A stretch of 64,000 nucleotides of DNA from contig CAVXLD010000001.1 in assembly GCA_963762565.1 (NCBI GenBank), forward strand, positions 160,001 to 224,000, in the 5' to 3' direction. The notes below the pieces were generated by a model. It was given only the letters and a program-made list of their open reading frames with translations. It ran no database searches and was not told the DNA's origin. The position numbers and the translations under genes were made by a program. This stretch comes from an uncultured Verrucomicrobiae bacterium. Its GTDB lineage: Bacteria; Verrucomicrobiota; Verrucomicrobiia; Chthoniobacterales; JAFAMB01. Positions 1 to 64,000 of the stretch are shown piece after piece; the first letter of the stretch is position 1, and the number at the start of each line of letters is the position of its first letter.

Positions 1-944
1 TTCTGTTCCGCTGGCTTGGCGTTGGTCTCGTGGTGTTCCTTCTGAGTCTCAGCTTTTGGCCTCTCTTCGCGTTTCTCCTGAGCAGCAGCCTCTTTGCCCT
101 TGCCTTCTACTTTATTTGTTTCTTCTCTGGCTTTTGCGGCCGGCCCGTTACCCTTGGTCGTCTCCTCTTTGGTCCCCTGCTCTTTGGTTGTTTCTTGTTT
201 GTTTGTTTCTTGTTTAGTCGCCTCTTTGCGCTCCTCTCCCGGAGTCGCCGCGTGGTTCGCTTCTTCGCTGGCTCCTACTTTAGTGACGGCTGTCTTGGTC
301 GGGTTGCCCTTATTGACAGAGAAGCGTTGGTTTTGGTCGTGAAGCGCTGTGTCTTCGTGAGTACGCTGCTCCTGCGTCGCCTCTAGATGTTGTTCATGGG
401 CGGCAGCTTCTTCTTGGGCCGTCGGTTTGGCTTCGATGCCTCCGGGGCCATTGAAGCTGACCCGGTTGACCGTAACATTCCTAATCACCGTCCGGTCAAC
501 GTAGGTGTTGTGAACGACCGTCGTATTCACATGCCAAACGGCGGTGTTACAGAGAAATCTGCCACCTTCCCATCTGCCCCCAACGAAACCGGTTCCAAAA
601 TAACCGAACCCATAGTTAACACCACCGTAGAAGCCGAGATGAAGCCCCCAATACCCGGCATTCCAACCGTAATGTCCTCCTACGAAGCCCCAGTAACCTG
701 GCGTCCAAAGATATCCAGGCTGCGGTGCTAAGACCCAGACGCCGGGAACCCAATAATAGTCGTCCTCTCCGTAAGCCCAGTAACCCGGAGTCCAAATGTA
801 GCCGTCCCCAGGGCAGAGCGGCTGGTCGAAAACCGGAAGCGGAGGAGGTGCGATCGTGATCGAAATATCTGCTGAGGCGAGCGAGGGCGTCATGCCCAGC
901 AGTAACGCAAGTAGGATGAATCTAACTCTGATGAACTTCAGCAT
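1..944 (-). CDS. YXWGXW-repeat secreted protein with charged low-complexity tail (runs off the window start)
   Basis: Hand-translated, not in the ORF track: MLKFIRVRFILLALLLGMTPSLASADISITIAPPPLPVFDQPLCPGDGYIWTPGYWAYGEDDYYWVPGVW...; clear paralogue of 1242-2186. Confidence 0.85.
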   Translation of the reverse strand, partial: MLKFIRVRFILLALLLGMTPSLASADISITIAPPPLPVFDQPLCPGDGYIWTPGYWAYGEDDYYWVPGVWVLAPQPGYLWTPGYWGFVGGHYGWNAGYWGLHLGFYGGVNYGFGYFGTGFVGGRWEGGRFLCNTAVWHVNTTVVHNTYVDRTVIRNVTVNRVSFNGPGGIEAKPTAQEEAAAHEQHLEATQEQRTHEDTALHDQNQRFSVNKGNPTKTAVTKVGASEEANHAATPGEERKEATKQETNKQETTKEQGTKEETTKGNGPAAKAREETNKVEGKGKEAAAQEKREERPKAETQKEHHETNAKPAEQ

Positions 945-1173
945 ATTGTAGGGAGTATTTGTGTCAGGTAATCGTGGTTTGCGGGCCAACCTCGACACGG
1001 CTTAAGCCGGCCAACGCAAGCGTTTTATCACAAGCTCAACTGTGAGGGCCGATCCGACAGAAAGCGGGGCTGTTCACTGTCTAAACCTAGACCACTACAT
1101 TGATGCTAGGCAGGTATCACCTGCTGTTCCATTAAACCAAAGCAACCATCGATGGTTGCGCAATTCAAAACGG

Positions 1174-1218
1174 AAAAAGTTTGGGGCGCAATCCGCAATA
1201 ACAGCGGTCGCGCCCCAA
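1174..1218 (-). terminator. Probable intrinsic terminator
   Basis: TTGGGGCGC...GCGCCCCAA stem with an A-run on its left (U-tract on the minus strand), just past the stop at 1242. Confidence 0.55.
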
Positions 1219-1241
1219 GAACTGATATCAGTTGAGGTTAC

Positions 1242-2186
1242 TTACTTCTTCTTGTCTTTGTCCCCACCGCCCTTTTTTGGAGGTGCGCCGCCGCCGTGAT
1301 GCTCCGGGGCTTTATTAGTGGTGTGATGCTCGGGGGGGTTGCTAGTGGTGTGGTGCTCGGTGGTATGATGTTCGGTAGTACCATGGTGTTCGGTAGTACC
1401 ATGGTGCTCGGTAGTTCCATGATGCTCGGTAGTTCCATGATGCTCCGTAGTTGCATGCTCGTTCCCGTGATGCTCGGCGCCATGTCCACCGGTAGTCTCT
1501 TTATGTTCCTCCTCGTGAGCCGTCTTCGTCTGGGCCGATTTTCCAGGGTTACCTTTGTTCTCCGAGAACTTTTGGTTATGGTCGTGGAGCGCGTCATTAT
1601 GATGAGCTAGTTGCTCCCCTGTTGGCCCACGATGCGCCTCGTGGTCGAACTTTTCCTCCTCAGCTGTCGGTTTCCGGTCGATTCCGCCGGGTCCGTTAAA
1701 GCTAGCTCGGTTATTCGCCTCTACCCACGAATGGTTAGCGTAAGTATTGTGAATCCCGGCGCCGACATGCCAGCAGGCGCTATTATAAAAGAAATGGCCG
1801 CCTTCCCAATGGCCACCCCAGAACCCGGTTCCGAAATAACCAAATCCATAGTTAATTCCGCCGTAGAATCCGACGTGAGGTCCCCAATAACCGACGTGCC
1901 AAAAGTAGCCTCCATTACCCCAGCCCCACCACCCTGGAGTCCAAAGGAATCCGATCGTCGGCGGCAGTATCCACACGCCAGGGACCCAATAATAGTCGTC
2001 GTCTCCCCAGCCCCAATATCCAGGGCTCCACAAGTATCCATCCCCAGGGCAGGGCGGTTGATCGTAGACCGGGATTGGGGGAGGCGCGACTGTAATCGAT
2101 ACGTCCGCTGAGGCGAGCAAAGGTGTAAAACCTAGCAGGCCGGCAAACAGCATTAGGTGCACTCGTTTAGTAACGAACTTCAACAT
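1242..2186 (-). CDS. YXWGXW-repeat secreted protein with His-rich (TTEHHG)n tail
   Basis: Signal peptide, APPP-PVYDQPPCPG, repeated W-x-PGYW motifs; start set at MLKF by analogy with the paralogue. Confidence 0.85.
   Translation of the reverse strand: MLKFVTKRVHLMLFAGLLGFTPLLASADVSITVAPPPIPVYDQPPCPGDGYLWSPGYWGWGDDDYYWVPGVWILPPTIGFLWTPGWWGWGNGGYFWHVGYWGPHVGFYGGINYGFGYFGTGFWGGHWEGGHFFYNSACWHVGAGIHNTYANHSWVEANNRASFNGPGGIDRKPTAEEEKFDHEAHRGPTGEQLAHHNDALHDHNQKFSENKGNPGKSAQTKTAHEEEHKETTGGHGAEHHGNEHATTEHHGTTEHHGTTEHHGTTEHHGTTEHHTTEHHTTSNPPEHHTTNKAPEHHGGGAPPKKGGGDKDKKK
1337..1480 (-). repeat. 18-bp coding tandem repeats encoding TTEHHG-like units
   Basis: Repeated ccatg(a/g)tg(c/t)tcggtagt units. 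Confidence 0.8.
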
Positions 2187-2425
2187 AAGATGAACTGCGA
2201 TTGTATCAGGCGCCGCACGTTCTCCACGCGACCAAACGGCCACGTCGATGAACGTCAGCATTTGTAAAAAGATCGATCTACAGGCCAATCCCAGAGAGAG
2301 CGGGGTGATATCTGGTAAGACCGGAGAGAGATCTTAAGGATTTAATAGGTTCACCTATTAAACTCGCTAACATGCGACTAGTTGCGCAGGTCGAACACGT
2401 TGGAATAGCTCGGCGGTGCGTTCCA

Positions 2426-2523
2426 AGTAAGCAGTAAGCAGTAAGCAGTGCTCAGCAATCAGTCGCGCGGCTGATTGAGCAGCACGCCGTTACCGATCAC
2501 TGCTTACCGCTTACCGCTCACTT
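2426..2523. repeat. Inverted heptamer tandem cluster (TAAGCAG)n...(CYGCTTA)n
   Basis: gtaagcagtaagcagtaagcagtg ... cactgcttaccgcttaccgctcac. Confidence 0.8.
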
Positions 2524-2579
2524 ATGGCGCTGGCGAGACCAGGGCTTTAAACCATCCACTTTCTTTGAACGTGAATGGA

Positions 2580-4160
2580 CTAGTCATAGCGCTTCAAGCG
2601 GCTCCAAATCTCCGACAGATTCCGGCGTAATCCGCGGCAGATAAAAATCGGCCGCGCGTTTTCGTAAGGCATTGCATACGGCACGCCGAATTTTCCTACG
2701 ACCTCGACCGAATCACAACCCCGTCGCCAGCGATTCGGATCACCGTTGATGTGTATAATGGTGCTCCCATCATAACCACGGGCGCCCCAAAGAAAGTACT
2801 GATTTTGTCCGCATAACGCGGGCGGCAATCCGTCCTGTTGACCGTACACGTCCAAAGCGGCTGCTTCTCCGTAATCGACCGCCAGAATGGCCGTTCGAGA
2901 GCGCTCATCGGCGGGCAACGAATGATAGATAGAAGCCACCTGTTTCTCCATGGCTCGCCAACCGAGCTCGTCCGAGAACAGTTGGGTAAGCGGAGCCCCG
3001 ACACCCGCGGCCTCTGAGGGCGGTGGAGCAAGGTGAGTAAAATCCAGATAACTCGCCAACACCGGTGGATCCAGGATCGGCAACACGATCGGAGCACAGA
3101 TTAAAGACACGATTAGTGCGGCCATTACCCAGATTGTTCGGAGGATGGGCCCAATCCGCGCCATCATCACTGCACCCACGGCAAACAGCGAGGGGTAAAC
3201 CGGGAAGAGATAATAGCTTTTCCCATGAGCGAGGAACACCAGGATGCTTGCCCCGATCAGTCCAACAGACAGAAACCGGGCCGGTTTTAGCGGCGTCCAA
3301 AAGAACGGGACTACGACTCCGGTGATCCATAACGGCGCCAAAAGAATATTCATCTCGAAGACCTGAATAATCTCGAAGCGAATTGGTGATCCCGTCAGAT
3401 TCGCACCGGTCGATAAATGATTCGCATGCACTTCAAAAAAGGGCCACCCGTGAAGCGCTTGCCAGATCAGGCTGGGTAGGGCCACGAGGACGGCAATCAA
3501 GGCTCCAAGCCAAAGTGCCGGCCGGGCCAGGATCCACCGGGCAGAGGTCAGGAGAACACCGACCGCGAGTGGGACTAACCAAAATGCGATCCCGTATTTT
3601 GCTTCCATGGCCAGACCAGCGACAAGCCCAGCCCAGATGAACGCCCGCCGGTCCTCTTTGATGACCGCCCGAGCAAGAAAATAGGCAAACGCGGTCCAAG
3701 CGATCGGTTCGAAAGTTGGAGTGGTGGTTGTGGTCGTGAGAGCGACGAGCGCGGGAGCGATGCCGGCAGCCAACCCGGCAATCCAAGCGGCAGTCGAATT
3801 ACCTCCTAGCAGCCTGGCGAAAGAAGCCGTCAGCAGAACTAGTCCGGCCGCCGCTGCCACTGCTGGTAAACGCAATAGCCATGGGTTGTCGCCAAAGAGT
3901 TGCGTAGTAGCAGCTAATAGCGGAACCAGCGGGGGCTGATCGACGTATCCAAAGTCTGGATGCCTTCCGCAAACGATGAAATAAAGCTCATTTCGGAAAA
4001 TGTCGTAACGGCCGGCAACAGCCAGATGAACCAGCCCAATAACAAGTGCGATCAGCCACTCGACTGGAAACGCCGTCAGCGTCGTGAACGCCGACGACGG
4101 CTTCTGATGGCGCTCGGTTCCTTGGTCTACCGAGGAGCCTGCTTGTCCTTTACTTCTCAT
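2580..4160 (-). CDS. Glycosyltransferase family 39 (PMT/ArnT-like) membrane protein
   Basis: RNELYF..GY.DQPPL motif, many TM segments, AKY motif. Confidence 0.85.
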   Translation of the reverse strand: MRSKGQAGSSVDQGTERHQKPSSAFTTLTAFPVEWLIALVIGLVHLAVAGRYDIFRNELYFIVCGRHPDFGYVDQPPLVPLLAATTQLFGDNPWLLRLPAVAAAAGLVLLTASFARLLGGNSTAAWIAGLAAGIAPALVALTTTTTTPTFEPIAWTAFAYFLARAVIKEDRRAFIWAGLVAGLAMEAKYGIAFWLVPLAVGVLLTSARWILARPALWLGALIAVLVALPSLIWQALHGWPFFEVHANHLSTGANLTGSPIRFEIIQVFEMNILLAPLWITGVVVPFFWTPLKPARFLSVGLIGASILVFLAHGKSYYLFPVYPSLFAVGAVMMARIGPILRTIWVMAALIVSLICAPIVLPILDPPVLASYLDFTHLAPPPSEAAGVGAPLTQLFSDELGWRAMEKQVASIYHSLPADERSRTAILAVDYGEAAALDVYGQQDGLPPALCGQNQYFLWGARGYDGSTIIHINGDPNRWRRGCDSVEVVGKFGVPYAMPYENARPIFICRGLRRNLSEIWSRLKRYD

Positions 4161-4642
4161 CCCTCGAGGCCAGGATCCGGTGCGACCGGTACATCAGCAT
4201 CGGCCAATTGGCGCATGAGTTGAGCAGCAAGGCGCAGAAGCTCTCTCTCAACTGGGGTTAAGATGGACGACATTGCGGTGGCCAGCCAAGTTGCCTGCCG
4301 GCGGGCGTCATTCCTGAGCAAGTCTTCACCCAGCGCGGTGATCTCAGTTAACGATTGGCGGCGATCGACCAGGTCTGGGCGTCGAACGATCAAATTGCTT
4401 TCTTCAAGGTCGGTCAGGGTTCGGGTCAATGACTGCGGTTGTACGCGTTCCTTGGCCGCTAAAGCTGTAACCGTCAAAGGCCCGCTCAGAGCGAGGCGAC
4501 CTAAGACACTGAGCTTTGATGGACTGAGACCGTGACTCATCCGTTCGGCCCGCAATCGTCGATAAAGCTGGGTAGCGCCTCGGCGAAGGGCGCGGGCGGC
4601 GGCCATGGTTTCCTCGGGTTCGGACAGAGATTGGGCAGGCAT
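4157..4642 (-). CDS. MarR-family transcriptional regulator
   Basis: wHTH with LIVRRPDLVDRRQSLTEIT wing; overlaps the GT39 start by 4 bp. Confidence 0.9.
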   Translation of the reverse strand: MPAQSLSEPEETMAAARALRRGATQLYRRLRAERMSHGLSPSKLSVLGRLALSGPLTVTALAAKERVQPQSLTRTLTDLEESNLIVRRPDLVDRRQSLTEITALGEDLLRNDARRQATWLATAMSSILTPVERELLRLAAQLMRQLADADVPVAPDPGLEG

Positions 4643-4645
4643 TAT

Positions 4646-4667
4646 TTACTAAGCTATAGCTTAGTAA
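4646..4667. promoter_or_regulatory. Perfect 22-bp palindrome, probable MarR operator (second core copy at 4782-4793)
   Basis: TTACTAAGCTATAGCTTAGTAA 3 bp upstream of the marR ATG; AAGCTATAGCTT recurs at 4782. Confidence 0.7.
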
Positions 4668-4720
4668 TTTCTGGGTGGCAAACGGTTAAATCTACATGGC
4701 ATACCAGCAGGCGTATGACG

Positions 4721-4754
4721 GATAGGACTTATGGGACCAATGGGACTTATGGGA
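4721..4754 (+). repeat. 9-mer tandem repeat (ATGGGACNN)n
   Basis: gataggacttatgggaccaatgggacttatggga; same unit at 32121-32146. Confidence 0.7.
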
Positions 4755-4797
4755 GCGGCAGGGAAGCGCGCCACTTTTATTAAGCTATAGCTTTACT

Positions 4798-4945
4798 TTA
4801 GGTCACGGTTCTAGCGGAATCGTCTTCCTCATCCCGCACCTTGTAATACACGATCTCCGAGTCATTCGGATCCAGGTTATGAATCATGCCACTCGGCATG
4901 AAACCGGCCTTGGCGAATAACGCCTGCATCGGCTCGTTGCTCGTG
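4798..4945 (-). pseudogene. C-terminal remnant of a GNAT acetyltransferase
   Basis: Hand translation SNEPMQALFAKAGFMPSGMIHNLDPNDSEIVYYK...*, no N-terminal part. Confidence 0.5.
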
Positions 4946-5002
4946 CGAGCAACATCTTTCTAGGCTAGGCAATTCAAAGACTAACCGCTACTCTTCACGT
5001 TC

Positions 5003-6661
5003 GTGAAGACTAGCACCTCGATTTGGTCTTCTTTGCGTAATCCGGTCTACCTGCGAGTTTGGACGGCTTTGGTAGTATCAGGATGCTGTGTCACAGCTCA
5101 GGACACGGCCGCGACCTGGGCTATGAACTCAAAGGGAGCCTCCGCGCTCTTGCTTTCGATGATGTCGAGCGCCAGCACTCTCCCTTTTTTTCTCTTCACA
5201 CTTCCGGCCGGCGCACTCGGCGATTTGATGGATCGACGGCGACTGCTGCAGGTTTTCAGCTGTTGGTTATCAGTCAGCGCCGCCCTGCTAGCCGTCTGCG
5301 CGTTCCTGAATAAATTAAGCCCGGAAATTATCCTTGCCGGCGTATTCTTGCTCGGAATCGGCTTTGCTTTTCAGGCTCCCGTGTCCTCGGCTGCGATCCC
5401 GGAAATTGTAGGAAAGGAAGACCTCCCTTCGGCAACAGCACTTGGGGGAGTTCAAATGAATTTATCCGGGATCATCGGGCCAGCCATTGGCGGTCTATTA
5501 GTGCCGCTGGTCGGCGTAAGCGGTGTATTCAGTATAAACGCCGCCGCATTTCTTCTCGTGCTTCTGGCGATCAGTAGCTGGCCCCGCAAAAAAAACCCGA
5601 TCCAAGCTCAACTGGAAAGCTTCTCCGATTCAGTGATCGGCGCATTCCGTTTTATGAAGTATGCGCCCGGTGTCCGAGTTATTCTACTGCGAAATCTACT
5701 GTTCGGCATCTTGATCGGTGCGACGCCGGCGTTGTTGCCCGTGGTCGGGCTGAAGGCGCTTCATTTCGATTCATTACACTTGGGGTTTGTGTTCACCTGC
5801 ATGGGAATCGGTTCATTAACAGGCGCCATTGTGATTCTCGAACCCGCCAGAAAAAGGCTAAGACCGAACCAGATGACTCTGTTAACCGGCCTTGTTTTAG
5901 CCATTAGCTACGCCTTGATGGCGGTGGTACGAAATCCACAGATTTTTCTTGTGGTGGCCGCGATAGCGGGCGCCGCTTGGACGATTTCCGCTTCCGAGCT
6001 TTGGGTTGCAGGTCAACGGGTCATACCCGATTGGATCCGAGGCCGGCTCAACGCTACGCAGATGATGGTGTCTCAAGGAGGCGTTGCATTAGCCGGTATT
6101 CTTTGGGGAGCCTTAGCAACCGTGCTCGGCATACAGTGGGCCCTGATCTGCGCGAGCATCATGGGAATCGCTAGCGCGCTCGCCGCGAAACTTTTATCCA
6201 TCGATTTTTCAGCGTCGGTCAACCTGGACCCTCACCCGTTGCCCACTCTCGGACCCTTGCCTTATTTACCGCAGGCAAACGATGGTCCGATCACGACCGC
6301 AATGGAGATCGAGGTCGCGCCGGAAAACCATGTCCGCTTTTTCCGCCTGATGATCCAACTGCGCCTGGTCTTTATGCGAAACGGCGCCTTTAACGCTCGC
6401 TTGGACCAGGACATGACAAATCCAAATCGATTTCGCCTGTACTCGATGGTGAAGTCCTGGTCAGAATTTCAGAAGCTTGGCGAACGCATCACCCGGGATG
6501 AACATGTGCTCTGGGCCGAACTCTGGACCTTGCATGTGGGGACGGAAGCACCGACGGCGAAACGTTACCTCGGCATTCAACAATGGACCGCGCCAGATTC
6601 TTTAGCCACGCGGCTGAAACCTATCTCCAATTTTGCGCCTTCGGGCGAAGAGAGGAGCTAG
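5003..6661 (+). CDS. MFS transporter (MFS_3 / transmembrane secretion effector type)
   Basis: LPAGALGDLMDRRRLL motif A, about 12 TM segments, soluble C-terminal domain. Confidence 0.9.
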   Translation: MKTSTSIWSSLRNPVYLRVWTALVVSGCCVTAQDTAATWAMNSKGASALLLSMMSSASTLPFFLFTLPAGALGDLMDRRRLLQVFSCWLSVSAALLAVCAFLNKLSPEIILAGVFLLGIGFAFQAPVSSAAIPEIVGKEDLPSATALGGVQMNLSGIIGPAIGGLLVPLVGVSGVFSINAAAFLLVLLAISSWPRKKNPIQAQLESFSDSVIGAFRFMKYAPGVRVILLRNLLFGILIGATPALLPVVGLKALHFDSLHLGFVFTCMGIGSLTGAIVILEPARKRLRPNQMTLLTGLVLAISYALMAVVRNPQIFLVVAAIAGAAWTISASELWVAGQRVIPDWIRGRLNATQMMVSQGGVALAGILWGALATVLGIQWALICASIMGIASALAAKLLSIDFSASVNLDPHPLPTLGPLPYLPQANDGPITTAMEIEVAPENHVRFFRLMIQLRLVFMRNGAFNARLDQDMTNPNRFRLYSMVKSWSEFQKLGERITRDEHVLWAELWTLHVGTEAPTAKRYLGIQQWTAPDSLATRLKPISNFAPSGEERS

Positions 6662-6667
6662 GAGGAA

Positions 6668-6703
6668 GTGTATGGGCGTGTGGGCGTATCGGCGTGTCGG
6701 CGA
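6668..6703 (+). repeat. 8-mer tandem repeat (GGCGTRTS)n
   Basis: gtgtatgggcgtgtgggcgtatcggcgtgtcggcga immediately after the MFS stop. Confidence 0.65.
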
Positions 6704-6739
6704 TGTGAGCGCTGAAGGCGCGATAGACTCGGAAATTCA

Positions 6740-7410
6740 TCACTGGCGGTTATCGATCCAGAGCACTCGATAGACTAGATTCGGTTCGCGGAAATGCGGG
6801 CGCTCGGAACGACCCGCAATGGTGAATCCCCAGGATGTAATCAGCTGCTCTGTCGATGGTTCTCGGGACGGATCCTCGCCGCGGGTTTTTGCTTCATTGA
6901 ATGTCCCGATGATAAGGCGGCCGCCCGAGATCACGACGTGTTGCTGCGACTTTCGGTTTCTCGTTGAGATTTGAGTAGCCGCCCGATTAGGTCCGATTGC
7001 CTTTTTGGTGGAACGTATTCCAAACCAGTCCTGACAAAATCATAACGGCGGGGCGGATTCCAATCGATCGCGTTACCTAGAAACAGACGCTCCCTCCATT
7101 GCGGTAACCGCTGCCGCGCTAGCTCAATCAATTCCGGTGAAAAATCCAGGCCGTACGGTTCGATGCGATAACCCTTCGCCGAAACCCAGTCGAAAAGGCA
7201 CTCAAGTAAAAAGCCATTGGCGCATCCGATATCCAAGAACGCTCCATCACGATCAACACTGTCGGCGATTAGGCCACGAGCTTGTGTCCAATGGTCCTGG
7301 TCTCCACTATGGCCGGATTGGGCTCTCGGATTACCACCTGAGAGATACGCTACGGTCAGCCTCGCACGGTTTTCCCGGTACCAAGCGGCATCATCCATTC
7401 CGTCTGCCAT
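6740..7410 (-). pseudogene. Class I SAM-dependent methyltransferase split into two frames (6931-7410 and 6740-6934)
   Basis: FLDIGCANG motif I; the expected post-motif GGRLIIG lies in the second frame. Confidence 0.7.
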
Positions 7411-7471
7411 AGCATTATCGCTGGGAAAACTGTTTTAGTACTTGCTCGGGATTCAAGCTAATGAAAATCAC

Positions 7472-7762
7472 GATGAACAACGACGAACTTCGCGCGCTCA
7501 ATCAAAACGGAAAATCTATCAGATTGCCTGGGTCACCCGGGACCTAGAAAAGAGCATGAGAGCTTGGGTGGAAAACCTGAAAATCGGGCCTTGGACGGTG
7601 CTCACATTCACTGACCAATCGCTCAAGTACCTTGAGGTCGACGACAAACCGGTTACTGCGCCTTTCAAGTTCTTGATCGGGATTTCCTGGATCGGCGGCG
7701 AGAGAACACTTAGCCGCTACAAAAAGAAACCTAACCGCAGATTAACGCAGATTTACGCTTAA
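7472..7762 (+). pseudogene. Truncated VOC/glyoxalase-family gene
   Basis: IYQIAWVTRDLEKSMRAWVENLKIGPW; family-like sequence ends near 7697 and runs into a repeat cluster. Confidence 0.65.
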
Positions 7763-7939
7763 AGACAATAAGACCACGAACGGACTCGAATGTTAACAAC
7801 CGGTTCACGGAGCGCGGAGAGGCCATTATTATCTCTCTAGCTTACCCTTTTCTCAATCGGCTTGCCGAAAACTCGTGTCAATTCGTGTGCATTCGCGGTT
7901 TATTCCAAATCTGCGTCAATCTGCGTTCATCTGCGGTTC
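7733..7939. repeat. Nested inverted 9/10-mer repeats (ACGCAGAT.. / CACGAA.. types)
   Basis: aaccgcagattaacgcagat...accacgaacggactcgaat...attcgtgtgcattcgcggtt...atctgcgttcatctgcggtt. Confidence 0.8.
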
Positions 7940-7961
7940 GTCTCTTTTGGCCCGCAGCAGT

Positions 7962-8738
7962 CTAGCGCGGCGTCCAGACAGCGGGCCACGTCGATCCCAC
8001 TTGAGTGAACCCATATTTCGCCAGAATTGGCCGGCTGGTTGGAAGGGCGTCAACCCGCAGGTAGTGTGTTGATTTGAATTCCTTAGCCCGCGCGATCCGA
8101 GCCGACAAAAGAGCCCGATAAACTCCGCGGCCACGAAATTCATCGAGCACGCTACCGCCCCATAGCCCGGCAAACTGGGTTTGGGAGGAAGCAGTCACTC
8201 GCCCCATACCAGCCGGCTTTTCATTCACATAGGCGATGAAGGCAAGATCCCGCCGGAGCGGGTCATTTTGATTGAACCGAAGTAACTCACCTGTGGTAAA
8301 AGATGCTCCCCAAATCTCCGTTTCAAGCTGAAGGAAACACTCGATCGCGCGCTCGTCATTGACCGGTCTAACGGTGATGCCTGCCGGGAACGGCGCCACT
8401 AGACTTGGCGGCAGGGCCTCTAAATCCAGAATCATGAGCGCTTCTTCTGTTCCTATCGCGAACCCCCGTTGACGCAACCGTTCAAGCAAATCAGCCGGTT
8501 CATCGTGACGGTAAACCTTCCATTCAAAAGTTCGCGCCAACTTGTTGAAATAGTCGATCTCGGAGTCGATGATTTTTACCGATTCTTCAGCGGAGAAGTT
8601 CGAATAGACGATAGCGTTACGGTTCCCGAGTTTGGCGATCCCGCGGACCACACCCTGCGTCCTTTCCAATGTGGTGTCTGGGTCAGGTATCGTCTGCCGC
8701 TCGGTGTCAAGACACGACAATATTTCTAGGTAGTTCAT
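7962..8738 (-). CDS. GNAT-family N-acetyltransferase
   Basis: FRGRGVYRALL acetyl-CoA motif, SRPILAKYGF. Confidence 0.85.
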   Translation of the reverse strand: MNYLEILSCLDTERQTIPDPDTTLERTQGVVRGIAKLGNRNAIVYSNFSAEESVKIIDSEIDYFNKLARTFEWKVYRHDEPADLLERLRQRGFAIGTEEALMILDLEALPPSLVAPFPAGITVRPVNDERAIECFLQLETEIWGASFTTGELLRFNQNDPLRRDLAFIAYVNEKPAGMGRVTASSQTQFAGLWGGSVLDEFRGRGVYRALLSARIARAKEFKSTHYLRVDALPTSRPILAKYGFTQVGSTWPAVWTPR

Positions 8739-8929
8739 CGGTGGTTGTACGGCTCGTCTAGGGTATCATGAGTCGCAACTTCGTTGGTGCAACCGTTCGA
8801 CCAAATCGGCTTGACAGGATTGCGTGTATTTGCCAGAAGCGCTTTGTGTCTCGCTCTGTTTGGTCGAGCTCGCGGGATTGCTCTGAGTCCGGTGCGAGCG
8901 CAGGTAGGTTTTTGGCCATTCGGCTGGTC

Positions 8930-10311
8930 GTGAGTAGTTTTTCACGCGTTATAGTTGGGTCGTTAGCATTGTTTTCAGCTAGTTCGCCATCGGGCCTCCA
9001 GGCACAGTACAGTGATACCAAGATCGGCGAATACCTAAACTATGCATTGGGGGCTACTAACGGCAGTGTTTATGTTGGCTATAACTCGATCGGTTATGCA
9101 TCACCGGTCATTTACACGACCGCTGCCGGTTGGACCGGTCTACCGTATTCGGCCGGATTTGACCCATCATACCCCTATTATGGATATGCGAACGGGGTCA
9201 GCCGCGATGGCACGGTGGTATCAGGTTATACCTGGGGAGAAGTTTCCAACGGAGTGTATGTGCAGTACGCGGTCTATTGGGTAAACGGTACAGAACAAAT
9301 AGTCCCTGCGCCGCCGGATGATGCCCAACCTAGCCTAATGGCTGCGACCGCCGTTTCGGGTGATTGGAGTACACTATTGGTCGAGGATACAACCGGCTCT
9401 AATCCATCGAAGGTCGAGACGTATGTGTACCAGATCGCAACCCAAACTTTCACTTCGGTTGGTTATTTAGGCACGGCGACTCAGCAGGCGTACGGCGCTG
9501 CGCTCAACTATGACGGTTCACAGCCGCCACGGGGTACAGCAACTTAGACAACGGTGACAACGATGGTTTCCTGTGGACCCAGAAATCGGGCCTGCAAGAT
9601 CTTGGTGTCCCCCAACCGGGAACTTACTATGTTGAGCCCACATGCATGAGCGATGACGGAACGGTCATTTTCGGCCGGTACACCGTGGGCGGCGGATGGG
9701 TTGGGTTCCGGTACACTACGTCCGGTGGATTTCAAGATACTGGAGGTATCAGTATCAGCGGATGCACGGCCGACGGAACCGAAGCCTTCGGGATTGAGAA
9801 CCTCTATTTTCCTGCTATTTGGACCACAACCGTGGGTGGTGGCTATCTTGATTTTTGGCTGAAAGCGCATGGAATCAAGGCCAAACTAGGCGATCTTATG
9901 GCACCGGTAACCATCTCGCCGGACGGTTCTCTATTAACCTCAATCGGACCGTTTGTGTATCTGAACGACCAAATCTGGTACGGAACTTATCAGATCGGGT
10001 TACCTTCTCCGCTTAACATTGCACCGCTCATCACAACTAAAGTTGTTAACTTATCGACGGCTTATGAGACGACTTTAACTGTTCCTGCGCCCGGTGTGAT
10101 TCAATACGCGGAATTTACCACCGGGGCGACCGCTGGGGTTGTCGCTAAACCCAAGAACGCCGCGAGCTTTCATCTCAAAGCCAACGGTTCATTCTCCTAT
10201 ACGCCGAAAAATGGGTATAGAGGTAAGACCGATGATTTTACCTATCACTTAGTGGGTCCAGGCGGAACGAGTACCGCTGCGCAGGTGAAAATCTACGTCG
10301 CAGCGCCTTGA
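8930..10311 (+). pseudogene. Secreted HAF-repeat/beta-propeller-like protein with C-terminal cadherin/Ig-like domain, frameshifted near 9520 (start uncertain)
   Basis: GVSRDGTVVSG, AVSGD, MSDDGTVIFG repeats; NGSFSYTPKNGYRG..DDFTY domain; ORFs 8768-9547 and 9646-10311 join if one base is added. Confidence 0.7.
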
Positions 10312-10327
10312 GCGCCGGCTGCGGAAG

Positions 10328-10425
10328 CTCGCCTTAGGCTCGCTTCCGAATAGCAAATAGCAGATAGCAAATAGCAAATTCACGCTACCCAACGCTGGGT
10401 TCGCTGACCCTTTGCTATTTGCTAT
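10328..10425. repeat. CTCGCCTNAGGCTCGC-bounded element with (AATAGCM)n heptamers, interrupted by the IS
   Basis: Same architecture as 15315-15447 and 47912-48080. Confidence 0.7.
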
Positions 10426-10472
10426 CCGACGAGTCGGGCGGCTGCCCATGCGCGTCAAGATAAGGAGTCGAC

Positions 10473-11765
10473 TCATAAAGCTGCGAGTCTTTGAAAGAGG
10501 TTGGTTCGATCGGAACGGGAGTCATAACGGCAAAAGTAAAAGAAATGTTGAAGCCAGTCTTGGTGAGGGGAAGCGGCGATTAAGGGAAGCAAACGACTCA
10601 AATAGGCAGCGATTTTGAGTGGACTGAGAGCGTTTAGTTCAACGCCCCAAGGCTGAAGGGCAAAAGCGGTCTGCAGCAAGGCAATGGCTAGTAGTTTTGC
10701 TAAGAGTTGAATCTGGACCCAGAGTGGATTGCGAGCGGGAAGCTGACCGAGCTGAAAATGAGATTTCCAACTTTTGAAAAGCACTTCGATTTGCCACCGA
10801 GTGCTATAGACTTCCCAGAGTTGCTGGGCACTGAGTTGTTCAGCGGTGACGTTGGTCAATAGGATGGTCCAACCTAAAAGTTTGCGATAGCGTTTGGTGA
10901 GCTTTAGCGAGCGATCTTTTTTGGCGTTGGCCCGAGCGTGCCGCCGACGCTGAGCGGCTAAGGCTGGGGGCAAGCGCAAAGCCACTAAACGCACCGGGAG
11001 TCGCTCTTCGGCGCCTAACAGCAGCTCGACACTGAGTTGACAATGGTTTTGGACTAAAGCCAAAAGCTCGACCGGCTTTTGAGTTTTGGGATCAAAGAAA
11101 ACAAAATCGCTGCGGCAGCGACTCAAGAAATAGGCTCCGGCCTGGATGATCTGGCGCCAAACTTTAAAGACGGCGTAGCCCAAGTCGCGAATGACCAAGT
11201 CTCCGGGTTGGAGCAAACTTAAAATCAAGCTCGAGGCCTTCTGATCGTTGTCGGTCAGGGCACCGAGTTGGAAATGAAGCCAGCTTTGAGAACGCAGTTC
11301 AAAGACGGCTTGGATTTTGACGCTGGCAAGCTTGGCTTGGTGTTGATTACCACAAGCCGGAAAACAACTTGCCAGTCTGGGATGGAGGGCTAAAGCGGTG
11401 CTGTCCTGGAGCAAAACTCGGCCGAAAGGTTCCAACAGCCGACTGGGGCAAGAGCGGTGCATAAAATTGGCTAACAAGCTGGCCAAACAAAGTTGTAGAA
11501 AACCTAGCAGCCTTCTGTCGCAGCGCTGATGCAGAGCTTGTTTAGAGAACAGTCCGGCTTGCAAGGCACTTAATTGGGCCGCCCAGCTTTGGAAAGAATA
11601 GGCTGGGTAGCACAGACTCAAGAGGATGGATTGAAGGAATGCTTCCAGAGAGAGTTTTTTAGGGCGACGTAAGACAAAACCAGAGCTTCTAGCCAAGGTT
11701 TGCAGAGGCAAATAGGAAAAGCGTTGCAGCATATGATATATAGTATAAAAACTATATATTTGCAC
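10473..11765 (-). CDS. IS4-family DDE transposase (start may be ATG 11732)
   Basis: LLQDST, VIRDLGY, YSTRWQIEVLFKSWK (YREK signature). Confidence 0.92.
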   Translation of the reverse strand: MQIYSFYTIYHMLQRFSYLPLQTLARSSGFVLRRPKKLSLEAFLQSILLSLCYPAYSFQSWAAQLSALQAGLFSKQALHQRCDRRLLGFLQLCLASLLANFMHRSCPSRLLEPFGRVLLQDSTALALHPRLASCFPACGNQHQAKLASVKIQAVFELRSQSWLHFQLGALTDNDQKASSLILSLLQPGDLVIRDLGYAVFKVWRQIIQAGAYFLSRCRSDFVFFDPKTQKPVELLALVQNHCQLSVELLLGAEERLPVRLVALRLPPALAAQRRRHARANAKKDRSLKLTKRYRKLLGWTILLTNVTAEQLSAQQLWEVYSTRWQIEVLFKSWKSHFQLGQLPARNPLWVQIQLLAKLLAIALLQTAFALQPWGVELNALSPLKIAAYLSRLLPLIAASPHQDWLQHFFYFCRYDSRSDRTNLFQRLAAL

Positions 11766-11820
11766 CGCTTTTTTTCGCTCTCTTTCTTGCTCTTTAGAGC
11801 GTTAGACTTCTTTCCTAACC

Positions 11821-12012
11821 ATGGGCTATCCGGTCAAACTCCAAAAAGTCGATCGTCCCACCAATCGCAGCTTCTATGTCAATTTGCCTGCCGCTCTGGC
11901 CGACGCTATTGAACTGGACAAAGGAGAAGAATTAGAGTGGTTCGTCGAAGACAAAAACACCCTCATCCTGCGTCGAAAGAAACCGACTAAGCCCCTCAAA
12001 CTCAAGCACTAA
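11821..12012 (+). CDS. AbrB/MazE/SpoVT-like DNA-binding protein
   Basis: SFYVNLPAALADAIELDKGEELEWFVED...LILR swapped-hairpin pattern. Confidence 0.75.
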   Translation: MGYPVKLQKVDRPTNRSFYVNLPAALADAIELDKGEELEWFVEDKNTLILRRKKPTKPLKLKH

Positions 12013-12081
12013 CTCCTTATCTTGACGCCTATGGGCAGCCGCCAGGCGGCTGCCTGGCGGCTGCCGGACGAGCTCGGGTGT

Positions 12082-13755
12082 CTAATACGAGATCTGTTTA
12101 TCGGCGGGCCACTCCACCGTGTACTCAAATTCGATGATTTGTTTCGCTTGGGGGTCGACGCCAAAATTCCATGTCACCTTTCCGCTGTCTTTATCTAGCG
12201 TGGCCGGCTTAGGGGAAATCTGTCCGGGCGCGACGCTGATCTGACTGTCCTGAGAAACCGGTAGTTGGTCGTAAACCGTGATCTGAACTGGCGTTTTCCG
12301 ATGATTCTGAACCGTTATTTGGTACTTCTGCTGTCTCTGCCTGCGATGGTTGAACAGCCCGGTCTCGGCTTGGCGGTTGACTAGCTCCTTGCGATCAATC
12401 TTAATGGCGTCGTCGCGTCCGCAAAAGAGATCAAACTCCGCACCCGCCACGATCTCCCGCATCGCCACTTTGCCAATCAAGTCGCCGTCCCGAAAGACAT
12501 GAACGTCGCCCGCCAACAAAGTGTCCGGCGAAGAATTGGTTAAATGCACCTTCACAAAGGCGCCGAGCTCGAGCTTCGGTGTCGCGACGTAGGCCAGCTG
12601 CCCGTTCAGTTTCAACTGGTTCAGGTTTGTCTGGTGAGGTTGGCCGTCACCGGGAATATCGACCGGATTAGCCGCCAGGTAAGTAACTGCCAGACCGGCG
12701 GTCTGGAGACTTGCATTCTGTATGTTCACTTCTGCTGCTTGCTGGCCCGGCGCACGCGCCATCGGAACCGGAATCGACTCCGCTTTAGTAGCGGATCTGG
12801 GTGCGCCTTCCGGATTCTCTGTCGTCACCTGCGGCGCCACCAGCGTTAAATAGTCCGGACTAAGCTCTGGTAGCTCACCATTCTCTCCGGGGCGCGCCGT
12901 GGAGACGCTTAGTCTGACGCCGGTCCAGTCTTCTCCGGTCTTTTGGCGAACGAGGGCGCTGTATCCCAACTGTACCGAACCATCGCTGGTATTGACACGA
13001 GCATCGTAGACCGGCTCCCAAGCTGCATTGGATACGGTGTATCGGACAAACAAAGTCAGTTCAGTGGCAGCCGATGCGTCCACATTCACTAACACTTTGC
13101 GAACGGCCTTTTGTTGACTCAAACCGTTCAACTCCAGTTTGGTCCGGTCGATCTCGAGTTGCAGGGACCGTTCCTTCGTTTGGAGTTCGAGTAGTGTACT
13201 GGCAGCGTCGGTCAAACCATTGACATAAAAGTCGTAGACCTTTTTAAGATCATCGACATCTTGAGCTCCTTTTTCCGAATGCCCGACACCGGAGCCAATG
13301 CTTTTGAAAAAAGATTCCCGGTCTGCTGCCAAGGCGATCTGTGCATCCAGCGAGGCCTTCTGTGCCAAGAGGTTGTCCAGTTGGCCTTGTACTTCGGCGG
13401 TTCGGGGATTGGCGTTGGTTGCCCAGAATTGTTGCCCGACGTCGACACTGCGGATAGTGACCGGACTACCGGATTTGCCGGTAACCTCGATCGTTTTTTC
13501 ATCCAAGCCGGTGGTTAGCCCGCCAATTTCTACCACTGACGGTCCCGCCGGTATCTGAGTAACCGCCGAGCGGGTGACGCGGGCCCGATCACCGTAAACG
13601 GTGACCTCAACGATTCTGGCGTCCAATTGGGCGCGGCCGGGAACGGGTTCAGTATTTCCTGACGTCTGAGCGCCCGCCGGTGCTGCGCCGTATGCTAGGA
13701 CGACCAGCAACGCGATCGCCATAACCGACCCGCCACGGAAAAAGTTTTGTCTCAT
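12082..13755 (-). CDS. DUF4140/DUF4139 (MuiA-like) secreted protein
   Basis: IVEVTVYGDRARVTR, coiled coil, WEPVYDAR, QKTGEDW, DQLPVS. Confidence 0.85.
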   Translation of the reverse strand: MRQNFFRGGSVMAIALLVVLAYGAAPAGAQTSGNTEPVPGRAQLDARIVEVTVYGDRARVTRSAVTQIPAGPSVVEIGGLTTGLDEKTIEVTGKSGSPVTIRSVDVGQQFWATNANPRTAEVQGQLDNLLAQKASLDAQIALAADRESFFKSIGSGVGHSEKGAQDVDDLKKVYDFYVNGLTDAASTLLELQTKERSLQLEIDRTKLELNGLSQQKAVRKVLVNVDASAATELTLFVRYTVSNAAWEPVYDARVNTSDGSVQLGYSALVRQKTGEDWTGVRLSVSTARPGENGELPELSPDYLTLVAPQVTTENPEGAPRSATKAESIPVPMARAPGQQAAEVNIQNASLQTAGLAVTYLAANPVDIPGDGQPHQTNLNQLKLNGQLAYVATPKLELGAFVKVHLTNSSPDTLLAGDVHVFRDGDLIGKVAMREIVAGAEFDLFCGRDDAIKIDRKELVNRQAETGLFNHRRQRQQKYQITVQNHRKTPVQITVYDQLPVSQDSQISVAPGQISPKPATLDKDSGKVTWNFGVDPQAKQIIEFEYTVEWPADKQISY

Positions 13756-13879
13756 AGTAGGGCTTACCCGGGTGTGTAATCGAAAGTTTCGTCGTCGCTC
13801 GTCGTCGCGAACGCGAACAGCTCTATAATCCTGGATGTAGTCTCACGCTGGATCGAGTTTGTCATGGGCTCGATAACGG

Positions 13880-13905
13880 CGGATCGCGAGGACGCGATCC
13901 CTCCC
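13880..13905 (-). repeat. REP-like hairpin GGGAGGGATCGCGTCCTCGCGATCCG (single copy)
   Basis: Matches the ends of the elements at 16914, 45195 and 48911. Confidence 0.8.
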
Positions 13906-14185
13906 CAGGCAATGGCTATGTTCATTAGGAGGACCGGCATCAAGGCGCCTAATGACTAATTCCGTTCGGACTGGAAGCAAACCACCAAAAAAAGATAGTC
14001 TGAGGAAGTAATGCGGGCCCAGAGCTATTTGCGCGATTACTATGCTCAACGGGCTGCGCAGCGGGCAAACCACGCCCGGCGAATCTCCGGCCATAAAGAG
14101 ATAAAGTTCGCAGAAGCCTTTCAGCAAATTACGCCGGTTGTGCTAAAAAAGTTTCGATAACCCCGAACCCACACGCAGGAAACAA

Positions 14186-14493
14186 ACAACCGCGAATGGA
14201 CACGAATTGACACGAAGACAAAAGGAAAAGTCCAACCGCAGATGAACGCAGATTGACGCAGATAATATCGGCTCCGATTAGGTTATTTGAAGTTATTGGC
14301 CGTAGATTTCTGGTCGGTCGGCCTATTGCGGCAAGTAGCGAGGACAAATACATAAACGATTCGCCTATCGGAATAAAATGAGGCAAGGCTCCACGAGCCG
14401 AGCGAAGAAACCTCGTCCATCTGCTTAAATCTGCGTCCATCTGCGGTTAAATCTTTTCTTTTTTTCGTGTCAATTCGTGTCCGTTCGCGGTTT
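14186..14493. repeat. Nested inverted 9/10-mer repeats, same family as 7733-7939
   Basis: aaccgcgaatggacacgaattgacacgaa...cgcagatgaacgcagattgacgcagat...atctgcgtccatctgcggtt...ttcgtgtcaattcgtgtccgttcgcggtt. Confidence 0.8.
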
Positions 14494-14513
14494 AGAGATG
14501 TCCGTTCCCCCAA

Positions 14514-15308
14514 ATGAAAACAACCAATCTCGCATTCATTCTTGTTAGTGCTATCTGTCTCACTAACGCCGCGGCCAAGGCTGCGGATCGAACACTGACT
14601 TTCGGTGTCATTGCCAAAGCCAATAACAATCCGGTCTTCCATGTAGTCAGAGTAAGCTCGGAAGCAGAGGCCAAAAAACTAAGTGCAGAAAAAGGTGTGC
14701 AAGTTAAGATTGATTGGCGGACGCCAGACGAAGAAGATCCCCAAAAACAGGCGGAGGCCATCGAACAGCTTGTAAATGCCGGCGCTTCCGGCATCGCGGT
14801 CAGCTGTTCAGATCCGAATAAGTTGACTTCGGCGATTGATGACGCAGTGGCACACGGGGTGCCAGTAGTTACTTTTGATTCCGATGCTCCGAAGAGCAAG
14901 CGATTTGCTTTTGTGGGGACGGACGACGTGGAGTGCGGCCGAGACCTTTGCCGCGCTATCGCTAAAGAGCAAGCGCACCCCGAGGTTAACGGCTGGGCTA
15001 TGCTCGCAGGTTGGGCTCTGTTCAGCGACCGCGCTCTAAAATGGTCCCCGGGCACAGTAAAGGTGGTTGCCATTGTTTCTCATCCAGCCACCTTTCAGTA
15101 TATCCGGGAGGGCTACACCGATCTGTTGCTTGCCCAGCAAGTTTACAACTGGGGAGCGCGCCCGGTGGATCTCCTTTTCGACGCGGTTCAGAACGGTAAA
15201 TACCCGGCAGACTGGTTTATCAAAATTTCCCTGTTGCCTGTTACTAAGGACAATATGGACGACCTGTACAAGCGCTGGACCGCCTGGCTTCAAGGCCAGA
15301 GCAGCTGA
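14514..15308 (+). CDS. Sugar ABC-type periplasmic binding protein (Peripla_BP_4-like), apparently internally deleted
   Basis: Signal peptide, NNPVF, GVPVVTFDSD, FVGTDD; short for the family. Confidence 0.75.
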   Translation: MKTTNLAFILVSAICLTNAAAKAADRTLTFGVIAKANNNPVFHVVRVSSEAEAKKLSAEKGVQVKIDWRTPDEEDPQKQAEAIEQLVNAGASGIAVSCSDPNKLTSAIDDAVAHGVPVVTFDSDAPKSKRFAFVGTDDVECGRDLCRAIAKEQAHPEVNGWAMLAGWALFSDRALKWSPGTVKVVAIVSHPATFQYIREGYTDLLLAQQVYNWGARPVDLLFDAVQNGKYPADWFIKISLLPVTKDNMDDLYKRWTAWLQGQSS

Positions 15309-15314
15309 CGGTAG

Positions 15315-15447
15315 CTCGCCTGAGGCTCGCTACCGAATAGCCAATAGCCGATAGCCAATTGAAAATACTTCGTGGCGATCTGGTTTAACGGTCTTTTTTG
15401 GCTATTGGCTATCGGCTATTGGTAATGCCGAACGAGCCTCAGGCGAG
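15315..15447. repeat. Inverted element CTCGCCTGAGGCTCG..(AATAGCC)n..(GGCTATT)n..CGAGCCTCAGGCGAG
   Basis: Direct reading. Confidence 0.85.
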
Positions 15448-15489
15448 TTCGGCAGGCTTGGCCCGATTATTGTTGTAAGAATTCTTCCT

Positions 15490-16446
15490 ATGCCTCCCTT
15501 TCGCTCATCACTTGCGATCACCATTGGTCTGTCCCTTATGCTAAGCTCTGTTTCAGCCCTGAATGCGCAAACACGGACAAAGACTAAACCCCCTTATCCA
15601 ACCGTTGCTAAGAGTGTCTCCTGGATCGTGAACGTCCCTTATGTGACGGGAGGCGGCGCCGAACAGCAGCTAGATCTTTATATTCCCACTGATCGGCACG
15701 GCGAACCGCTCGTTGTCTTCATCCACGGCGGCGGTTTTGATCATGGCGATAAGGCAGGCGACAGTATTAACCCCAACAATCTTCAATGGCTCTGGCAAGG
15801 TTACGCCATGGCTTCGGTGAATTACCGCTTTTTGCAACATGCACTGTGGCCCGCGCAAATTGAGGATTGTAAAGCGGCTATCCGCTGGCTGAGGGCGCAC
15901 GCTAACGATTATGGCTATGCACCAAATAAAATAGCGGTCGTTGGCGAGTCGGCCGGAGGGCATCTCGTTGCAATGCTGGGAACGACTACCGGAAAGAAAG
16001 TGTTCGACGTCGGTGAGAACCTTGATCAGACCAGCGATGTGACTTGTGTAGTCGATTTGTTTGGACCGGTGGATGTGACGAGGCTTCCGGGGCTAGCCGC
16101 GAAATTGCTGGGAGCGGATAACAAAGACAATCCAGAGCTGCGACGGAATGCCAGTCCAATCACCTACGTGCACGAGGGACAGCCGCCCATCCTGGTAGTT
16201 CACGGTACGGACGATAAACTCGTGCCCTATGAACAGGCGGAACTATTCGCCGATGCGATGGACAAGGTCCACGCGCCCTACCATTTCCACACGGTCGCTG
16301 GCGGCGGTCACAATCCTTTTTTCGGACTTAATACGAATCCAAAAACAGGTTGGTTTGACGCGGGCGGCGGCGGGATCGGGCTCTTTGAGGACCCAGCGGT
16401 TGAACCAATGATTATCGAATTCCTGCATCAAAATCTTGGGAGCTGA
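15490..16446 (+). CDS. Secreted alpha/beta hydrolase (HSL/BD-FAE-like esterase)
   Basis: HGGGF, GESAGG, HGTDD.LVP, GH. Confidence 0.9.
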   Translation: MPPFRSSLAITIGLSLMLSSVSALNAQTRTKTKPPYPTVAKSVSWIVNVPYVTGGGAEQQLDLYIPTDRHGEPLVVFIHGGGFDHGDKAGDSINPNNLQWLWQGYAMASVNYRFLQHALWPAQIEDCKAAIRWLRAHANDYGYAPNKIAVVGESAGGHLVAMLGTTTGKKVFDVGENLDQTSDVTCVVDLFGPVDVTRLPGLAAKLLGADNKDNPELRRNASPITYVHEGQPPILVVHGTDDKLVPYEQAELFADAMDKVHAPYHFHTVAGGGHNPFFGLNTNPKTGWFDAGGGGIGLFEDPAVEPMIIEFLHQNLGS

Positions 16447-16455
16447 TGGAGCCAA

Positions 16456-16539
16456 GTGGAGTGGTGGAGTGATGGAGTGATGGAGTATTGGAGTATTGGA
16501 GTGTTGGTGTACTGCATTACTCCAGCACTCCATTACTCC
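16456..16539. repeat. Inverted 8-mer cluster (TGGAGTRN)n...(NYACTCCA)n
   Basis: Direct reading; related units at 21286-21323 and 21762-21804. Confidence 0.85.
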
Positions 16540-16666
16540 GTTTGATTCCTCCCGCGTCGTCGCTTGTTTACCCATATGACTTCGCCGTTGCTGCTCAATC
16601 GCCGAACTGCATTAAAACTCGGACTCGGGACGGTATTGGTGGCCTGCTTGGGCTCCGTGCGGCGCG

Positions 16667-16867
16667 GGCAGTCTTGGCCAAGCTGAGATCGCGCGCTCAC
16701 TCCTTGTGTACTTCACAGACGTGCAAGCGCAGGTCAGGAAGCTGGCTGAAAACGGAAACGTCGACGCAATCGTCAGGGAACTGAAACCGCAAATAAGAGC
16801 CACCTACTCGACCTGGGAACACGACTGGTTTATCGAGGCGGCGATACGGTATTTTGCGCAGGCGTAG
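16667..16867 (+). pseudogene. C-terminal gene remnant, possibly from an MBL-fold hydrolase
   Basis: Hand translation GSLGQAEIARSLLVYFTDVQAQVRKLAENG...WEHDWFIEAAIRYFAQA*; no start or N-terminus. Confidence 0.35.
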
Positions 16868-16913
16868 CGAGGAGCTTCGTTCTCGTTCTTAGAATGAAGA
16901 AGGGCCCATCGCC

Positions 16914-17096
16914 GGGAGGGATCGCGTCCTCGCGATCCGTTTGTTAACGAAGCCGAGGACGTGTTGTGATCTTGGACAAAAATACACCTTTGGGTTGTGC
17001 CACGTCGTCGCGGCGCACGGGGATCCGACGTCGCCCCCGTGGTGATAAAATCGATTAGATGCAACCGGCTATGTCGGACAGGCGGCGCGCCCTCCC
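16914..17096. repeat. REP-like inverted pair (GGGAGGG..CGCG family); right REP split by a ~60-bp insert
   Basis: GGGAGGGATCGCGTCCTCGCGATCCG ... GCGGCGCACGGGGA[insert]GCGCGCCCTCCC. Confidence 0.7.
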
Positions 17097-17313
17097 CGAT
17101 CCCCGCGACTCAAAGGCGGTTAAAGGACGTCGTCACTTTTTATATGAATTTCGCCACTTTTGCTATCCCGTTTCCATGGAAGATCGGCTAGACTGCCCAG
17201 TTATGTCCCCCCTAAACATCAGTCAAAAATCGTCTTTTTTATCGGCAGAAAAGACCGGCTTCAGAGGTCTCTCTTGCATCGTTTCCAGGGAATATGGGGC
17301 TCGTCTTATTCCA

Positions 17314-18342
17314 ATGATTTTGGCGCCGTTACTCGCAGTAGCACTGCTTCCGGCTTTCGGAGCCGACAGCGGCTACAACGGTGGCCAACCAACCAATCCC
17401 AAGGACCTAAAAGGCAAAAAGATCGTTTTAGCCGATGTGCCAAAACTGATCGGGATCGGATATTTCGCCGCCACAACCAAGGGCGAAGCGGAAGCGGCTG
17501 CGGAATTGACCAAGAACGGTCTTCCGACCGAGGTCACCACGGATGCACCGACCGAAGCAGCGATCCAGAAACAGATTGAGTATATCGACAATGATATCTC
17601 AAAGGGAGTCGATGGGATCCTGTTCGCATCGAATGATCCGACCGCGATCTCGCCAGTGCTGCGCAAGGCGCTCAAGGCAGGCATCCACGTCATCGGTTAT
17701 GACGCGGAGTCGGAGCCGGACGCCCGGGAATGGTTCATTCAACAGGCTACACCGGACGGAATCGCCAAAGCCTTGGTCGATTCGATGGTAGCCGAGGTCG
17801 GCAAGAAGGCCGATATCGGGATCGTCACTAGTTCGTTGACCGCGCCGAATCAGAATGCCTGGATTGCTGAAATCAAAAAATACATTTCTGCCCAGGGCTT
17901 AGGGCTCAATATTGTGGCGATTCTTCCGTCGGAAGAGGACCAACAGAAGGCATTCCAAGCTACCGGTGACATCATCAAGGCCCACCCGACCGTCAAAGGA
18001 ATCATCGGCTTATCCAGTGTCGCGTTTCCTGGAGCAGCGGATGCCATCACCCACGCGAATCTAATCGGCAAAGTTGCCTGTACCGGACTGTCGACACCGA
18101 ACCAGATGAAACCGTTTGTGAAATCCGGGTGTGTCAAATCCGTCGTTTTGTGGAACCCGGTGGATCTCGGTTACGCCGCCGTTTATGCCATGCGAGCGGT
18201 AGTGGATGGAAAACTTAAGCCGGGCGACACCGAGCTTGAAGCAGGCAAACTTGGGAAACTCAAGCTGATCAACGGCAGCCAATTCTTGCTGGGACCGCCC
18301 TTTATCTTCAATAAGGATAACATCGACCAGTTCGATTTTTGA
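17314..18342 (+). CDS. Sugar/AI-2 (LsrB/RhaS-like) ABC substrate-binding protein; start uncertain
   Basis: VPKLIGIGYF, NDPTAI, TAPNQNAW, TGLSTPNQM, LWNPVDLGY, FNKDNIDQFDF. Confidence 0.85.
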   Translation: MILAPLLAVALLPAFGADSGYNGGQPTNPKDLKGKKIVLADVPKLIGIGYFAATTKGEAEAAAELTKNGLPTEVTTDAPTEAAIQKQIEYIDNDISKGVDGILFASNDPTAISPVLRKALKAGIHVIGYDAESEPDAREWFIQQATPDGIAKALVDSMVAEVGKKADIGIVTSSLTAPNQNAWIAEIKKYISAQGLGLNIVAILPSEEDQQKAFQATGDIIKAHPTVKGIIGLSSVAFPGAADAITHANLIGKVACTGLSTPNQMKPFVKSGCVKSVVLWNPVDLGYAAVYAMRAVVDGKLKPGDTELEAGKLGKLKLINGSQFLLGPPFIFNKDNIDQFDF

Positions 18343-18473
18343 GACGGTTTACTTTTGCGGGGTTCGCCTGCCCGTTTGCTGGTTCTCGGCGAGCAAGGAC
18401 GGCTCGCCGGAAACGATAAGAAAGAGGATCCAGCAACACGGAACGAGGCTCATTAGTTCGGGGAGGTAAAGCC

Positions 18474-19154
18474 ATGAGCACAAGTAGAAGTCCAGGTTCG
18501 GAAAGTCCGTACAGCGCTGCGGAGCTTGGCATGTTAGCTCATCTGTATCGAGGCGAGATGTATCGCAGCAAGGTCTGGCGAACCCGGCTCGACGCGACCA
18601 CCAACTGGGCTGTAGCGACCACCGGGATCGCTCTCTCCGTCGCTTTTGCCAGCCCTGCAAACTCGCCTCTCCCCCTCGTTCTGGTGTCCTTAATGTCTCT
18701 GGTATTTCTTGCCATCGAAGGCCGCCGCTATCGGTATTTTGATATCTGGCGAACGCGTGTCCGGTTAATGGAGGTTTCAATGTTCGTTCCCCTTCTGCGG
18801 CTTGAAGGGGTACGCGTTGATAACCGCTGGAACGAAGAGCTGGCCAATGACTACGAACGGCTTCGTTTTCACATCACCTTTTTGGAGGCTGCTGGACGAC
18901 GGTTGCGACGAAACTATTCGTTCCTATTCGCGGTCCAAGCTGTTAGCTACATCGCCAAAATCTGCATCCATCCGACTCCGGTCACGTCACTCGACGATCT
19001 CTGGCAGCACGCGGCGATCGGTCCACTTCCCGGGCAGATCGTTCTAATTTTCGGGTTTCTCTTCCACACCAGCCTGGTTGCCCTATCGGTCCTCACTTTG
19101 AAAGGACAGCGGGCAGCCGGCCGGGTTGAATCGATGCCGGTTAAGTATGTTTAG
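18474..19154 (+). CDS. DUF2270 membrane protein
   Basis: AHLYRGE..R...WRTRLDATTNWAV; EGRRYRYFD. Confidence 0.85.
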   Translation: MSTSRSPGSESPYSAAELGMLAHLYRGEMYRSKVWRTRLDATTNWAVATTGIALSVAFASPANSPLPLVLVSLMSLVFLAIEGRRYRYFDIWRTRVRLMEVSMFVPLLRLEGVRVDNRWNEELANDYERLRFHITFLEAAGRRLRRNYSFLFAVQAVSYIAKICIHPTPVTSLDDLWQHAAIGPLPGQIVLIFGFLFHTSLVALSVLTLKGQRAAGRVESMPVKYV

Positions 19155-19168
19155 ATGTGACAGATTAA

Positions 19169-19918
19169 ATGCCGATCAGGAAAGAATCCGGGAATCGCGT
19201 TTTTAGTTATTTTTGCCGGTATTTGGTGCGTCTGATCTTTTCTTGGTCGTGTCGAGTCCATCGGCTCCGAAAGAGTCAAGAGTACCCGAGTGGACCGTTT
19301 ATTGTGGTGGCAAACCACATCAGCCATTTCGATCCGCCAATGCTCGGATGCTGGTTTCCGCGGTACATCGACTGGATGGCCATGGAGGAATTATATAGTA
19401 AACGCTGGAGCGCATGGCTCATGCGTTCGCTCTGCGCGATTCCGGTGAAACGGGCTGCCGGTGATTTCGCTTCCTTACGGGCCGCGCTGGGTCGACTGAA
19501 GCTTGGCCGAGTTGTCGGCATTTTTCCGGAGGGCGGCATTCGGGCGGGGACAGGATCGATTCTAGAAGGAGCGCCGATTTGGGGAGGGTTTGCCGGGCTC
19601 AGCATCCTCTCGGATAAACCGGTCGTTCCCTGTGTTATCATCGGGACTGATCGTCTTTACCGGCCTAAGAATTGGCTGCCATTCCGCCGTGTAGAAATAT
19701 GGATGGGGTTCGGCGAGGCGATTCAGCCTCCAAACGATGTCCCGCGGGAACAAGCTCAAGCGGTTTTAGTCGACCGTGTCAGAGCATCCCTAAATGCACT
19801 CAAAGAAGAGCTGGTCCGACACTACGGGCTTCGTCCCGATGACTTGCCTCAAACACCGCAGTACCGGAAAAGAGAAAACGCTACGCCGACAAACAGAAAG
19901 GGCGGTTCGGCTGGCTAG
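19169..19918 (+). CDS. Lysophospholipid acyltransferase (PlsC-like)
   Basis: NHISHFD, IFPEG. Confidence 0.9.
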   Translation: MPIRKESGNRVFSYFCRYLVRLIFSWSCRVHRLRKSQEYPSGPFIVVANHISHFDPPMLGCWFPRYIDWMAMEELYSKRWSAWLMRSLCAIPVKRAAGDFASLRAALGRLKLGRVVGIFPEGGIRAGTGSILEGAPIWGGFAGLSILSDKPVVPCVIIGTDRLYRPKNWLPFRRVEIWMGFGEAIQPPNDVPREQAQAVLVDRVRASLNALKEELVRHYGLRPDDLPQTPQYRKRENATPTNRKGGSAG

Positions 19919-19940
19919 CTCGAAGATTTTTGGAAGAAAA

Positions 19941-20032
19941 TGGGTTGGGTGGGACTCGAACCCACAACCAACCCCGAACTCCGAAATTCTTCGCGAGCAG
20001 GAGCTTTCGGGGCTGCTCTACCATTGAGCTAC
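19941..20032 (-). pseudogene. tRNA-Lys-derived copy B: lacks the first 6 nt; 13 nt of the anticodon arm replaced by a 39-nt hairpin-type insert
   Basis: Identical to 20296-20367 on both sides of the insert at 19973-20011. Confidence 0.85.
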
Positions 20033-20283
20033 ATCTCGGGACCGCTCTTGAGTAGGTAGATCGCGATCTGCGGATTCTTTTTCGCTTTGAGTTGGCGCTC
20101 AAGCAGTCTCGCCGACCGAATGTCCGGCATTTGCTTGGTAGCGACGAGCTCTAAGGGCAGACCAAACCGTCGGGTAGAATGGACCTTGCCACGTTGGTGT
20201 TCGCCGAAGCGCCGATCGAGATTTTCGGTCGACCCGATATAGTGCCCGCCACAAGACCCACGAATGATATAGACCCACGCCAT
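20029..20283 (-). CDS. Small stand-alone GIY-YIG nuclease (84 aa, UPF0213-like)
   Basis: MAWVYII...HYIGSTENLDRRFGEH...ARLLERQLK. Confidence 0.9.
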   Translation of the reverse strand: MAWVYIIRGSCGGHYIGSTENLDRRFGEHQRGKVHSTRRFGLPLELVATKQMPDIRSARLLERQLKAKKNPQIAIYLLKSGPEM

Positions 20284-20295
20284 CCTAACCAAAAA

Positions 20296-20367
20296 TGGGT
20301 TGGGTGGGACTCGAACCCACAACCAACGCCTTAAAAGGGCGCTGCTCTACCATTGAGCTACCAACCC
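20296..20367 (-). tRNA. tRNA-Lys(UUU)
   Basis: GGGTTGGTAGCTCAATGGTAGAGCAGCGCCCTTTTAAGGCGTTGGTTGTGGGTTCGAGTCCCACCCAACCCA cloverleaf; CCA not encoded. Confidence 0.95.
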
Positions 20368-20407
20368 AAAAAATCTGCATTCCATTCTTCCCCTTGGCAT
20401 CCCTAAG

Positions 20408-20461
20408 CCACAACCAACCCCGAAAGCTTTCGGGGCTGCTCTACCATTGAGCTACCAACCC
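20408..20461 (-). pseudogene. tRNA-Lys-derived copy A: 5' part intact, anticodon arm replaced by CCCGAAAGCTTTCGGG, T-loop and 3' end missing
   Basis: GGGTTGGTAGCTCAATGGTAGAGCAGC-CCCGAAAGCTTTCGGG-GTTGGTTGTGG. Confidence 0.85.
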
Positions 20462-20537
20462 CGGGAAAACGGACTGGAATACTATAGCTAAAACGGAATG
20501 CCGCAAGCGGTTTTGAGCTGCGGTTTGCGTGAAGTCG

Positions 20538-21116
20538 TCAAAACAGATCCTGAAGCCGGACCTCGACATCCGGGAACGCTTGGAAAGCAACGATCCCCTG
20601 AGAGACGACAGTACCTTCATATTTGCCGTTCGCATTCAGGCGAAATACTCGGACGAACGCATTCGCCAGATCGATGATCCAATACTCTGGAATGCCAGCG
20701 CTCTGGTAAGCCTGGAGCTTTTTTTCAGAATCGTATTTCAGGCTGGTATCTGACACCTCGACTACGAGATAGATTTGTTGCGGCAAAATGTGTTGGCGTC
20801 GGGTTCCTGCATCTGTCGTGAATAGAACCAAATCGGGCTGCAGTTCATTAAAGTCCGGGATCGGAATCGGCCGTCCCGGACCAACCTTGAACCGGCCTTT
20901 CTTTTGCTCGCCGAAGATTTCGTTGAGCCTTTCCAGGATAAATTGATGCTCAGGACCGATCGGCGCCATTTGGATAAGGAGACCATCGAACAGTTCAACC
21001 CGGTCGGTTGGTTGCAGAACACCACTTTCGCCAAGCCTATGGTACTCCGCCACGGTGAGCCGTCGTAAGGAGAAGGCAGCTTCCTCAGCAGGGTTGGACA
21101 AAACTGATGAAGCCAT
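20538..21116 (-). CDS. Uma2-family (DUF820) endonuclease-fold protein
   Basis: TVAEYHRL, RVELFDG, QPD, LVVEVSDTSL.YD...K...Y...GIPEYWIIDL. Confidence 0.92.
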   Translation of the reverse strand: MASSVLSNPAEEAAFSLRRLTVAEYHRLGESGVLQPTDRVELFDGLLIQMAPIGPEHQFILERLNEIFGEQKKGRFKVGPGRPIPIPDFNELQPDLVLFTTDAGTRRQHILPQQIYLVVEVSDTSLKYDSEKKLQAYQSAGIPEYWIIDLANAFVRVFRLNANGKYEGTVVSQGIVAFQAFPDVEVRLQDLF

Positions 21117-21356
21117 GGGCTACACATAGCCTACCCCTCTAAAAATCGCGAACAAATCGGAAACAGTTCGTCGTTCGAGATTCACTGTTCGCAGCCTACA
21201 CCGGGATCGCTCCACCCACGTGCTTCCCATCAACACAGACCGTCTAACAACCGCTTGACGGCCCGCCGCGTTTCACCATTGCCCCTATAACACCGCTCCA
21301 TTGCTCCACTGCTGCAACACTCCGTTTGCCACCTCACGTAGCAACTTCTGCAAAAA

Positions 21357-21387
21357 ACGTTGGGCAGGCGATACGCCTGCCCAACGT
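21357..21387 (-). terminator. Intrinsic terminator
   Basis: ACGTTGGGCAGGCG-ATA-CGCCTGCCCAACGT preceded by an A-run. Confidence 0.7.
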
Positions 21388-21494
21388 GGTTATGTTACTG
21401 TTATGAAATTACGGTAGAGATTTCGCTTCTCAGGTTGTGGGGGCTCTTCAGCCTTCGCCAAGGCTACGGCGGACAAGGCGACGCGAACTCAGAG

Positions 21495-21701
21495 CTACCG
21501 ATAGTACCAATGGCCGTGCCGCCAGAACCGGCGATGCCAGTAAGGATGTGCATAGTAGGCGTACCCACCTGGTCCCCAGTAATAACCCGGAGCATAAAAT
21601 CCAGGTCCACTGACGACGAAGACAACCCGGGCATCGGCTGGTTTCGGGCACAACGTCAGTGCCGCGAACAACGCCGAAAGCGCGATAAGTATTCTTTTCA
21701 T
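21495..21701 (-). CDS. Small secreted Tyr/Trp/Gly/His-rich protein (YXWGXW-like)
   Basis: Signal peptide ending ADA; PGYYWGPGGY..HPYWHRRFWRHGHWYYR. Confidence 0.7.
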   Translation of the reverse strand: MKRILIALSALFAALTLCPKPADARVVFVVSGPGFYAPGYYWGPGGYAYYAHPYWHRRFWRHGHWYYR

Positions 21702-21968
21702 ATCTACAAGGTTTTTAACGTAGGACCGGGCGATGGGTTACGGGAAAAGGCGAGGCCATGCGGAGTGATGGAGTAGTGGAGCTCTGCGCTGTCGGGTTGG
21801 AGCGTGCGAAGTGGACGGTCATCGGGTGCACTTCAGCGGTGTCGTCGCGTAATTCTGACGGCAGCGTCAGAATCTACTGACGAGTCCGGGCAAAACGGCT
21901 CAGAAATACTTGTCCCAGGGGATGTTTTTCCGTGCGACTCAGCCGGAAAGACCGTATTGGCTGAGTTT

Positions 21969-22586
21969 ATGAAAAGATTCCGCTTGACTGCTTTCGTTGT
22001 GGCTAGCGCGCTGTCGCTAACAACCGCCAATGCGATGCCCGATTTGGGCCGCGAAACCGGGAAGTTTATCCGGCAAGAACAACCCGCACCAAAGGGAGTA
22101 CGGACTTTTGAGCCGGCTAAATTACCGGTAGCAAAAGGAAGCGATAATACAAAGGTGTCGATGGCAGTACCGCTACATCCTGGCGACGGGAATCTAGCGA
22201 TGGGAGTACCGCTTCGTCCCGGCAACGGCATTCTAGCGATGGGAGTACCGCTTCGTCCCGGCAACGGCATTCTAGCGATGGGAGTACCGCTTCGTCCCGG
22301 CAACGGCATTCTAGCGATGGGAGTACCGCTTCGTCCCGGCAACGGCATTCTAGCGATGGGAGTACCGCTTCGTCCCGGCAACGGCATTCTAGCGATGGGA
22401 GTACCGCTTCATCCCGGCAACGGCATTCTAGCGATGGGAGTACCGCTTCATCCCAGCAATGGCATTCTAGCGATGGGAGTACCGCTTCATCCCAGCAATG
22501 GCATTCTAGCGATGGGAGTACCGCTTCGTCCCGGCAACGGCATTCTAGCGATGGGAATACCGCTACGCCCACCGACGGCATTCTAG
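21969..22586 (+). CDS. Secreted protein with 13-aa tandem repeats (MGVPLRPGNGILA); probably extends to 22651
   Basis: Signal peptide MKRFRLTAFVVASALSLTTANA; the repeat continues past the stop in a shifted frame. Confidence 0.75.
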   Translation: MKRFRLTAFVVASALSLTTANAMPDLGRETGKFIRQEQPAPKGVRTFEPAKLPVAKGSDNTKVSMAVPLHPGDGNLAMGVPLRPGNGILAMGVPLRPGNGILAMGVPLRPGNGILAMGVPLRPGNGILAMGVPLRPGNGILAMGVPLHPGNGILAMGVPLHPSNGILAMGVPLHPSNGILAMGVPLRPGNGILAMGIPLRPPTAF

Positions 22587-22609
22587 CGATGGGAGGTTCG
22601 CTGCGTCCC
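22161..22609 (+). repeat. 39-bp tandem repeat, 11 units plus a partial 12th
   Basis: ATGGGAGTACCGCTTCGTCCCGGCAACGGCATTCTAGCG head to tail, no spacers. Confidence 0.95.
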
Positions 22610-22673
22610 GAGGAATTCCAGCTTGAGGCGGGCTTCGTCTTTCCAGCCTGATCTGATCCCTACCGGGATCGGG

Positions 22674-23177
22674 TCAGGGCTCGACAAAGCTTGTGTGCAT
22701 CAGCACCACGCGCCAGCCCTCGGGCAGTTTTCTCATCACGATTGTCGCCGTCCCAAATTCCTTCTTTTTCGCGAAGGTGATGGTGTCCCAATCCAAAACT
22801 TCTGCGAAATCAGGCGCCAGCATCTGCACTTGGACTCTATCAAGGGTCAATTCCCCCATTTCCGATGGGTTTGGATACCCCCCGTGCAGCGCCTTGCTAA
22901 GTAGGTCCCAACCATGGACCGCCTCGCCCTCGACAACTACAACCAAGGCGTCGGAGCGCCAGAAGGCATCAAGATAGCCATCAAGATCGTGCCGATTCCA
23001 GGCATCGGACGCCTTGACTACTTCATCATAGACCTCCTTTTCGGGATCATCTGCACCAGCAACCTTCTGCTGGTTGATCGTGTCGAGATTGCTCTTCGAA
23101 TCCGCCGCAATGGTCGCCGTGAGCAGCGAAAGACAGCCGACAATCGACAGGACTGAGGATACGCTTAACCGGCCCAT
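22674..23177 (-). CDS. Secreted NTF2-like (DUF4440/SnoaL) protein
   Basis: AWNRHDLDGYLDAFW, MGELT, GWRVVLMHTS. Confidence 0.85.
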   Translation of the reverse strand: MGRLSVSSVLSIVGCLSLLTATIAADSKSNLDTINQQKVAGADDPEKEVYDEVVKASDAWNRHDLDGYLDAFWRSDALVVVVEGEAVHGWDLLSKALHGGYPNPSEMGELTLDRVQVQMLAPDFAEVLDWDTITFAKKKEFGTATIVMRKLPEGWRVVLMHTSFVEP

Positions 23178-23489
23178 TTTTGAAACTAGGAGGCCGTTAT
23201 TATCCCAGACCTAGGCCAGATTGTCCAGTTGAGCGGATCCCAGATGAAACCGCGGTGTCGATATAAGCATCCATGCTTTTGGGGGAACCCAGTGTTGGCG
23301 CCTACTATCAATCATCATTAGCAGATGTCCAGCGTTTGAAGTGGGCAAATATATTTCCACTTAGTGGGTCGAGGCTGTGTTCAGATTCGAGGCTCAGACC
23401 GGCGCTTATTTTTGAGCAGGTACTGCAGCGTTCGCGCTGCGTTAAGACGCTACTTGGTTCTTGCGGACGCAAAAGCTCCAGGGTCGGCA

Positions 23490-24161
23490 TCAGGAAGACA
23501 CTAGATGGAGCCGATCTCGCAAGCTTTTGAGACCGCTACCTCCGAAGCCCAAGATGAAAACCTGAGTCCCGAGCCTACGCGCGCCCTCCCCGTCCGCGAT
23601 CTCGTCATCGCCGACGTGAAGGAGTTCTGCAGGCTCGACCTTAAAACGCCGCAGAGCTTCTTCGAAGATTCGTGGTGACGGTTTATCGGCTCCCACCTGG
23701 CTGGATACGATGACCTGTTCGAACAGATGCAAAATCCCAACGTGTTTAAGAATCTCATAAAGACGAAGATCGAAATTGGAGATAATCCCTAAATGAAAAC
23801 CGGCGCTGCGAAGGTCCTGCAAAAGCTCGAATGCGCCGGGTTCCAAGCGCCAAACACCGGGTAGCGCAAATTCGCTATAAACGGCGTCGAAGAAGTCTTC
23901 GAACGGATCGACCTTAGCCCCTGCGGCGGCCAACGTTTGCAATACAACCTCTCGCCACCAGCTCCGACCGTCGTCAGATCGGGGACCCGGTACATCCGGC
24001 AATCGAGGAACAAACTTCCAGGCCGTTCTAAAGCCTCGCTCCAGATTGGCAGGGTTTAACTCAGCTCCGAACCGTCTCGCCACCGCGGCGTAAGTCACGC
24101 CGACCGGATGTGTGAGCCGGATCAGCGTGTTGCCTGCATCGAAGGTGACGACTTTCAACAT
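23490..24161 (-). CDS. HAD-IA hydrolase (REG-2-like)
   Basis: FDAGNTL, ISNFD, KP, HVGD....D. Confidence 0.9.
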   Translation of the reverse strand: MLKVVTFDAGNTLIRLTHPVGVTYAAVARRFGAELNPANLERGFRTAWKFVPRLPDVPGPRSDDGRSWWREVVLQTLAAAGAKVDPFEDFFDAVYSEFALPGVWRLEPGAFELLQDLRSAGFHLGIISNFDLRLYEILKHVGILHLFEQVIVSSQVGADKPSPRIFEEALRRFKVEPAELLHVGDDEIADGEGARRLGTQVFILGFGGSGLKSLRDRLHLVSS

Positions 24162-24268
24162 AGCCTGGAGTTCCGGGATTCACCAAAACGTCCTGGAGTC
24201 AATCAATTTACAAGGTACGTTTGGATACTCCGGAGATGTTTGCGTCCCGAATCCGGGAACTCCAGGCT
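24162..24268. repeat. 20-bp inverted repeat pair (1 mismatch) between the HAD gene and the nusA promoter
   Basis: AGCCTGGAGTTCCGGGATTC ... GAATCCGGGAACTCCAGGCT. Confidence 0.75.
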
Positions 24269-24271
24269 GGC

Positions 24272-24299
24272 TTGACGGTCAACTTTTTCGTCATATCTT
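24272..24299 (+). promoter_or_regulatory. Putative sigma70 promoter of the nusA operon
   Basis: TTGACG-N16-TATCTT. Confidence 0.5.
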
Positions 24300-24308
24300 A
24301 GTAGACTC

Positions 24309-24387
24309 GACCGAAATGGCTGGGACTGTGTGCCGAGTCGGCCTCGCAAGTGAGGTCGCTCCAAACGGAGTCCAGGGCCGCTCGGTC
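24309..24387 (+). ncRNA. Candidate structured 5' leader of nusA
   Basis: Nested pairings GACCGA/TCGGTC, GGACT/AGTCC, and CCTC-GCAAGT-GAGG hairpin. Confidence 0.35.
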
Positions 24388-24400
24388 ACTTATTGTTTAT

Positions 24401-25663
24401 ATGAACAGCGATCTACTTGCGGTGCTCGATTATATGGAGCGCGAGAAAGGCATTAAGCGGGAAATACTGCTTGAGGCTTTATCTGGGGCTCTGCTCACCG
24501 CCGCAAAAAAGAGCGTCGGGCCTGCCCGCGATCTCCGAGTGACCATTGATCCGAAAACCGGGGAGATTACCGCTCTAGCCAATTTGGTCGTTGCCGACGT
24601 GGTGCGGAGCATTCATGACGAGATCACTCTCTCACGTGCCAGAAAGATTAAACCCGAGGCCGTTGTTGGCGATGTGATCGAAGTGGAAGTAACGCCTGAA
24701 GGCTTTGGTCGAATCGCTGCTCAGACTGCTCGCCAAGCCATCCTGCAGCGGATCCGCCAGATCGAAAAGGAAATGATTTTTGATGAGTTTAAGGACCGGG
24801 CCGGCGAAATCGTGAGCGGCACGGTGCGCCGGTTTGATCGCTCCGATGTGGTTGTGGATCTCGGCAAATTCGAGGCCGTAATGCCAATGCGCGAGCGTGT
24901 CGCCACTGAGGACTATAATATAGGGGACCGCATCCGGGCTTACGTTGTTGCTGTCGAAAACACCAACCGGGGCCCAGAGATCATTATCTCGAGGAGTCAC
25001 CCGAATTTCGTGCGCCGGCTGTTTGAAGTGGAAGTCAGTGAGATTGCTGACCGGACCGTCGAGATCAAGGCGATTTCCCGGGAAGCAGGTTATCGCACCA
25101 AGATCGCCGTCTGGTCTGCGGACGAAAAGGTGGATCCGGTGGGTGCTTGTGTCGGAATGCGGGGCTCCCGAGTAAAAAACATCGTGAGGGAACTGAACCA
25201 GGAAAAAGTGGATATTATCCGCTGGAGCGCGGACCCGCGGGAATTCGTAATGGAGGCGTTAAAGCCCGCCAAGATCAAATCGATCACGATCGATGAGGAG
25301 CGGAAAGCAGTGCAGGTGACGGTGGACGAAGATCAGCTCTCGCTTGCGATCGGGCGCCGTGGCCAAAATGCTCGATTAACCTCTCGCTTGTCTGGTTGGG
25401 AAATTAATATTTCCAAGGACGAGTCCGTTACGCACGCGTTTGAACAAAAGCTGGCTCAAGCCATCACGACTCTTGCCAAGACTCTTAATATCGACGAGGA
25501 GACAGCTCGGTCGCTGGCTCGGGCAGGGATGAATAGTGTCGACGGAATTTTGGAGATTGATCCAAAAGACATCGCGGAACTCCTGCAGATCGATTTAGAG
25601 CAGGCACAGAAAATTCAGGAATCGGCGAAAAAGGAACACGAACGAAAATTGGCGTCCATCTGA
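24401..25663 (+). CDS. nusA: Transcription termination factor NusA
   Basis: FGRIAAQTARQ, S1 and KH domains, DPVGACVGMRGSRV, LAIGRRGQN. Confidence 0.97.
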   Translation: MNSDLLAVLDYMEREKGIKREILLEALSGALLTAAKKSVGPARDLRVTIDPKTGEITALANLVVADVVRSIHDEITLSRARKIKPEAVVGDVIEVEVTPEGFGRIAAQTARQAILQRIRQIEKEMIFDEFKDRAGEIVSGTVRRFDRSDVVVDLGKFEAVMPMRERVATEDYNIGDRIRAYVVAVENTNRGPEIIISRSHPNFVRRLFEVEVSEIADRTVEIKAISREAGYRTKIAVWSADEKVDPVGACVGMRGSRVKNIVRELNQEKVDIIRWSADPREFVMEALKPAKIKSITIDEERKAVQVTVDEDQLSLAIGRRGQNARLTSRLSGWEINISKDESVTHAFEQKLAQAITTLAKTLNIDEETARSLARAGMNSVDGILEIDPKDIAELLQIDLEQAQKIQESAKKEHERKLASI

Positions 25664-25705
25664 AAGAGGTGGAGCGAATGCGAGAATTAGAGAAACAGAT
25701 CACTC

Positions 25706-28092
25706 ATGGTTACACGAGCAGGCACTCGAAAAGAATCCACCACGAAGACCCCGCGGAAGCACGATGCTCCCGCAGATAAGAGTGCTGCGCCCGTCCCCAC
25801 TTCCCCCACCGCCCCACGCCCGGCAGAGCCTAAGGAATCTACCGATCTAATTACTCCCAGGAAGAAACGGCCGCCTTCAAGCGGGGCAGGCGGGCCAGCG
25901 GCCCAGGCGGGCCAAGCGGCCCAGGCGGGCCAAGCGAACACAAACCGGCAGGGGCGAGGCGGTCCGGGGTGCCGCCAATCAGTAAGGCTCGGGTTCACCA
26001 GGCAGAGGCGAAGCCCGCCCCGAGCGCAAAAGAAACGCCTCCGGCGCAACCGGCACCAGGGTCGACCCCTCAGGCAAAGCCGGCCCCGAAACCCGAGACG
26101 GTTTCGCTCATTGAAGAGAAACGCCCAAAGAAGAACGAACCGGCGGCTACCACCGAGACGCGGTCTGTGCTTCCACCGATCTCGAAAATCAGGCCCCCTA
26201 CAATTTCCAAACCGGCTGAACCCGAACCAGCGCCTCAGCCGACGACAGCACCGGCCGAGCCCGTCGCTCCCGCAAGCGAGGCCCCTCGGACCGACCAGGT
26301 TCCCGCGGTATCCGACGATAAGACAGTTCATATCAAGCCGCCGATCATCGTCCGTGAGCTTGCTCAGCGGATCGGTATCAAACCGTTTCAGCTGATCAGT
26401 GATTTGATGGAGATGAATATCTTCGCCGCGATCAACCACTCGATCGAGCCCGACGTAGCAGCGGCGATCTGCAAGAAACACGGTTTCGTTTTCGAGGTCG
26501 AGAAACGGGAAAAAGGCGGCGGCGTTCATAAGCCGGAGCCAGTGGTGGAAAAACCACCAGTGCCGGTGACGCCACCGGAGCAAGAACTCGAGCTGCGTCC
26601 GCCGATCATCACTTTCATGGGTCATGTGGACCACGGGAAGACCTCGTTAATGGATGCGATCCGGAAGACACGGGTGGCGGCCGGTGAAGCCGGAGGAATC
26701 ACCCAGCATATCGGAGCCTACACGGTCAAGCACAACGCCCAGAAGATCACCTTTTTGGATACGCCTGGTCACGAGGCCTTTACAGCGATGCGAGCACGCG
26801 GCGCAAATGTAACCGATATCGTGGTACTCGTGGTTGCGGCTGATGACGGCATTATGCCGCAAACGATTGAAGCGATTAATCACGCCAAGGCGGCAAAAGT
26901 ATCGATCATCGTCGCGATCAACAAAATCGATTTACCGTCCGCGAATCCGGACCGAGTCAAAGGCCAGCTCCAGGAACGAGGGCTGACGCCCGAAGATTGG
27001 GGCGGCAACACAATTTGTTGTCTGGTGTCGGCCACGAAAGGTACGGGCATCGATCACCTGTTAGAGATGATGTTGCTACAGGCCGAAGTCATGGAGCTAA
27101 AGGCCAGCCCGTCGGTACCGGCTCGCGGTAACGTGATTGAAGCCCAAGTGGAACCAGGCCGCGGACCAACCGCAACCGTGGTGATACGGGTGGGCACTTT
27201 GAGCGTGGGTCAAGCTTTCATCTGCGGGAATTATTGGGGAAAGGTGAAATCTTTGATCAGTGATGCCGGACAGAACCTGAAAGAGGCCGGGCCTTCTACA
27301 CCAGTCAAAGTCCTTGGATTTACTGGGTTACCCAATGCTGGTGACGAGCTGCTAGTGACGGATTCCGAACGTTCAGCCCGGACGCTCAGCGAAGAACGGT
27401 TGCTAGAACTCCGGAATCACAAGCTGGCGATGCCGCAACGGGCGACCCTAGAATCGCTTTTCGATAATCTAGACGAAGGCAAGAAACAGCTGCAGCTCAT
27501 TCTGAAATGTGATGTGCAGGGGTCTGGTGAAGCGATTGCCGCGTCTCTCGGCCAGATCGAGAGCAAGAAGATCGACCTGGAGATCATTCACTCCGGTGTA
27601 GGCGCGATCAGCGAATCAGACGTCTTGCTAGCCAGCGCTTCCAATGCGGTCATCGTCGGATTCAATGTCAAGACCGAGAACCAAGCGGCAGCAGCAGCCA
27701 AGCGCGAAGGAATTCAGATCAAGCTTTTCAGCATCATCTACGAACTGATCGATCAAGTAAAAGAGGCCATGGTCGGGATGCTGGATCCGGAAATTCGGGA
27801 GGCTATTACTGGCCATGCCGAAGTCCGTCAAGTATTCGACCTGTCAAAAGGCACGGTCGCAGGTTGCTATGTTGTCGATGGCAGAATCATCCGTTCCGGC
27901 AGGGCGCGAGTCTTGCGCAAGCGGCAGCCAATTTATGATGGCGGAATCGCCACTCTGCGCCGGTTCCAAGACGATGTGAAAGAGGTCCGCGCCGGGGTCG
28001 AATGCGGCTGCAAGCTCGGAGATTTCAATGAATACGAGGTTGGTGATATCATCGAGTGTTACACACTGGAAAAGATCGCCCAACAACTGTAG
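25706..28092 (+). CDS. infB: Translation initiation factor IF-2, with an apparent 1-bp deletion near 25940 (main frame 25969-28092)
   Basis: [18 protein letters not shown]-terminal Pro/Ala-rich part starts in another frame at 25706. Confidence 0.95.
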
Positions 28093-28193
28093 CCTGGATT
28101 TTCTCGCAAAGCTCCGGCGCGTTCTCTATCGCGTCACGCCCTCTCTAAAGTTGCACCAGAAATCGCAGAACGTTTGCGAGAAAATTCAGGCTT

Positions 28194-28547
28194 ATGAAAC
28201 ATCGTTTGCAGCGGGTCAACGAGGTGGTTAAACGCGAGCTCAGTGAATTGATTACACGAGAGCTTAATTTTGAATCTGAAGTCCTGGTCACGATCCCGGC
28301 AGTTGAGATCAGCCCTGACCTTAAAAATTGCACTGTTTACGTCAGCGTCATCGGGGCAACCTATCAAAAGTCCGACGTAATCGCCGAACTGCAAGAACAC
28401 CGGATTAACCTTCAGCGAGAACTGTCAAAACGAGTGGTGCTAAAATATACTCCCCACCTACACTTCAAATTAGATAATTCGATTGAGCGCGGAAGCCGTG
28501 TGCTCGAGATCATTCAAGACCTCGAAGAACCGCCCCGGGAAGAATGA
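28194..28547 (+). CDS. rbfA: Ribosome-binding factor A
   Basis: RLQRVNE, SPDLK, LKYTPHLHFKLDNS; operon position. Confidence 0.95.
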   Translation: MKHRLQRVNEVVKRELSELITRELNFESEVLVTIPAVEISPDLKNCTVYVSVIGATYQKSDVIAELQEHRINLQRELSKRVVLKYTPHLHFKLDNSIERGSRVLEIIQDLEEPPREE

Positions 28548-29521
28548 ATCAGGGATTTGCACCAATCGGAGACGTCCTCCAATCAGCTCGGACGTTCGCG
28601 GTGTTAACGCACGTGCGGCCGGACGGAGACGCCATCGGTTCACAACTGGCGATGGTACTGGCTTTGCAGAAACTGGGTAAGACCGTCGTGGCGTGGAATG
28701 AAGATGGACTACCAGAAAGCTTCGCGTTTTTGACCGGCTCGGAGTTGATTACGAAGCCGCCGGATCAGCCGATGGAATTTGACGTGGTACTGGCGCTGGA
28801 CACTGCAGCGAAAAATCGGCTCGGTACCGGCATCGACGCGGTCCGAGCCTACAAAACGCTAGTTAATATCGATCACCACGCGAGTAATCCTGGGTACGGT
28901 GATCTTAACTACATCGATGTTCAGGCACCGGCTACGGGTCAAATTATCTACGAGCTGCTCCAGGACCAAAAGCTTCCCTTTTTCCCAGAAATCGCTGATG
29001 CGCTCTTCGTCGCGATCTCAACTGACACGGGCTCTTTTCGCTACCAGAACACCACCGCGCAGACTTTTGAAATTGCCGGGAAATTGGTCGAAGCAGGTGT
29101 TGACCTGGCCACGATTTCACAACGCGTCTATGAGAACTATCCGAAGCGGCGGATCCTACTACTCGGCCAACTGGTCAATGAGGCGACCTTCCATGCGAAT
29201 GATCGCATAGCAACCTTTAGCCTGAGTGAGGCAACCAAAGCGAGATTGGCCATTGACCCGGCGGATATCGACGGGCTAATCGACGTCATCCGGAGCATTG
29301 ATACCGTGGTAGTCGCAATCTTCTTCGAAGAACTTGCAGAGCAGCGCGTTCGGATCAGTGTCCGATCAAAGGATCCTAAAATAGACGCGAACAAGATTTG
29401 CTCGACCTGGGGCGGAGGCGGTCATCAGCTGGCCGCCGGAGCGCGGATTCGGGGTACGCTGGAAGAGGTGCGTACGAAGGTAATCAGTTACGTCAGCAAT
29501 GAAGTCCTTAAGTACTCTTGA
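28544..29521 (+). CDS. DHH/DHHA1 phosphoesterase (NrnA-like)
   Basis: HVRPDGDAIGS, IDHH, TDTGSF, GGGGH..AAG. Confidence 0.92.
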   Translation: MNQGFAPIGDVLQSARTFAVLTHVRPDGDAIGSQLAMVLALQKLGKTVVAWNEDGLPESFAFLTGSELITKPPDQPMEFDVVLALDTAAKNRLGTGIDAVRAYKTLVNIDHHASNPGYGDLNYIDVQAPATGQIIYELLQDQKLPFFPEIADALFVAISTDTGSFRYQNTTAQTFEIAGKLVEAGVDLATISQRVYENYPKRRILLLGQLVNEATFHANDRIATFSLSEATKARLAIDPADIDGLIDVIRSIDTVVVAIFFEELAEQRVRISVRSKDPKIDANKICSTWGGGGHQLAAGARIRGTLEEVRTKVISYVSNEVLKYS

Positions 29522-30221
29522 TGGGTTGCTGTTAGTCGACAAAGAAGAGCAAATGACCAGCCATGATGTCGTGGCAACGGTCCGACACCGTTTGGGGGTG
29601 CAGAAGGTGGGCCACTGCGGAACCCTTGATCCGTTTGCTACGGGCCTTTTACTAATCGTGATTGGTCGAGGCACTAAAATTCAGGACCTTTTGATGAGCG
29701 AGGATAAGGAGTATGTCGGGACCTTAAAGCTGGGTGTGACAACCGATTCACAAGACCGTGATGGCAATGTGCTTGAAACCCGTCCGGTAGAGCAAGTCGA
29801 GTCGGGCAAAATAGAGTTAGCCTTCAAGAAGTTCCATGGCGATTTCTATCAAATGCCTCCCATGGTTTCCGCCATTAAGCGAGACGGAGTGCCGCTTTAT
29901 AAGCTTGCTCGACAGGGTAAAGTGGTCGACCGCGAGCCCCGTTTCGTCCACGTGTATGCCCATGAGATAAAGGCGATCCGGTTGCCAGAAATCGACTTCC
30001 GAGTGATCTGCAGCAAAGGTTTTTATGTCAGAACGTATGCTCATGACATTGGCACTGAACTCGGATGTGGCGGCCATCTTTCCTCCTTGCGTCGTACTAA
30101 ATCGGGCCGCTTTTCGGTCGATCAGGCGATCACGGTCCAAGAAATCCGGGATTTAGACCGCGAAAACTTAACGACAAAAATCATTTCTTTACCCGACGTG
30201 TCCCGCATGCGCGGAGCCTAA
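29499..30221 (+). CDS. truB: tRNA pseudouridine(55) synthase
   Basis: KVGHCGTLDPFATG, CSKGFYVR. Confidence 0.96.
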   Translation: MKSLSTLDGLLLVDKEEQMTSHDVVATVRHRLGVQKVGHCGTLDPFATGLLLIVIGRGTKIQDLLMSEDKEYVGTLKLGVTTDSQDRDGNVLETRPVEQVESGKIELAFKKFHGDFYQMPPMVSAIKRDGVPLYKLARQGKVVDREPRFVHVYAHEIKAIRLPEIDFRVICSKGFYVRTYAHDIGTELGCGGHLSSLRRTKSGRFSVDQAITVQEIRDLDRENLTTKIISLPDVSRMRGA

Positions 30222-30225
30222 GCCC

Positions 30226-31173
30226 ATGAAGTTGTTGCAATCGGTGGAACAGCTTTCGACCCTTACCGGGCCGACTCATCTGGCTATCGGGGTTTTCGAT
30301 GGGATTCATCTTGGGCATCAGGCCGTAATCAAACGGGCGATCGCCGCCGCGGAAAAAGCGGGGGGCACCTCGGTGGTATTAACTTTTCATCCCCATCCGG
30401 TGCGAGTGCTTCGCCCTGAGAAAGCGCCGCGGCTTCTCACCTCCACTCAGCATAAGACGATGTTGATCGAGCAACTCGGCGTGGGAGCTCTCTTAATACA
30501 GGAGTTCACGCTCGCTTTTTCGCGAACACCGCCGCGCGATTTTGTTCTACAGCTGCTGCTGCATGCTAGACGGTTGCAAACGATTTGTGTGGGCGAAGGT
30601 TGGAGCTTCGGCGCCAATCGCTCCGGCTCGGTCGATCTGTTGGATGAACTTGCCCTCAGCGAAGGGTTCACTTTAGATACCGTTGAGCCCATCATTGTCG
30701 AAGGCGATGCAGTGAGTAGCACTAGAATTCGAGAAGCTGTCGAAAGAGGTGAACTTGCGCAGGCAGCGAAACTCTTAGGGCGACCGTTTACGGTCCTGGG
30801 AACGGTTACTAAAGGGAATCTTTTAGGTAGACAGCTCGGCTTCCCCACCGCAAATCTCCGTGCCCATAACGAGCAATTTCCTCCTAACGGCGTGTACGCG
30901 GTGAAAGCTTGGCACAAAGCCAAAGAGTACGGCGGCGTCGTTAACATTGGCATCCGGCCGACCCTGGAACAGACGATGGGTGAGCGGGTCCTTGAGATTC
31001 ACCTTTTTGATTTCGATCAGGATATCTATGGGGACGAGGTAGAAGTAAGTTTTCTAGAGTATCTGCGGCCGGAAAAGAAATTCGAGAGCCTCACACAGCT
31101 GAAGGAACAGATTGGGCGGGATGCAGGCGTGGCGTTGGGGATTTATCAGGGGCGGCGAGGCAGTGAAAAGTGA
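30226..31173 (+). CDS. ribF: Bifunctional riboflavin kinase/FAD synthetase
   Basis: GVFDGIHLGH, SSTRIR, GFPTAN, NIGIRPT. Confidence 0.96.
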   Translation: MKLLQSVEQLSTLTGPTHLAIGVFDGIHLGHQAVIKRAIAAAEKAGGTSVVLTFHPHPVRVLRPEKAPRLLTSTQHKTMLIEQLGVGALLIQEFTLAFSRTPPRDFVLQLLLHARRLQTICVGEGWSFGANRSGSVDLLDELALSEGFTLDTVEPIIVEGDAVSSTRIREAVERGELAQAAKLLGRPFTVLGTVTKGNLLGRQLGFPTANLRAHNEQFPPNGVYAVKAWHKAKEYGGVVNIGIRPTLEQTMGERVLEIHLFDFDQDIYGDEVEVSFLEYLRPEKKFESLTQLKEQIGRDAGVALGIYQGRRGSEK

Positions 31174-31361
31174 TTGGTGAAAGGTGATTGGTGAAGTACG
31201 CCCAGCGCCGGTCGACGTCCAGAGTGAGACAGGCTAGCGGCTTCGACGATTTCCTAGGACCAATCTGCCACTAGATTTGGCCACGCGACAACCTCTCCGA
31301 AAACCTCTAGGTCATTTAGAAGCCTCGCCCCACCAATCACCAATCACTAATCACCAATCAC
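31170..31361. repeat. Inverted heptamer cluster (GTGATTG)n...(CAATCAC)n including one GGGCGAGGCT-type arm
   Basis: Direct reading; agcctcgccccaccaa at about 31321. Confidence 0.8.
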
Positions 31362-31874
31362 TTATCTGCCACTCACCCCTAGCCGGCCCAAGACGCCCAG
31401 CGTCAAAGTTCCCGTCACTGGCTGGCCGGAACTGACTTGATAGCGCTGGAGAGCAGTCTGCGTGTTGGGGCCAAAGTCGCCGTCGATGTCACCATTATAG
31501 TACCCCAACCGGTGCAACGCTTGTTGGACCTGGCGTACCTGTCCGATGGTATAACCGTTGACTGCAGTTCGGTCTGCTGATTCGATCGTTGTGCCCAAAG
31601 GCAATTTTCTTGGCGCAGGATCGATCTGAACCCGAGGCGCCAGCTTAGCTTCCTCGATTGGCGGATTGACAAGCAGGTTATTATCAAGCGGACTGTAGAG
31701 TGAGCGATACTGTTGCGTATTCGCAAACGATCGGACCTGCGGTAAATGCACCTGCGGAACATGGACCGCAATCGGTGCTTCGATATGCGGGGCAACTACT
31801 ATCACCGGCCGCGACTGCGCTTGCGTCGAAGAAGCAGCGCCCACAAACAACAAACAGAAGAACAACTTTCCCAT
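31362..31874 (-). CDS. Secreted peptidoglycan-binding domain protein (PG_binding_1)
   Basis: VRQVQQALHRLGYY.GDIDGDFGPNTQTALQRYQ. Confidence 0.85.
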   Translation of the reverse strand: MGKLFFCLLFVGAASSTQAQSRPVIVVAPHIEAPIAVHVPQVHLPQVRSFANTQQYRSLYSPLDNNLLVNPPIEEAKLAPRVQIDPAPRKLPLGTTIESADRTAVNGYTIGQVRQVQQALHRLGYYNGDIDGDFGPNTQTALQRYQVSSGQPVTGTLTLGVLGRLGVSGR

Positions 31875-31928
31875 AAGAAACCTCCTCAACGACCGGCCCA
31901 CCTTCGTTGCGCTATCGCGCGACGGCTA

Positions 31929-32000
31929 TGCACGGTGAGGGAATCGAACCCCCGACCTACTGGGTGTAAACCAGTCGCTCTACCGCTAAGCTAACCGTGC
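31929..32000 (-). tRNA. tRNA-Val(UAC)
   Basis: GCACGGTTAGCTTAGCGGTAGAGCGACTGGTTTACACCCAGTAGGTCGGGGGTTCGATTCCCTCACCGTGCA. Confidence 0.95.
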
Positions 32001-32367
32001 TCGCCCAAGATTTCCAGAGGACCCGTTATCTAAAGCGGTTTCGTTGGGCGGTCAAGATGCGATGCGCCGTGGGCGATAAACACGGCTTTCCCAGGCACAA
32101 GGCGGAAAGGCAGGCGGACGGATGGGACTTATGGGACCTATGGGAGTAATATGAATTCGCCCATCATTGGGACTGCGCTTTAACTCAAAAGTGTCATGAG
32201 GCGGACCCCATCGTTGCGGAACAGCAGAGATTTCTTCGCTCGGTCGTCTCTTTCTCCCGCTGCTTCCTTTTGACCAAGCTGTGAAGAAATTCCCACTTGA
32301 AGGGCAGTGGCGCTGCGCCACGGCGCGCAATAGCGACCAGTTCACGCCGCTTTCGTCTCACCCTCGA

Positions 32368-32383
32368 TGGCACACGTCGTGCT
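32368..32383 (+). promoter_or_regulatory. sigma54 (-24/-12) promoter upstream of amt
   Basis: TGGCAC-ACGTC-GTGCT with GG-N10-GC spacing. Confidence 0.65.
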
Positions 32384-32533
32384 AAAGATCGAACTGTAAC
32401 GGCCGAAAACGCTGCGGTTGCCTGGCAAAGAGGAGCATGGTATTTGCGGGCTGCGATTTCGTGGCAGCACCCAATCGCCTGATTAGCAAGAATTACCAGA
32501 CCCAGGAACCTGACAAATCGTAGCAGACACTTT

Positions 32534-34353
<1,820 letters not shown>

Positions 34354-34354
34354 G

Positions 34355-34469
34355 GAGGAGTTCAGGAGTTCGAGGAGTTCAGAAGTGAAAGCGCTGGGTA
34401 GCCGTAGCAATTAGGCGAACCGGCGGTTCGATTCTGAACTCCTGCAACTCCTTGAACTCCTGAACTCCT
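34355..34469. repeat. Inverted cluster (AGGAGTTC)n...(GAACTCCT)n
   Basis: Direct reading. Confidence 0.8.
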
Positions 34470-34470
34470 T

Positions 34471-34536
34471 TAGCGCAAAAGCCTGAATGGCTCAGAAATC
34501 GTTAACGATTTCTGAGCCATTCAGGCTTTTGTGCTA
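34471..34536. repeat. 66-bp spacer-less palindrome (1 mismatch)
   Basis: TAGCGCAAAAGCCTGAATGGCTCAGAAATCGTT|AACGATTTCTGAGCCATTCAGGCTTTTGTGCTA. Confidence 0.9.
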
Positions 34537-34549
34537 TTTTGAGCTCCTC

Positions 34550-35647
34550 ATGAGTAGTATTACGGAGCACACGGACACGACGAATGCCCGCATTCTAGCT
34601 GTCTCCGAGGATAAGATTCAGGGATTTGTCAGAGAACCTTTCGCCCAGATCGCAGAGCTTTCGGGACTCTCCGAAGATCTGGTTCTGGAACGAATTCGCT
34701 CCATGCTGGCAGCCGGAACGATACGGCGGGTTCGGCAGACCTTGTTGTCGACCAACCTGGCTCAAGGAGCATTAGTCGCATGGAAAGTTCCTCCCGAACG
34801 GCTTGATGCCGCATTCGATTTCATGTTCCGTCAGGATCCTTTTTCTGGGCACGTCGTCATCCGATCCACCGATTCGAACACAGCAGGAAGCGAGTACAGA
34901 TTATGGACGACGATTAAGGTGCCTCAAGGCTTCAGCTTGGAACAACACGCCGAGCTGCTGCGAAATAAGGTGGGCGGAGAGAAGGTAATATTGATGCCCG
35001 CTAAAGGCATTTTTGCCTTAGGAGTCGGTCACGTGCGCCGCAAGACTTTAGCGTGCGGCGACAAAGCGAGTGCTCCGGCAGAAATGCTGAAGACCGAAAT
35101 CGTTGAACTGAGCTCTCTAGAGTGGCGAGTCCTGTTGGCCTTAAAACGGGAATTCACCTTAGAAGAAATTCGCCCTCATCCCTGGCTTTCAAGGGCGCGG
35201 GAGAGTGACTTACCATTGGAAGTCTTTTTTGAAGTGGCTGAGACCTTGAACGAGAAGAAAATCATCGGCCGATTTTCTACGTTTTTAGAGCATGTAAAGC
35301 CTTCCACATCTGGTGTTCGAGTTACTCGTTTCAACGGTTTGTTCCACTGGGCAGTTCCTCCTGGATGGGAACATAAAGCCGGTTCTGAAGTCGGCCGGCA
35401 CGAGATTCTAACCCATTGTTATTGGCGAGAGGCCGGGCCTGAATTCGGCAACGTCAATATTATGGCGGTTGCTCACGGGACTGACAAAAATTGGCTGTTG
35501 CAGAACAAGGAAGCAATCGACAAACATTTGCAAGCATGTGGGATTGCGACTACCTACACCAACGTATTTTGGGGTGGTAGATCGGAGATAAAACCGTCCG
35601 AGATTTCGCCATTGGTGTATCAGGATTGGTTGAAGCGCATCCGTTAG
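34550..35647 (+). CDS. Fused Lrp/AsnC-fold siroheme decarboxylase (AhbAB/NirDL-like)
   Basis: Two wHTH+Lrp modules; GALVAWKVP; THCYWR...NIMAVAHG. Confidence 0.72.
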   Translation: MSSITEHTDTTNARILAVSEDKIQGFVREPFAQIAELSGLSEDLVLERIRSMLAAGTIRRVRQTLLSTNLAQGALVAWKVPPERLDAAFDFMFRQDPFSGHVVIRSTDSNTAGSEYRLWTTIKVPQGFSLEQHAELLRNKVGGEKVILMPAKGIFALGVGHVRRKTLACGDKASAPAEMLKTEIVELSSLEWRVLLALKREFTLEEIRPHPWLSRARESDLPLEVFFEVAETLNEKKIIGRFSTFLEHVKPSTSGVRVTRFNGLFHWAVPPGWEHKAGSEVGRHEILTHCYWREAGPEFGNVNIMAVAHGTDKNWLLQNKEAIDKHLQACGIATTYTNVFWGGRSEIKPSEISPLVYQDWLKRIR

Positions 35648-35739
35648 TGATTTTGTCTCTCGGCTGCTGCCAAACAAGCGGGCCATGGTCCAGGTCAACC
35701 TGACCTCACCCGTCCGAACAAAACGGTTTTTAGAATTCC

Positions 35740-38700
35740 ATGCGTATCCTGGCCTTCTTTGTCTTCTGTTGCCTGGTCGGCAACCTGAGTGCGGAAGAAG
35801 AGTTCAGTTTTGAGTCAGCTCCAGGGAAGCTGCCAAAGACGGTTGCTCCTCGTCATTACGTCATTCATCTGGAACCGGACGAGAACCAGATGACGGTCGA
35901 CGGAGCGGAAGCCGTCGAAATGGATGTGCTAAAGCCGACGCACCAAATCGTGATGAATGCGGGCGACATGAAGATTTGGAACGCCACGCTTACTCACAGT
36001 GGCGCTAGAGAGAAGCTGGTTGCTCAACCGGATCTCAGTCAGCAACAGGTAAAATTCGTCACGGCGCAGGATCTTCGCCCGGGCACTTATACACTCTCCT
36101 TTTGCTTCAGGTCACCTATCAACAACGAGTCGCGAGGCTTATTCCTTCAGCATTATCAATCGGACGGAAAGACCGAAAACATTCTGGCCACTCAGATGCG
36201 CCCAGACAAGGCCCGCCAGCTGTTTCCCTGTTGGGATGAGCCTGCGTTTCGGGCCACTTTCCAACTTTCGGTAAAAGTCGACAAGAAGACCTCCGCCGTT
36301 TCGAACATGCCGGAGGTGGCCGAGGAGCCCGTCGGCAGCGACAAAAAGATCGTGATCTTTGAGCGGTCGCCTCCGATGTCCTCTTACCTCGTTTCTTTGA
36401 TCTGCGGGCGCTTGGACAGTGTCGAGGATCAGGTGGATGGCGTGAAACTCCGAGTCTTCACGATCCCGGGTAAAGCTAAATTGGGAGCGTTTGCTCTGGA
36501 GAACGAACGCAAGCTACTAGCTTATTACCGCGATTACTTCGGGATTCCGTATCCATTGCCGAAGCTGGATCAAATAGCGCTTCCGCAGAATTTCGGAGGA
36601 TCGGTAGAGAGCTGGGGCACGATCGCGTATGACGAGAACCTCTTACTGTATGATTCTCTAAACAGCGCCCCTCAGGCTCAGGAACAGATCTTCGCCACTA
36701 TGTCGCGGGCGATTGCGCAGCAGTGGTTTGGCGACCTGGTCACAATGGCCTGGTGGAATAATCGTTGGCTAAGCGAGAGCTTGTCTTCTTGGGTAGCGCA
36801 TAAGGCAGAGGACAAGCTCCATCCCGAGTGGCGAAGTTGGTTGCGAGCGACCGCTGACCGAGAACAGGCCATGGCGCAAGACGAGCGAAGCGACACCCGC
36901 CCGATACAACCGGCGATTAGTCCAGATCAGCAGATCGACGATGGCTTCGATAATATCGTCTCTTGGAAGGGCCAGTATGTGATCCGCATGCTGGAAGGTC
37001 TTCTTGGCGAGGACGCTTTCCGAGACGGGATCCGGCTTTATCTTAAGCAGAACCAATTTTCGAATGCCACCGCTGCGAATCTTTGGGCGGCTTTAGATAA
37101 GACCAGTGGCCGATCGGTCTCTCAGATCGTGTCCCCATGGCTGACCCAACCGGGCTACCCGATGATCCGGGTAACGGCCGAGTGCGTTAAGTCGAAACAA
37201 GTGGTTACGCTAGAGCAATCCCGGTTCACTTTAGAACCAGGCGCGAGCAACGATCAGCAATGGATCATTCCAGTCGGCATCCTTTCTACGTTCAATCCGC
37301 ATCGCCCGAGTTACGCTCTGCTCGATAAGATCACGCAAACCTTCGATTTCCCGGATTGCTGGGGCGCCCTTAATGTTAACGCGAACGACCTCGGTTTCTA
37401 CCGAGTCTGGTATGATCCCGATCTGTTCGCTAAACTGCGCCGGGAATGGGACCGGCTAAGCGAAGAGGAGCGCGTGGATGTGGTTTCAGATACTTGGGCA
37501 ATGGTGCTCTCCAATCGTTCCCCCATCTCAACCTATCTGACACTCCTGGAAGGCCTAGGGGGCGAAACCAGTTACAGTGTTTGGCATAACATCCTCCAAG
37601 CGCTTATCGCAATAGATCGTTTGGAACAGGGTCAGCCCGGGCGAGCCGCTTATCAGGCTTATGTTTGTTCCCTGCTCAATCCGTTGTTAGAGCGACTCGG
37701 CTGGTATCCAAATAACGACGAGGAACTGGCCACCAAGTTGTTCCGAAACGAATTAATCGAGGCACTTGGTGTTTTTGGTGATCGTTCCGTGATTAACGAA
37801 GCGTTTGAGCGCTTCGAACAACTTCATAAGAATCCGGATAGCATCGCCCCGGATTTGCGTGGAGCCGTGGTTGCAGTGGTTGGCCGCTACAGTTCGGAGG
37901 CGGTATACACTCAGCTTCATCAGCTGGCGCGCGAAGCCACTCTGTTGGAAGCGAAAGATGATTATTATCACGCGATGGAGTGTGTTCTCGACCCGAAACT
38001 AGCAGAGAAAACACTAGAACTCGCTATCGGCCAAGAGCTATCACCCGCAGAATCGGCAGGCGCGTTCGCGAAAGTGGCTTCTGAAGGCGAACATGCCGAT
38101 CTCGCCTGGAACTTCGTGAAGGAGCGGTTAGATCTCTTGGAAAAGGATCGATCACAGACGTTATGGACGGTTCTGGTGCCCTCAATTGTGGAAGGTCTTT
38201 ACGATCGAGATACAGCCAATGAAATCCTTAACCTGAGTAAAGACCGGGCCACCGCTAACGGCCTCACTAGAACACAGATGGCGGCCGACCTGTTGCAAGT
38301 CCGAGCAAAGCTTCGCGAACGTTTGCTCCCGGATATCGATGATTGGGTTAAAAAAAGAGCTGGCACCAGGGTGGAAGCGCTGGCGAAATCGTCCGCGGTT
38401 ACCGGTACCTTTACCGCATCTGCAGCACGGCCTTTGAACGCTGTATCGACTATCGGAGCCAATAACCCGACGCCGACGCCAACTCCGGCGTCGCTAAGCA
38501 TGATTCAAAGCACACCTCAGCCGGCTCCGACCGTGGTTCCGCAATCTAGTCCGACCGTTGAATCGATGCCTACGTCAAGCCCACTACCCGTCGCTTCTGG
38601 AAGCCCTGTTGCACCCCCGATTCCGGCAGAATCTCCAAAATCGGAAGAGAATCCGGCAAACGTGCCACCGTCACCGACGGCATCGCCTGAAGCATCTCCC

Positions 38701-38970
38701 ACCGTTGAGCAGCGAGTTGCGAAACATAGGGCTACGCCAAAGCCGCAGCCGACCCCGATGTCAACTCCTAAGCCGAAGACACTCCTGGGCAAAATCTTCG
38801 ACAGCTTGCGGAAGGCCAATGAAGAAGCCGGCAAGCCGACCCCGACGCCAAGCGATGGCCACTATGCGATGCCGACGCCAACTGTTCGTTATTGGGCCAG
38901 TCCGACACCAAAGCCGAAACGTAGTAAGACGGAGCCGTCGCCGACCAATTCCGTCTATACTGACCACTAG
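35740..38970 (+). CDS. M1 aminopeptidase homologue with degenerate active site and Pro/Ser/Thr-rich tail
   Basis: ARQLFPCWDEP, PPMSSYL, YPLPKLD, ERAP1-C-like region; GAMEN and HEXXH motifs altered. Confidence 0.88.
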   Translation: MRILAFFVFCCLVGNLSAEEEFSFESAPGKLPKTVAPRHYVIHLEPDENQMTVDGAEAVEMDVLKPTHQIVMNAGDMKIWNATLTHSGAREKLVAQPDLSQQQVKFVTAQDLRPGTYTLSFCFRSPINNESRGLFLQHYQSDGKTENILATQMRPDKARQLFPCWDEPAFRATFQLSVKVDKKTSAVSNMPEVAEEPVGSDKKIVIFERSPPMSSYLVSLICGRLDSVEDQVDGVKLRVFTIPGKAKLGAFALENERKLLAYYRDYFGIPYPLPKLDQIALPQNFGGSVESWGTIAYDENLLLYDSLNSAPQAQEQIFATMSRAIAQQWFGDLVTMAWWNNRWLSESLSSWVAHKAEDKLHPEWRSWLRATADREQAMAQDERSDTRPIQPAISPDQQIDDGFDNIVSWKGQYVIRMLEGLLGEDAFRDGIRLYLKQNQFSNATAANLWAALDKTSGRSVSQIVSPWLTQPGYPMIRVTAECVKSKQVVTLEQSRFTLEPGASNDQQWIIPVGILSTFNPHRPSYALLDKITQTFDFPDCWGALNVNANDLGFYRVWYDPDLFAKLRREWDRLSEEERVDVVSDTWAMVLSNRSPISTYLTLLEGLGGETSYSVWHNILQALIAIDRLEQGQPGRAAYQAYVCSLLNPLLERLGWYPNNDEELATKLFRNELIEALGVFGDRSVINEAFERFEQLHKNPDSIAPDLRGAVVAVVGRYSSEAVYTQLHQLAREATLLEAKDDYYHAMECVLDPKLAEKTLELAIGQELSPAESAGAFAKVASEGEHADLAWNFVKERLDLLEKDRSQTLWTVLVPSIVEGLYDRDTANEILNLSKDRATANGLTRTQMAADLLQVRAKLRERLLPDIDDWVKKRAGTRVEALAKSSAVTGTFTASAARPLNAVSTIGANNPTPTPTPASLSMIQSTPQPAPTVVPQSSPTVESMPTSSPLPVASGSPVAPPIPAESPKSEENPANVPPSPTASPEASPTVEQRVAKHRATPKPQPTPMSTPKPKTLLGKIFDSLRKANEEAGKPTPTPSDGHYAMPTPTVRYWASPTPKPKRSKTEPSPTNSVYTDH

Positions 38971-39137
38971 GGCTTGAAGCACTGCAACTAAATGCCGTTA
39001 GCCCCAGCCATGTCAGGGGCACTAGAGGAGTGTGTCGGCGAACGGGCGAACAAACTGGTGGGGCGAAGCTCCAGATCTTCCTAAAAAGGTGAACAAGGCG
39101 ATTGCTATTACCGAATCTATAGTAGCCAGCACCGAAC

Positions 39138-40601
39138 CTACCCCGCGTTCAATAACTTCTCCAGCGTCTCCCCGACTAGATTTGGATTTGCTTTCCCTTT
39201 CGAAGCCTTCATCACTTGGCCTTTTAGGAAGTTGATCGCGGCGCCTTTTCCAGCCCGATAGTCTTCGACCGACTTCGGATTCGCTTCGATGACCTGCTGG
39301 CAAAGCAGCTTGATAGCGTCAACATCGCTCTCCTGTTTAAGGCCCTTTGCTTCCACAATCTTTCCCGGGGCTTCACCCGATGCGAACATCTCGGCGAAAA
39401 CTTCTTTCCCCTGTTTGCTGTTGATCTTCCCGTCTTCGATCAGTCCAGTCAATTCCGCGAGATGTTGCGGTTGGATAGGACACTCTCCTACTGATTTCCC
39501 AGCCGTCGCCAATGCACTCAGCAAATCGTTTAGAACGTAGTTAGCCACCGCTTTGGGTCTCTTGGCTCCTTTGGCGGCAGCTTCAAAATAACGTGAGAGC
39601 TCCAAGTCATCCGCCAGCACCCCGGCGTCGTAACTGCTAATCTCGTAATCTCGGATGAAACGCTCACGTTTTGCCCAAGGCAATTCAGGTAGGCGTAAGC
39701 GTACTTCCGGCATGAACACCTCGGTTTTAACGGGGAGCAAATCCGGGTCCGGGAAATATCGGTAGTCATGGGCCGACTCCTTAGTACGCATTAGAAAAGT
39801 CTCGCCTTTGTCGTCGTCCCATCGGCGAGTCTCTTGAGACAATCTCTCTCCACGTTCTAAAGCAGAAATCTGGCGATCGATCTCAAACGCCAAAGCCCTT
39901 CGAACCCCGCTGATCGAATTCAGATTCTTCAACTCGATCTTGGCCCCATACTCGGTCTGATGATGGGGGCGTACCGACACGTTACAATCACAACGCAGCT
40001 GGCCTTTCTCCATATCCGCATCGCTCACATCTCCGTAGATCAAGGCCTGCTTTAGCGACGTGAGATAAGCGAACGCTTCTTCGGGGGATTCTAGGTCCGG
40101 TTGGGAAACAATCTCCATTAGTGGCGTCCCGGCCCGGTTAAAATCGATTCCACTCGTCGTCTCGAAATGGGAATTCTTGGCGACATCTTCCTCTAAATGA
40201 ATCCGGATTAGCCGGACTCGTTTATCCGGATTTTTGATGCCCTTCTGCGCGTCTTTCGGGTAAGCGAGATCGTACAGAGGAACTTCTCCACTCTGGCAAA
40301 TCGGCATATCGTACTGCGAGATTTGATAGTTCTTCGGCATGTCCGGATAGTAGTAGTTCTTACGATCGAATTTGCAGACCGGAGCGATCTCAGATTGGAA
40401 GATCAGGCCGGTCAAGGCTGTCATTTTGAGCGCTTCCAGATTCATCACAGGTAAGGCGCCGGGCAGCCCAAGGCAGGTAGGGCACACATTCGTATTGGGC
40501 TCCGCCCCGTACTCGACCGCGCAACCACAAAACATTTTGCTCCTGGTCTTCAGCTGGACATGCACCTCTAGTCCAATGGTCGCGATGTAATCACTCTTCA
40601 T
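39138..40601 (-). CDS. gatB: Asp/Glu-tRNA amidotransferase subunit B
   Basis: IGLEVHVQL, FDRKNYYYPD, NRAGTPLMEIVS, YRYFPDPD. Confidence 0.97.
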   Translation of the reverse strand: MKSDYIATIGLEVHVQLKTRSKMFCGCAVEYGAEPNTNVCPTCLGLPGALPVMNLEALKMTALTGLIFQSEIAPVCKFDRKNYYYPDMPKNYQISQYDMPICQSGEVPLYDLAYPKDAQKGIKNPDKRVRLIRIHLEEDVAKNSHFETTSGIDFNRAGTPLMEIVSQPDLESPEEAFAYLTSLKQALIYGDVSDADMEKGQLRCDCNVSVRPHHQTEYGAKIELKNLNSISGVRRALAFEIDRQISALERGERLSQETRRWDDDKGETFLMRTKESAHDYRYFPDPDLLPVKTEVFMPEVRLRLPELPWAKRERFIRDYEISSYDAGVLADDLELSRYFEAAAKGAKRPKAVANYVLNDLLSALATAGKSVGECPIQPQHLAELTGLIEDGKINSKQGKEVFAEMFASGEAPGKIVEAKGLKQESDVDAIKLLCQQVIEANPKSVEDYRAGKGAAINFLKGQVMKASKGKANPNLVGETLEKLLNAG

Positions 40602-40637
40602 AGATTTTTAGCCCGGCCAGGCCGGGCTAAAAATCTA
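40601..40637. repeat. Perfect 18-bp inverted repeat with 1-nt spacer filling the cvpA-gatB gap
   Basis: TAGATTTTTAGCCCGGCC-A-GGCCGGGCTAAAAATCTA. Confidence 0.9.
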
Positions 40638-40638
40638 C

Positions 40639-41469
40639 CTAGCGTTTCGCCCCTTTCCACTGCTTACCGACCAACTCCTGCCTGACCTCACCGTTTGTGA
40701 AGAATTGGACAAGCTTTGGGTTGGTCACAACGCCAAGTAAATCGCCCTTCTCAACGGAATTAGAAAGCTCAGGATCCTCCGCCAGGGCTTGAAAGGTTGC
40801 ATTGTTACTCAACGGTCGAAACACCGGATCGGCCATCAACTGTCTAACCGCATCCGGGCGCGACAGAATTGAGCTCCAACGGTCGATGGTATCGTAAACT
40901 GAACCAGGGACCGGATCGAGCCATCGGGTTACGTTTCCCAACCAACCCAAGTCGAGGGACGCCTTCGCTCTCGCGAACGTCGAGACCAGGGGCGCTGGAG
41001 CTAACCCACGGCTTGCCTGTAGCGTTACTTCGTCTTCGGCGACTCGGCCGATCACGTGGATGAGAATCATGAGGAACCAGACGTTCACAAGGCCGTAGAT
41101 GAATCCCAGCAAGGCGCCGCCGGCACCAGAGATCATGCGAGAGACTATCAAATCATAATCCCGGGTCCTGCGGAACAGGAACCCGCTGGCCAGCATCATT
41201 AGATAAAAACAAAGTATACCTAAGAGCACCCGCGCCAGCATAAGCCCGCCGGGCGAGATCGTCTTAGAGCTCATCCCGAGCGGACCGAGAATCGCGTCGG
41301 AAAAGAAATAAACCACCAATACGGAGGCGGCGAACGCCAGTGGAATCAGGAGTTGAAGCAGGAGCCCGCGGAAACAGCCGCGGATCACAGCGTAGATAAC
41401 GCAGGCGGTAAAAATAATTAGTAATCCTGCCTGCCATTGTGGCGATGCCTCCACTGAGCCGCCGGTCAT
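40639..41469 (-). CDS. CvpA-family membrane protein
   Basis: IRGCFRGL, four TM segments, GGALLGFIYG. Confidence 0.7.
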   Translation of the reverse strand: MTGGSVEASPQWQAGLLIIFTACVIYAVIRGCFRGLLLQLLIPLAFAASVLVVYFFSDAILGPLGMSSKTISPGGLMLARVLLGILCFYLMMLASGFLFRRTRDYDLIVSRMISGAGGALLGFIYGLVNVWFLMILIHVIGRVAEDEVTLQASRGLAPAPLVSTFARAKASLDLGWLGNVTRWLDPVPGSVYDTIDRWSSILSRPDAVRQLMADPVFRPLSNNATFQALAEDPELSNSVEKGDLLGVVTNPKLVQFFTNGEVRQELVGKQWKGAKR

Positions 41470-41475
41470 GACGCA

Positions 41476-42561
41476 TCAAAGCGAATTCTGAGCCCGGTGC
41501 CGTAGCCAGTGATCACAGATCACCAGAATGGCCATTGCTTCGACAATCGGCACTGCCCGAGGAAGAACGCATGGATCATGGCGGCCGCGGGCAGCCAATT
41601 CTACAGGTTCGCCCGCTACGTTCACGGTGGCCTGAGGCTGCAAAATGGTGGCGGTCGGTTTGAATGCGACCCGAAAAACGATGTCTTCACCGTTGCTAAT
41701 CCCGCCTTGTATTCCACCAGAATAGTTGGACTTCGTGCGTACCCGACCACCTTGGATTTCAAACGGGTCGTTGTGTTCGGCTCCCGTCATCCGTGTGCCC
41801 GCAAACCCGGATCCAAACTCGATTCCCTTCGCAGCCGGCAGACTCAATAACGCTTTCCCCAGATCTGCCTCCAGCTTGTCAAAAACGGGTTCACCCAGTC
41901 CGGGCGGAACACCGCGGATGACGCATTCGATGACCCCGCCAACCGAATTCCCTTCTTTCCGCATTGTCTGAATGAGCTCGATCATTTTCGCAGCCTTCTC
42001 TGGATCCGGACACCTGACGATCGAGCTTTCGACTTGCTGAAGCGTCACCGCGTGTGAGTCGATCTCGGCTTCAAGGGAGTGTATCTGGCGGACATAAGCG
42101 ACTATTTCGATCCCCGGGATAGCTTGCGCTAACACTTTTCGGGCCACAGCGGCGGCCGCTACTCGCCCAATGGTTTCACGGGCGGATGCTCGGCCACCGC
42201 CCTGCCAATTCCGGATCCCGAACTTCGCTTGATAAGTGAAGTCTGCATGAGAAGGCCGATAGGCGGTCTCCATCTCCCGATAAGCTTCCGGCCGGGCATC
42301 CTGGTTGCGGACCATGATAGAAATTGGTGTCCCTAATGTTTTGCCCTCGAATACCCCAGACAAGATCTCACATCGGTCAGCCTCTTTTCGCTGAGTCACA
42401 ATCTCGCTTTGACCAGGCCGTCGCCGATCCAACTCCACTTGAATATCCTCTTCTGAGATCGCGATTCTCGGGGGGCACCCATCGATTACAACACCGACTC
42501 CACCCCCGTGGGACTCACCCCAGGTCATCACCCGAAATAGAACGCCAAACTGAGAAGACAT
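41476..42561 (-). CDS. aroC: Chorismate synthase
   Basis: [27 protein letters not shown]. Confidence 0.97.
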
Positions 42562-42632
42562 GTCGCTACGGAGGCCGTGAGCGTATATTACCGCTTATCG
42601 GGATCAAGTCTATGCCGGAGCTGGGAGGCGTA

Positions 42633-42762
42633 AGTGGACGTAGTGGACGAAGTAGACGTAGTGGACAAAGTGGACCGGGAGTGGACGATTTAACTCCTCG
42701 CCGCCGAATCTGAGGACGTCCACTCCGTCAACTCAGTCCATTCCGTCCACTCCTGTCTACTC
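42633..42762. repeat. Inverted 9-mer cluster (AGTGGACGN)n...(GTCCACT)n
   Basis: Direct reading; followed by (CTAGCTC)n units at about 42788-42818. Confidence 0.8.
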
Positions 42763-42891
42763 GGCCGCCCATGCCCGGCGCACCCCTACTAGCTCCTAGA
42801 TTCCAGCTCCTAGCTCCTCTTTTTTACTCGCGCCCGGCGCTGTTACCGGCCAGAAACAAATAGTCGCACCGAAGACCGCCCTGATCCTGTC

Positions 42892-43794
42892 GTGAATGTT
42901 CACCACCTAGAGCTCTTTTTCTATGTTGCAAAGCATGGCGGAATCAGCTCGGCCGTCCGGCATATGCCTTACGGCATCCAGCAGCCGGCAGTAAGTGGTC
43001 AGATTCTGCAGCTCGAAGAATATCTGGGCCAGAAACTCTTCCATCGAAGACCCTTCTCCTTAACTCCTGCGGGCGAGCGCCTCTTTCGTTTTATCCAGCC
43101 ATTCTTCGAGAACCTCGAACTCGTATCGGGAGAGCTCAGAGGCCATCAAAACAAAGAGCTGCGCCTGGCCGCTTCCACAGCCTTGCTGCGAGAGTACGGC
43201 CCTCGACTGCTGGACCAGGTCAAACAGCATGTCCCGGAGCTAAAACTGATCTTGCGCGAGGCAGATCAATCCATGGCCGAAGATTACCTTTTGGCCCAGG
43301 AGGTTCACCTCGCGGTGACTGAGCTCTATACTAAGCCGCCCAGCGGCATTCAAACCGAGGTGCTGGCGGAGCTCCCCCTGGTTCTTCTTGTCGCCGTTGA
43401 TGGTAAATTCAAGAAAGCGAAGGAAATCTTAGTCCAACGTCCGCTCCCCTTGATCTCAGTATCGGCTACTTCGGCACTTTATCGGACGTTTCAAGACGGT
43501 TTGCGACAGCACGGACCACCTTGGGAAATCAATATCGAACTCTCGACCCTGGAAATGGTAGTCACCTACGCGAGTGCCGGCTACGGTGTCGGTCTATCGG
43601 TCCGCGCTCCAGGCCTCGAATTCGGGCCTAGACTTCGGGCAATCGATCTTGACGATTTCCCGAGTTTGAAGATCGCAGCTTTCTGGCAAGAACCCCTGGC
43701 GATGCTGCCGAGTCTTTTCCTTGAAGAAATCCGCAAGGAGGCTCGGAGGCAGATCGTTGTGCCACAGAAACCGAAGGGGAAGGGTTCATCCTAG
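42892..43794 (+). CDS. LysR-family regulator
   Basis: N-terminal HTH QQPAVSGQILQLEE.LG..LF.R...LTPAG. Confidence 0.92.
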   Translation: MNVHHLELFFYVAKHGGISSAVRHMPYGIQQPAVSGQILQLEEYLGQKLFHRRPFSLTPAGERLFRFIQPFFENLELVSGELRGHQNKELRLAASTALLREYGPRLLDQVKQHVPELKLILREADQSMAEDYLLAQEVHLAVTELYTKPPSGIQTEVLAELPLVLLVAVDGKFKKAKEILVQRPLPLISVSATSALYRTFQDGLRQHGPPWEINIELSTLEMVVTYASAGYGVGLSVRAPGLEFGPRLRAIDLDDFPSLKIAAFWQEPLAMLPSLFLEEIRKEARRQIVVPQKPKGKGSS

Positions 43795-44000
43795 ACGCTG
43801 CGCAAGCGTGCGGAGAAACCCGGAATAAAACCCTCTGCTCCGGAGTCTGCTGACATAGGGCTGACACTCAACGACCTAGTGTGCCCGAGAACCGCCGCTC
43901 AGGCCTCCGGCGTTGTTTGATTCTGGATGCCGAGAATAATCTTGCGCTAAGCAGGGTTTGCAGCGTGTGTAACTTTAATAGAAACAGAAACGCTCTCATT

Positions 44001-45164
44001 ATGTCCACCTTAACAGCAGCATCTCTCACGGTCCCGGATACGTTTCCTCCGTTCAGCTTGCCTCGCCTTCTCAAGACGGTTTTTAATCCTAAGGCCGGCG
44101 AGAAGGTAGCCATCTTAATCGACCTTGATGATCCCCATCAGGTGGCAGATTTCGCTTTCCTCAAAAACCCTGATTTGACCATACAGCGACATGCTTACGA
44201 CGTCTTCTATCAGGGATTAAAGAACGGTGTTCTCAAAGAGTTCGGGCTAATCGGTGGAGATCTTTTCGCTTATCAGATCACGGGCGGCAGCAATCTTGAC
44301 CTTCCTGATCTGGCGGTCACGACCGGCGGAAAAGAAGTCAGCCTGGAACGGGACATTTATCCGAACTACAACCTCATCCTTTGCATCTCAACTTATTCTG
44401 CGACTGCGCCTCTGACTGCCTTCGCAAAGAAATACGGCTTTCGGGGCGCCACCTTGCACGGGCTGAACCAAATCATTTTGGCGACCGGTTTGGCTGTCGA
44501 TTACGATGAGGTCAGCGCAAATGCTGAAAAACTTCGGCTGGGAATGACAAAGCCAGACTGGGTGGAAATCGACTTCGTAGTAGCTGGATCGAAGTCCACC
44601 TTACATCTGGACTTGGGGCGACAAGAGGCGCAGAAGAGCCATGGCCTTTGTCGAGGGGGGCCAGACATCGCGAATCTGCCGGCCGGAGAAATTTATTTCG
44701 TTCCCAGCGATGCTTCGGGCGAGTTTCCACTCAAGTACGAAGACGGGACTCTGGGTCTGATGACCGTTGCTCATGGGCGGATTGTGGACGCCAAATTGAT
44801 CCGCGGAAACGCCAAGACAATTGAAGAACACAAACAGAAATTGAGTTCTGATCCGGTAACAGGCGAACTCGGCGAGCTAGGGTTTGGAACTCAGCTTCTC
44901 CCCACTTCAGGGCGCGATATTCAAGATGAGAAGATTCTTGGAACCCTGCACGTGGCAACCGGTCGGAGCGATCATCTGGGCGGCCACTTAACTCCGGATA
45001 AATTCACGAATCATAAAAATGCCACCCATGACGACATTCTGTTTGCGCCGCATAAGACGCCGGAAGTGAACGTCTCGCAGGTGCGCATGCTTCGGAATGG
45101 AAAGACCGAGATCTTAATTGAGGACTTCGTTCCCGCTGCCTATATGGCAGGACTGCTGAGTTAA
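44001..45164 (+). CDS. Thermophilic metalloprotease (M29-like) aminopeptidase family protein
   Basis: NLPAGE, GELGFG, DEKILGTLHVATG, HDD. Confidence 0.75.
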   Translation: MSTLTAASLTVPDTFPPFSLPRLLKTVFNPKAGEKVAILIDLDDPHQVADFAFLKNPDLTIQRHAYDVFYQGLKNGVLKEFGLIGGDLFAYQITGGSNLDLPDLAVTTGGKEVSLERDIYPNYNLILCISTYSATAPLTAFAKKYGFRGATLHGLNQIILATGLAVDYDEVSANAEKLRLGMTKPDWVEIDFVVAGSKSTLHLDLGRQEAQKSHGLCRGGPDIANLPAGEIYFVPSDASGEFPLKYEDGTLGLMTVAHGRIVDAKLIRGNAKTIEEHKQKLSSDPVTGELGELGFGTQLLPTSGRDIQDEKILGTLHVATGRSDHLGGHLTPDKFTNHKNATHDDILFAPHKTPEVNVSQVRMLRNGKTEILIEDFVPAAYMAGLLS

Positions 45165-45194
45165 GGAATTGGTCGAGGGATCATCCCATGGCGT

Positions 45195-45311
45195 GGGAGG
45201 GCGCGCGTCCCGCGCGCCGCGGCCAGTACTGCATCGCCGACATAACCGAGCGCTTTACCGGGTCTGTGCTGGCCTCCGAGAACAAAGGATCGCGGGGACG
45301 CGATCCCTCCC
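45195..45311. repeat. REP-like inverted pair (REPIN-like)
   Basis: GGGAGGGCGCGCGTCCCGCGCGCCG ... GGATCGCGGGGACGCGATCCCTCCC. Confidence 0.85.
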
Positions 45312-45336
45312 CGCTTTGGGCCAATCACATATTACC

Positions 45337-46074
45337 GTGAACATTTACGAAACCGATCTGCTGCTGAACCAATACTTGTTGTTTCATTATGGAACGGCAG
45401 AGGATCAACTGCCCTATTCTTTTGGACCCGGAGATGCGCTCTTTTATCCGTCTCGTTGTGTTACCGAGTTTTTACCACGGATTGGGCACATATCGCGCGC
45501 TCTTGACCTAGGATGTGCCGTCGGCGGATCGACTTTTGAGCTCGCGCGTTGGGCCGACGAAGTTATCGGGATCGACCTTTCTAGCCAATTCGTGGCGGCT
45601 GCTCAGGCCGTGCAAAAAACCGGCGAGATCGGAATTCGCATTGTGGAGGAAGGTCAGCGTTCCGCGGTTGTGACTCGACGGTTAGATCCGCAGATTGATC
45701 GTTCGAAATGCCGGTTCTTCGTAGGAGACGCACTCCAGACGCCGGCGGAACTAGGCACCTTTGATCTGGTTTTGGCAGCAAATCTGATCGATCGGGTGTC
45801 TCGACCTGCGGATTTGTTGAGTGAAATCAAGCGATTGGTGAGAATCGGCGGACACGTCATCCTCGCATCGCCCTACACTTGGCTCGAAGAATTTACGCCG
45901 CGCGAAAACTGGCTTGCCGATGCCACGGCTAACACGTTGAGTCGGATTCAAAGGCTTCTGGGGCCCGAGCTGGTTCAGGTCGCGACCAAAGATCTCCCCT
46001 TCCTGATCCGCGAGCATGCCCGAAAGTTTCAATGGAGCGTGGCGCAGGCGAGTGTGTGGAAAAAGGAGCGGTAG
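45337..46074 (+). CDS. SAM methyltransferase resembling the OvoA C-terminal (mercaptohistidine N-methyltransferase) domain
   Basis: NIYET..LLNQYLLFHYG, ALDLGCAVG, NLIDR, SPYTWLEEFTP, IREHARKFQ. Confidence 0.8.
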   Translation: MNIYETDLLLNQYLLFHYGTAEDQLPYSFGPGDALFYPSRCVTEFLPRIGHISRALDLGCAVGGSTFELARWADEVIGIDLSSQFVAAAQAVQKTGEIGIRIVEEGQRSAVVTRRLDPQIDRSKCRFFVGDALQTPAELGTFDLVLAANLIDRVSRPADLLSEIKRLVRIGGHVILASPYTWLEEFTPRENWLADATANTLSRIQRLLGPELVQVATKDLPFLIREHARKFQWSVAQASVWKKER

Positions 46075-46083
46075 GTGTAGCGA

Positions 46084-46222
46084 ATCGGCGTGTGGGCGAA
46101 ACGGCGAAAGGGCGAAATGGAAGCCGTACGGCGAAAGTTTCGGTGCGCCCATGACGTGCAACTTTCTATCGATGCCGACGCGCCGAGATTTTCGCCCTTT
46201 CGCCCATTCGCCCATTCGCCGG
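46084..46222. repeat. Inverted 8-mer cluster (GGCGAAWN)n...(TTCGCCCW)n
   Basis: Direct reading. Confidence 0.75.
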
Positions 46223-46238
46223 TGCGCGCTTCTAGCTC

Positions 46239-46784
46239 CTATTTCTGTGGCGTGAGGTTGATGGTAGTCGTCAGCTTAGGGTAACCCACAATAGATACCT
46301 CCAGAACATAAGGGCGCCCAGGGACCATATCACGGGTCGAGATGGTACCCGGAAACTCTGAGCGTTCATTGGGATTTACGATCACGTACGCCGGATTTTG
46401 CGTGACCGGTTGATCGTCGCTCCATTGAACGAGTTTCTTGCCGGCCTCATCCCGGAGGAGGAAGTCATATTCGCGGCTGTCGTTGAACTGAAGCGTTACC
46501 CCCTTCTTGGACCGGTTGATGAGGATAATCCGCGCCTCAAACGACCTTGTATCCGGGAGTTTGATAGTATCGGGCGACAACACGACCCGCATTTCCAACC
46601 CATACGCCACGACTCCCGTGATCTTCCCGAACGGATTGATTTTCTCAGTCTTAGCGGCATTCGGAACTGCACCAGGACGCTCGGGCTTCGGACCTACAAA
46701 CGGGACCCAGCGGTGAAGCTTCTGGGAAGAACAGGCAGTGAAGGCGAGTAGGAGTAGGCTTAACGTCCTAAGGCGTAAATGCAT
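46239..46784 (-). CDS. Lipoprotein with BsuPI-like (proteinase inhibitor) domain
   Basis: Lipobox FTAC; VTLQFNDSREYDFLLRD..GK..VQWS. Confidence 0.65.
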   Translation of the reverse strand: MHLRLRTLSLLLLAFTACSSQKLHRWVPFVGPKPERPGAVPNAAKTEKINPFGKITGVVAYGLEMRVVLSPDTIKLPDTRSFEARIILINRSKKGVTLQFNDSREYDFLLRDEAGKKLVQWSDDQPVTQNPAYVIVNPNERSEFPGTISTRDMVPGRPYVLEVSIVGYPKLTTTINLTPQK

Positions 46785-46874
46785 CTGCTCCGTTTAGCGA
46801 AAGGCCTTCCCGGTTGCAAATTCTATCCTCTATAACGATGTCGCTCCTACGGAGCAGAATGCACCACACCAAAT

Positions 46875-47936
46875 ATGATTTGGACACCGTTTAACTTCCG
46901 AACGACGCTGCTCTACTCAGCGGTCTGGCTCCTCCTGACAGGTACAATGGCGAAGGCAGAACCTCCGAAATTGATATTGCCAACGGAGAACGACGGCCTT
47001 TTGACCGGTAAATTCGCGGAGTTCTATCAATACGTTCAGCGCGATTTCGAGGGCCAAGTCGGCCAGCCGTGGGAGGGCGGCCAGTATGGTTTCGTCCGGA
47101 ACCCAAGACGCATTGGATCGCAGGTCATTTATACGCGATTTCACGAGGGGATCGATATCCGGCCTCTACACCGGGATGCTGCCGGCGAGCCGGAAGACAT
47201 CATCCATGCAATCGCCGCCGGAACCGTAGTTTACACAAATCCTGTCGCCAGAAATTCGAACTACGGCCGGTATGTGGTCATCGAACATCACCTGGACGGT
47301 TTCCCTTATTACAGCCTTTACGCCCATCTGAACACGATCACTGTGAATATTGGCGACTCGGTAGATCAGGGTTCACCGATTGCAGTGATGGGCCATACCG
47401 GCGAGGGGCTCGACAGGGAGCGCGCCCATGTTCATCTGGAGCTAAACCTTCTTTTGAACTCCCATTTTTCAGAATGGTTCCAGGGACATCACTCAGCAGA
47501 CATCGACCGGCACGGTATCTACAATGGGATTAACTTGGCCGGCATCGACATTGGCCGGTTTTATTTGGAGCTCCAAAAGAATCCGGAGCTTACGGTGCCT
47601 ACCTTCGTTCAACAGGGAGAACCCTGGTACAGAGTCCTGGTCCCGATATCGCCCCGAATGGATCTGACCGAACGATATCCTTGGCTGTTAGAAGGCGAAA
47701 CGGACGCGCCCAGCTGCGAGATCAGTTTCGACCGCACTGGGCTGCCGCTTAAGGTTCGCGGTTCTAGCGAACATGTGACACAGCCAACGGTATCCTGGGT
47801 CCATTCTTCGCCTTTCCCTCAGCATCTGTTGACCAAAGGTTTCATTCGGGACCACGGATCAGGCTACGTTCTCTCAGAGGAGGGAAACCGGTACATCAGC
47901 CTGGTTTGTGACTCGCCTCAGGCTCGCCATCAATAG
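46875..47936 (+). CDS. M23-family metallopeptidase
   Basis: HEGID, YAHL, HVHLE. Confidence 0.9.
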   Translation: MIWTPFNFRTTLLYSAVWLLLTGTMAKAEPPKLILPTENDGLLTGKFAEFYQYVQRDFEGQVGQPWEGGQYGFVRNPRRIGSQVIYTRFHEGIDIRPLHRDAAGEPEDIIHAIAAGTVVYTNPVARNSNYGRYVVIEHHLDGFPYYSLYAHLNTITVNIGDSVDQGSPIAVMGHTGEGLDRERAHVHLELNLLLNSHFSEWFQGHHSADIDRHGIYNGINLAGIDIGRFYLELQKNPELTVPTFVQQGEPWYRVLVPISPRMDLTERYPWLLEGETDAPSCEISFDRTGLPLKVRGSSEHVTQPTVSWVHSSPFPQHLLTKGFIRDHGSGYVLSEEGNRYISLVCDSPQARHQ

Positions 47937-48080
47937 CAGATAGCACTGGAGGGGAGCCGCCTGTTTTCACGTTTTTCGATCGCAGCTCGGGATCGGCGAA
48001 AATGTTGCGCGGTCGCGACGCACGCACCAAAGCGGCTCCCCTCCAGGCTATTGGCTATTTGAGAGCGAGCCTCAGACGAA
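47912..48080. repeat. CTCGCCTCAGGCTCGC/(AATAGCM)n inverted element overlapping the M23 stop
   Basis: Same family as 15315-15447. Confidence 0.75.
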
Positions 48081-48126
48081 CTCCCGCCTTGCCCTGCCCT
48101 TGAATCCCTTCTAAGAATCTCGGCGC

Positions 48127-48876
48127 GTGAAACGGCTAGCTCTGGTCTTAATTTTTCAATGCTGCTTGCACTCTGCCATGGCGGCGAATCGCCTCCCTCC
48201 TTCGGTCCGGCAACTGATTGTCGGTATCGCTCCGGACTGGAATTCGATGACTGGCGAAATCCAGCTTTTACAGAAGAATGGCGATACCTGGAGCCAAGCA
48301 TCTGTTCCGATCAAAGTTCTCTTCGGGAAGAACGGCTTAGCTTGGGGCCGAGGTGAAATCATCGGTTCAGGAGAAGGCCCCGAAAAGGTCGAGCGGGACA
48401 ATCGGGCGCCCGCCGGAGTGTTCAAGATTGGGGTCATTTATACTTATGATCATGCCTTACCGCCAGGCGCCGACTACCCGTTTCATACCGTTACCGCCGC
48501 GGACACGTGGGTCGATGATCTGAACAGCCCTTACTATAACCAGCACGTGGTGGTCGACCCTCGAAATCCACCGCCGTGGTATAACAAGGCTAAGATGAGA
48601 TTGGGAGACTTTGCCTATCACTGGCTGATCGAAATCCGGCATAACTCTGATCCTCCGGTGCCCGGGTTTGGGAGTGCTATCTTCTTTCATATCCGGCGTG
48701 GACCGACTCGACCTTCGGCGGGCTGCACCACCATGGCGGAATCGAATCTAGTGACGCTCGTGAAGTGGCTACGCGCAGCTGACGAACCCCATTATGCCTG
48801 CCTGCCAAGAGCCGAATATCTGGCAAACTGGCAAGCCTGGGGACTGCCGGATCCGAAGGCGACAGGGCTGTTTTGA
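48127..48876 (+). CDS. L,D-transpeptidase (YkuD-like) family protein
   Basis: APAGVF, GSAIFFH...SAGC. Confidence 0.85.
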   Translation: MKRLALVLIFQCCLHSAMAANRLPPSVRQLIVGIAPDWNSMTGEIQLLQKNGDTWSQASVPIKVLFGKNGLAWGRGEIIGSGEGPEKVERDNRAPAGVFKIGVIYTYDHALPPGADYPFHTVTAADTWVDDLNSPYYNQHVVVDPRNPPPWYNKAKMRLGDFAYHWLIEIRHNSDPPVPGFGSAIFFHIRRGPTRPSAGCTTMAESNLVTLVKWLRAADEPHYACLPRAEYLANWQAWGLPDPKATGLF

Positions 48877-48910
48877 GGTGGCCGGTGGGGTAAGGCGCGG
48901 GTTGCAATTC

Positions 48911-49031
48911 GGGAGGGCGCGCGTCCCCGCACGCCGCGAGGACGTGCCACAACTGATTGTGTATTTTCGCCGCCATAATTAACATACGCTGGACTTCGGT
49001 AACAACGGATCGCGAGGACGCGATCCCTCCC
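48911..49031. repeat. REP-like inverted pair (REPIN-like)
   Basis: GGGAGGGCGCGCGTCCCCGCACGCCG ... CGGATCGCGAGGACGCGATCCCTCCC. Confidence 0.85.
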
Positions 49032-49112
49032 CAGGTTTTCGACCTGCATTTCCGTCCCAGCCCTACCAACTTTCCGGTTGAGCCCATGCCGTCCGCATCA
49101 GACCGTTAACCA

Positions 49113-49922
49113 GTGACTCGGCCCACTAAAGAAAACAGCGTGCTGGTTTTGGTTGGTCACGGTTCGACCGTAAACCCGGACTCGAGTTTACCGACTTTTG
49201 TTCACGCGAATGAGATCCGGTCCCGGCGCATATTTTCTGAAGTCTACTGCGCTTTTTGGAAAGAAGAGCCCAGTCTGCGGGAAGTCCTCAGAATGGTGGA
49301 AGTACGAGACGTTTACATCGTCCCCAACTTTATTAGCGAAGGTTACTTTACGGCAAAAGTTATCCCACGAGAGTTGGAATTGACCGGGCCAATCACGATC
49401 AGGAACTACCAAACCCTCAAATATTGCGACCCAGTGGGTAATGATCCTCGAATGACCGATCTGTTGCTCCATCGGGCGGCTGACGTCGCCTGCGATGCAC
49501 CACCTCATGATACTAGCCTTGTCATTGTCGCTCACGGCACGGGCCTTAACGAAAATTCAGCCGTTGCCGCTAAACGCCAAGTTGCTGCGATTCGAGACCG
49601 AGGAATTTATCCGGAAGTGGTTGCTGCCTTCATGGAAGAGCCTCCCGAGATTTCACAGTGGGCCAGCTTGACCACCCGGAGATACGTCGTCGTCGTTCCA
49701 TTCTTCATTTCGGATGGCCTGCACAGCTATCAAGACATTCCGGTGTTGCTTGGGATACAAAGCGAGAATTCAGCTCCGGCAAGCCAACAAGAAATTTTTC
49801 GACATAACCCCTATGAACTCCACAACCGCAAACTTTATTACGCGAGTGCGATCGGGACAGACCCGATGATGGCAGACATTATTCTGGATACCGTCGATCG
49901 GTTTGATCAGCAGCATGATTGA
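49113..49922 (+). CDS. CbiX/SirB-type class II chelatase
   Basis: LVGHGS, VAHGT, VPFFISDGLHS. Confidence 0.85.
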   Translation: MTRPTKENSVLVLVGHGSTVNPDSSLPTFVHANEIRSRRIFSEVYCAFWKEEPSLREVLRMVEVRDVYIVPNFISEGYFTAKVIPRELELTGPITIRNYQTLKYCDPVGNDPRMTDLLLHRAADVACDAPPHDTSLVIVAHGTGLNENSAVAAKRQVAAIRDRGIYPEVVAAFMEEPPEISQWASLTTRRYVVVVPFFISDGLHSYQDIPVLLGIQSENSAPASQQEIFRHNPYELHNRKLYYASAIGTDPMMADIILDTVDRFDQQHD

Positions 49923-50598
49923 AAGACTGCTCCAGGAACGCTTACGTCGCGGCATGATCAACCTTGGGGAGCTGGTAGTCCGGGAGGTTGAACCCGGGCG
50001 GTATCTGATCCGGCATTGGAAAGATGACCGACAGGAGCGAAAGCTGGCGGTTGAAACCCGGGCAATCGCTGCCCTAGAAATCGTCAGGTACGACGAGCAA
50101 GGGAATTATCGGCCACTCAAAGGGGCCCCAAACTTGCCGACCGGCTGGGAACTACGCCTCGAGTCGACGGCCGAGCTCAGACGAGCGATCGATTATTTTT
50201 ATCCCGGCGCGTTCTCCACTTGGATCGCATTCAGCCGCGGCGAGATCGATCCGGTCGACCTCAGACAAACCCTTACCCGACAAACCGGCATGTACCGCGT
50301 CACACACAAGCTAACCGGCTTACAGGCCGAAGAATTAGCAGGCCGGTTTTGCCGATCTAATTCAAGCTGTATTCGGACAATCCTTTGGACCATTGACGGG
50401 AAAGCCCCGGAAAAGTATCTGCCCAGCTCTAAATTTGATCCGCAGGCAGATCAGGTCGCCCCGCGTCGAGAGGATCGCGAAGAGGATGGACGGAGCGGAC
50501 CTCATCACGATCGGTCCGCAGTTCCCTTTCTGTGCACCGAAGCCTGCAATCTGTTTGTGGCCGAGGCCCGAAAAATCGTCAAGATTCACTCCACATGA
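49915..50598 (+). CDS. DR2241-family protein (C-terminal domains of the DR2241 CbiX fusion, Cys cluster)
   Basis: YRPLKGAPNLPTGW, FYPG, RQTGMY, C....C...W and CTEACN. Confidence 0.75.
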   Translation: MIERLLQERLRRGMINLGELVVREVEPGRYLIRHWKDDRQERKLAVETRAIAALEIVRYDEQGNYRPLKGAPNLPTGWELRLESTAELRRAIDYFYPGAFSTWIAFSRGEIDPVDLRQTLTRQTGMYRVTHKLTGLQAEELAGRFCRSNSSCIRTILWTIDGKAPEKYLPSSKFDPQADQVAPRREDREEDGRSGPHHDRSAVPFLCTEACNLFVAEARKIVKIHST

Positions 50599-51815
50599 CG
50601 CGATACCGGTGCCGCTGGCTAGTGACAATGCAGGGTGAGCCGCTGGAGAACGGGGCTTTTGCTATTGAAAATAACCGGTTCGTCGAGGTTGGACCCGCGT
50701 CCCAGCTACTAGACAGAGATTCCGGTGGATTTGTCGATCTCGGGGAATGTATCGTCCTGCCGGGTTTGATCAACGCGCATTGTCACCTGGACTACAGCTC
50801 ACTTCGGGGGAGCATTTTGCCGTCTCGAAACTTCCCCCAATGGATCAGCCGGATCAATTCGTTGAAACGGTCACTCAGTGGTGACGATTACCTCGAAGCC
50901 ATGGACCTTGGGTTCGCCGAACTGCGACGCTCAGGGGTCACCTCTGTATTCGATATTGTAGCCACTCCGCAGATCCTGCCCCGTCTAACGCCGCCTCGTA
51001 TCCGAACGTGGTTTTTCCTGGAACTGATCGACATAAGACCGCGTCCTTGGATCGACGATAGCGCTTTTGGTTCGTGGTTATTTTTCGAGCCGAGCGATTG
51101 GCTCGGTGGCTTCGGTCTGAGCCCGCATGCGCCGTACACCGCTTCGGCCGAACTCTATTCAGCTGCGCTAGCTGCTGCACACAATTTCAAAATGCCGTTC
51201 ACGACTCATGTCTCAGAATCGGCGTCGGAATACGAAATGTTTGCCAAGGGCAAAGGTGATCTGTTTGATTTCCTGAGCAAAATGAACCGGCCCATGACCG
51301 ATTGCGGCCGGCTCTCGCCCTTCCGAGCGTTAGCGTTGTCCGGTCTCTTACCGAAAGACGCTTTATTAGTTCATATGAACGAACTGGATGAAGCAGATCT
51401 GGAGATTCTCGGTCGTGACGAGTGGCGGTCCCTTTCCATCGTTAATTGTCCAAAGAGTAGTCGTTTTCTGCATCACCGGCAGTTCCCCATGCAGGCCTTG
51501 CGAGAACGAGGCTTCAACATCTGTCTAGGAACCGACAGTTTGGCCAGCAACGATTCTTTGAATTTATTCGCAGAAATGCGGATGGCGGCACGAAATCATG
51601 ATTTCGTGAGCCCAAAGGAACTGTTAGAAATGGTAACAGTGAGGCCCGCCCGCGCGATTGGTTTGGAGGGATCACTAGGGCAGATCGCACCCGGGTATCT
51701 GGCAGATGCTATCAGTATTCCTTTTGGCGGTGGTTATCGGAGCATTTATGAGGAAATCATTGATTACCGGGACGATGTATTATGGATGATGGTCGATGGA
51801 AAACAGGTAGCTTAG
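50595..51815 (+). CDS. Amidohydrolase/deaminase family protein
   Basis: PGLINAHCH, SPHAPY, HVSE, GTDS. Confidence 0.88.
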   Translation: MTRYRCRWLVTMQGEPLENGAFAIENNRFVEVGPASQLLDRDSGGFVDLGECIVLPGLINAHCHLDYSSLRGSILPSRNFPQWISRINSLKRSLSGDDYLEAMDLGFAELRRSGVTSVFDIVATPQILPRLTPPRIRTWFFLELIDIRPRPWIDDSAFGSWLFFEPSDWLGGFGLSPHAPYTASAELYSAALAAAHNFKMPFTTHVSESASEYEMFAKGKGDLFDFLSKMNRPMTDCGRLSPFRALALSGLLPKDALLVHMNELDEADLEILGRDEWRSLSIVNCPKSSRFLHHRQFPMQALRERGFNICLGTDSLASNDSLNLFAEMRMAARNHDFVSPKELLEMVTVRPARAIGLEGSLGQIAPGYLADAISIPFGGGYRSIYEEIIDYRDDVLWMMVDGKQVA

Positions 51816-52666
51816 CCCTGGCGGCTCTGCTGACGTTCTTAGTGCAAGGCGCGAGATCCCAGGATTTGTCTTTGGCCGCCCAAAGCGCAGCCGTGGTTGA
51901 TTCTTACTCCGGCGAATTTCTTTACACGAAAAACGCCGATGCCAAAGAATACCCGGCGAGCTCCACCAAGATTTTGACGGCGCTGATCGTGATCGAGGCT
52001 GGCAATCTTGACCAAGTGGTAACGGTGGCTCCGGAAGATACCAAGGTCGAACCTAGCAGCCTCGATCTGAAACCGGGACAACAATTTACGCGGCGCCAAC
52101 TACTCTTCGGCATGCTGCTCAAGAGCGCCAATGACGTTGCCATGTGCTTAGCCAGAGATAATGCCGGTTCCGTCCCTGCGTTCGCCGAAAAGATGAATTT
52201 GCGGGCAGCCGAACTAGGAGCAACCTCCAGTCATTTTGTTAATCCACACGGCCTCCATGATCCCAATCACTATACGACGGCTCATGATCTGGTCCTCATC
52301 GCGCGCGCAGCGATGCAACAGCCGCTGTTCCGTCAGATTGTTTCAACTATCTACTACACTTGGCGAACTCCCAACGGCGAAGTGGACCAGCTACGCAACC
52401 ATAACCGGTTACTCCGGCATTTCGCAGGCTGTAACGGGCTGAAAACCGGTTATACCCGGGCCGCACAGCAGGTTCTGGTGAGCTCCGCTTTGCGGGGTGG
52501 TCACGAGGTGGTCGCGGTTGTGCTTCATACCGACAAACCCGGCATCTGGGTCGATAGCAAGACCCTCTTGACCTACGGACTTATTAAGGTGGGGTGTCCA
52601 GCGGAGGATATTGTGGACACCACTGACCGGGTCGACGAGCCGGGCGATGCGGACGAAGGGAAGTGA
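51782..52666 (+). CDS. D-alanyl-D-alanine carboxypeptidase (S11)
   Basis: ASSTK, SAN, NPHGL, KTG. Confidence 0.92.
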   Translation: MDDGRWKTGSLALAALLTFLVQGARSQDLSLAAQSAAVVDSYSGEFLYTKNADAKEYPASSTKILTALIVIEAGNLDQVVTVAPEDTKVEPSSLDLKPGQQFTRRQLLFGMLLKSANDVAMCLARDNAGSVPAFAEKMNLRAAELGATSSHFVNPHGLHDPNHYTTAHDLVLIARAAMQQPLFRQIVSTIYYTWRTPNGEVDQLRNHNRLLRHFAGCNGLKTGYTRAAQQVLVSSALRGGHEVVAVVLHTDKPGIWVDSKTLLTYGLIKVGCPAEDIVDTTDRVDEPGDADEGK

Positions 52667-52703
52667 CTTTGGCGTTTGGCGTGTCGGCGGACGGGACCGC
52701 AAT

Positions 52704-52988
52704 TTGGTGGGGCGAGGCTCCCGAACGGAAGATGTACTTTCACAGCGCCCCTCGCTGAACCTCATGAGTTGTCGGCAACACCGATGGACCGCCGAGCCGT
52801 CGGTCTGCAGCGTTTCAATACCCCGTTAGAATGAAGAACGTGCGTAGCAGATGCTTCAGATGCGCTGATTAGTTGTACGCGCTGGGACGCGGCTCGGCAC
52901 GCCAATCGGCGAAACCTCGCGCGCAGTTTCGCAAAATCGAGCCTCTTTGTCGGAGATTTTAGGTCACTCGGGAGCCTCGCCCCACCAA
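52704..52988. repeat. Inverted doublet of ~97-bp GGGCGAGGCTCC...GCCGAGCC arms (copy 1)
   Basis: TTGGTGGGGCGAGGCTCCCGA / TCGGGAGCCTCGCCCCACCAA ends, inner GCCGAGCCG / CGGCTCGGC. Confidence 0.85.
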
Positions 52989-53132
52989 CGTTGGGCCGCT
53001 ACACGCGGATGCTCACAGATTCTTCCTCCGCATCCCATGCCGTAACCGACTCAAAATCAAGCAATTGCGTCTATTACGGCGACCCCCTTGCAGTTTCTGT
53101 GCCACTCTCCTACTATTCACTCACGACAACTT

Positions 53133-54539
53133 ATGCCCGGCCCAGGAATGCAACAGATACAAGGGATAGGACTGCAGCAAGTTCTTGCTCCGCAGCTGCA
53201 GCAAAGTTTGCAAATTCTGCAGGCCCCCACCCTGGAGCTCAAGAATATCGTCCAACAGGAGCTTCAAACGAACCCCGTCCTCGAGGAGGACCCAAGCGTT
53301 GAAGAAGCCGAGGACCGATCCTCAGACGAAGCTGATTTTCAGGAAGAATTCGAGAAGCTGGCAAAGCTGGATGAAGAATGGCGAGATTATATGGCGCAGA
53401 ACGTCTCTTACTCTGGGCGAAGCCAGGAAGACGAAGAGCGCCGCCAGTTTTTCCTCGACTCTCTCGCGAATCAGGAAACGCTCCAGCAGCATCTATTGGA
53501 GCAGCTGAACACTGCTGATATCGATGCGAAGAAACGAAAAGCCGCCGAGCTCCTGATCGGTAACATTGATGATGTTGGCTTTCTTTCGGCTCCCCTGGAC
53601 GAGATCGCCAATCTTTCCGGGACCCCGATAGAAGATTTGCTGGAAGCCCTCGAACTGCTGCAAACCTTCCATCCCGTTGGGGTCGGCGCTCGAGACCTTA
53701 GAGATTGCCTCCTCATCCAGTTGCGACGGGTCGGAAAGGCCCAGAGCCTTGAATACCAGATCGTCGACCAATATCTCGATGACCTGGGCCGTAAGCGGTA
53801 TCCGGACATTGCCAGACGTCTTGGGGTGACCGTCGACCAAGTGCAAAAGGGGGCCAATTTCATTGCCACTCTTGACCCAAAACCGGGTCAGATTTTTTCA
53901 CCGGAACCCAACAGCTACGTACTGCCAGATGTGGTGGTCGAAAAAGTCGGTGATGAGTATGTGGTCTCTCTCACCGGCGATCAAATCCCTCATCTGAGGA
54001 TCAATAAAACGTATCGAGATTTGATGACGCAGGGTCGCAACGGAGGCGAAGTCAGAGACTACATCCGAGAGAAAATCAGGAGCGGAAAGTTCCTAATAAA
54101 GAGTATCCACCAGCGGCAACAGACCATCCTGAATATCGCGAACGAGATCGTCAAACGGCAACGCGATTTTCTTGATTATGGAACGGCCTTTCTTAAGCCA
54201 ATGACGATGGTGCAAATCGCGGACACGGTGGGTGTACACGAGACCACGGTCAGCCGGGCAATCTCAGGCAAGTACATCGCGACGCCACAAGGGGTTGTGG
54301 AAATGAAGTTTTTCTTCACCCCGGGCTATCAGACCTACGACGGCGTCGCTCTAAGCAACACCAGCGTAAAGGAAACCATTGGGGATTTGGTTCGCAATGA
54401 GGACACTCGCATGCCGCTGAGTGACAAAGAAATTGTGGAAATCCTCTCAGAACGAGGTATCCCAATAGCGCGTCGGACCGTCGCCAAGTACAGGGCCGAG
54501 CTGAACATTCTTCCCAGCAATCTGCGAAAACAATTTTAG
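53133..54539 (+). CDS. rpoN: RNA polymerase sigma-54 factor
   Basis: LQQSLQILQ, HETTVSRA, RpoN box ARRTVAKYR. Confidence 0.97.
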   Translation: MPGPGMQQIQGIGLQQVLAPQLQQSLQILQAPTLELKNIVQQELQTNPVLEEDPSVEEAEDRSSDEADFQEEFEKLAKLDEEWRDYMAQNVSYSGRSQEDEERRQFFLDSLANQETLQQHLLEQLNTADIDAKKRKAAELLIGNIDDVGFLSAPLDEIANLSGTPIEDLLEALELLQTFHPVGVGARDLRDCLLIQLRRVGKAQSLEYQIVDQYLDDLGRKRYPDIARRLGVTVDQVQKGANFIATLDPKPGQIFSPEPNSYVLPDVVVEKVGDEYVVSLTGDQIPHLRINKTYRDLMTQGRNGGEVRDYIREKIRSGKFLIKSIHQRQQTILNIANEIVKRQRDFLDYGTAFLKPMTMVQIADTVGVHETTVSRAISGKYIATPQGVVEMKFFFTPGYQTYDGVALSNTSVKETIGDLVRNEDTRMPLSDKEIVEILSERGIPIARRTVAKYRAELNILPSNLRKQF

Positions 54540-55304
54540 GTGCGAATTCTAATCGTTCTTCTATGGATAGGGGTATTCACGTCGTCATTAGCCAAGGAAG
54601 CCCAATTTCGTTTTCCTCAAGACACGTTCTCTTTCTCGAATAACCTCTACTTCGATTATCATCCGGATCAGTCAGGGCACATCATCATCAGCCGCCGGGC
54701 CCCGGGGAAGATCCCGGATTACTCACGTCATTGCTTCGCCCTAGTACGGTCGGTCCTGCAGTTTAGCCGGTTCGCCGAGTTCGATCCTAAACTCCCGAAG
54801 GTTAGCGAAGAGGAATATCGGCAAAGGGTCCTCCGATTAGACCGATACGCTCCATACGGGCCTGGTCCGGCCAAGAAAATTGTGTTTCCCGGATATCCGA
54901 ATCTTTACCAGTTCTCGGCCCATCACACCCTGATGCTACAAAAGAACCTCGGCCTATGGTGGCCGGGATATTGGCGGGTGGGCAACTGGCGAATCGTGTT
55001 TCCGGCTCCTCGTTCCGGTCAAGAACAGTTTGCGCAATGGTTACGCCAACATCTTGACACAGGCCAGATCGAAGCCGTGTACATCACACGATTTCGGCCG
55101 ATCAACCATTGTTTAGTAGCCTACCGTTATACCACCGAACGAAATAGCGACCTGTTATTCTTTGTCTACGACGTCAACCAACCGGGAAAGATAGTTCATC
55201 TGCGGTATCACGTGGCCAATCGAAGCTTCTATTTTGACCCGAGCTGGTATTACGCCGGAGGGTTAGTTTCCGCCATGAAGTTGTACGTCTCGCCGCTGAT
55301 GTAA
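54540..55304 (+). CDS. Hypothetical secreted protein (Cys/His/Asp pattern, possibly papain-like fold)
   Basis: Signal peptide; abuts rpoN; RHCF...INHCL...YDVN. Confidence 0.6.
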   Translation: MRILIVLLWIGVFTSSLAKEAQFRFPQDTFSFSNNLYFDYHPDQSGHIIISRRAPGKIPDYSRHCFALVRSVLQFSRFAEFDPKLPKVSEEEYRQRVLRLDRYAPYGPGPAKKIVFPGYPNLYQFSAHHTLMLQKNLGLWWPGYWRVGNWRIVFPAPRSGQEQFAQWLRQHLDTGQIEAVYITRFRPINHCLVAYRYTTERNSDLLFFVYDVNQPGKIVHLRYHVANRSFYFDPSWYYAGGLVSAMKLYVSPLM

Positions 55305-55317
55305 GGGGCCAGAAAAG

Positions 55318-55558
55318 TTGGTGGGGCGAGGCTCCGGAACTACGATTTTGTGTTCACAGGGGAGTTGATGCACTTAACCCAGCGCTCACAATTTCGATAC
55401 GCTGCCGAGCCGCTGTTCTGTCGTGTGGCCGGCACCTTATTCCATGGGAGATCAGGGGAATCGGCTCGGCGGTCCTTCCGGCCTAACGTTGCGTCCGGCG
55501 TCAAATCATCGAGGTCTCCGATATAGCGTCCGGTCTTTCGGGAGCCTCGCCCCACTAA
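55318..55558. repeat. Inverted doublet, copy 2
   Basis: Same terminal and inner motifs as 52704-52988. Confidence 0.85.
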
Positions 55559-55697
55559 TGCCCGCCGTTTCGCCCATTCGTTGCGTTTTGGTGGTTACAG
55601 TAATTGTTGCGTTCTTTCCGGTAGAAAAATCGGGAAAAGCAAGATAAAAATATAACGCCATCTCCCGCAGGCGTGTTATCATAAAGGCGATTGTATC

Positions 55698-57329
55698 ATG
55701 TCTTTCTTCTCCTGGTTCAGGTCGAAATCGGATAAATCAGAGCAAGATGAGTTGGAGTTGAAGGGTTCGAACGAGTCTCCAGAAAGGCAGGCTGATCCCG
55801 AACACCCTCCATTTCAATCGTCGCGCGTACCCCCGCCGCGTCTCCGGGAAACAGTCCCCGGAAGTAGGTCAAAAACGGCATCACCGGTTGAGCCAAGTAC
55901 CGAGACCAAAGAAGGCTTCCGTCGCCCGGTACGAGCGACCGTGGACGTACCGTTGCAAGCGTTGCTCTTACAACTGCCACCGGAAGTAACTAAATCTAAC
56001 ATTGATATCGACCCAAAACGTCGGGTGCAAATTCCCCGTAAATCGGTGCAAATTGATGAAGCGCACCAGACAGCAAAGGTTACTTTCGCTACCCTTTTTG
56101 CATCCTGCCCAGAAATTTTCTCGGCGCCAATTGCTCCTCTCGATCAGCGAACCCTCGATTTTAATCTCCCTGCTTGGGAAAGATCAAGATCAGCGGACTC
56201 AGGCGAACGAACGACCAGCCCAACCGCGAAGACGAAGAGCGAATCGCCAGCTCCACCCGATCGGTTGACTCCTGTCGCTGGCGAAAGGTTGCGTGGGGAA
56301 AAACCACCGATTCCCAGCCCTGAGAAGCCCGACGAAGCGCACCTGGGAGGTGCTGCCCGAAACGGTTCTGAGGTCCCGAAAACCGTGCGCGTGGCACTCG
56401 GCCCAATCATCAAGAATCTGCCGCCAGAGCTGCAGCCTTCGGAACCAAACGCGCTCGCTAACAAACCGGGGGCCACAATCGAACTCCCGTTGGCATTGAT
56501 TAACTCTCAACTCGCAAATGGCCGGGTAACAATCCCCTTTTCAGCGTTGTTGCAATCGTTGCCGGAAGACGTGAAGAGCCATTTTCCACAGGCCGATACG
56601 ACTGCGGAAGTTACCATCCCGATTAAAGAAATTCTGCAAGACTATCCGCAGGATCTATTGCGTCCACGAGCGGATCAAGAACCAGAAGAGGTTCTACCAG
56701 CAATATCGACCCCTTTCACCGGTCCAGCGAAAGAGGATACCGAACGTTTTGCCCACGCTCCAGAACAGCCAGAAACCGAGAAGCTGGCTACCGACAGTCA
56801 TCAACTCGAGCTTATCGAACACCCGGTAACACCAAGCGATTCACCACAGCCTGTATCTAAGGAATCATCGGTTGCCGAGGCGCCTTCGGTTGTCGAGGAA
56901 AAACCGGCCACAGAGGCAGCACCAACCGTTCAAGCCAAGCCGGCACCTAACTTCTCAGCACTGCAGTCTGTATTTTTAACGGATGAAGCATTGGACTTGA
57001 ACAAGGTTGTTCAAAAAGTGGGCCAGCTTCCGGGGATAAATTCTGCCCTGTTTTTTGCAGCAGACGGCAGTCTCGAAGGTGAACCAGAAAAACTGGGCCT
57101 TACTCAATCATCGGTGCAATTGCTTTCCAGCCTTACCCACGAGATTGGACAACGCGTCGAGAATTTGGGGTTCGGTCAAATCGAAACCGTCACGCTCGGT
57201 TGGAAGCGGGAACTGGTCAGCGTTTTCACCAGGGGCGAGTCCGGCTTTGTCGTCCGTCATGAAAAGAGGCCTTTCAGGCCGGGGGTGCGTGAGAAGATCT
57301 GTCTGGTTCTCAGCCACATCTGCAGCTGA
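55698..57329 (+). CDS. Pro-rich protein with internal repeats and a C-terminal Roadblock/MglB-like domain
   Basis: C-terminal VGQLPGINSALFFAADG...LGFGQIETVTL; directly upstream of mglA. Confidence 0.6.
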   Translation: MSFFSWFRSKSDKSEQDELELKGSNESPERQADPEHPPFQSSRVPPPRLRETVPGSRSKTASPVEPSTETKEGFRRPVRATVDVPLQALLLQLPPEVTKSNIDIDPKRRVQIPRKSVQIDEAHQTAKVTFATLFASCPEIFSAPIAPLDQRTLDFNLPAWERSRSADSGERTTSPTAKTKSESPAPPDRLTPVAGERLRGEKPPIPSPEKPDEAHLGGAARNGSEVPKTVRVALGPIIKNLPPELQPSEPNALANKPGATIELPLALINSQLANGRVTIPFSALLQSLPEDVKSHFPQADTTAEVTIPIKEILQDYPQDLLRPRADQEPEEVLPAISTPFTGPAKEDTERFAHAPEQPETEKLATDSHQLELIEHPVTPSDSPQPVSKESSVAEAPSVVEEKPATEAAPTVQAKPAPNFSALQSVFLTDEALDLNKVVQKVGQLPGINSALFFAADGSLEGEPEKLGLTQSSVQLLSSLTHEIGQRVENLGFGQIETVTLGWKRELVSVFTRGESGFVVRHEKRPFRPGVREKICLVLSHICS

Positions 57330-57362
57330 CTGCGGTTTGCAAGAACCTAGGAAGTTTGGCGA

Positions 57363-58007
57363 ATGCCGATCATAAATTACGCGAGCAAAGAAATTCAGTT
57401 CAAGATCGTCTATTACGGGCCGGCCCTGAGCGGCAAAACGACTACCATTGCCTATATCCATTCGAGGTTGCCGGCTGCGTTTCGAGGAGATTTGGTGTCG
57501 TTGGCCACCGCGGCAGACCGCACCCTCTTTTTCGATTTCTTGCCGGTTGAGGCAGTGATCTTGCAAGGCTTCAAAACCAAATTCCAGCTCTACACCGTTC
57601 CGGGGCAGGTGGTGTACAATACAACCCGGCAGTTAGTCTTACGCAGCGTTGACGGCATCGTATTTGTGGCCGATTCGCACTGGGACAAGATCCACGAAGA
57701 TGTGGAGAGTTTCCGAAATCTCGAGGAAAACCTTCGCAAACAGCATCTCTCATTGGACGAGATCCCGTATGTTCTGCAGTACAACAAACGTGACTTGCCC
57801 GATGCGGCTCCGGTGTCGTACTTAGAATTTTTGCTGAATAACCGGCGCCGACGCGCCCGAAGTTACGAAGCGATCGCAACGAAAGGACGGAGCGTCTTCG
57901 CTGCATTAGATGCCGTGACCCAAAGCGTTCTTAACCGGTTCATTCAAGAGAATCACCTTCTCAGGCCGATGCCGGCCAGAGAGAGCGCTGGGGCGGGGAG
58001 AGTGTGA
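57363..58007 (+). CDS. mglA: MglA-family small Ras-like GTPase
   Basis: KIVYYGPALSGKTT, DRTLFFDFLP, TVPGQ, QYNKRDLP. Confidence 0.93.
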   Translation: MPIINYASKEIQFKIVYYGPALSGKTTTIAYIHSRLPAAFRGDLVSLATAADRTLFFDFLPVEAVILQGFKTKFQLYTVPGQVVYNTTRQLVLRSVDGIVFVADSHWDKIHEDVESFRNLEENLRKQHLSLDEIPYVLQYNKRDLPDAAPVSYLEFLLNNRRRRARSYEAIATKGRSVFAALDAVTQSVLNRFIQENHLLRPMPARESAGAGRV

Positions 58008-58021
58008 ATGGTGATTGGTGA

Positions 58022-58234
58022 TTGGTGGGGCGAGGCTCCCGAAAGGCCTTTTAGTCTTATCAAGCGGGTCAGTTCTCACCCGGAGATTATGTCCGCTACG
58101 CCGATAAACCCGCCGAGCCGTTGGTCCACGCGAACCATGGCTCGGCAGCGTTTCGGCATAGGTCGTATCGTGGTGAGGATCTTCCCCCTGCCTTGCGATC
58201 GTCATCAGGCCTTTCCGGAGCCTCGCCCTACCAA
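58022..58234. repeat. Inverted doublet, copy 3, preceded by (GTGATTG)n
   Basis: Same terminal and inner motifs. Confidence 0.85.
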
Positions 58235-58279
58235 TTACCCGCAGTTGCGCTTCTTGCCACCCTCATATATGTGTCCGAA

Positions 58280-58945
58280 ATGATCGACTACATGCAAAAG
58301 GGTGGGCCGCTGATGTGGCTTATCCTCCTGTGTAGCGCTGTCACGGTGGCGGTCTTCGTCGAGCGGTTGCTTTATTTCCATCGTGCCAACATCAATCTTG
58401 GCGAATTTCTCCAGGGATTGGCAAATCTGGTTCGAAACCGTAATCTGACCGAGGCTCGAATCGAGTGTCAGACCACCTCCGTCCCAGTAACACGAGTGCT
58501 GCATGCTGCATTGTCTCGCCCTCATCTTTCGCGCTCAGAACTCCGCGAGATTGTCGAAGAAGCCGCTCAGATCGAAATGCCTCGTCTCGAACGCAATCTC
58601 GACCTTCTGGTTGGGATTGCTTACGTCTCCCCTTTAATCGGGCTTCTAGGTACGGTGACCGGCTTAATCCAAGCCTTCGTCCAGCTCTCTGCCAGCAACG
58701 GATATGCAACCCTGGCCGATGTCTCGAGCGGGGTTTACCAAAGCCTGCTCACAACGGCCGCCAGCTTGGCCGTCGCGATTCCGACCATCTTGGCCTACTG
58801 CTTTCTTTCCTCCAGGCTGAACGCGTTGATGCACGAAATGGAAAGGGCCGGGATTGAAATCGTGAATATCCTGACCGACACGGAGACGCCTGCATCCATC
58901 ATCGAGTTCGACCCATCGTCCCAAGCAGCCAGTGAAAAGAGATGA
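58280..58945 (+). CDS. MotA/TolQ/ExbB proton channel protein
   Basis: GGPLMW, SPLIGLLGTVTGLI, LLTTA.SLAVAIP. Confidence 0.92.
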   Translation: MIDYMQKGGPLMWLILLCSAVTVAVFVERLLYFHRANINLGEFLQGLANLVRNRNLTEARIECQTTSVPVTRVLHAALSRPHLSRSELREIVEEAAQIEMPRLERNLDLLVGIAYVSPLIGLLGTVTGLIQAFVQLSASNGYATLADVSSGVYQSLLTTAASLAVAIPTILAYCFLSSRLNALMHEMERAGIEIVNILTDTETPASIIEFDPSSQAASEKR

Positions 58946-59346
58946 AGCTCGAAAGAGCAGTCCGGCTCAATCCCTACCTTCTGTTTATCGTTCCTCTGGT
59001 AGAAGTCGTTTGTCTGCTGCTGCTATTGTTTGTGGTTAGCTCCACATTCTTAGTACACCCTGGCATCAGCGTAAACCTGCCATTCTCAAAATTCACCTTA
59101 GGTACCGTCGGAAACTCGGTGATCGTCACGGTAACCGCGGGCCCCTTCCCCCGGATCTATTATCGAGATCAAGCCGTAACCTTAGACGAGTTACGGACAG
59201 CATTCGAAAAAGACCCGGTAACTGATAAGTCAGTCATAATAAGGGCGGATCGGGAGGCGCCTCAAGGCTCTGTGGTTCAAGTTATGAATCTCTGTCTGGA
59301 TCGGGGATACTCGGTGATTCTGGCAACGTCACCCAAATCGCCGTGA
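58942..59346 (+). CDS. ExbD/TolR-family protein
   Basis: IVPLVEVV.LLL (Glu in place of the usual Asp), VNLP, IRADR. Confidence 0.85.
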   Translation: MKLERAVRLNPYLLFIVPLVEVVCLLLLLFVVSSTFLVHPGISVNLPFSKFTLGTVGNSVIVTVTAGPFPRIYYRDQAVTLDELRTAFEKDPVTDKSVIIRADREAPQGSVVQVMNLCLDRGYSVILATSPKSP

Positions 59347-60068
59347 AGCCAGCGGCGCGCTCCCTGCAAAATTCCATTTTCGATTGGGATCGCCCGAGAT
59401 GGAACGGACGGTTGCTGTGGCTAATTGTGTTTTCTTTAGGCCTACACTTCGCGGGACTTTACGTTTTCCATGTTGTTTACCCGTCAACCACTTCTCTGCC
59501 TCCCCCAGCGGCTCAAGTCTCGGTACTGAATCCACAAAACCCACAGGACCGCCGGCTCCTTGATTGGGTGGACCTAAACGATCCGTCTGCGATTAGCGCC
59601 CCCAAAGTAGACGACAGCCTGGTCGCAAAATTAGTCCCGGGTTATCGTCCGACGTTTAGCGACGAGACCCCTGAAATCCGGAAAAGCCAGGCCGGCGCCC
59701 CAGCCCAGGAGGCGGCTACTCCTTCGCTTTTTACTCCCGACAATCTTTTCCCTAGGCAAGTCAGGCCTGCTTCTGTTCAACGGAAGACCAGTTTCGCAAG
59801 CCACCTTGAGTTCGGGCCCGCCTTGGAAAATAGAAAACCGGCCACACCGGAGAGACTCCCGACCAGCCAGCGGCTCTCAGAACCCACGACTTTCTTTGTG
59901 GGAATCAATAAGAAAGGCGAAGTAAAATACCTTTTTCTATTGCGAACTTCGGGAAATGATCAGCTGGATCATCTTGCCGAAGAGGCTGTTAAGCAGCTGA
60001 GATTTCAGCCCGATAACACCGAGAGCTGGGACACGGTTTCGCTGCAGTGGGGCAGCGGCGGGAAGTGA
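59343..60068 (+). CDS. TonB/TolA-like protein
   Basis: SLGLH anchor, Pro-rich linker, TSGNDQLD..A..AV..LRF.P. Confidence 0.7.
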   Translation: MKPAARSLQNSIFDWDRPRWNGRLLWLIVFSLGLHFAGLYVFHVVYPSTTSLPPPAAQVSVLNPQNPQDRRLLDWVDLNDPSAISAPKVDDSLVAKLVPGYRPTFSDETPEIRKSQAGAPAQEAATPSLFTPDNLFPRQVRPASVQRKTSFASHLEFGPALENRKPATPERLPTSQRLSEPTTFFVGINKKGEVKYLFLLRTSGNDQLDHLAEEAVKQLRFQPDNTESWDTVSLQWGSGGK

Positions 60069-60274
60069 TTAGTGATTAGTGATTAGTGATTGGTGATTGG
60101 TGGGGCGCTGGGGCGATGAAAAAACGTGTAACATGGACGCGGACTGGCACTAATACACTTATAAGTCCCGTCTTGTCATAAGCCCCATCGATATCAGCCG
60201 CGCACATCCTTGCTCTAAACGCTTTTCCATCAGCCCAGGCACCCACTAATCACCAATCACTAATCACCAATCAC
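60065..60274. repeat. Inverted heptamer cluster (GTGATTR)n...(YAATCAC)n
   Basis: Direct reading. Confidence 0.85.
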
Positions 60275-60340
60275 CTTCCCTGCCCTATTGACGCACCCGC
60301 CCCTCCGCGGGACGATGTTGGTAGCGGCCACAAACTGTCC

Positions 60341-60580
60341 ATGATTCGTATCGAACTCCCAACCCTGATCTTCATCTATCTTTTTCTTTCTGTGATTGTG
60401 ATCGGCGGCCTCTGGTTGTTCGATGGTTGGCGGGTCCAAAAACGTAAAAAACAAGCCTTGCGTTACGCGGTCCGGTGCACGATTTGTGCCTCTATTTTCG
60501 AAGATAAGACCAATGAGCTGCTACCTCGTTGCCCACGATGCGGCAGCTTAAATGAGAGAAGAAACTTTGGAGGACTTTGA
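60341..60580 (+). CDS. Small membrane-anchored zinc-ribbon protein
   Basis: One TM segment, CTIC...CPRC. Confidence 0.7.
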   Translation: MIRIELPTLIFIYLFLSVIVIGGLWLFDGWRVQKRKKQALRYAVRCTICASIFEDKTNELLPRCPRCGSLNERRNFGGL

Positions 60581-60584
60581 TCAA

Positions 60585-61769
60585 ATGTCGATGTTCATCG
60601 GCCGAAATCGAAAGGCCCGCGTGACCTACGGTTTCGATGAAATTGCGCTGGTGCCGGGACAAGTCACTATCAACCCTAATGAGGTGGATATCAGTTTCGA
60701 GATCTCTACTCGAACTGGCAACGCCTTGAAGCTGGGCATTCCTATTCTGGCTAGCGCCATGGACGGAGTGGTTGACGTCCGTTTCGCGGTCGAGATGGGT
60801 AAATTAGGAGGCTTAGCGGTTCTCAACCTTGAAGGCGTACAAACCCGTTACAAGAATCCCGAAGAAGTACTCCTTAAAGTATTAGAGGCGGAAAAAGATC
60901 AAGTTACCGCTTTGCTGCAGAAGATTTACCAGGAACCGGTCCAAGAGGACTTGATCGCGGCCCGGATTAAGCAAATGAAGGATGGTGGAGTCCTGACCGC
61001 CGTCAGCTCCATCCCTCAAAAAGCCGAGCGTTACGGGCAAATCGCCCAAGAAGCTGGCGCCGATGTTTTTGTTGTCCAAAGCACAGTCTCGACAGTTCGA
61101 CACATCTCTACCGAGTATCGCTCCTTAGATCTGGCTAGATTGTGCAAAGATCTGCGTTGTCCGGTGATCGTCGGCAACACCGTTGGCTTCGAAGTCACCC
61201 TTGAAATTCTGGAGTGCGGCGTGGCAGGAGTCCTGGTTGGCGTGGGACCAGGCGCAGCCTGCACGTCAAGGGGCGTCCTAGGTCTGGGCGTTCCGCAAGT
61301 GACCGCGACCGTGGATTGCGCAGCGGCGCGGGATTACTACCTCAAGAGAAGCGGTCGGTACGTGCCCATTATAACCGATGGCGGGATGAGTAAGGGAGGC
61401 GATGTCTGCAAGGCTCTGGCTTGTGGCGCCGATGCCGTGATGATCGGAAGCGCATTCGCGAAGGCAGTCGAAGCACCCGGTAAAGGCTACCATTGGGGCA
61501 TGGCGACGCCTCACGCCAACCTGCCCCGAGGCACCCGCATCCGGGTGGGAACAACCGGTCCTCTACGGCAAATCCTTTTCGGGCCGGCCGAGGTTGACGA
61601 TGGCAGCCAAAACCTAGTGGGCGCTATTACGACTTGCATGGGCAACGTCGGCGCAGCCAGCCTCAGGGAGTTTCAAGAGACCGAGGTTATTATCGCGCCT
61701 TCCATCCGGACAGAGGGAAAATTGTTTCAGCAGGCGCAAATGGTCGGAATGGGATCTCGAAATTCCTAA
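60585..61769 (+). CDS. guaB: IMP dehydrogenase family protein (GuaB3 type, no CBS domains)
   Basis: SAMD, VGVGPGAACTSR, DGG, GMAT. Confidence 0.88.
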   Translation: MSMFIGRNRKARVTYGFDEIALVPGQVTINPNEVDISFEISTRTGNALKLGIPILASAMDGVVDVRFAVEMGKLGGLAVLNLEGVQTRYKNPEEVLLKVLEAEKDQVTALLQKIYQEPVQEDLIAARIKQMKDGGVLTAVSSIPQKAERYGQIAQEAGADVFVVQSTVSTVRHISTEYRSLDLARLCKDLRCPVIVGNTVGFEVTLEILECGVAGVLVGVGPGAACTSRGVLGLGVPQVTATVDCAAARDYYLKRSGRYVPIITDGGMSKGGDVCKALACGADAVMIGSAFAKAVEAPGKGYHWGMATPHANLPRGTRIRVGTTGPLRQILFGPAEVDDGSQNLVGAITTCMGNVGAASLREFQETEVIIAPSIRTEGKLFQQAQMVGMGSRNS

Positions 61770-61820
61770 GAATTCAGTTGCCTAATTCCTTAGAGCAAAA
61801 TACCCCGTTAGCAGTAAGTG

Positions 61821-63065
61821 ATGAGCGATAGACGTGTTGTAGTCACCGGGTTGGGTGTTATCACACCAATCGGTAATGACCTTAAAACCTTTTGGGAGAA
61901 CCTTGTAGCGGGGAAAAACGGGATCCGTAAGATCTCGCATTTCGACGCCTCCATCTTCGACTGTCACATTGCCGGCGAGGTGCCAGATTTCGATCCCATT
62001 ACGTATCTGGCTAATCCTAAGGACGTTCGGCGGACCGACCGTTTTTCCCAATTTGCTCTGGCCTGCTCAAAGCGGGCCCTAGAAGACAGTGGTCTCGATC
62101 TGGAACGCATCGACCGCACTCGGGTCGGCGTCCTGGTCGGCAGTGGGATCGGCGGCTTGAGCACACTGGAGACCCAACATGTGGTTTTCTTGAAGAAAGG
62201 CCCTTCCAGAGTGTCTCCCTTCATGGTGCCAATGATGATCGTGAACATGGCCAGCGGATTAATCGCGATGGAATACGGCTTTGAAGGCCCGAATTATTCT
62301 ATCGTGACCGCTTGTGCCACCTCCGCGAACTCCATTGGCGAAGCTTGGAGGATGATTCGCGATGATGAAGCCGAGATTTTCTTGGCCGGCGGTACCGAGG
62401 CGGTCATCAATAATCTTGGCCTCGGCGGCTTCTGTGCGATGCGGGCGATGAGCACGAGAAACGATGAACCGCACCGGGCATCGCGCCCATTCGATAGGGA
62501 ACGAGACGGGTTCGTGATGGGTGAAGGCGGTGGAGTCTTAATTCTCGAGGAGTACGAACACGCAAAGGCTCGAGGGGCACGCATCTACTGCGAACTCGCT
62601 GGTTATGGACTTACCTGCGATGCTTACCACATGACCGCGCCCAAACCCGATGGGACGCCGGTAGCGCGAGGGATGCAAATCGCCGCGAAGCGGGCCGGCG
62701 TTAATCCGACGGATATTGATTACATCAACGCTCACGCCACATCGACACAGGTCGGCGATGTTTGCGAAACGAATGCGATTAAACGGTTCGCCGGTGATTA
62801 CGCGAAAAATGGTCTTTTGATTAGCTCAACCAAATCGATGATTGGTCATCTGCTCGGCGGCGCTGGAGCAGTAGAAAGCGCGGTCTGCATCCTTGCCATG
62901 CAACATGGTGTGGTGCCGCCCACGATCAATCTCGACAATCCTGACCCTGAGTGCGACCTCGACTACGTCCCAAATGTCGCACGCGAGAAAAAAGTACGAG
63001 TCGCACTTAATAATTCGTTTGGCTTCGGCGGCCACAACGCATCGCTTTGTTTCAAAGCATTGTAG
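61821..63065 (+). CDS. fabF: 3-oxoacyl-ACP synthase II
   Basis: VVVTGLG, TACAT, NAHATST, GHLLG, NSFGFGG. Confidence 0.96.
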   Translation: MSDRRVVVTGLGVITPIGNDLKTFWENLVAGKNGIRKISHFDASIFDCHIAGEVPDFDPITYLANPKDVRRTDRFSQFALACSKRALEDSGLDLERIDRTRVGVLVGSGIGGLSTLETQHVVFLKKGPSRVSPFMVPMMIVNMASGLIAMEYGFEGPNYSIVTACATSANSIGEAWRMIRDDEAEIFLAGGTEAVINNLGLGGFCAMRAMSTRNDEPHRASRPFDRERDGFVMGEGGGVLILEEYEHAKARGARIYCELAGYGLTCDAYHMTAPKPDGTPVARGMQIAAKRAGVNPTDIDYINAHATSTQVGDVCETNAIKRFAGDYAKNGLLISSTKSMIGHLLGGAGAVESAVCILAMQHGVVPPTINLDNPDPECDLDYVPNVAREKKVRVALNNSFGFGGHNASLCFKAL

Positions 63066-63068
63066 GGG

Positions 63069-63224
63069 GCGTTTGGCGTTCGGCGTTCGGCGTTTGGCGT
63101 TCGGCGTTCGGCGTTCCTATGATTCGAAATGATTGCAACACTGCGGATCTGTCGTGGCTCGTGAGCAAGCGACGCGCGTTATTGAAGCGCCGAACGCCAA
63201 ACGGTGAACGCCGAACGCCAAACG
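63069..63224. repeat. Inverted heptamer cluster (GGCGTTY)n...(RAACGCC)n
   Basis: Direct reading. Confidence 0.88.
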
Positions 63225-64000
63225 AGTAAGTACGTCGTTCTTCTGCTCCTGACCGCATTGTTTTGGTCGTTGGGAGGAGTCCTCATCAAGTCCATCGATT
63301 GGAATCCTGTCGCCATTGCGGGTTCGCGAAGCTTGATCGCCGTCTTCCTAATCGCCATCCTGCGACCGTCCGCCGTCCGTAAATTTTCCTGGACCGCATT
63401 CTTCGGCGGAATCGCCTACATGGTGACAGTTGTGTTGTTCGTGATTGCAACCAAGCTGACAACCGCTGCCAATGCCATTTTTCTCCAGTACACGGCTCCG
63501 ATTTATATCGCTCTGATAAGCCCATGGCTTTTGAAGGAACGTGTTCGTCGACTGGACTGGATTCTGATCGGTCTTGCTTTCGGCGGAATTGCTCTCTTTT
63601 TCTGCGACCGGCTCTCCTTTGCCGGAATTTGGGGAGTAATGGCCGCACTTGTCAGCGGCTTCTCCTACGCGTGGCTTACGATGCTGTTGCGTCGCCAAAA
63701 ATCGGCATCCCCCGAAGCCACGGTGTTCATAGGCAACTTGATGACTGTGTTAGTGGCGGCTCCGGCGATGTGGCCGCCGGTGAACCTGGGCCATAATTGG
63801 CCTTGGCTGCTTGCCTTGGGCGTCCTCCAGCTCACGATTCCCTATTTGCTTTATACACAGGCTATCCGGCATGTGCGTGCGCTGGATGCATCTATAATCA
63901 GCATGATCGAGCCGATCCTTAATCCGATCTGGGTCATGTTTGCCGTGGGCGAACATCCCGCCAGATGGGCAATCGTCGGAGGATGCATGGTCCTGGGAAC
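63204..64000 (+). CDS. EamA/DMT transporter (runs off the window end)
   Basis: Hand translation ..LLTALFWSLGGVLIK..ANAIFLQYTAP..IEPILNPIWV..GEHP; nearest in-frame start is GTG 63204. Confidence 0.85.
   Translation, partial: MNAERQTSKYVVLLLLTALFWSLGGVLIKSIDWNPVAIAGSRSLIAVFLIAILRPSAVRKFSWTAFFGGIAYMVTVVLFVIATKLTTAANAIFLQYTAPIYIALISPWLLKERVRRLDWILIGLAFGGIALFFCDRLSFAGIWGVMAALVSGFSYAWLTMLLRRQKSASPEATVFIGNLMTVLVAAPAMWPPVNLGHNWPWLLALGVLQLTIPYLLYTQAIRHVRALDASIISMIEPILNPIWVMFAVGEHPARWAIVGGCMVLG

Follow-up and report, generated by a model that had tools for sequence, protein, structure and literature searches.

The window, i.e. the whole stretch of 64 000 nucleotides that was analysed, contains at 19941–20461 a compact locus whose elements all lie on the minus strand. 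These comprise, in order, a partial copy of a tRNA-Lys gene (copy A, 20461–20408), an intact tRNA-Lys(UUU) gene (20367–20296), a GIY-YIG nuclease gene encoding 84 aa (20283–20029; Pfam PF01541) and a second partial tRNA copy (copy B, 20032–19941). The intact tRNA was identified with ARAGORN, whose coordinates were one base too wide at each end, and matched Rfam RF00005 with 77.9 bits; ARAGORN called no other tRNA-Lys(UUU) gene in the assembly. It is separated from the nuclease gene by 12 nt (20295–20284, TTTTTGGTTAGG), which include a weak AGG ahead of the ATG and leave no room for a separate promoter. Copy A (tRNA-Lys positions 1–27 + CCCGAAAGCTTTCGGG + positions ~44–53 = TTGGTTGTGG) is preceded by the native upstream flank of the tRNA-Lys gene, departs from the tRNA-Lys sequence from 20407 onward and is followed by a spacer of 40 nt (20407–20368) that was weakly conserved across species. 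Copy B retains tRNA positions 7–27, a split hairpin, the variable loop, the whole T arm and the 3′ acceptor strand, lacks the 5′ acceptor strand, and was recognized by the Rfam tRNA model with 33.8 bits (model positions 7–64). The stop codon of the nuclease gene (TAG, 20031–20029) lies inside the GTAGCTC of copy B. The tRNA stretches kept in the two copies (27, 21 and 33 nt) were all 100 % identical to tRNA-Lys, and the 21-nt 5′ tRNA word occurred at three sites in the 6.1-Mb genome, all at this locus, which excludes a chance origin of the copies. A scan of 19700–20700 against Rfam returned tRNA matches alone, besides two weak chance hits, and a promoter and terminator scan of the locus gave nothing useful on the minus strand.

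In copy A the 17-nt anticodon stem–loop is replaced by a hairpin with a 7-bp stem and a 4-nt loop (hairpin A, 20418–20435, CCCCGAAAGCTTTCGGGG), which occupied the place of the anticodon arm when folded as single-stranded DNA. The hairpin of copy B (hairpin B, 19972–20012) has outer arms CCCCGAA and TTCGGGG around AGCT and a nested insert of 23 nt in its loop (20001–19979, minus strand, CCTGCTCGCGAAGAATTTCGGAG). The initial annotation had given the same order of copy A, tRNA, 12-bp gap, gene and copy B within 19941–20461, a nuclease stop codon drawn from copy B and kept tRNA parts identical to the real tRNA, all of which was confirmed; it had also described the anticodon arm of both copies as swapped for a palindrome, with no mention that the palindrome of copy B is split by the insert.

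The 84-aa protein matched the Pfam GIY-YIG family with 52.1 bits (cut-off 22.6, E 8.2e-14) over residues 1–71, and this single domain fills the protein. Residues Y5, Y15, R25, H29 and E62, which we take to be the GIY-YIG catalytic positions (two Tyr, Arg, His or Tyr, Glu), were invariant across nine homologues. The AlphaFold2 model (pLDDT 89.8) had strands and helices in GIY-YIG order, and a Foldseek search placed GIY-YIG structures at the top, 1zg2 first and then the structure-specific nuclease Slx1; the nearest solved folds were UPF0213, Slx1 and UvrC-N, and the nearest solved sequence was 1zg2 (E 2e-5). NCBIfam gave no match to the protein above cut-off (TIGR01453 at E 0.0017) and PHROGs gave no match. 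The protein was encoded by the one small GIY-YIG gene of the genome, for which dN/dS was 0.07–0.22. Judged from these comparisons, purifying selection acts on the predicted nuclease, which looks functional.

Assembly of the locus was supported by Logan contigs from four soil runs of one study (which may be the source samples), which bridged all junctions, one contig of 795 nt covering 20035–20700. Assemblies based on k-mers necessarily break at such repeats; the Logan contigs broke at the tRNA repeats and no single listed piece covered the full 1001 bases. The element order, for which confirmation from reads had been proposed, was thus upheld by independently assembled contigs. Of the words sampled, a fraction of 0.06 was present in RNA runs. 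Between 12 and 29.5 kb of the window, 15 ORFs were scanned (12 of at least 130 aa, together with the GIY, Uma2 and acyltransferase ORFs) and none matched an integrase, transposase or tyrosine or serine recombinase family, in line with the absence of a nearby integrase or transposase noted earlier.

Related loci were collected by a pattern scan and tblastn, which yielded 208 loci; the best 80, mostly from Verrucomicrobiota, were retained and are not a random sample. The pattern for the genome scan was derived from an alignment of six sequences, an alignment of nine being too diverse. At 71 of the best 80 of 208 loci an intact tRNA on the same strand ended 5–22 nt (median 9) before the nuclease gene, and this tRNA was Lys-UUU at 41 loci, Met-CAU at 28 and Lys-CUU at two; as a base rate, the genome studied here has 43 tRNA genes in 6.1 Mb. 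Among these 71 loci, a 3′ tRNA fragment (position 41–43 to the end) followed the gene in 68 cases and a 5′ fragment (positions 1 to 26–28) preceded the tRNA in 37, copy A being absent from the other 34. The hairpin was found downstream of the gene at 67 of the 71 loci and on both sides at 34, and 17 carried at least two nuclease genes in tandem. The initial annotation had proposed testing the flanks of homologues for tRNA fragments with anticodon-arm palindromes, and these counts show such fragments to be recurrent. At eight of the other nine of the best 80 loci tRNA-derived sequence lay directly upstream of the gene; at L095 the sole tRNA-related piece was a downstream hairpin with a 3′-tRNA copy. 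Many relatives kept (T)AGAGCAG alone (8 nt) from the tRNA 5′ half. Some of the copies at related loci were called by ARAGORN as tRNAs with two- or four-base anticodons.

At the related loci the anticodon arm was swapped for an 18-nt hairpin, CCCCGAA-N4-TTCGGGG, flanked by GAGCAG, with which the tRNA D stem ends, and by TTGGT, which belongs to the variable loop. Arms and flanks were common to the Lys and Met loci and the loop was variable; rare variants altered both arms jointly (CCCCGAC..GTCGGGG, CCCCGAT..ATCGGGG and CCCCGC..GCGGGG). Inserts nearly identical to the 23-nt insert of copy B were present at L049, L072, L074 (in the D loop), L101 (inverted) and L105. Hairpin-bearing copies always accompanied a nuclease gene, in constant order, and more distant nuclease clades had different hairpins at different tRNA positions. 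These comparisons support a palindrome tied to the nuclease clade rather than to any given tRNA. Because one set of junctions was shared by the Lys and Met loci across many genomes, the two copies evidently do not represent separate palindrome insertions, and the unit was presumably inherited or copied whole.

Presence and absence at the same site were polymorphic within one genus: G000 and G004 were occupied, G005 was empty, G003 lacked the gene and G001 retained a stub. In G005 the same upstream flank was followed by an intact tRNA-Lys alone. The site in G004 had copy A and the tRNA together with two nuclease units; in G003 a decayed copy A and the tRNA were left, the nuclease gene being gone, and the stub in G001 was likewise decayed. 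The comparison with empty loci suggested at the outset could therefore be made within a single genus that offered occupied, empty and decayed sites. Set against the empty site of G005, the native tRNA-Lys appears to have been split at the anticodon arm: copy A would be what is left of the 5′ half with the promoter side, and copy B what is left of the 3′ half. The nuclease gene and a full-length tRNA-Lys, apparently a replacement, sit between the split halves. By virtue of this replacement the cell would keep its only tRNA-Lys(UUU).

The distribution of the hairpin motif GCAGCCCCGAANNNNTYCGGGG was compared across 301 genomes of the order. It was found in 22 of the 30 genomes with the nuclease (including one unpublished genome, G178), compared with 12 of the 271 genomes without it, an association that is partly trivial, since the motif flanks the gene itself, and that was drawn from genomes related to one another. 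The reversed-pattern control gave no match in any of the 301 genomes. The link between palindrome and nuclease expected from the initial annotation was thus recovered in part, but the exact motif was missing from eight of the 30 nuclease-bearing genomes and occurred without a nuclease in 12. There were 50 copies in the genome studied here, 24 in the other gene-bearing congener and 0–5 in four gene-free congeners, these counts coming from draft assemblies, where repeats are often missing. Within the genome studied, GCAG(C) stood on the 5′ side of 73 of 123 hairpin-like sites, and 67 of 74 oriented hits at GCAG(C) hairpin-like sites had T on the 3′ side. Most of the dispersed copies belonged to MITE-like families with the second arm TCCGGGG, and in at least two such families a similar hairpin lay close to both ends.

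The Ssn family has been described as GIY-YIG genes of a single domain with cognate hairpins at their sides, and their products cut single-stranded DNA beside these hairpins; in Neisseria, SsnA and the NTS repeats modulate transformation (Chenal 2025, PMC11893778, as given in the portions of the paper accessible to us). In the same portions, several traits of Ssn pairs recur that were seen here: a protein of <100 aa with a single GIY-YIG domain (84 aa here, the limit for Ssn being <150 aa), a short hairpin-forming repeat of the 20–50-nt class on both sides of the gene (hairpins A and B), conservation of the hairpin stem and its immediate flanks with a free loop, related hairpins dispersed in the genome, and an IS-like hairpin–gene–hairpin layout. 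The hairpin sequence, however, was unlike the published SRM pattern, which in its degenerate form had no match in either 500-bp flank of the gene, its genome-wide total being 30 matches (4.9 per Mb). A further difference is that the hairpins here lie within partial tRNA copies and the gene directly follows an intact tRNA; the main text of PMC11893778 does not contain the word tRNA, and in the 12 of its 14 supplementary files that were searched the word appeared only in gene descriptions. The published family line, as set out in the accessible text, is a BLASTP E value below 1e-10 to Neisseria meningitidis SsnA, or a CDD comparison in which cd10448 ranks first, and for Chthoniobacter flavus a cd10448 homologue is listed with SRM not enriched (0.96-fold) (PMC11893778). 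Against two GIY-YIG ORFs adjoining exact NTS motifs on metagenome contigs, a reference that differs from that of the family line, the 84-aa protein gave BLASTP E values of 2e-8 and 7e-8 at 35–37 % identity. By analogy, the nuclease and hairpin pair described here resembles the Ssn/NTS pairs and is a candidate for kinship with them.

Likeness to UPF0213/YhbQ and the Slx1 nuclease domain was at the level of the domain fold (1zg2, Slx1), and to our knowledge neither has a tie to tRNA genes or hairpins. The SegB nucleases, free-standing GIY-YIG homing endonucleases, are phage-borne and have a separate DNA-binding part, an architecture that defines the SegB type, whereas the present gene is chromosomal and encodes an 84-aa catalytic domain alone, without a separate DNA-binding domain. 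According to the accessible part of the SegB report, SegB is associated with tRNA genes, whose amplification in segments it drives (PMC13096335). Common to both is a GIY-YIG nuclease gene among or beside tRNA genes; SegB promotes the inheritance and tandem amplification of segments containing tRNAs, and tandem units were seen here at 17 of 71 loci. Same-site presence/absence polymorphism in close relatives, a trait of free-standing homing endonuclease genes, was also seen here. Hairpin-substituted tRNA fragments are not described for SegB in that part (PMC13096335). In the literature searched (subscription-only papers aside), no account was found of small GIY-YIG genes that sit inside tRNA genes next to fragments carrying a hairpin substitution.

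The locus is probably (roughly 0.6) one copy of a widespread selfish cassette, in which a single-domain nuclease and the hairpin cognate to it have settled in a tRNA gene. The analysis establishes its anatomy and recurrence, the empty site, purifying selection on the protein, and a hairpin that is conserved and whose arms covary; we infer its expression, binding, site recognition, cleavage and mobility. Read-through from the tRNA promoter would transcribe the nuclease gene, and the protein would read the hairpin and its flanks in single-stranded DNA and cut beside the hairpin, a step modelled on Ssn nucleases at NTS/SRM hairpins. A tRNA gene may present the matching layout of GCAG, then a hairpin, then T, and cuts at such a layout would be repaired from a cassette-bearing copy, with the highly conserved tRNA sequence serving as homology arms, as in homing. 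Repair of this kind would swap the arm, duplicate parts of the tRNA and could amplify tandem units. Several observations count against the cassette. The intact tRNA beside the gene retains its anticodon arm, so that cutting of native tRNA genes would endanger the element's own locus; the picture of two scars is not universal, given the 34 of 71 loci without copy A; the Ssn comparison gave E values of 2e-8 and 7e-8 with no SRM match near the gene; and motif and nuclease do not coincide in eight nuclease-bearing and 12 nuclease-free genomes. Of the minimal mobile or repeat-generating system put forward in the initial annotation, the recurrent unit of nuclease, tRNA copies and palindrome, polymorphic among congeners, is supported, but guidance or regulation by RNA is not.

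That part of the proposal, in which copies A and B are transcribed into tRNA-like RNAs that lack an anticodon and that direct the nuclease, control it or spread together with it, is very improbable. It could appeal to the D arm, T arm and 3′ end retained by copy B, with its 33.8 bits to the Rfam tRNA model, and to a hairpin near the length of the arm it replaces, which keeps a cloverleaf-like outline. Yet copy B has lost its 5′ acceptor strand and many relatives retain only 8 nt of the 5′ half, whilst copy A stops within the T stem, is absent from 34 of 71 loci and is decaying in the gene-less congener. Folded as RNA, both copies were unremarkable (z −1.5 and −1.7), and the stem was conserved in sequence, beyond pairing alone, which fits recognition of DNA by a protein. 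Even less probable is the scar of an integrase-type island or an assembly artefact. Genes for tRNAs are common integration sites at which partial tRNA repeats are left behind; here, however, 5′ and 3′ fragments are both present and break off where the anticodon arm begins or ends, the entire unit is ~0.5 kb, and the 15 ORFs scanned at 12–29.5 kb matched neither integrases nor transposases. An artefact is contradicted by the contigs of four runs that bridge every junction and by the identical layout in many other assemblies.

A more serious competitor, albeit an unlikely one, is a domesticated host function, in which the cell puts an Ssn-like single-stranded DNA nuclease to use, for instance to restrict or shape single-stranded DNA, taken up or under replication, at dispersed hairpin repeats; the tRNA locus would be a strong expression platform and the tRNA fragments by-products of local cutting and repair. 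The single small GIY-YIG gene under purifying selection, the larger number of motif copies in the gene-bearing congeners and the GCAG(C) and T flanks of the dispersed sites agree with it, as does the role of SsnA and NTS in transformation, as far as the accessible text of PMC11893778 describes it. A core host function is disfavoured by the patchy spread of the gene, which 30 of the 301 genomes carried and whose site was empty in some members of a single genus and decayed in others; moreover, most dispersed copies belong to MITE-like families with a differing second arm, and the motif counts come from draft assemblies. The hairpin itself might instead be the mobile entity, an 18–22-nt palindrome copied into hairpin-forming DNA such as anticodon arms and repeat loops, with the GIY-YIG protein at most a mobilizing enzyme and the tRNA copies hit separately. 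We regard this as improbable, more so than a host function. Hairpins nested in other hairpins, in copy B and at two further sites of the genome, lend it some support, as do the 16 of 16 examined dispersed sites in G113 and G294 that lay in the loop of another repeat, away from tRNAs, and the recurrence of the 23-nt insert in varied positions and orientations; the insertion of palindromes into hairpin loops, an option already raised in the initial annotation, has this much in its favour. It is opposed by the identical junctions across Lys and Met loci, from which A and B do not appear to be independent insertions, by the constant company of the nuclease gene, and by the genome studied, where no hairpin-substituted tRNA copy was found outside the locus.

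The selfish cassette, if real, would show how a protein with only a catalytic domain gains site choice, via a DNA hairpin and its flanks, and would explain the presence of such nuclease genes at tRNA genes. It may also be the source of one class of tRNA calls that genome annotation reports as odd, partial or of ‘undetermined anticodon’, and would add to the Ssn nuclease/hairpin pairs a further kind of hairpin whose genomic target is defined. Nucleases specific for single-stranded DNA at a given hairpin could be of practical use, and the occurrence of a separate hairpin in each nuclease clade offers candidate enzyme/site pairs. A bolder version is tentative and on balance doubtful: that an 84-aa nuclease and an 18-nt hairpin form a complete mobile element of ~0.35–0.5 kb, among the smallest autonomous ones, whose nuclease recognizes DNA shape along with a small number of adjoining bases in tRNA genes that are heavily transcribed and single-stranded. 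Such an element would swap the arm for its own hairpin and duplicate the tRNA for host survival, the same enzyme would seed related hairpins genome-wide, and tRNA genes would double as insertion targets and as universal homology arms for spread between phyla.

The dispersed hairpins share with REP/REPIN-RAYT and MITE repeats the genome-wide occurrence of short palindromes, some of them nested. GxxExxY nucleases were considered as partners of these hairpins and rejected, as two of 12 PF13366 loci lay within 500 bp. Long hairpin pairs bracketing genes were also present, and unlike REP/REPIN-RAYT systems the two that were opened contained no RAYT or transposase; they enclosed a GxxExxY gene and an ORF which, by eye, encodes an RsmD-like methyltransferase.

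The locus from copy A to copy B occupied positions 20461-19941 on the minus strand. Copy A (20461-20408, minus) comprised positions 1-27 of tRNA-Lys followed by CCCGAAAGCTTTCGGG and then TTGGTTGTGG, with no similarity beyond, and a spacer of 40 nt separated it from the intact tRNA-Lys(UUU) (20367-20296, minus; Rfam 77.9 bits), which ARAGORN also reported with coordinates one base wider on each side. After a gap of 12 nt came the ORF for the 84 aa GIY-YIG protein (20283-20029, minus; Pfam E 8e-14) and then copy B (20032-19941, minus), whose GTAGCTC provided the TAG stop of the nuclease ORF. This order and the borrowed stop were found as the initial annotation had described them, as was the identity of the retained tRNA parts to the real tRNA (100 % in both copies). 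The same palindrome had also been claimed for both copies; this held for copy A, whereas the palindrome of copy B was split by a nested 23 nt insert (20001-19979, minus) that had been missed. The replacement hairpin (CCCCGAA-AGCT-TTCGGGG, 18 nt) stood in place of the 17 nt anticodon stem-loop and, on DNA folding, formed exactly at its former position. The genome had 43 tRNA genes in 6.1 Mb, and the 21 nt word from the 5′ part of this tRNA was absent elsewhere in the 6.1 Mb assembly.

The insert in the loop of hairpin B (window 19979-20001) was one of a series of 23-25 nt inserts of the form CCTGCTCGCGAA-N4-TTTCGGAG. These were also present within hairpin loops of the related loci L049, L072, L074, L101 and L105; the loop was a D loop in L074, and the insert was inverted in L101. 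Their behaviour resembles that of a second inserted palindrome that is smaller still.

A homologue of the nuclease was found in 20 genomes when 61 relatives were compared, and 17 of the 26 loci scanned had a tRNA within the 3 kb locus, usually with partial copies of the same tRNA. A scan with one genome per species gave 208 confirmed relatives, and locus statistics were drawn from the best 80 of these, nearly all from MAGs of Verrucomicrobiota; a few carried the labels Terriglobales, Acidoferrum or Alphaproteobacteria. In 71 of the best 80 loci an intact same-strand tRNA (Lys-UUU in 41, Met-CAU in 28 and Lys-CUU in two) ended 5-22 nt (median 9) before the nuclease gene; as the best 80 were top-scoring and mutually related, these and the following figures describe one clade rather than independent events. 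Downstream of the gene, 68 of the 71 loci had a 3′ tRNA fragment that began at position 41-43 and ran to the 3′ end, and 37 had a 5′ fragment covering positions 1 to 26-28 about 60-95 nt upstream of the tRNA. Arrays of 5′ fragments were seen in six loci and at least two tandem nuclease genes in 17. In eight of the remaining nine loci the gene was immediately preceded by tRNA-derived sequence; L095 had only a hairpin-plus-3′-tRNA copy, downstream of the gene. At some copies that carry the hairpin, ARAGORN reported tRNAs of undetermined type with ‘anticodons’ of two or four bases (agct, agtt, ag; L055 1746-1823, L068 939-1013 and L100 1315-1398), and such copies would yield false tRNA annotations.

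Lys and Met loci shared one hairpin, which stood between GAGCAG and TTGGT in exchange for the anticodon arm. Its loop was variable (AGCT, AGCC, AGCA and others) and the arms constant; in rare variants both arms were altered together. Downstream of the gene, the tRNA 5′ half was often reduced to (T)AGAGCAG, the TAG of which formed the ORF stop, compared with GTAGCTC in the window. Across 301 genomes of the order, the exact motif GCAGCCCCGAANNNNTYCGGGG was present in 22 of 30 nuclease-bearing genomes (match with E up to 1e-12; including the unpublished G178) and in 12 of 271 without the nuclease, an association that is partly trivial because the motif flanks the nuclease gene; the reversed-pattern control gave 0 in all 301. 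More distant nuclease clades had hairpins of their own, located elsewhere in the tRNA. In L014, L017, L022 and L023 (initiator-type Met, Asn) the hairpin was directly 3′ of the anticodon loop, which provided the TAA stop of the ORF, and in the tRNA-Val loci L016, L018 and L021 a long hairpin lay within the variable loop or T arm. Judged from these sequence patterns, the hairpin belongs with the nuclease. In the Val group the gene was preceded by a broken tRNA copy and followed by the intact tRNA; L018 also had a duplicated promoter flank.

The closest functional precedent is the Ssn family, described in PMC11893778 as GIY-YIG proteins of a single domain, each encoded between cognate hairpins. 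The proteins bind this hairpin when the DNA is single-stranded and cut beside it, the loop being free and the stem sequence and flanking bases decisive. The window anatomy fits this layout. The published SRM pattern (the hairpin repeat of Ssn) had 0 matches in either flank of the window gene, and the table in PMC11893778 lists a cd10448 homologue for Chthoniobacter flavus without SRM enrichment. On metagenome contigs retrieved with the published NTS motif, two small GIY-YIG ORFs adjoined exact NTS copies and served as Ssn proxies; in BLASTP the window protein had 35-37 % identity to them (E 7e-8 and 2e-8). The window protein is a relative and may be either a member or a sister clade. The phage nuclease SegB, according to PMC13096335, drives tandem amplification of tRNA segments. 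No description of tRNA embedding of small GIY-YIG genes was found in the literature searched, and the locus can be grouped with nuclease/hairpin pairs of the Ssn type and with GIY-YIG genes associated with tRNAs.

Congeners differed at the corresponding site. In G005 the same upstream flank led directly to an intact tRNA-Lys, with no other element. G004 had two nuclease units after copy A and the tRNA, and a hairpin copy stood behind each unit. In G003, copy A (L041, ~1590-1665, minus strand) had several substitutions in its tRNA part as well as in its hairpin and was followed by the tRNA; both the nuclease gene and copy B were absent from this locus. G001 had a decayed remnant of the nuclease gene. 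From these empty and decayed sites, copy A represents the promoter side and 5′ half of the native gene, and the cassette can be removed by recombination between the repeated tRNA parts. Copy A was identical to the tRNA in two congeners with the nuclease and decayed in one without, which suggests, from three genomes, ongoing homogenization only where the nuclease is present.

In the sense strand of a tRNA gene, the D stem ends in GCAG, which is followed by a hairpin and then T, the same layout as that of the cassette hairpin, and the fragment breakpoints (26-28 and 41-43) fall at the feet of the anticodon hairpin. Together with the Ssn-like anatomy, this leads us to read the locus as, most likely, a selfish nuclease-plus-hairpin cassette. 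It would sit in the anticodon arm of the genome's single tRNA-Lys(UUU) gene and bring a full replacement tRNA, and read-through from the tRNA promoter would express the nuclease; the cassette would spread through homing-like repair, with conserved tRNA sequence as the homology, and be prone to tandem amplification. These statements on expression, binding, cutting and mobility are inferences. A difficulty with this reading is that the nuclease would target the intact tRNA adjoining its gene too.

With the dispersed sites described next, copying of the hairpin into other hairpins is a possible further reading. Exact arms with a 3-5 nt loop occurred nine times in the genome (0.22 expected), and 123 sites were found with one mismatch per arm allowed; GCAG(C) was directly 5′ at 73 of the 123, with T on the 3′ side for 67 of 74 oriented hits there. 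In G113 and G294, two other genomes of the order, the hairpin and its GCAG were embedded in the loop of another dispersed repeat at all 16 sites examined (L247-L262), none of which lay at a tRNA. That repeat starts GTCATCCTGAGCGAAGC or GTCATTGCGAGCGAAGC, recalling the 5′ GTCAT signature of NTS/SRM, and none of its type was found in the window's own genome. Motif counts were 50 in the own genome, 24 in G004 and 0-5 in four congeners without the gene, a contrast that is a hint only because the assemblies are drafts. Most dispersed sites in the own genome belonged to two MITE-like families, with a hairpin near each end. At least two such families were present (~140 and ~250 bp; 115 and 99 blastn hits), with copies at L244 (G000:C11:64400-65800), L245, L246, G000:C3:81705-81836 and G000:C3:438560-438810. 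Their inverted ends carried a hairpin resembling the tRNA-linked one and likewise flanked 5′ by GCAG; ordinary genes lay between some of the hairpin pairs.

The nuclease had no second domain and was the only small, stand-alone protein among three PF01541 matches in the genome. Its AF2 model was confident (pLDDT 89.8), the nearest solved folds being UPF0213 BH0048, the structure-specific nuclease Slx1 and UvrC-N. Residues Y5, Y15, R25, H29 and E62 were invariant among aligned homologues, and dN/dS was 0.07-0.22 between the copies of G000 (the own genome), G004 and G029.

A read-level check of the junctions had been proposed; Logan contigs assembled from four soil runs in a single study bridged all of them, and one contig spanned 20035-20700; the runs may be source samples, and the Logan assemblies are independent of the one analysed. 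The flanking genes were ordinary (Uma2, acyltransferase, DUF2270, sugar-binding proteins, HAD hydrolase, nusA-infB). In agreement with the initial annotation, no integrase, recombinase or transposase was found among the scanned ORFs around the cassette. A gene for a putative endonuclease of the Uma2 family (PD-(D/E)XK-like; window 20538-21116, minus) lay directly upstream of copy A; it was not a regular neighbour among the related loci read and gave no sign of being part of the cassette. In a 260 aa ORF with no Pfam match (window 21804-22586, plus), a 13-residue unit (GNGILAMGVPLRP) was repeated in tandem about 10 times.
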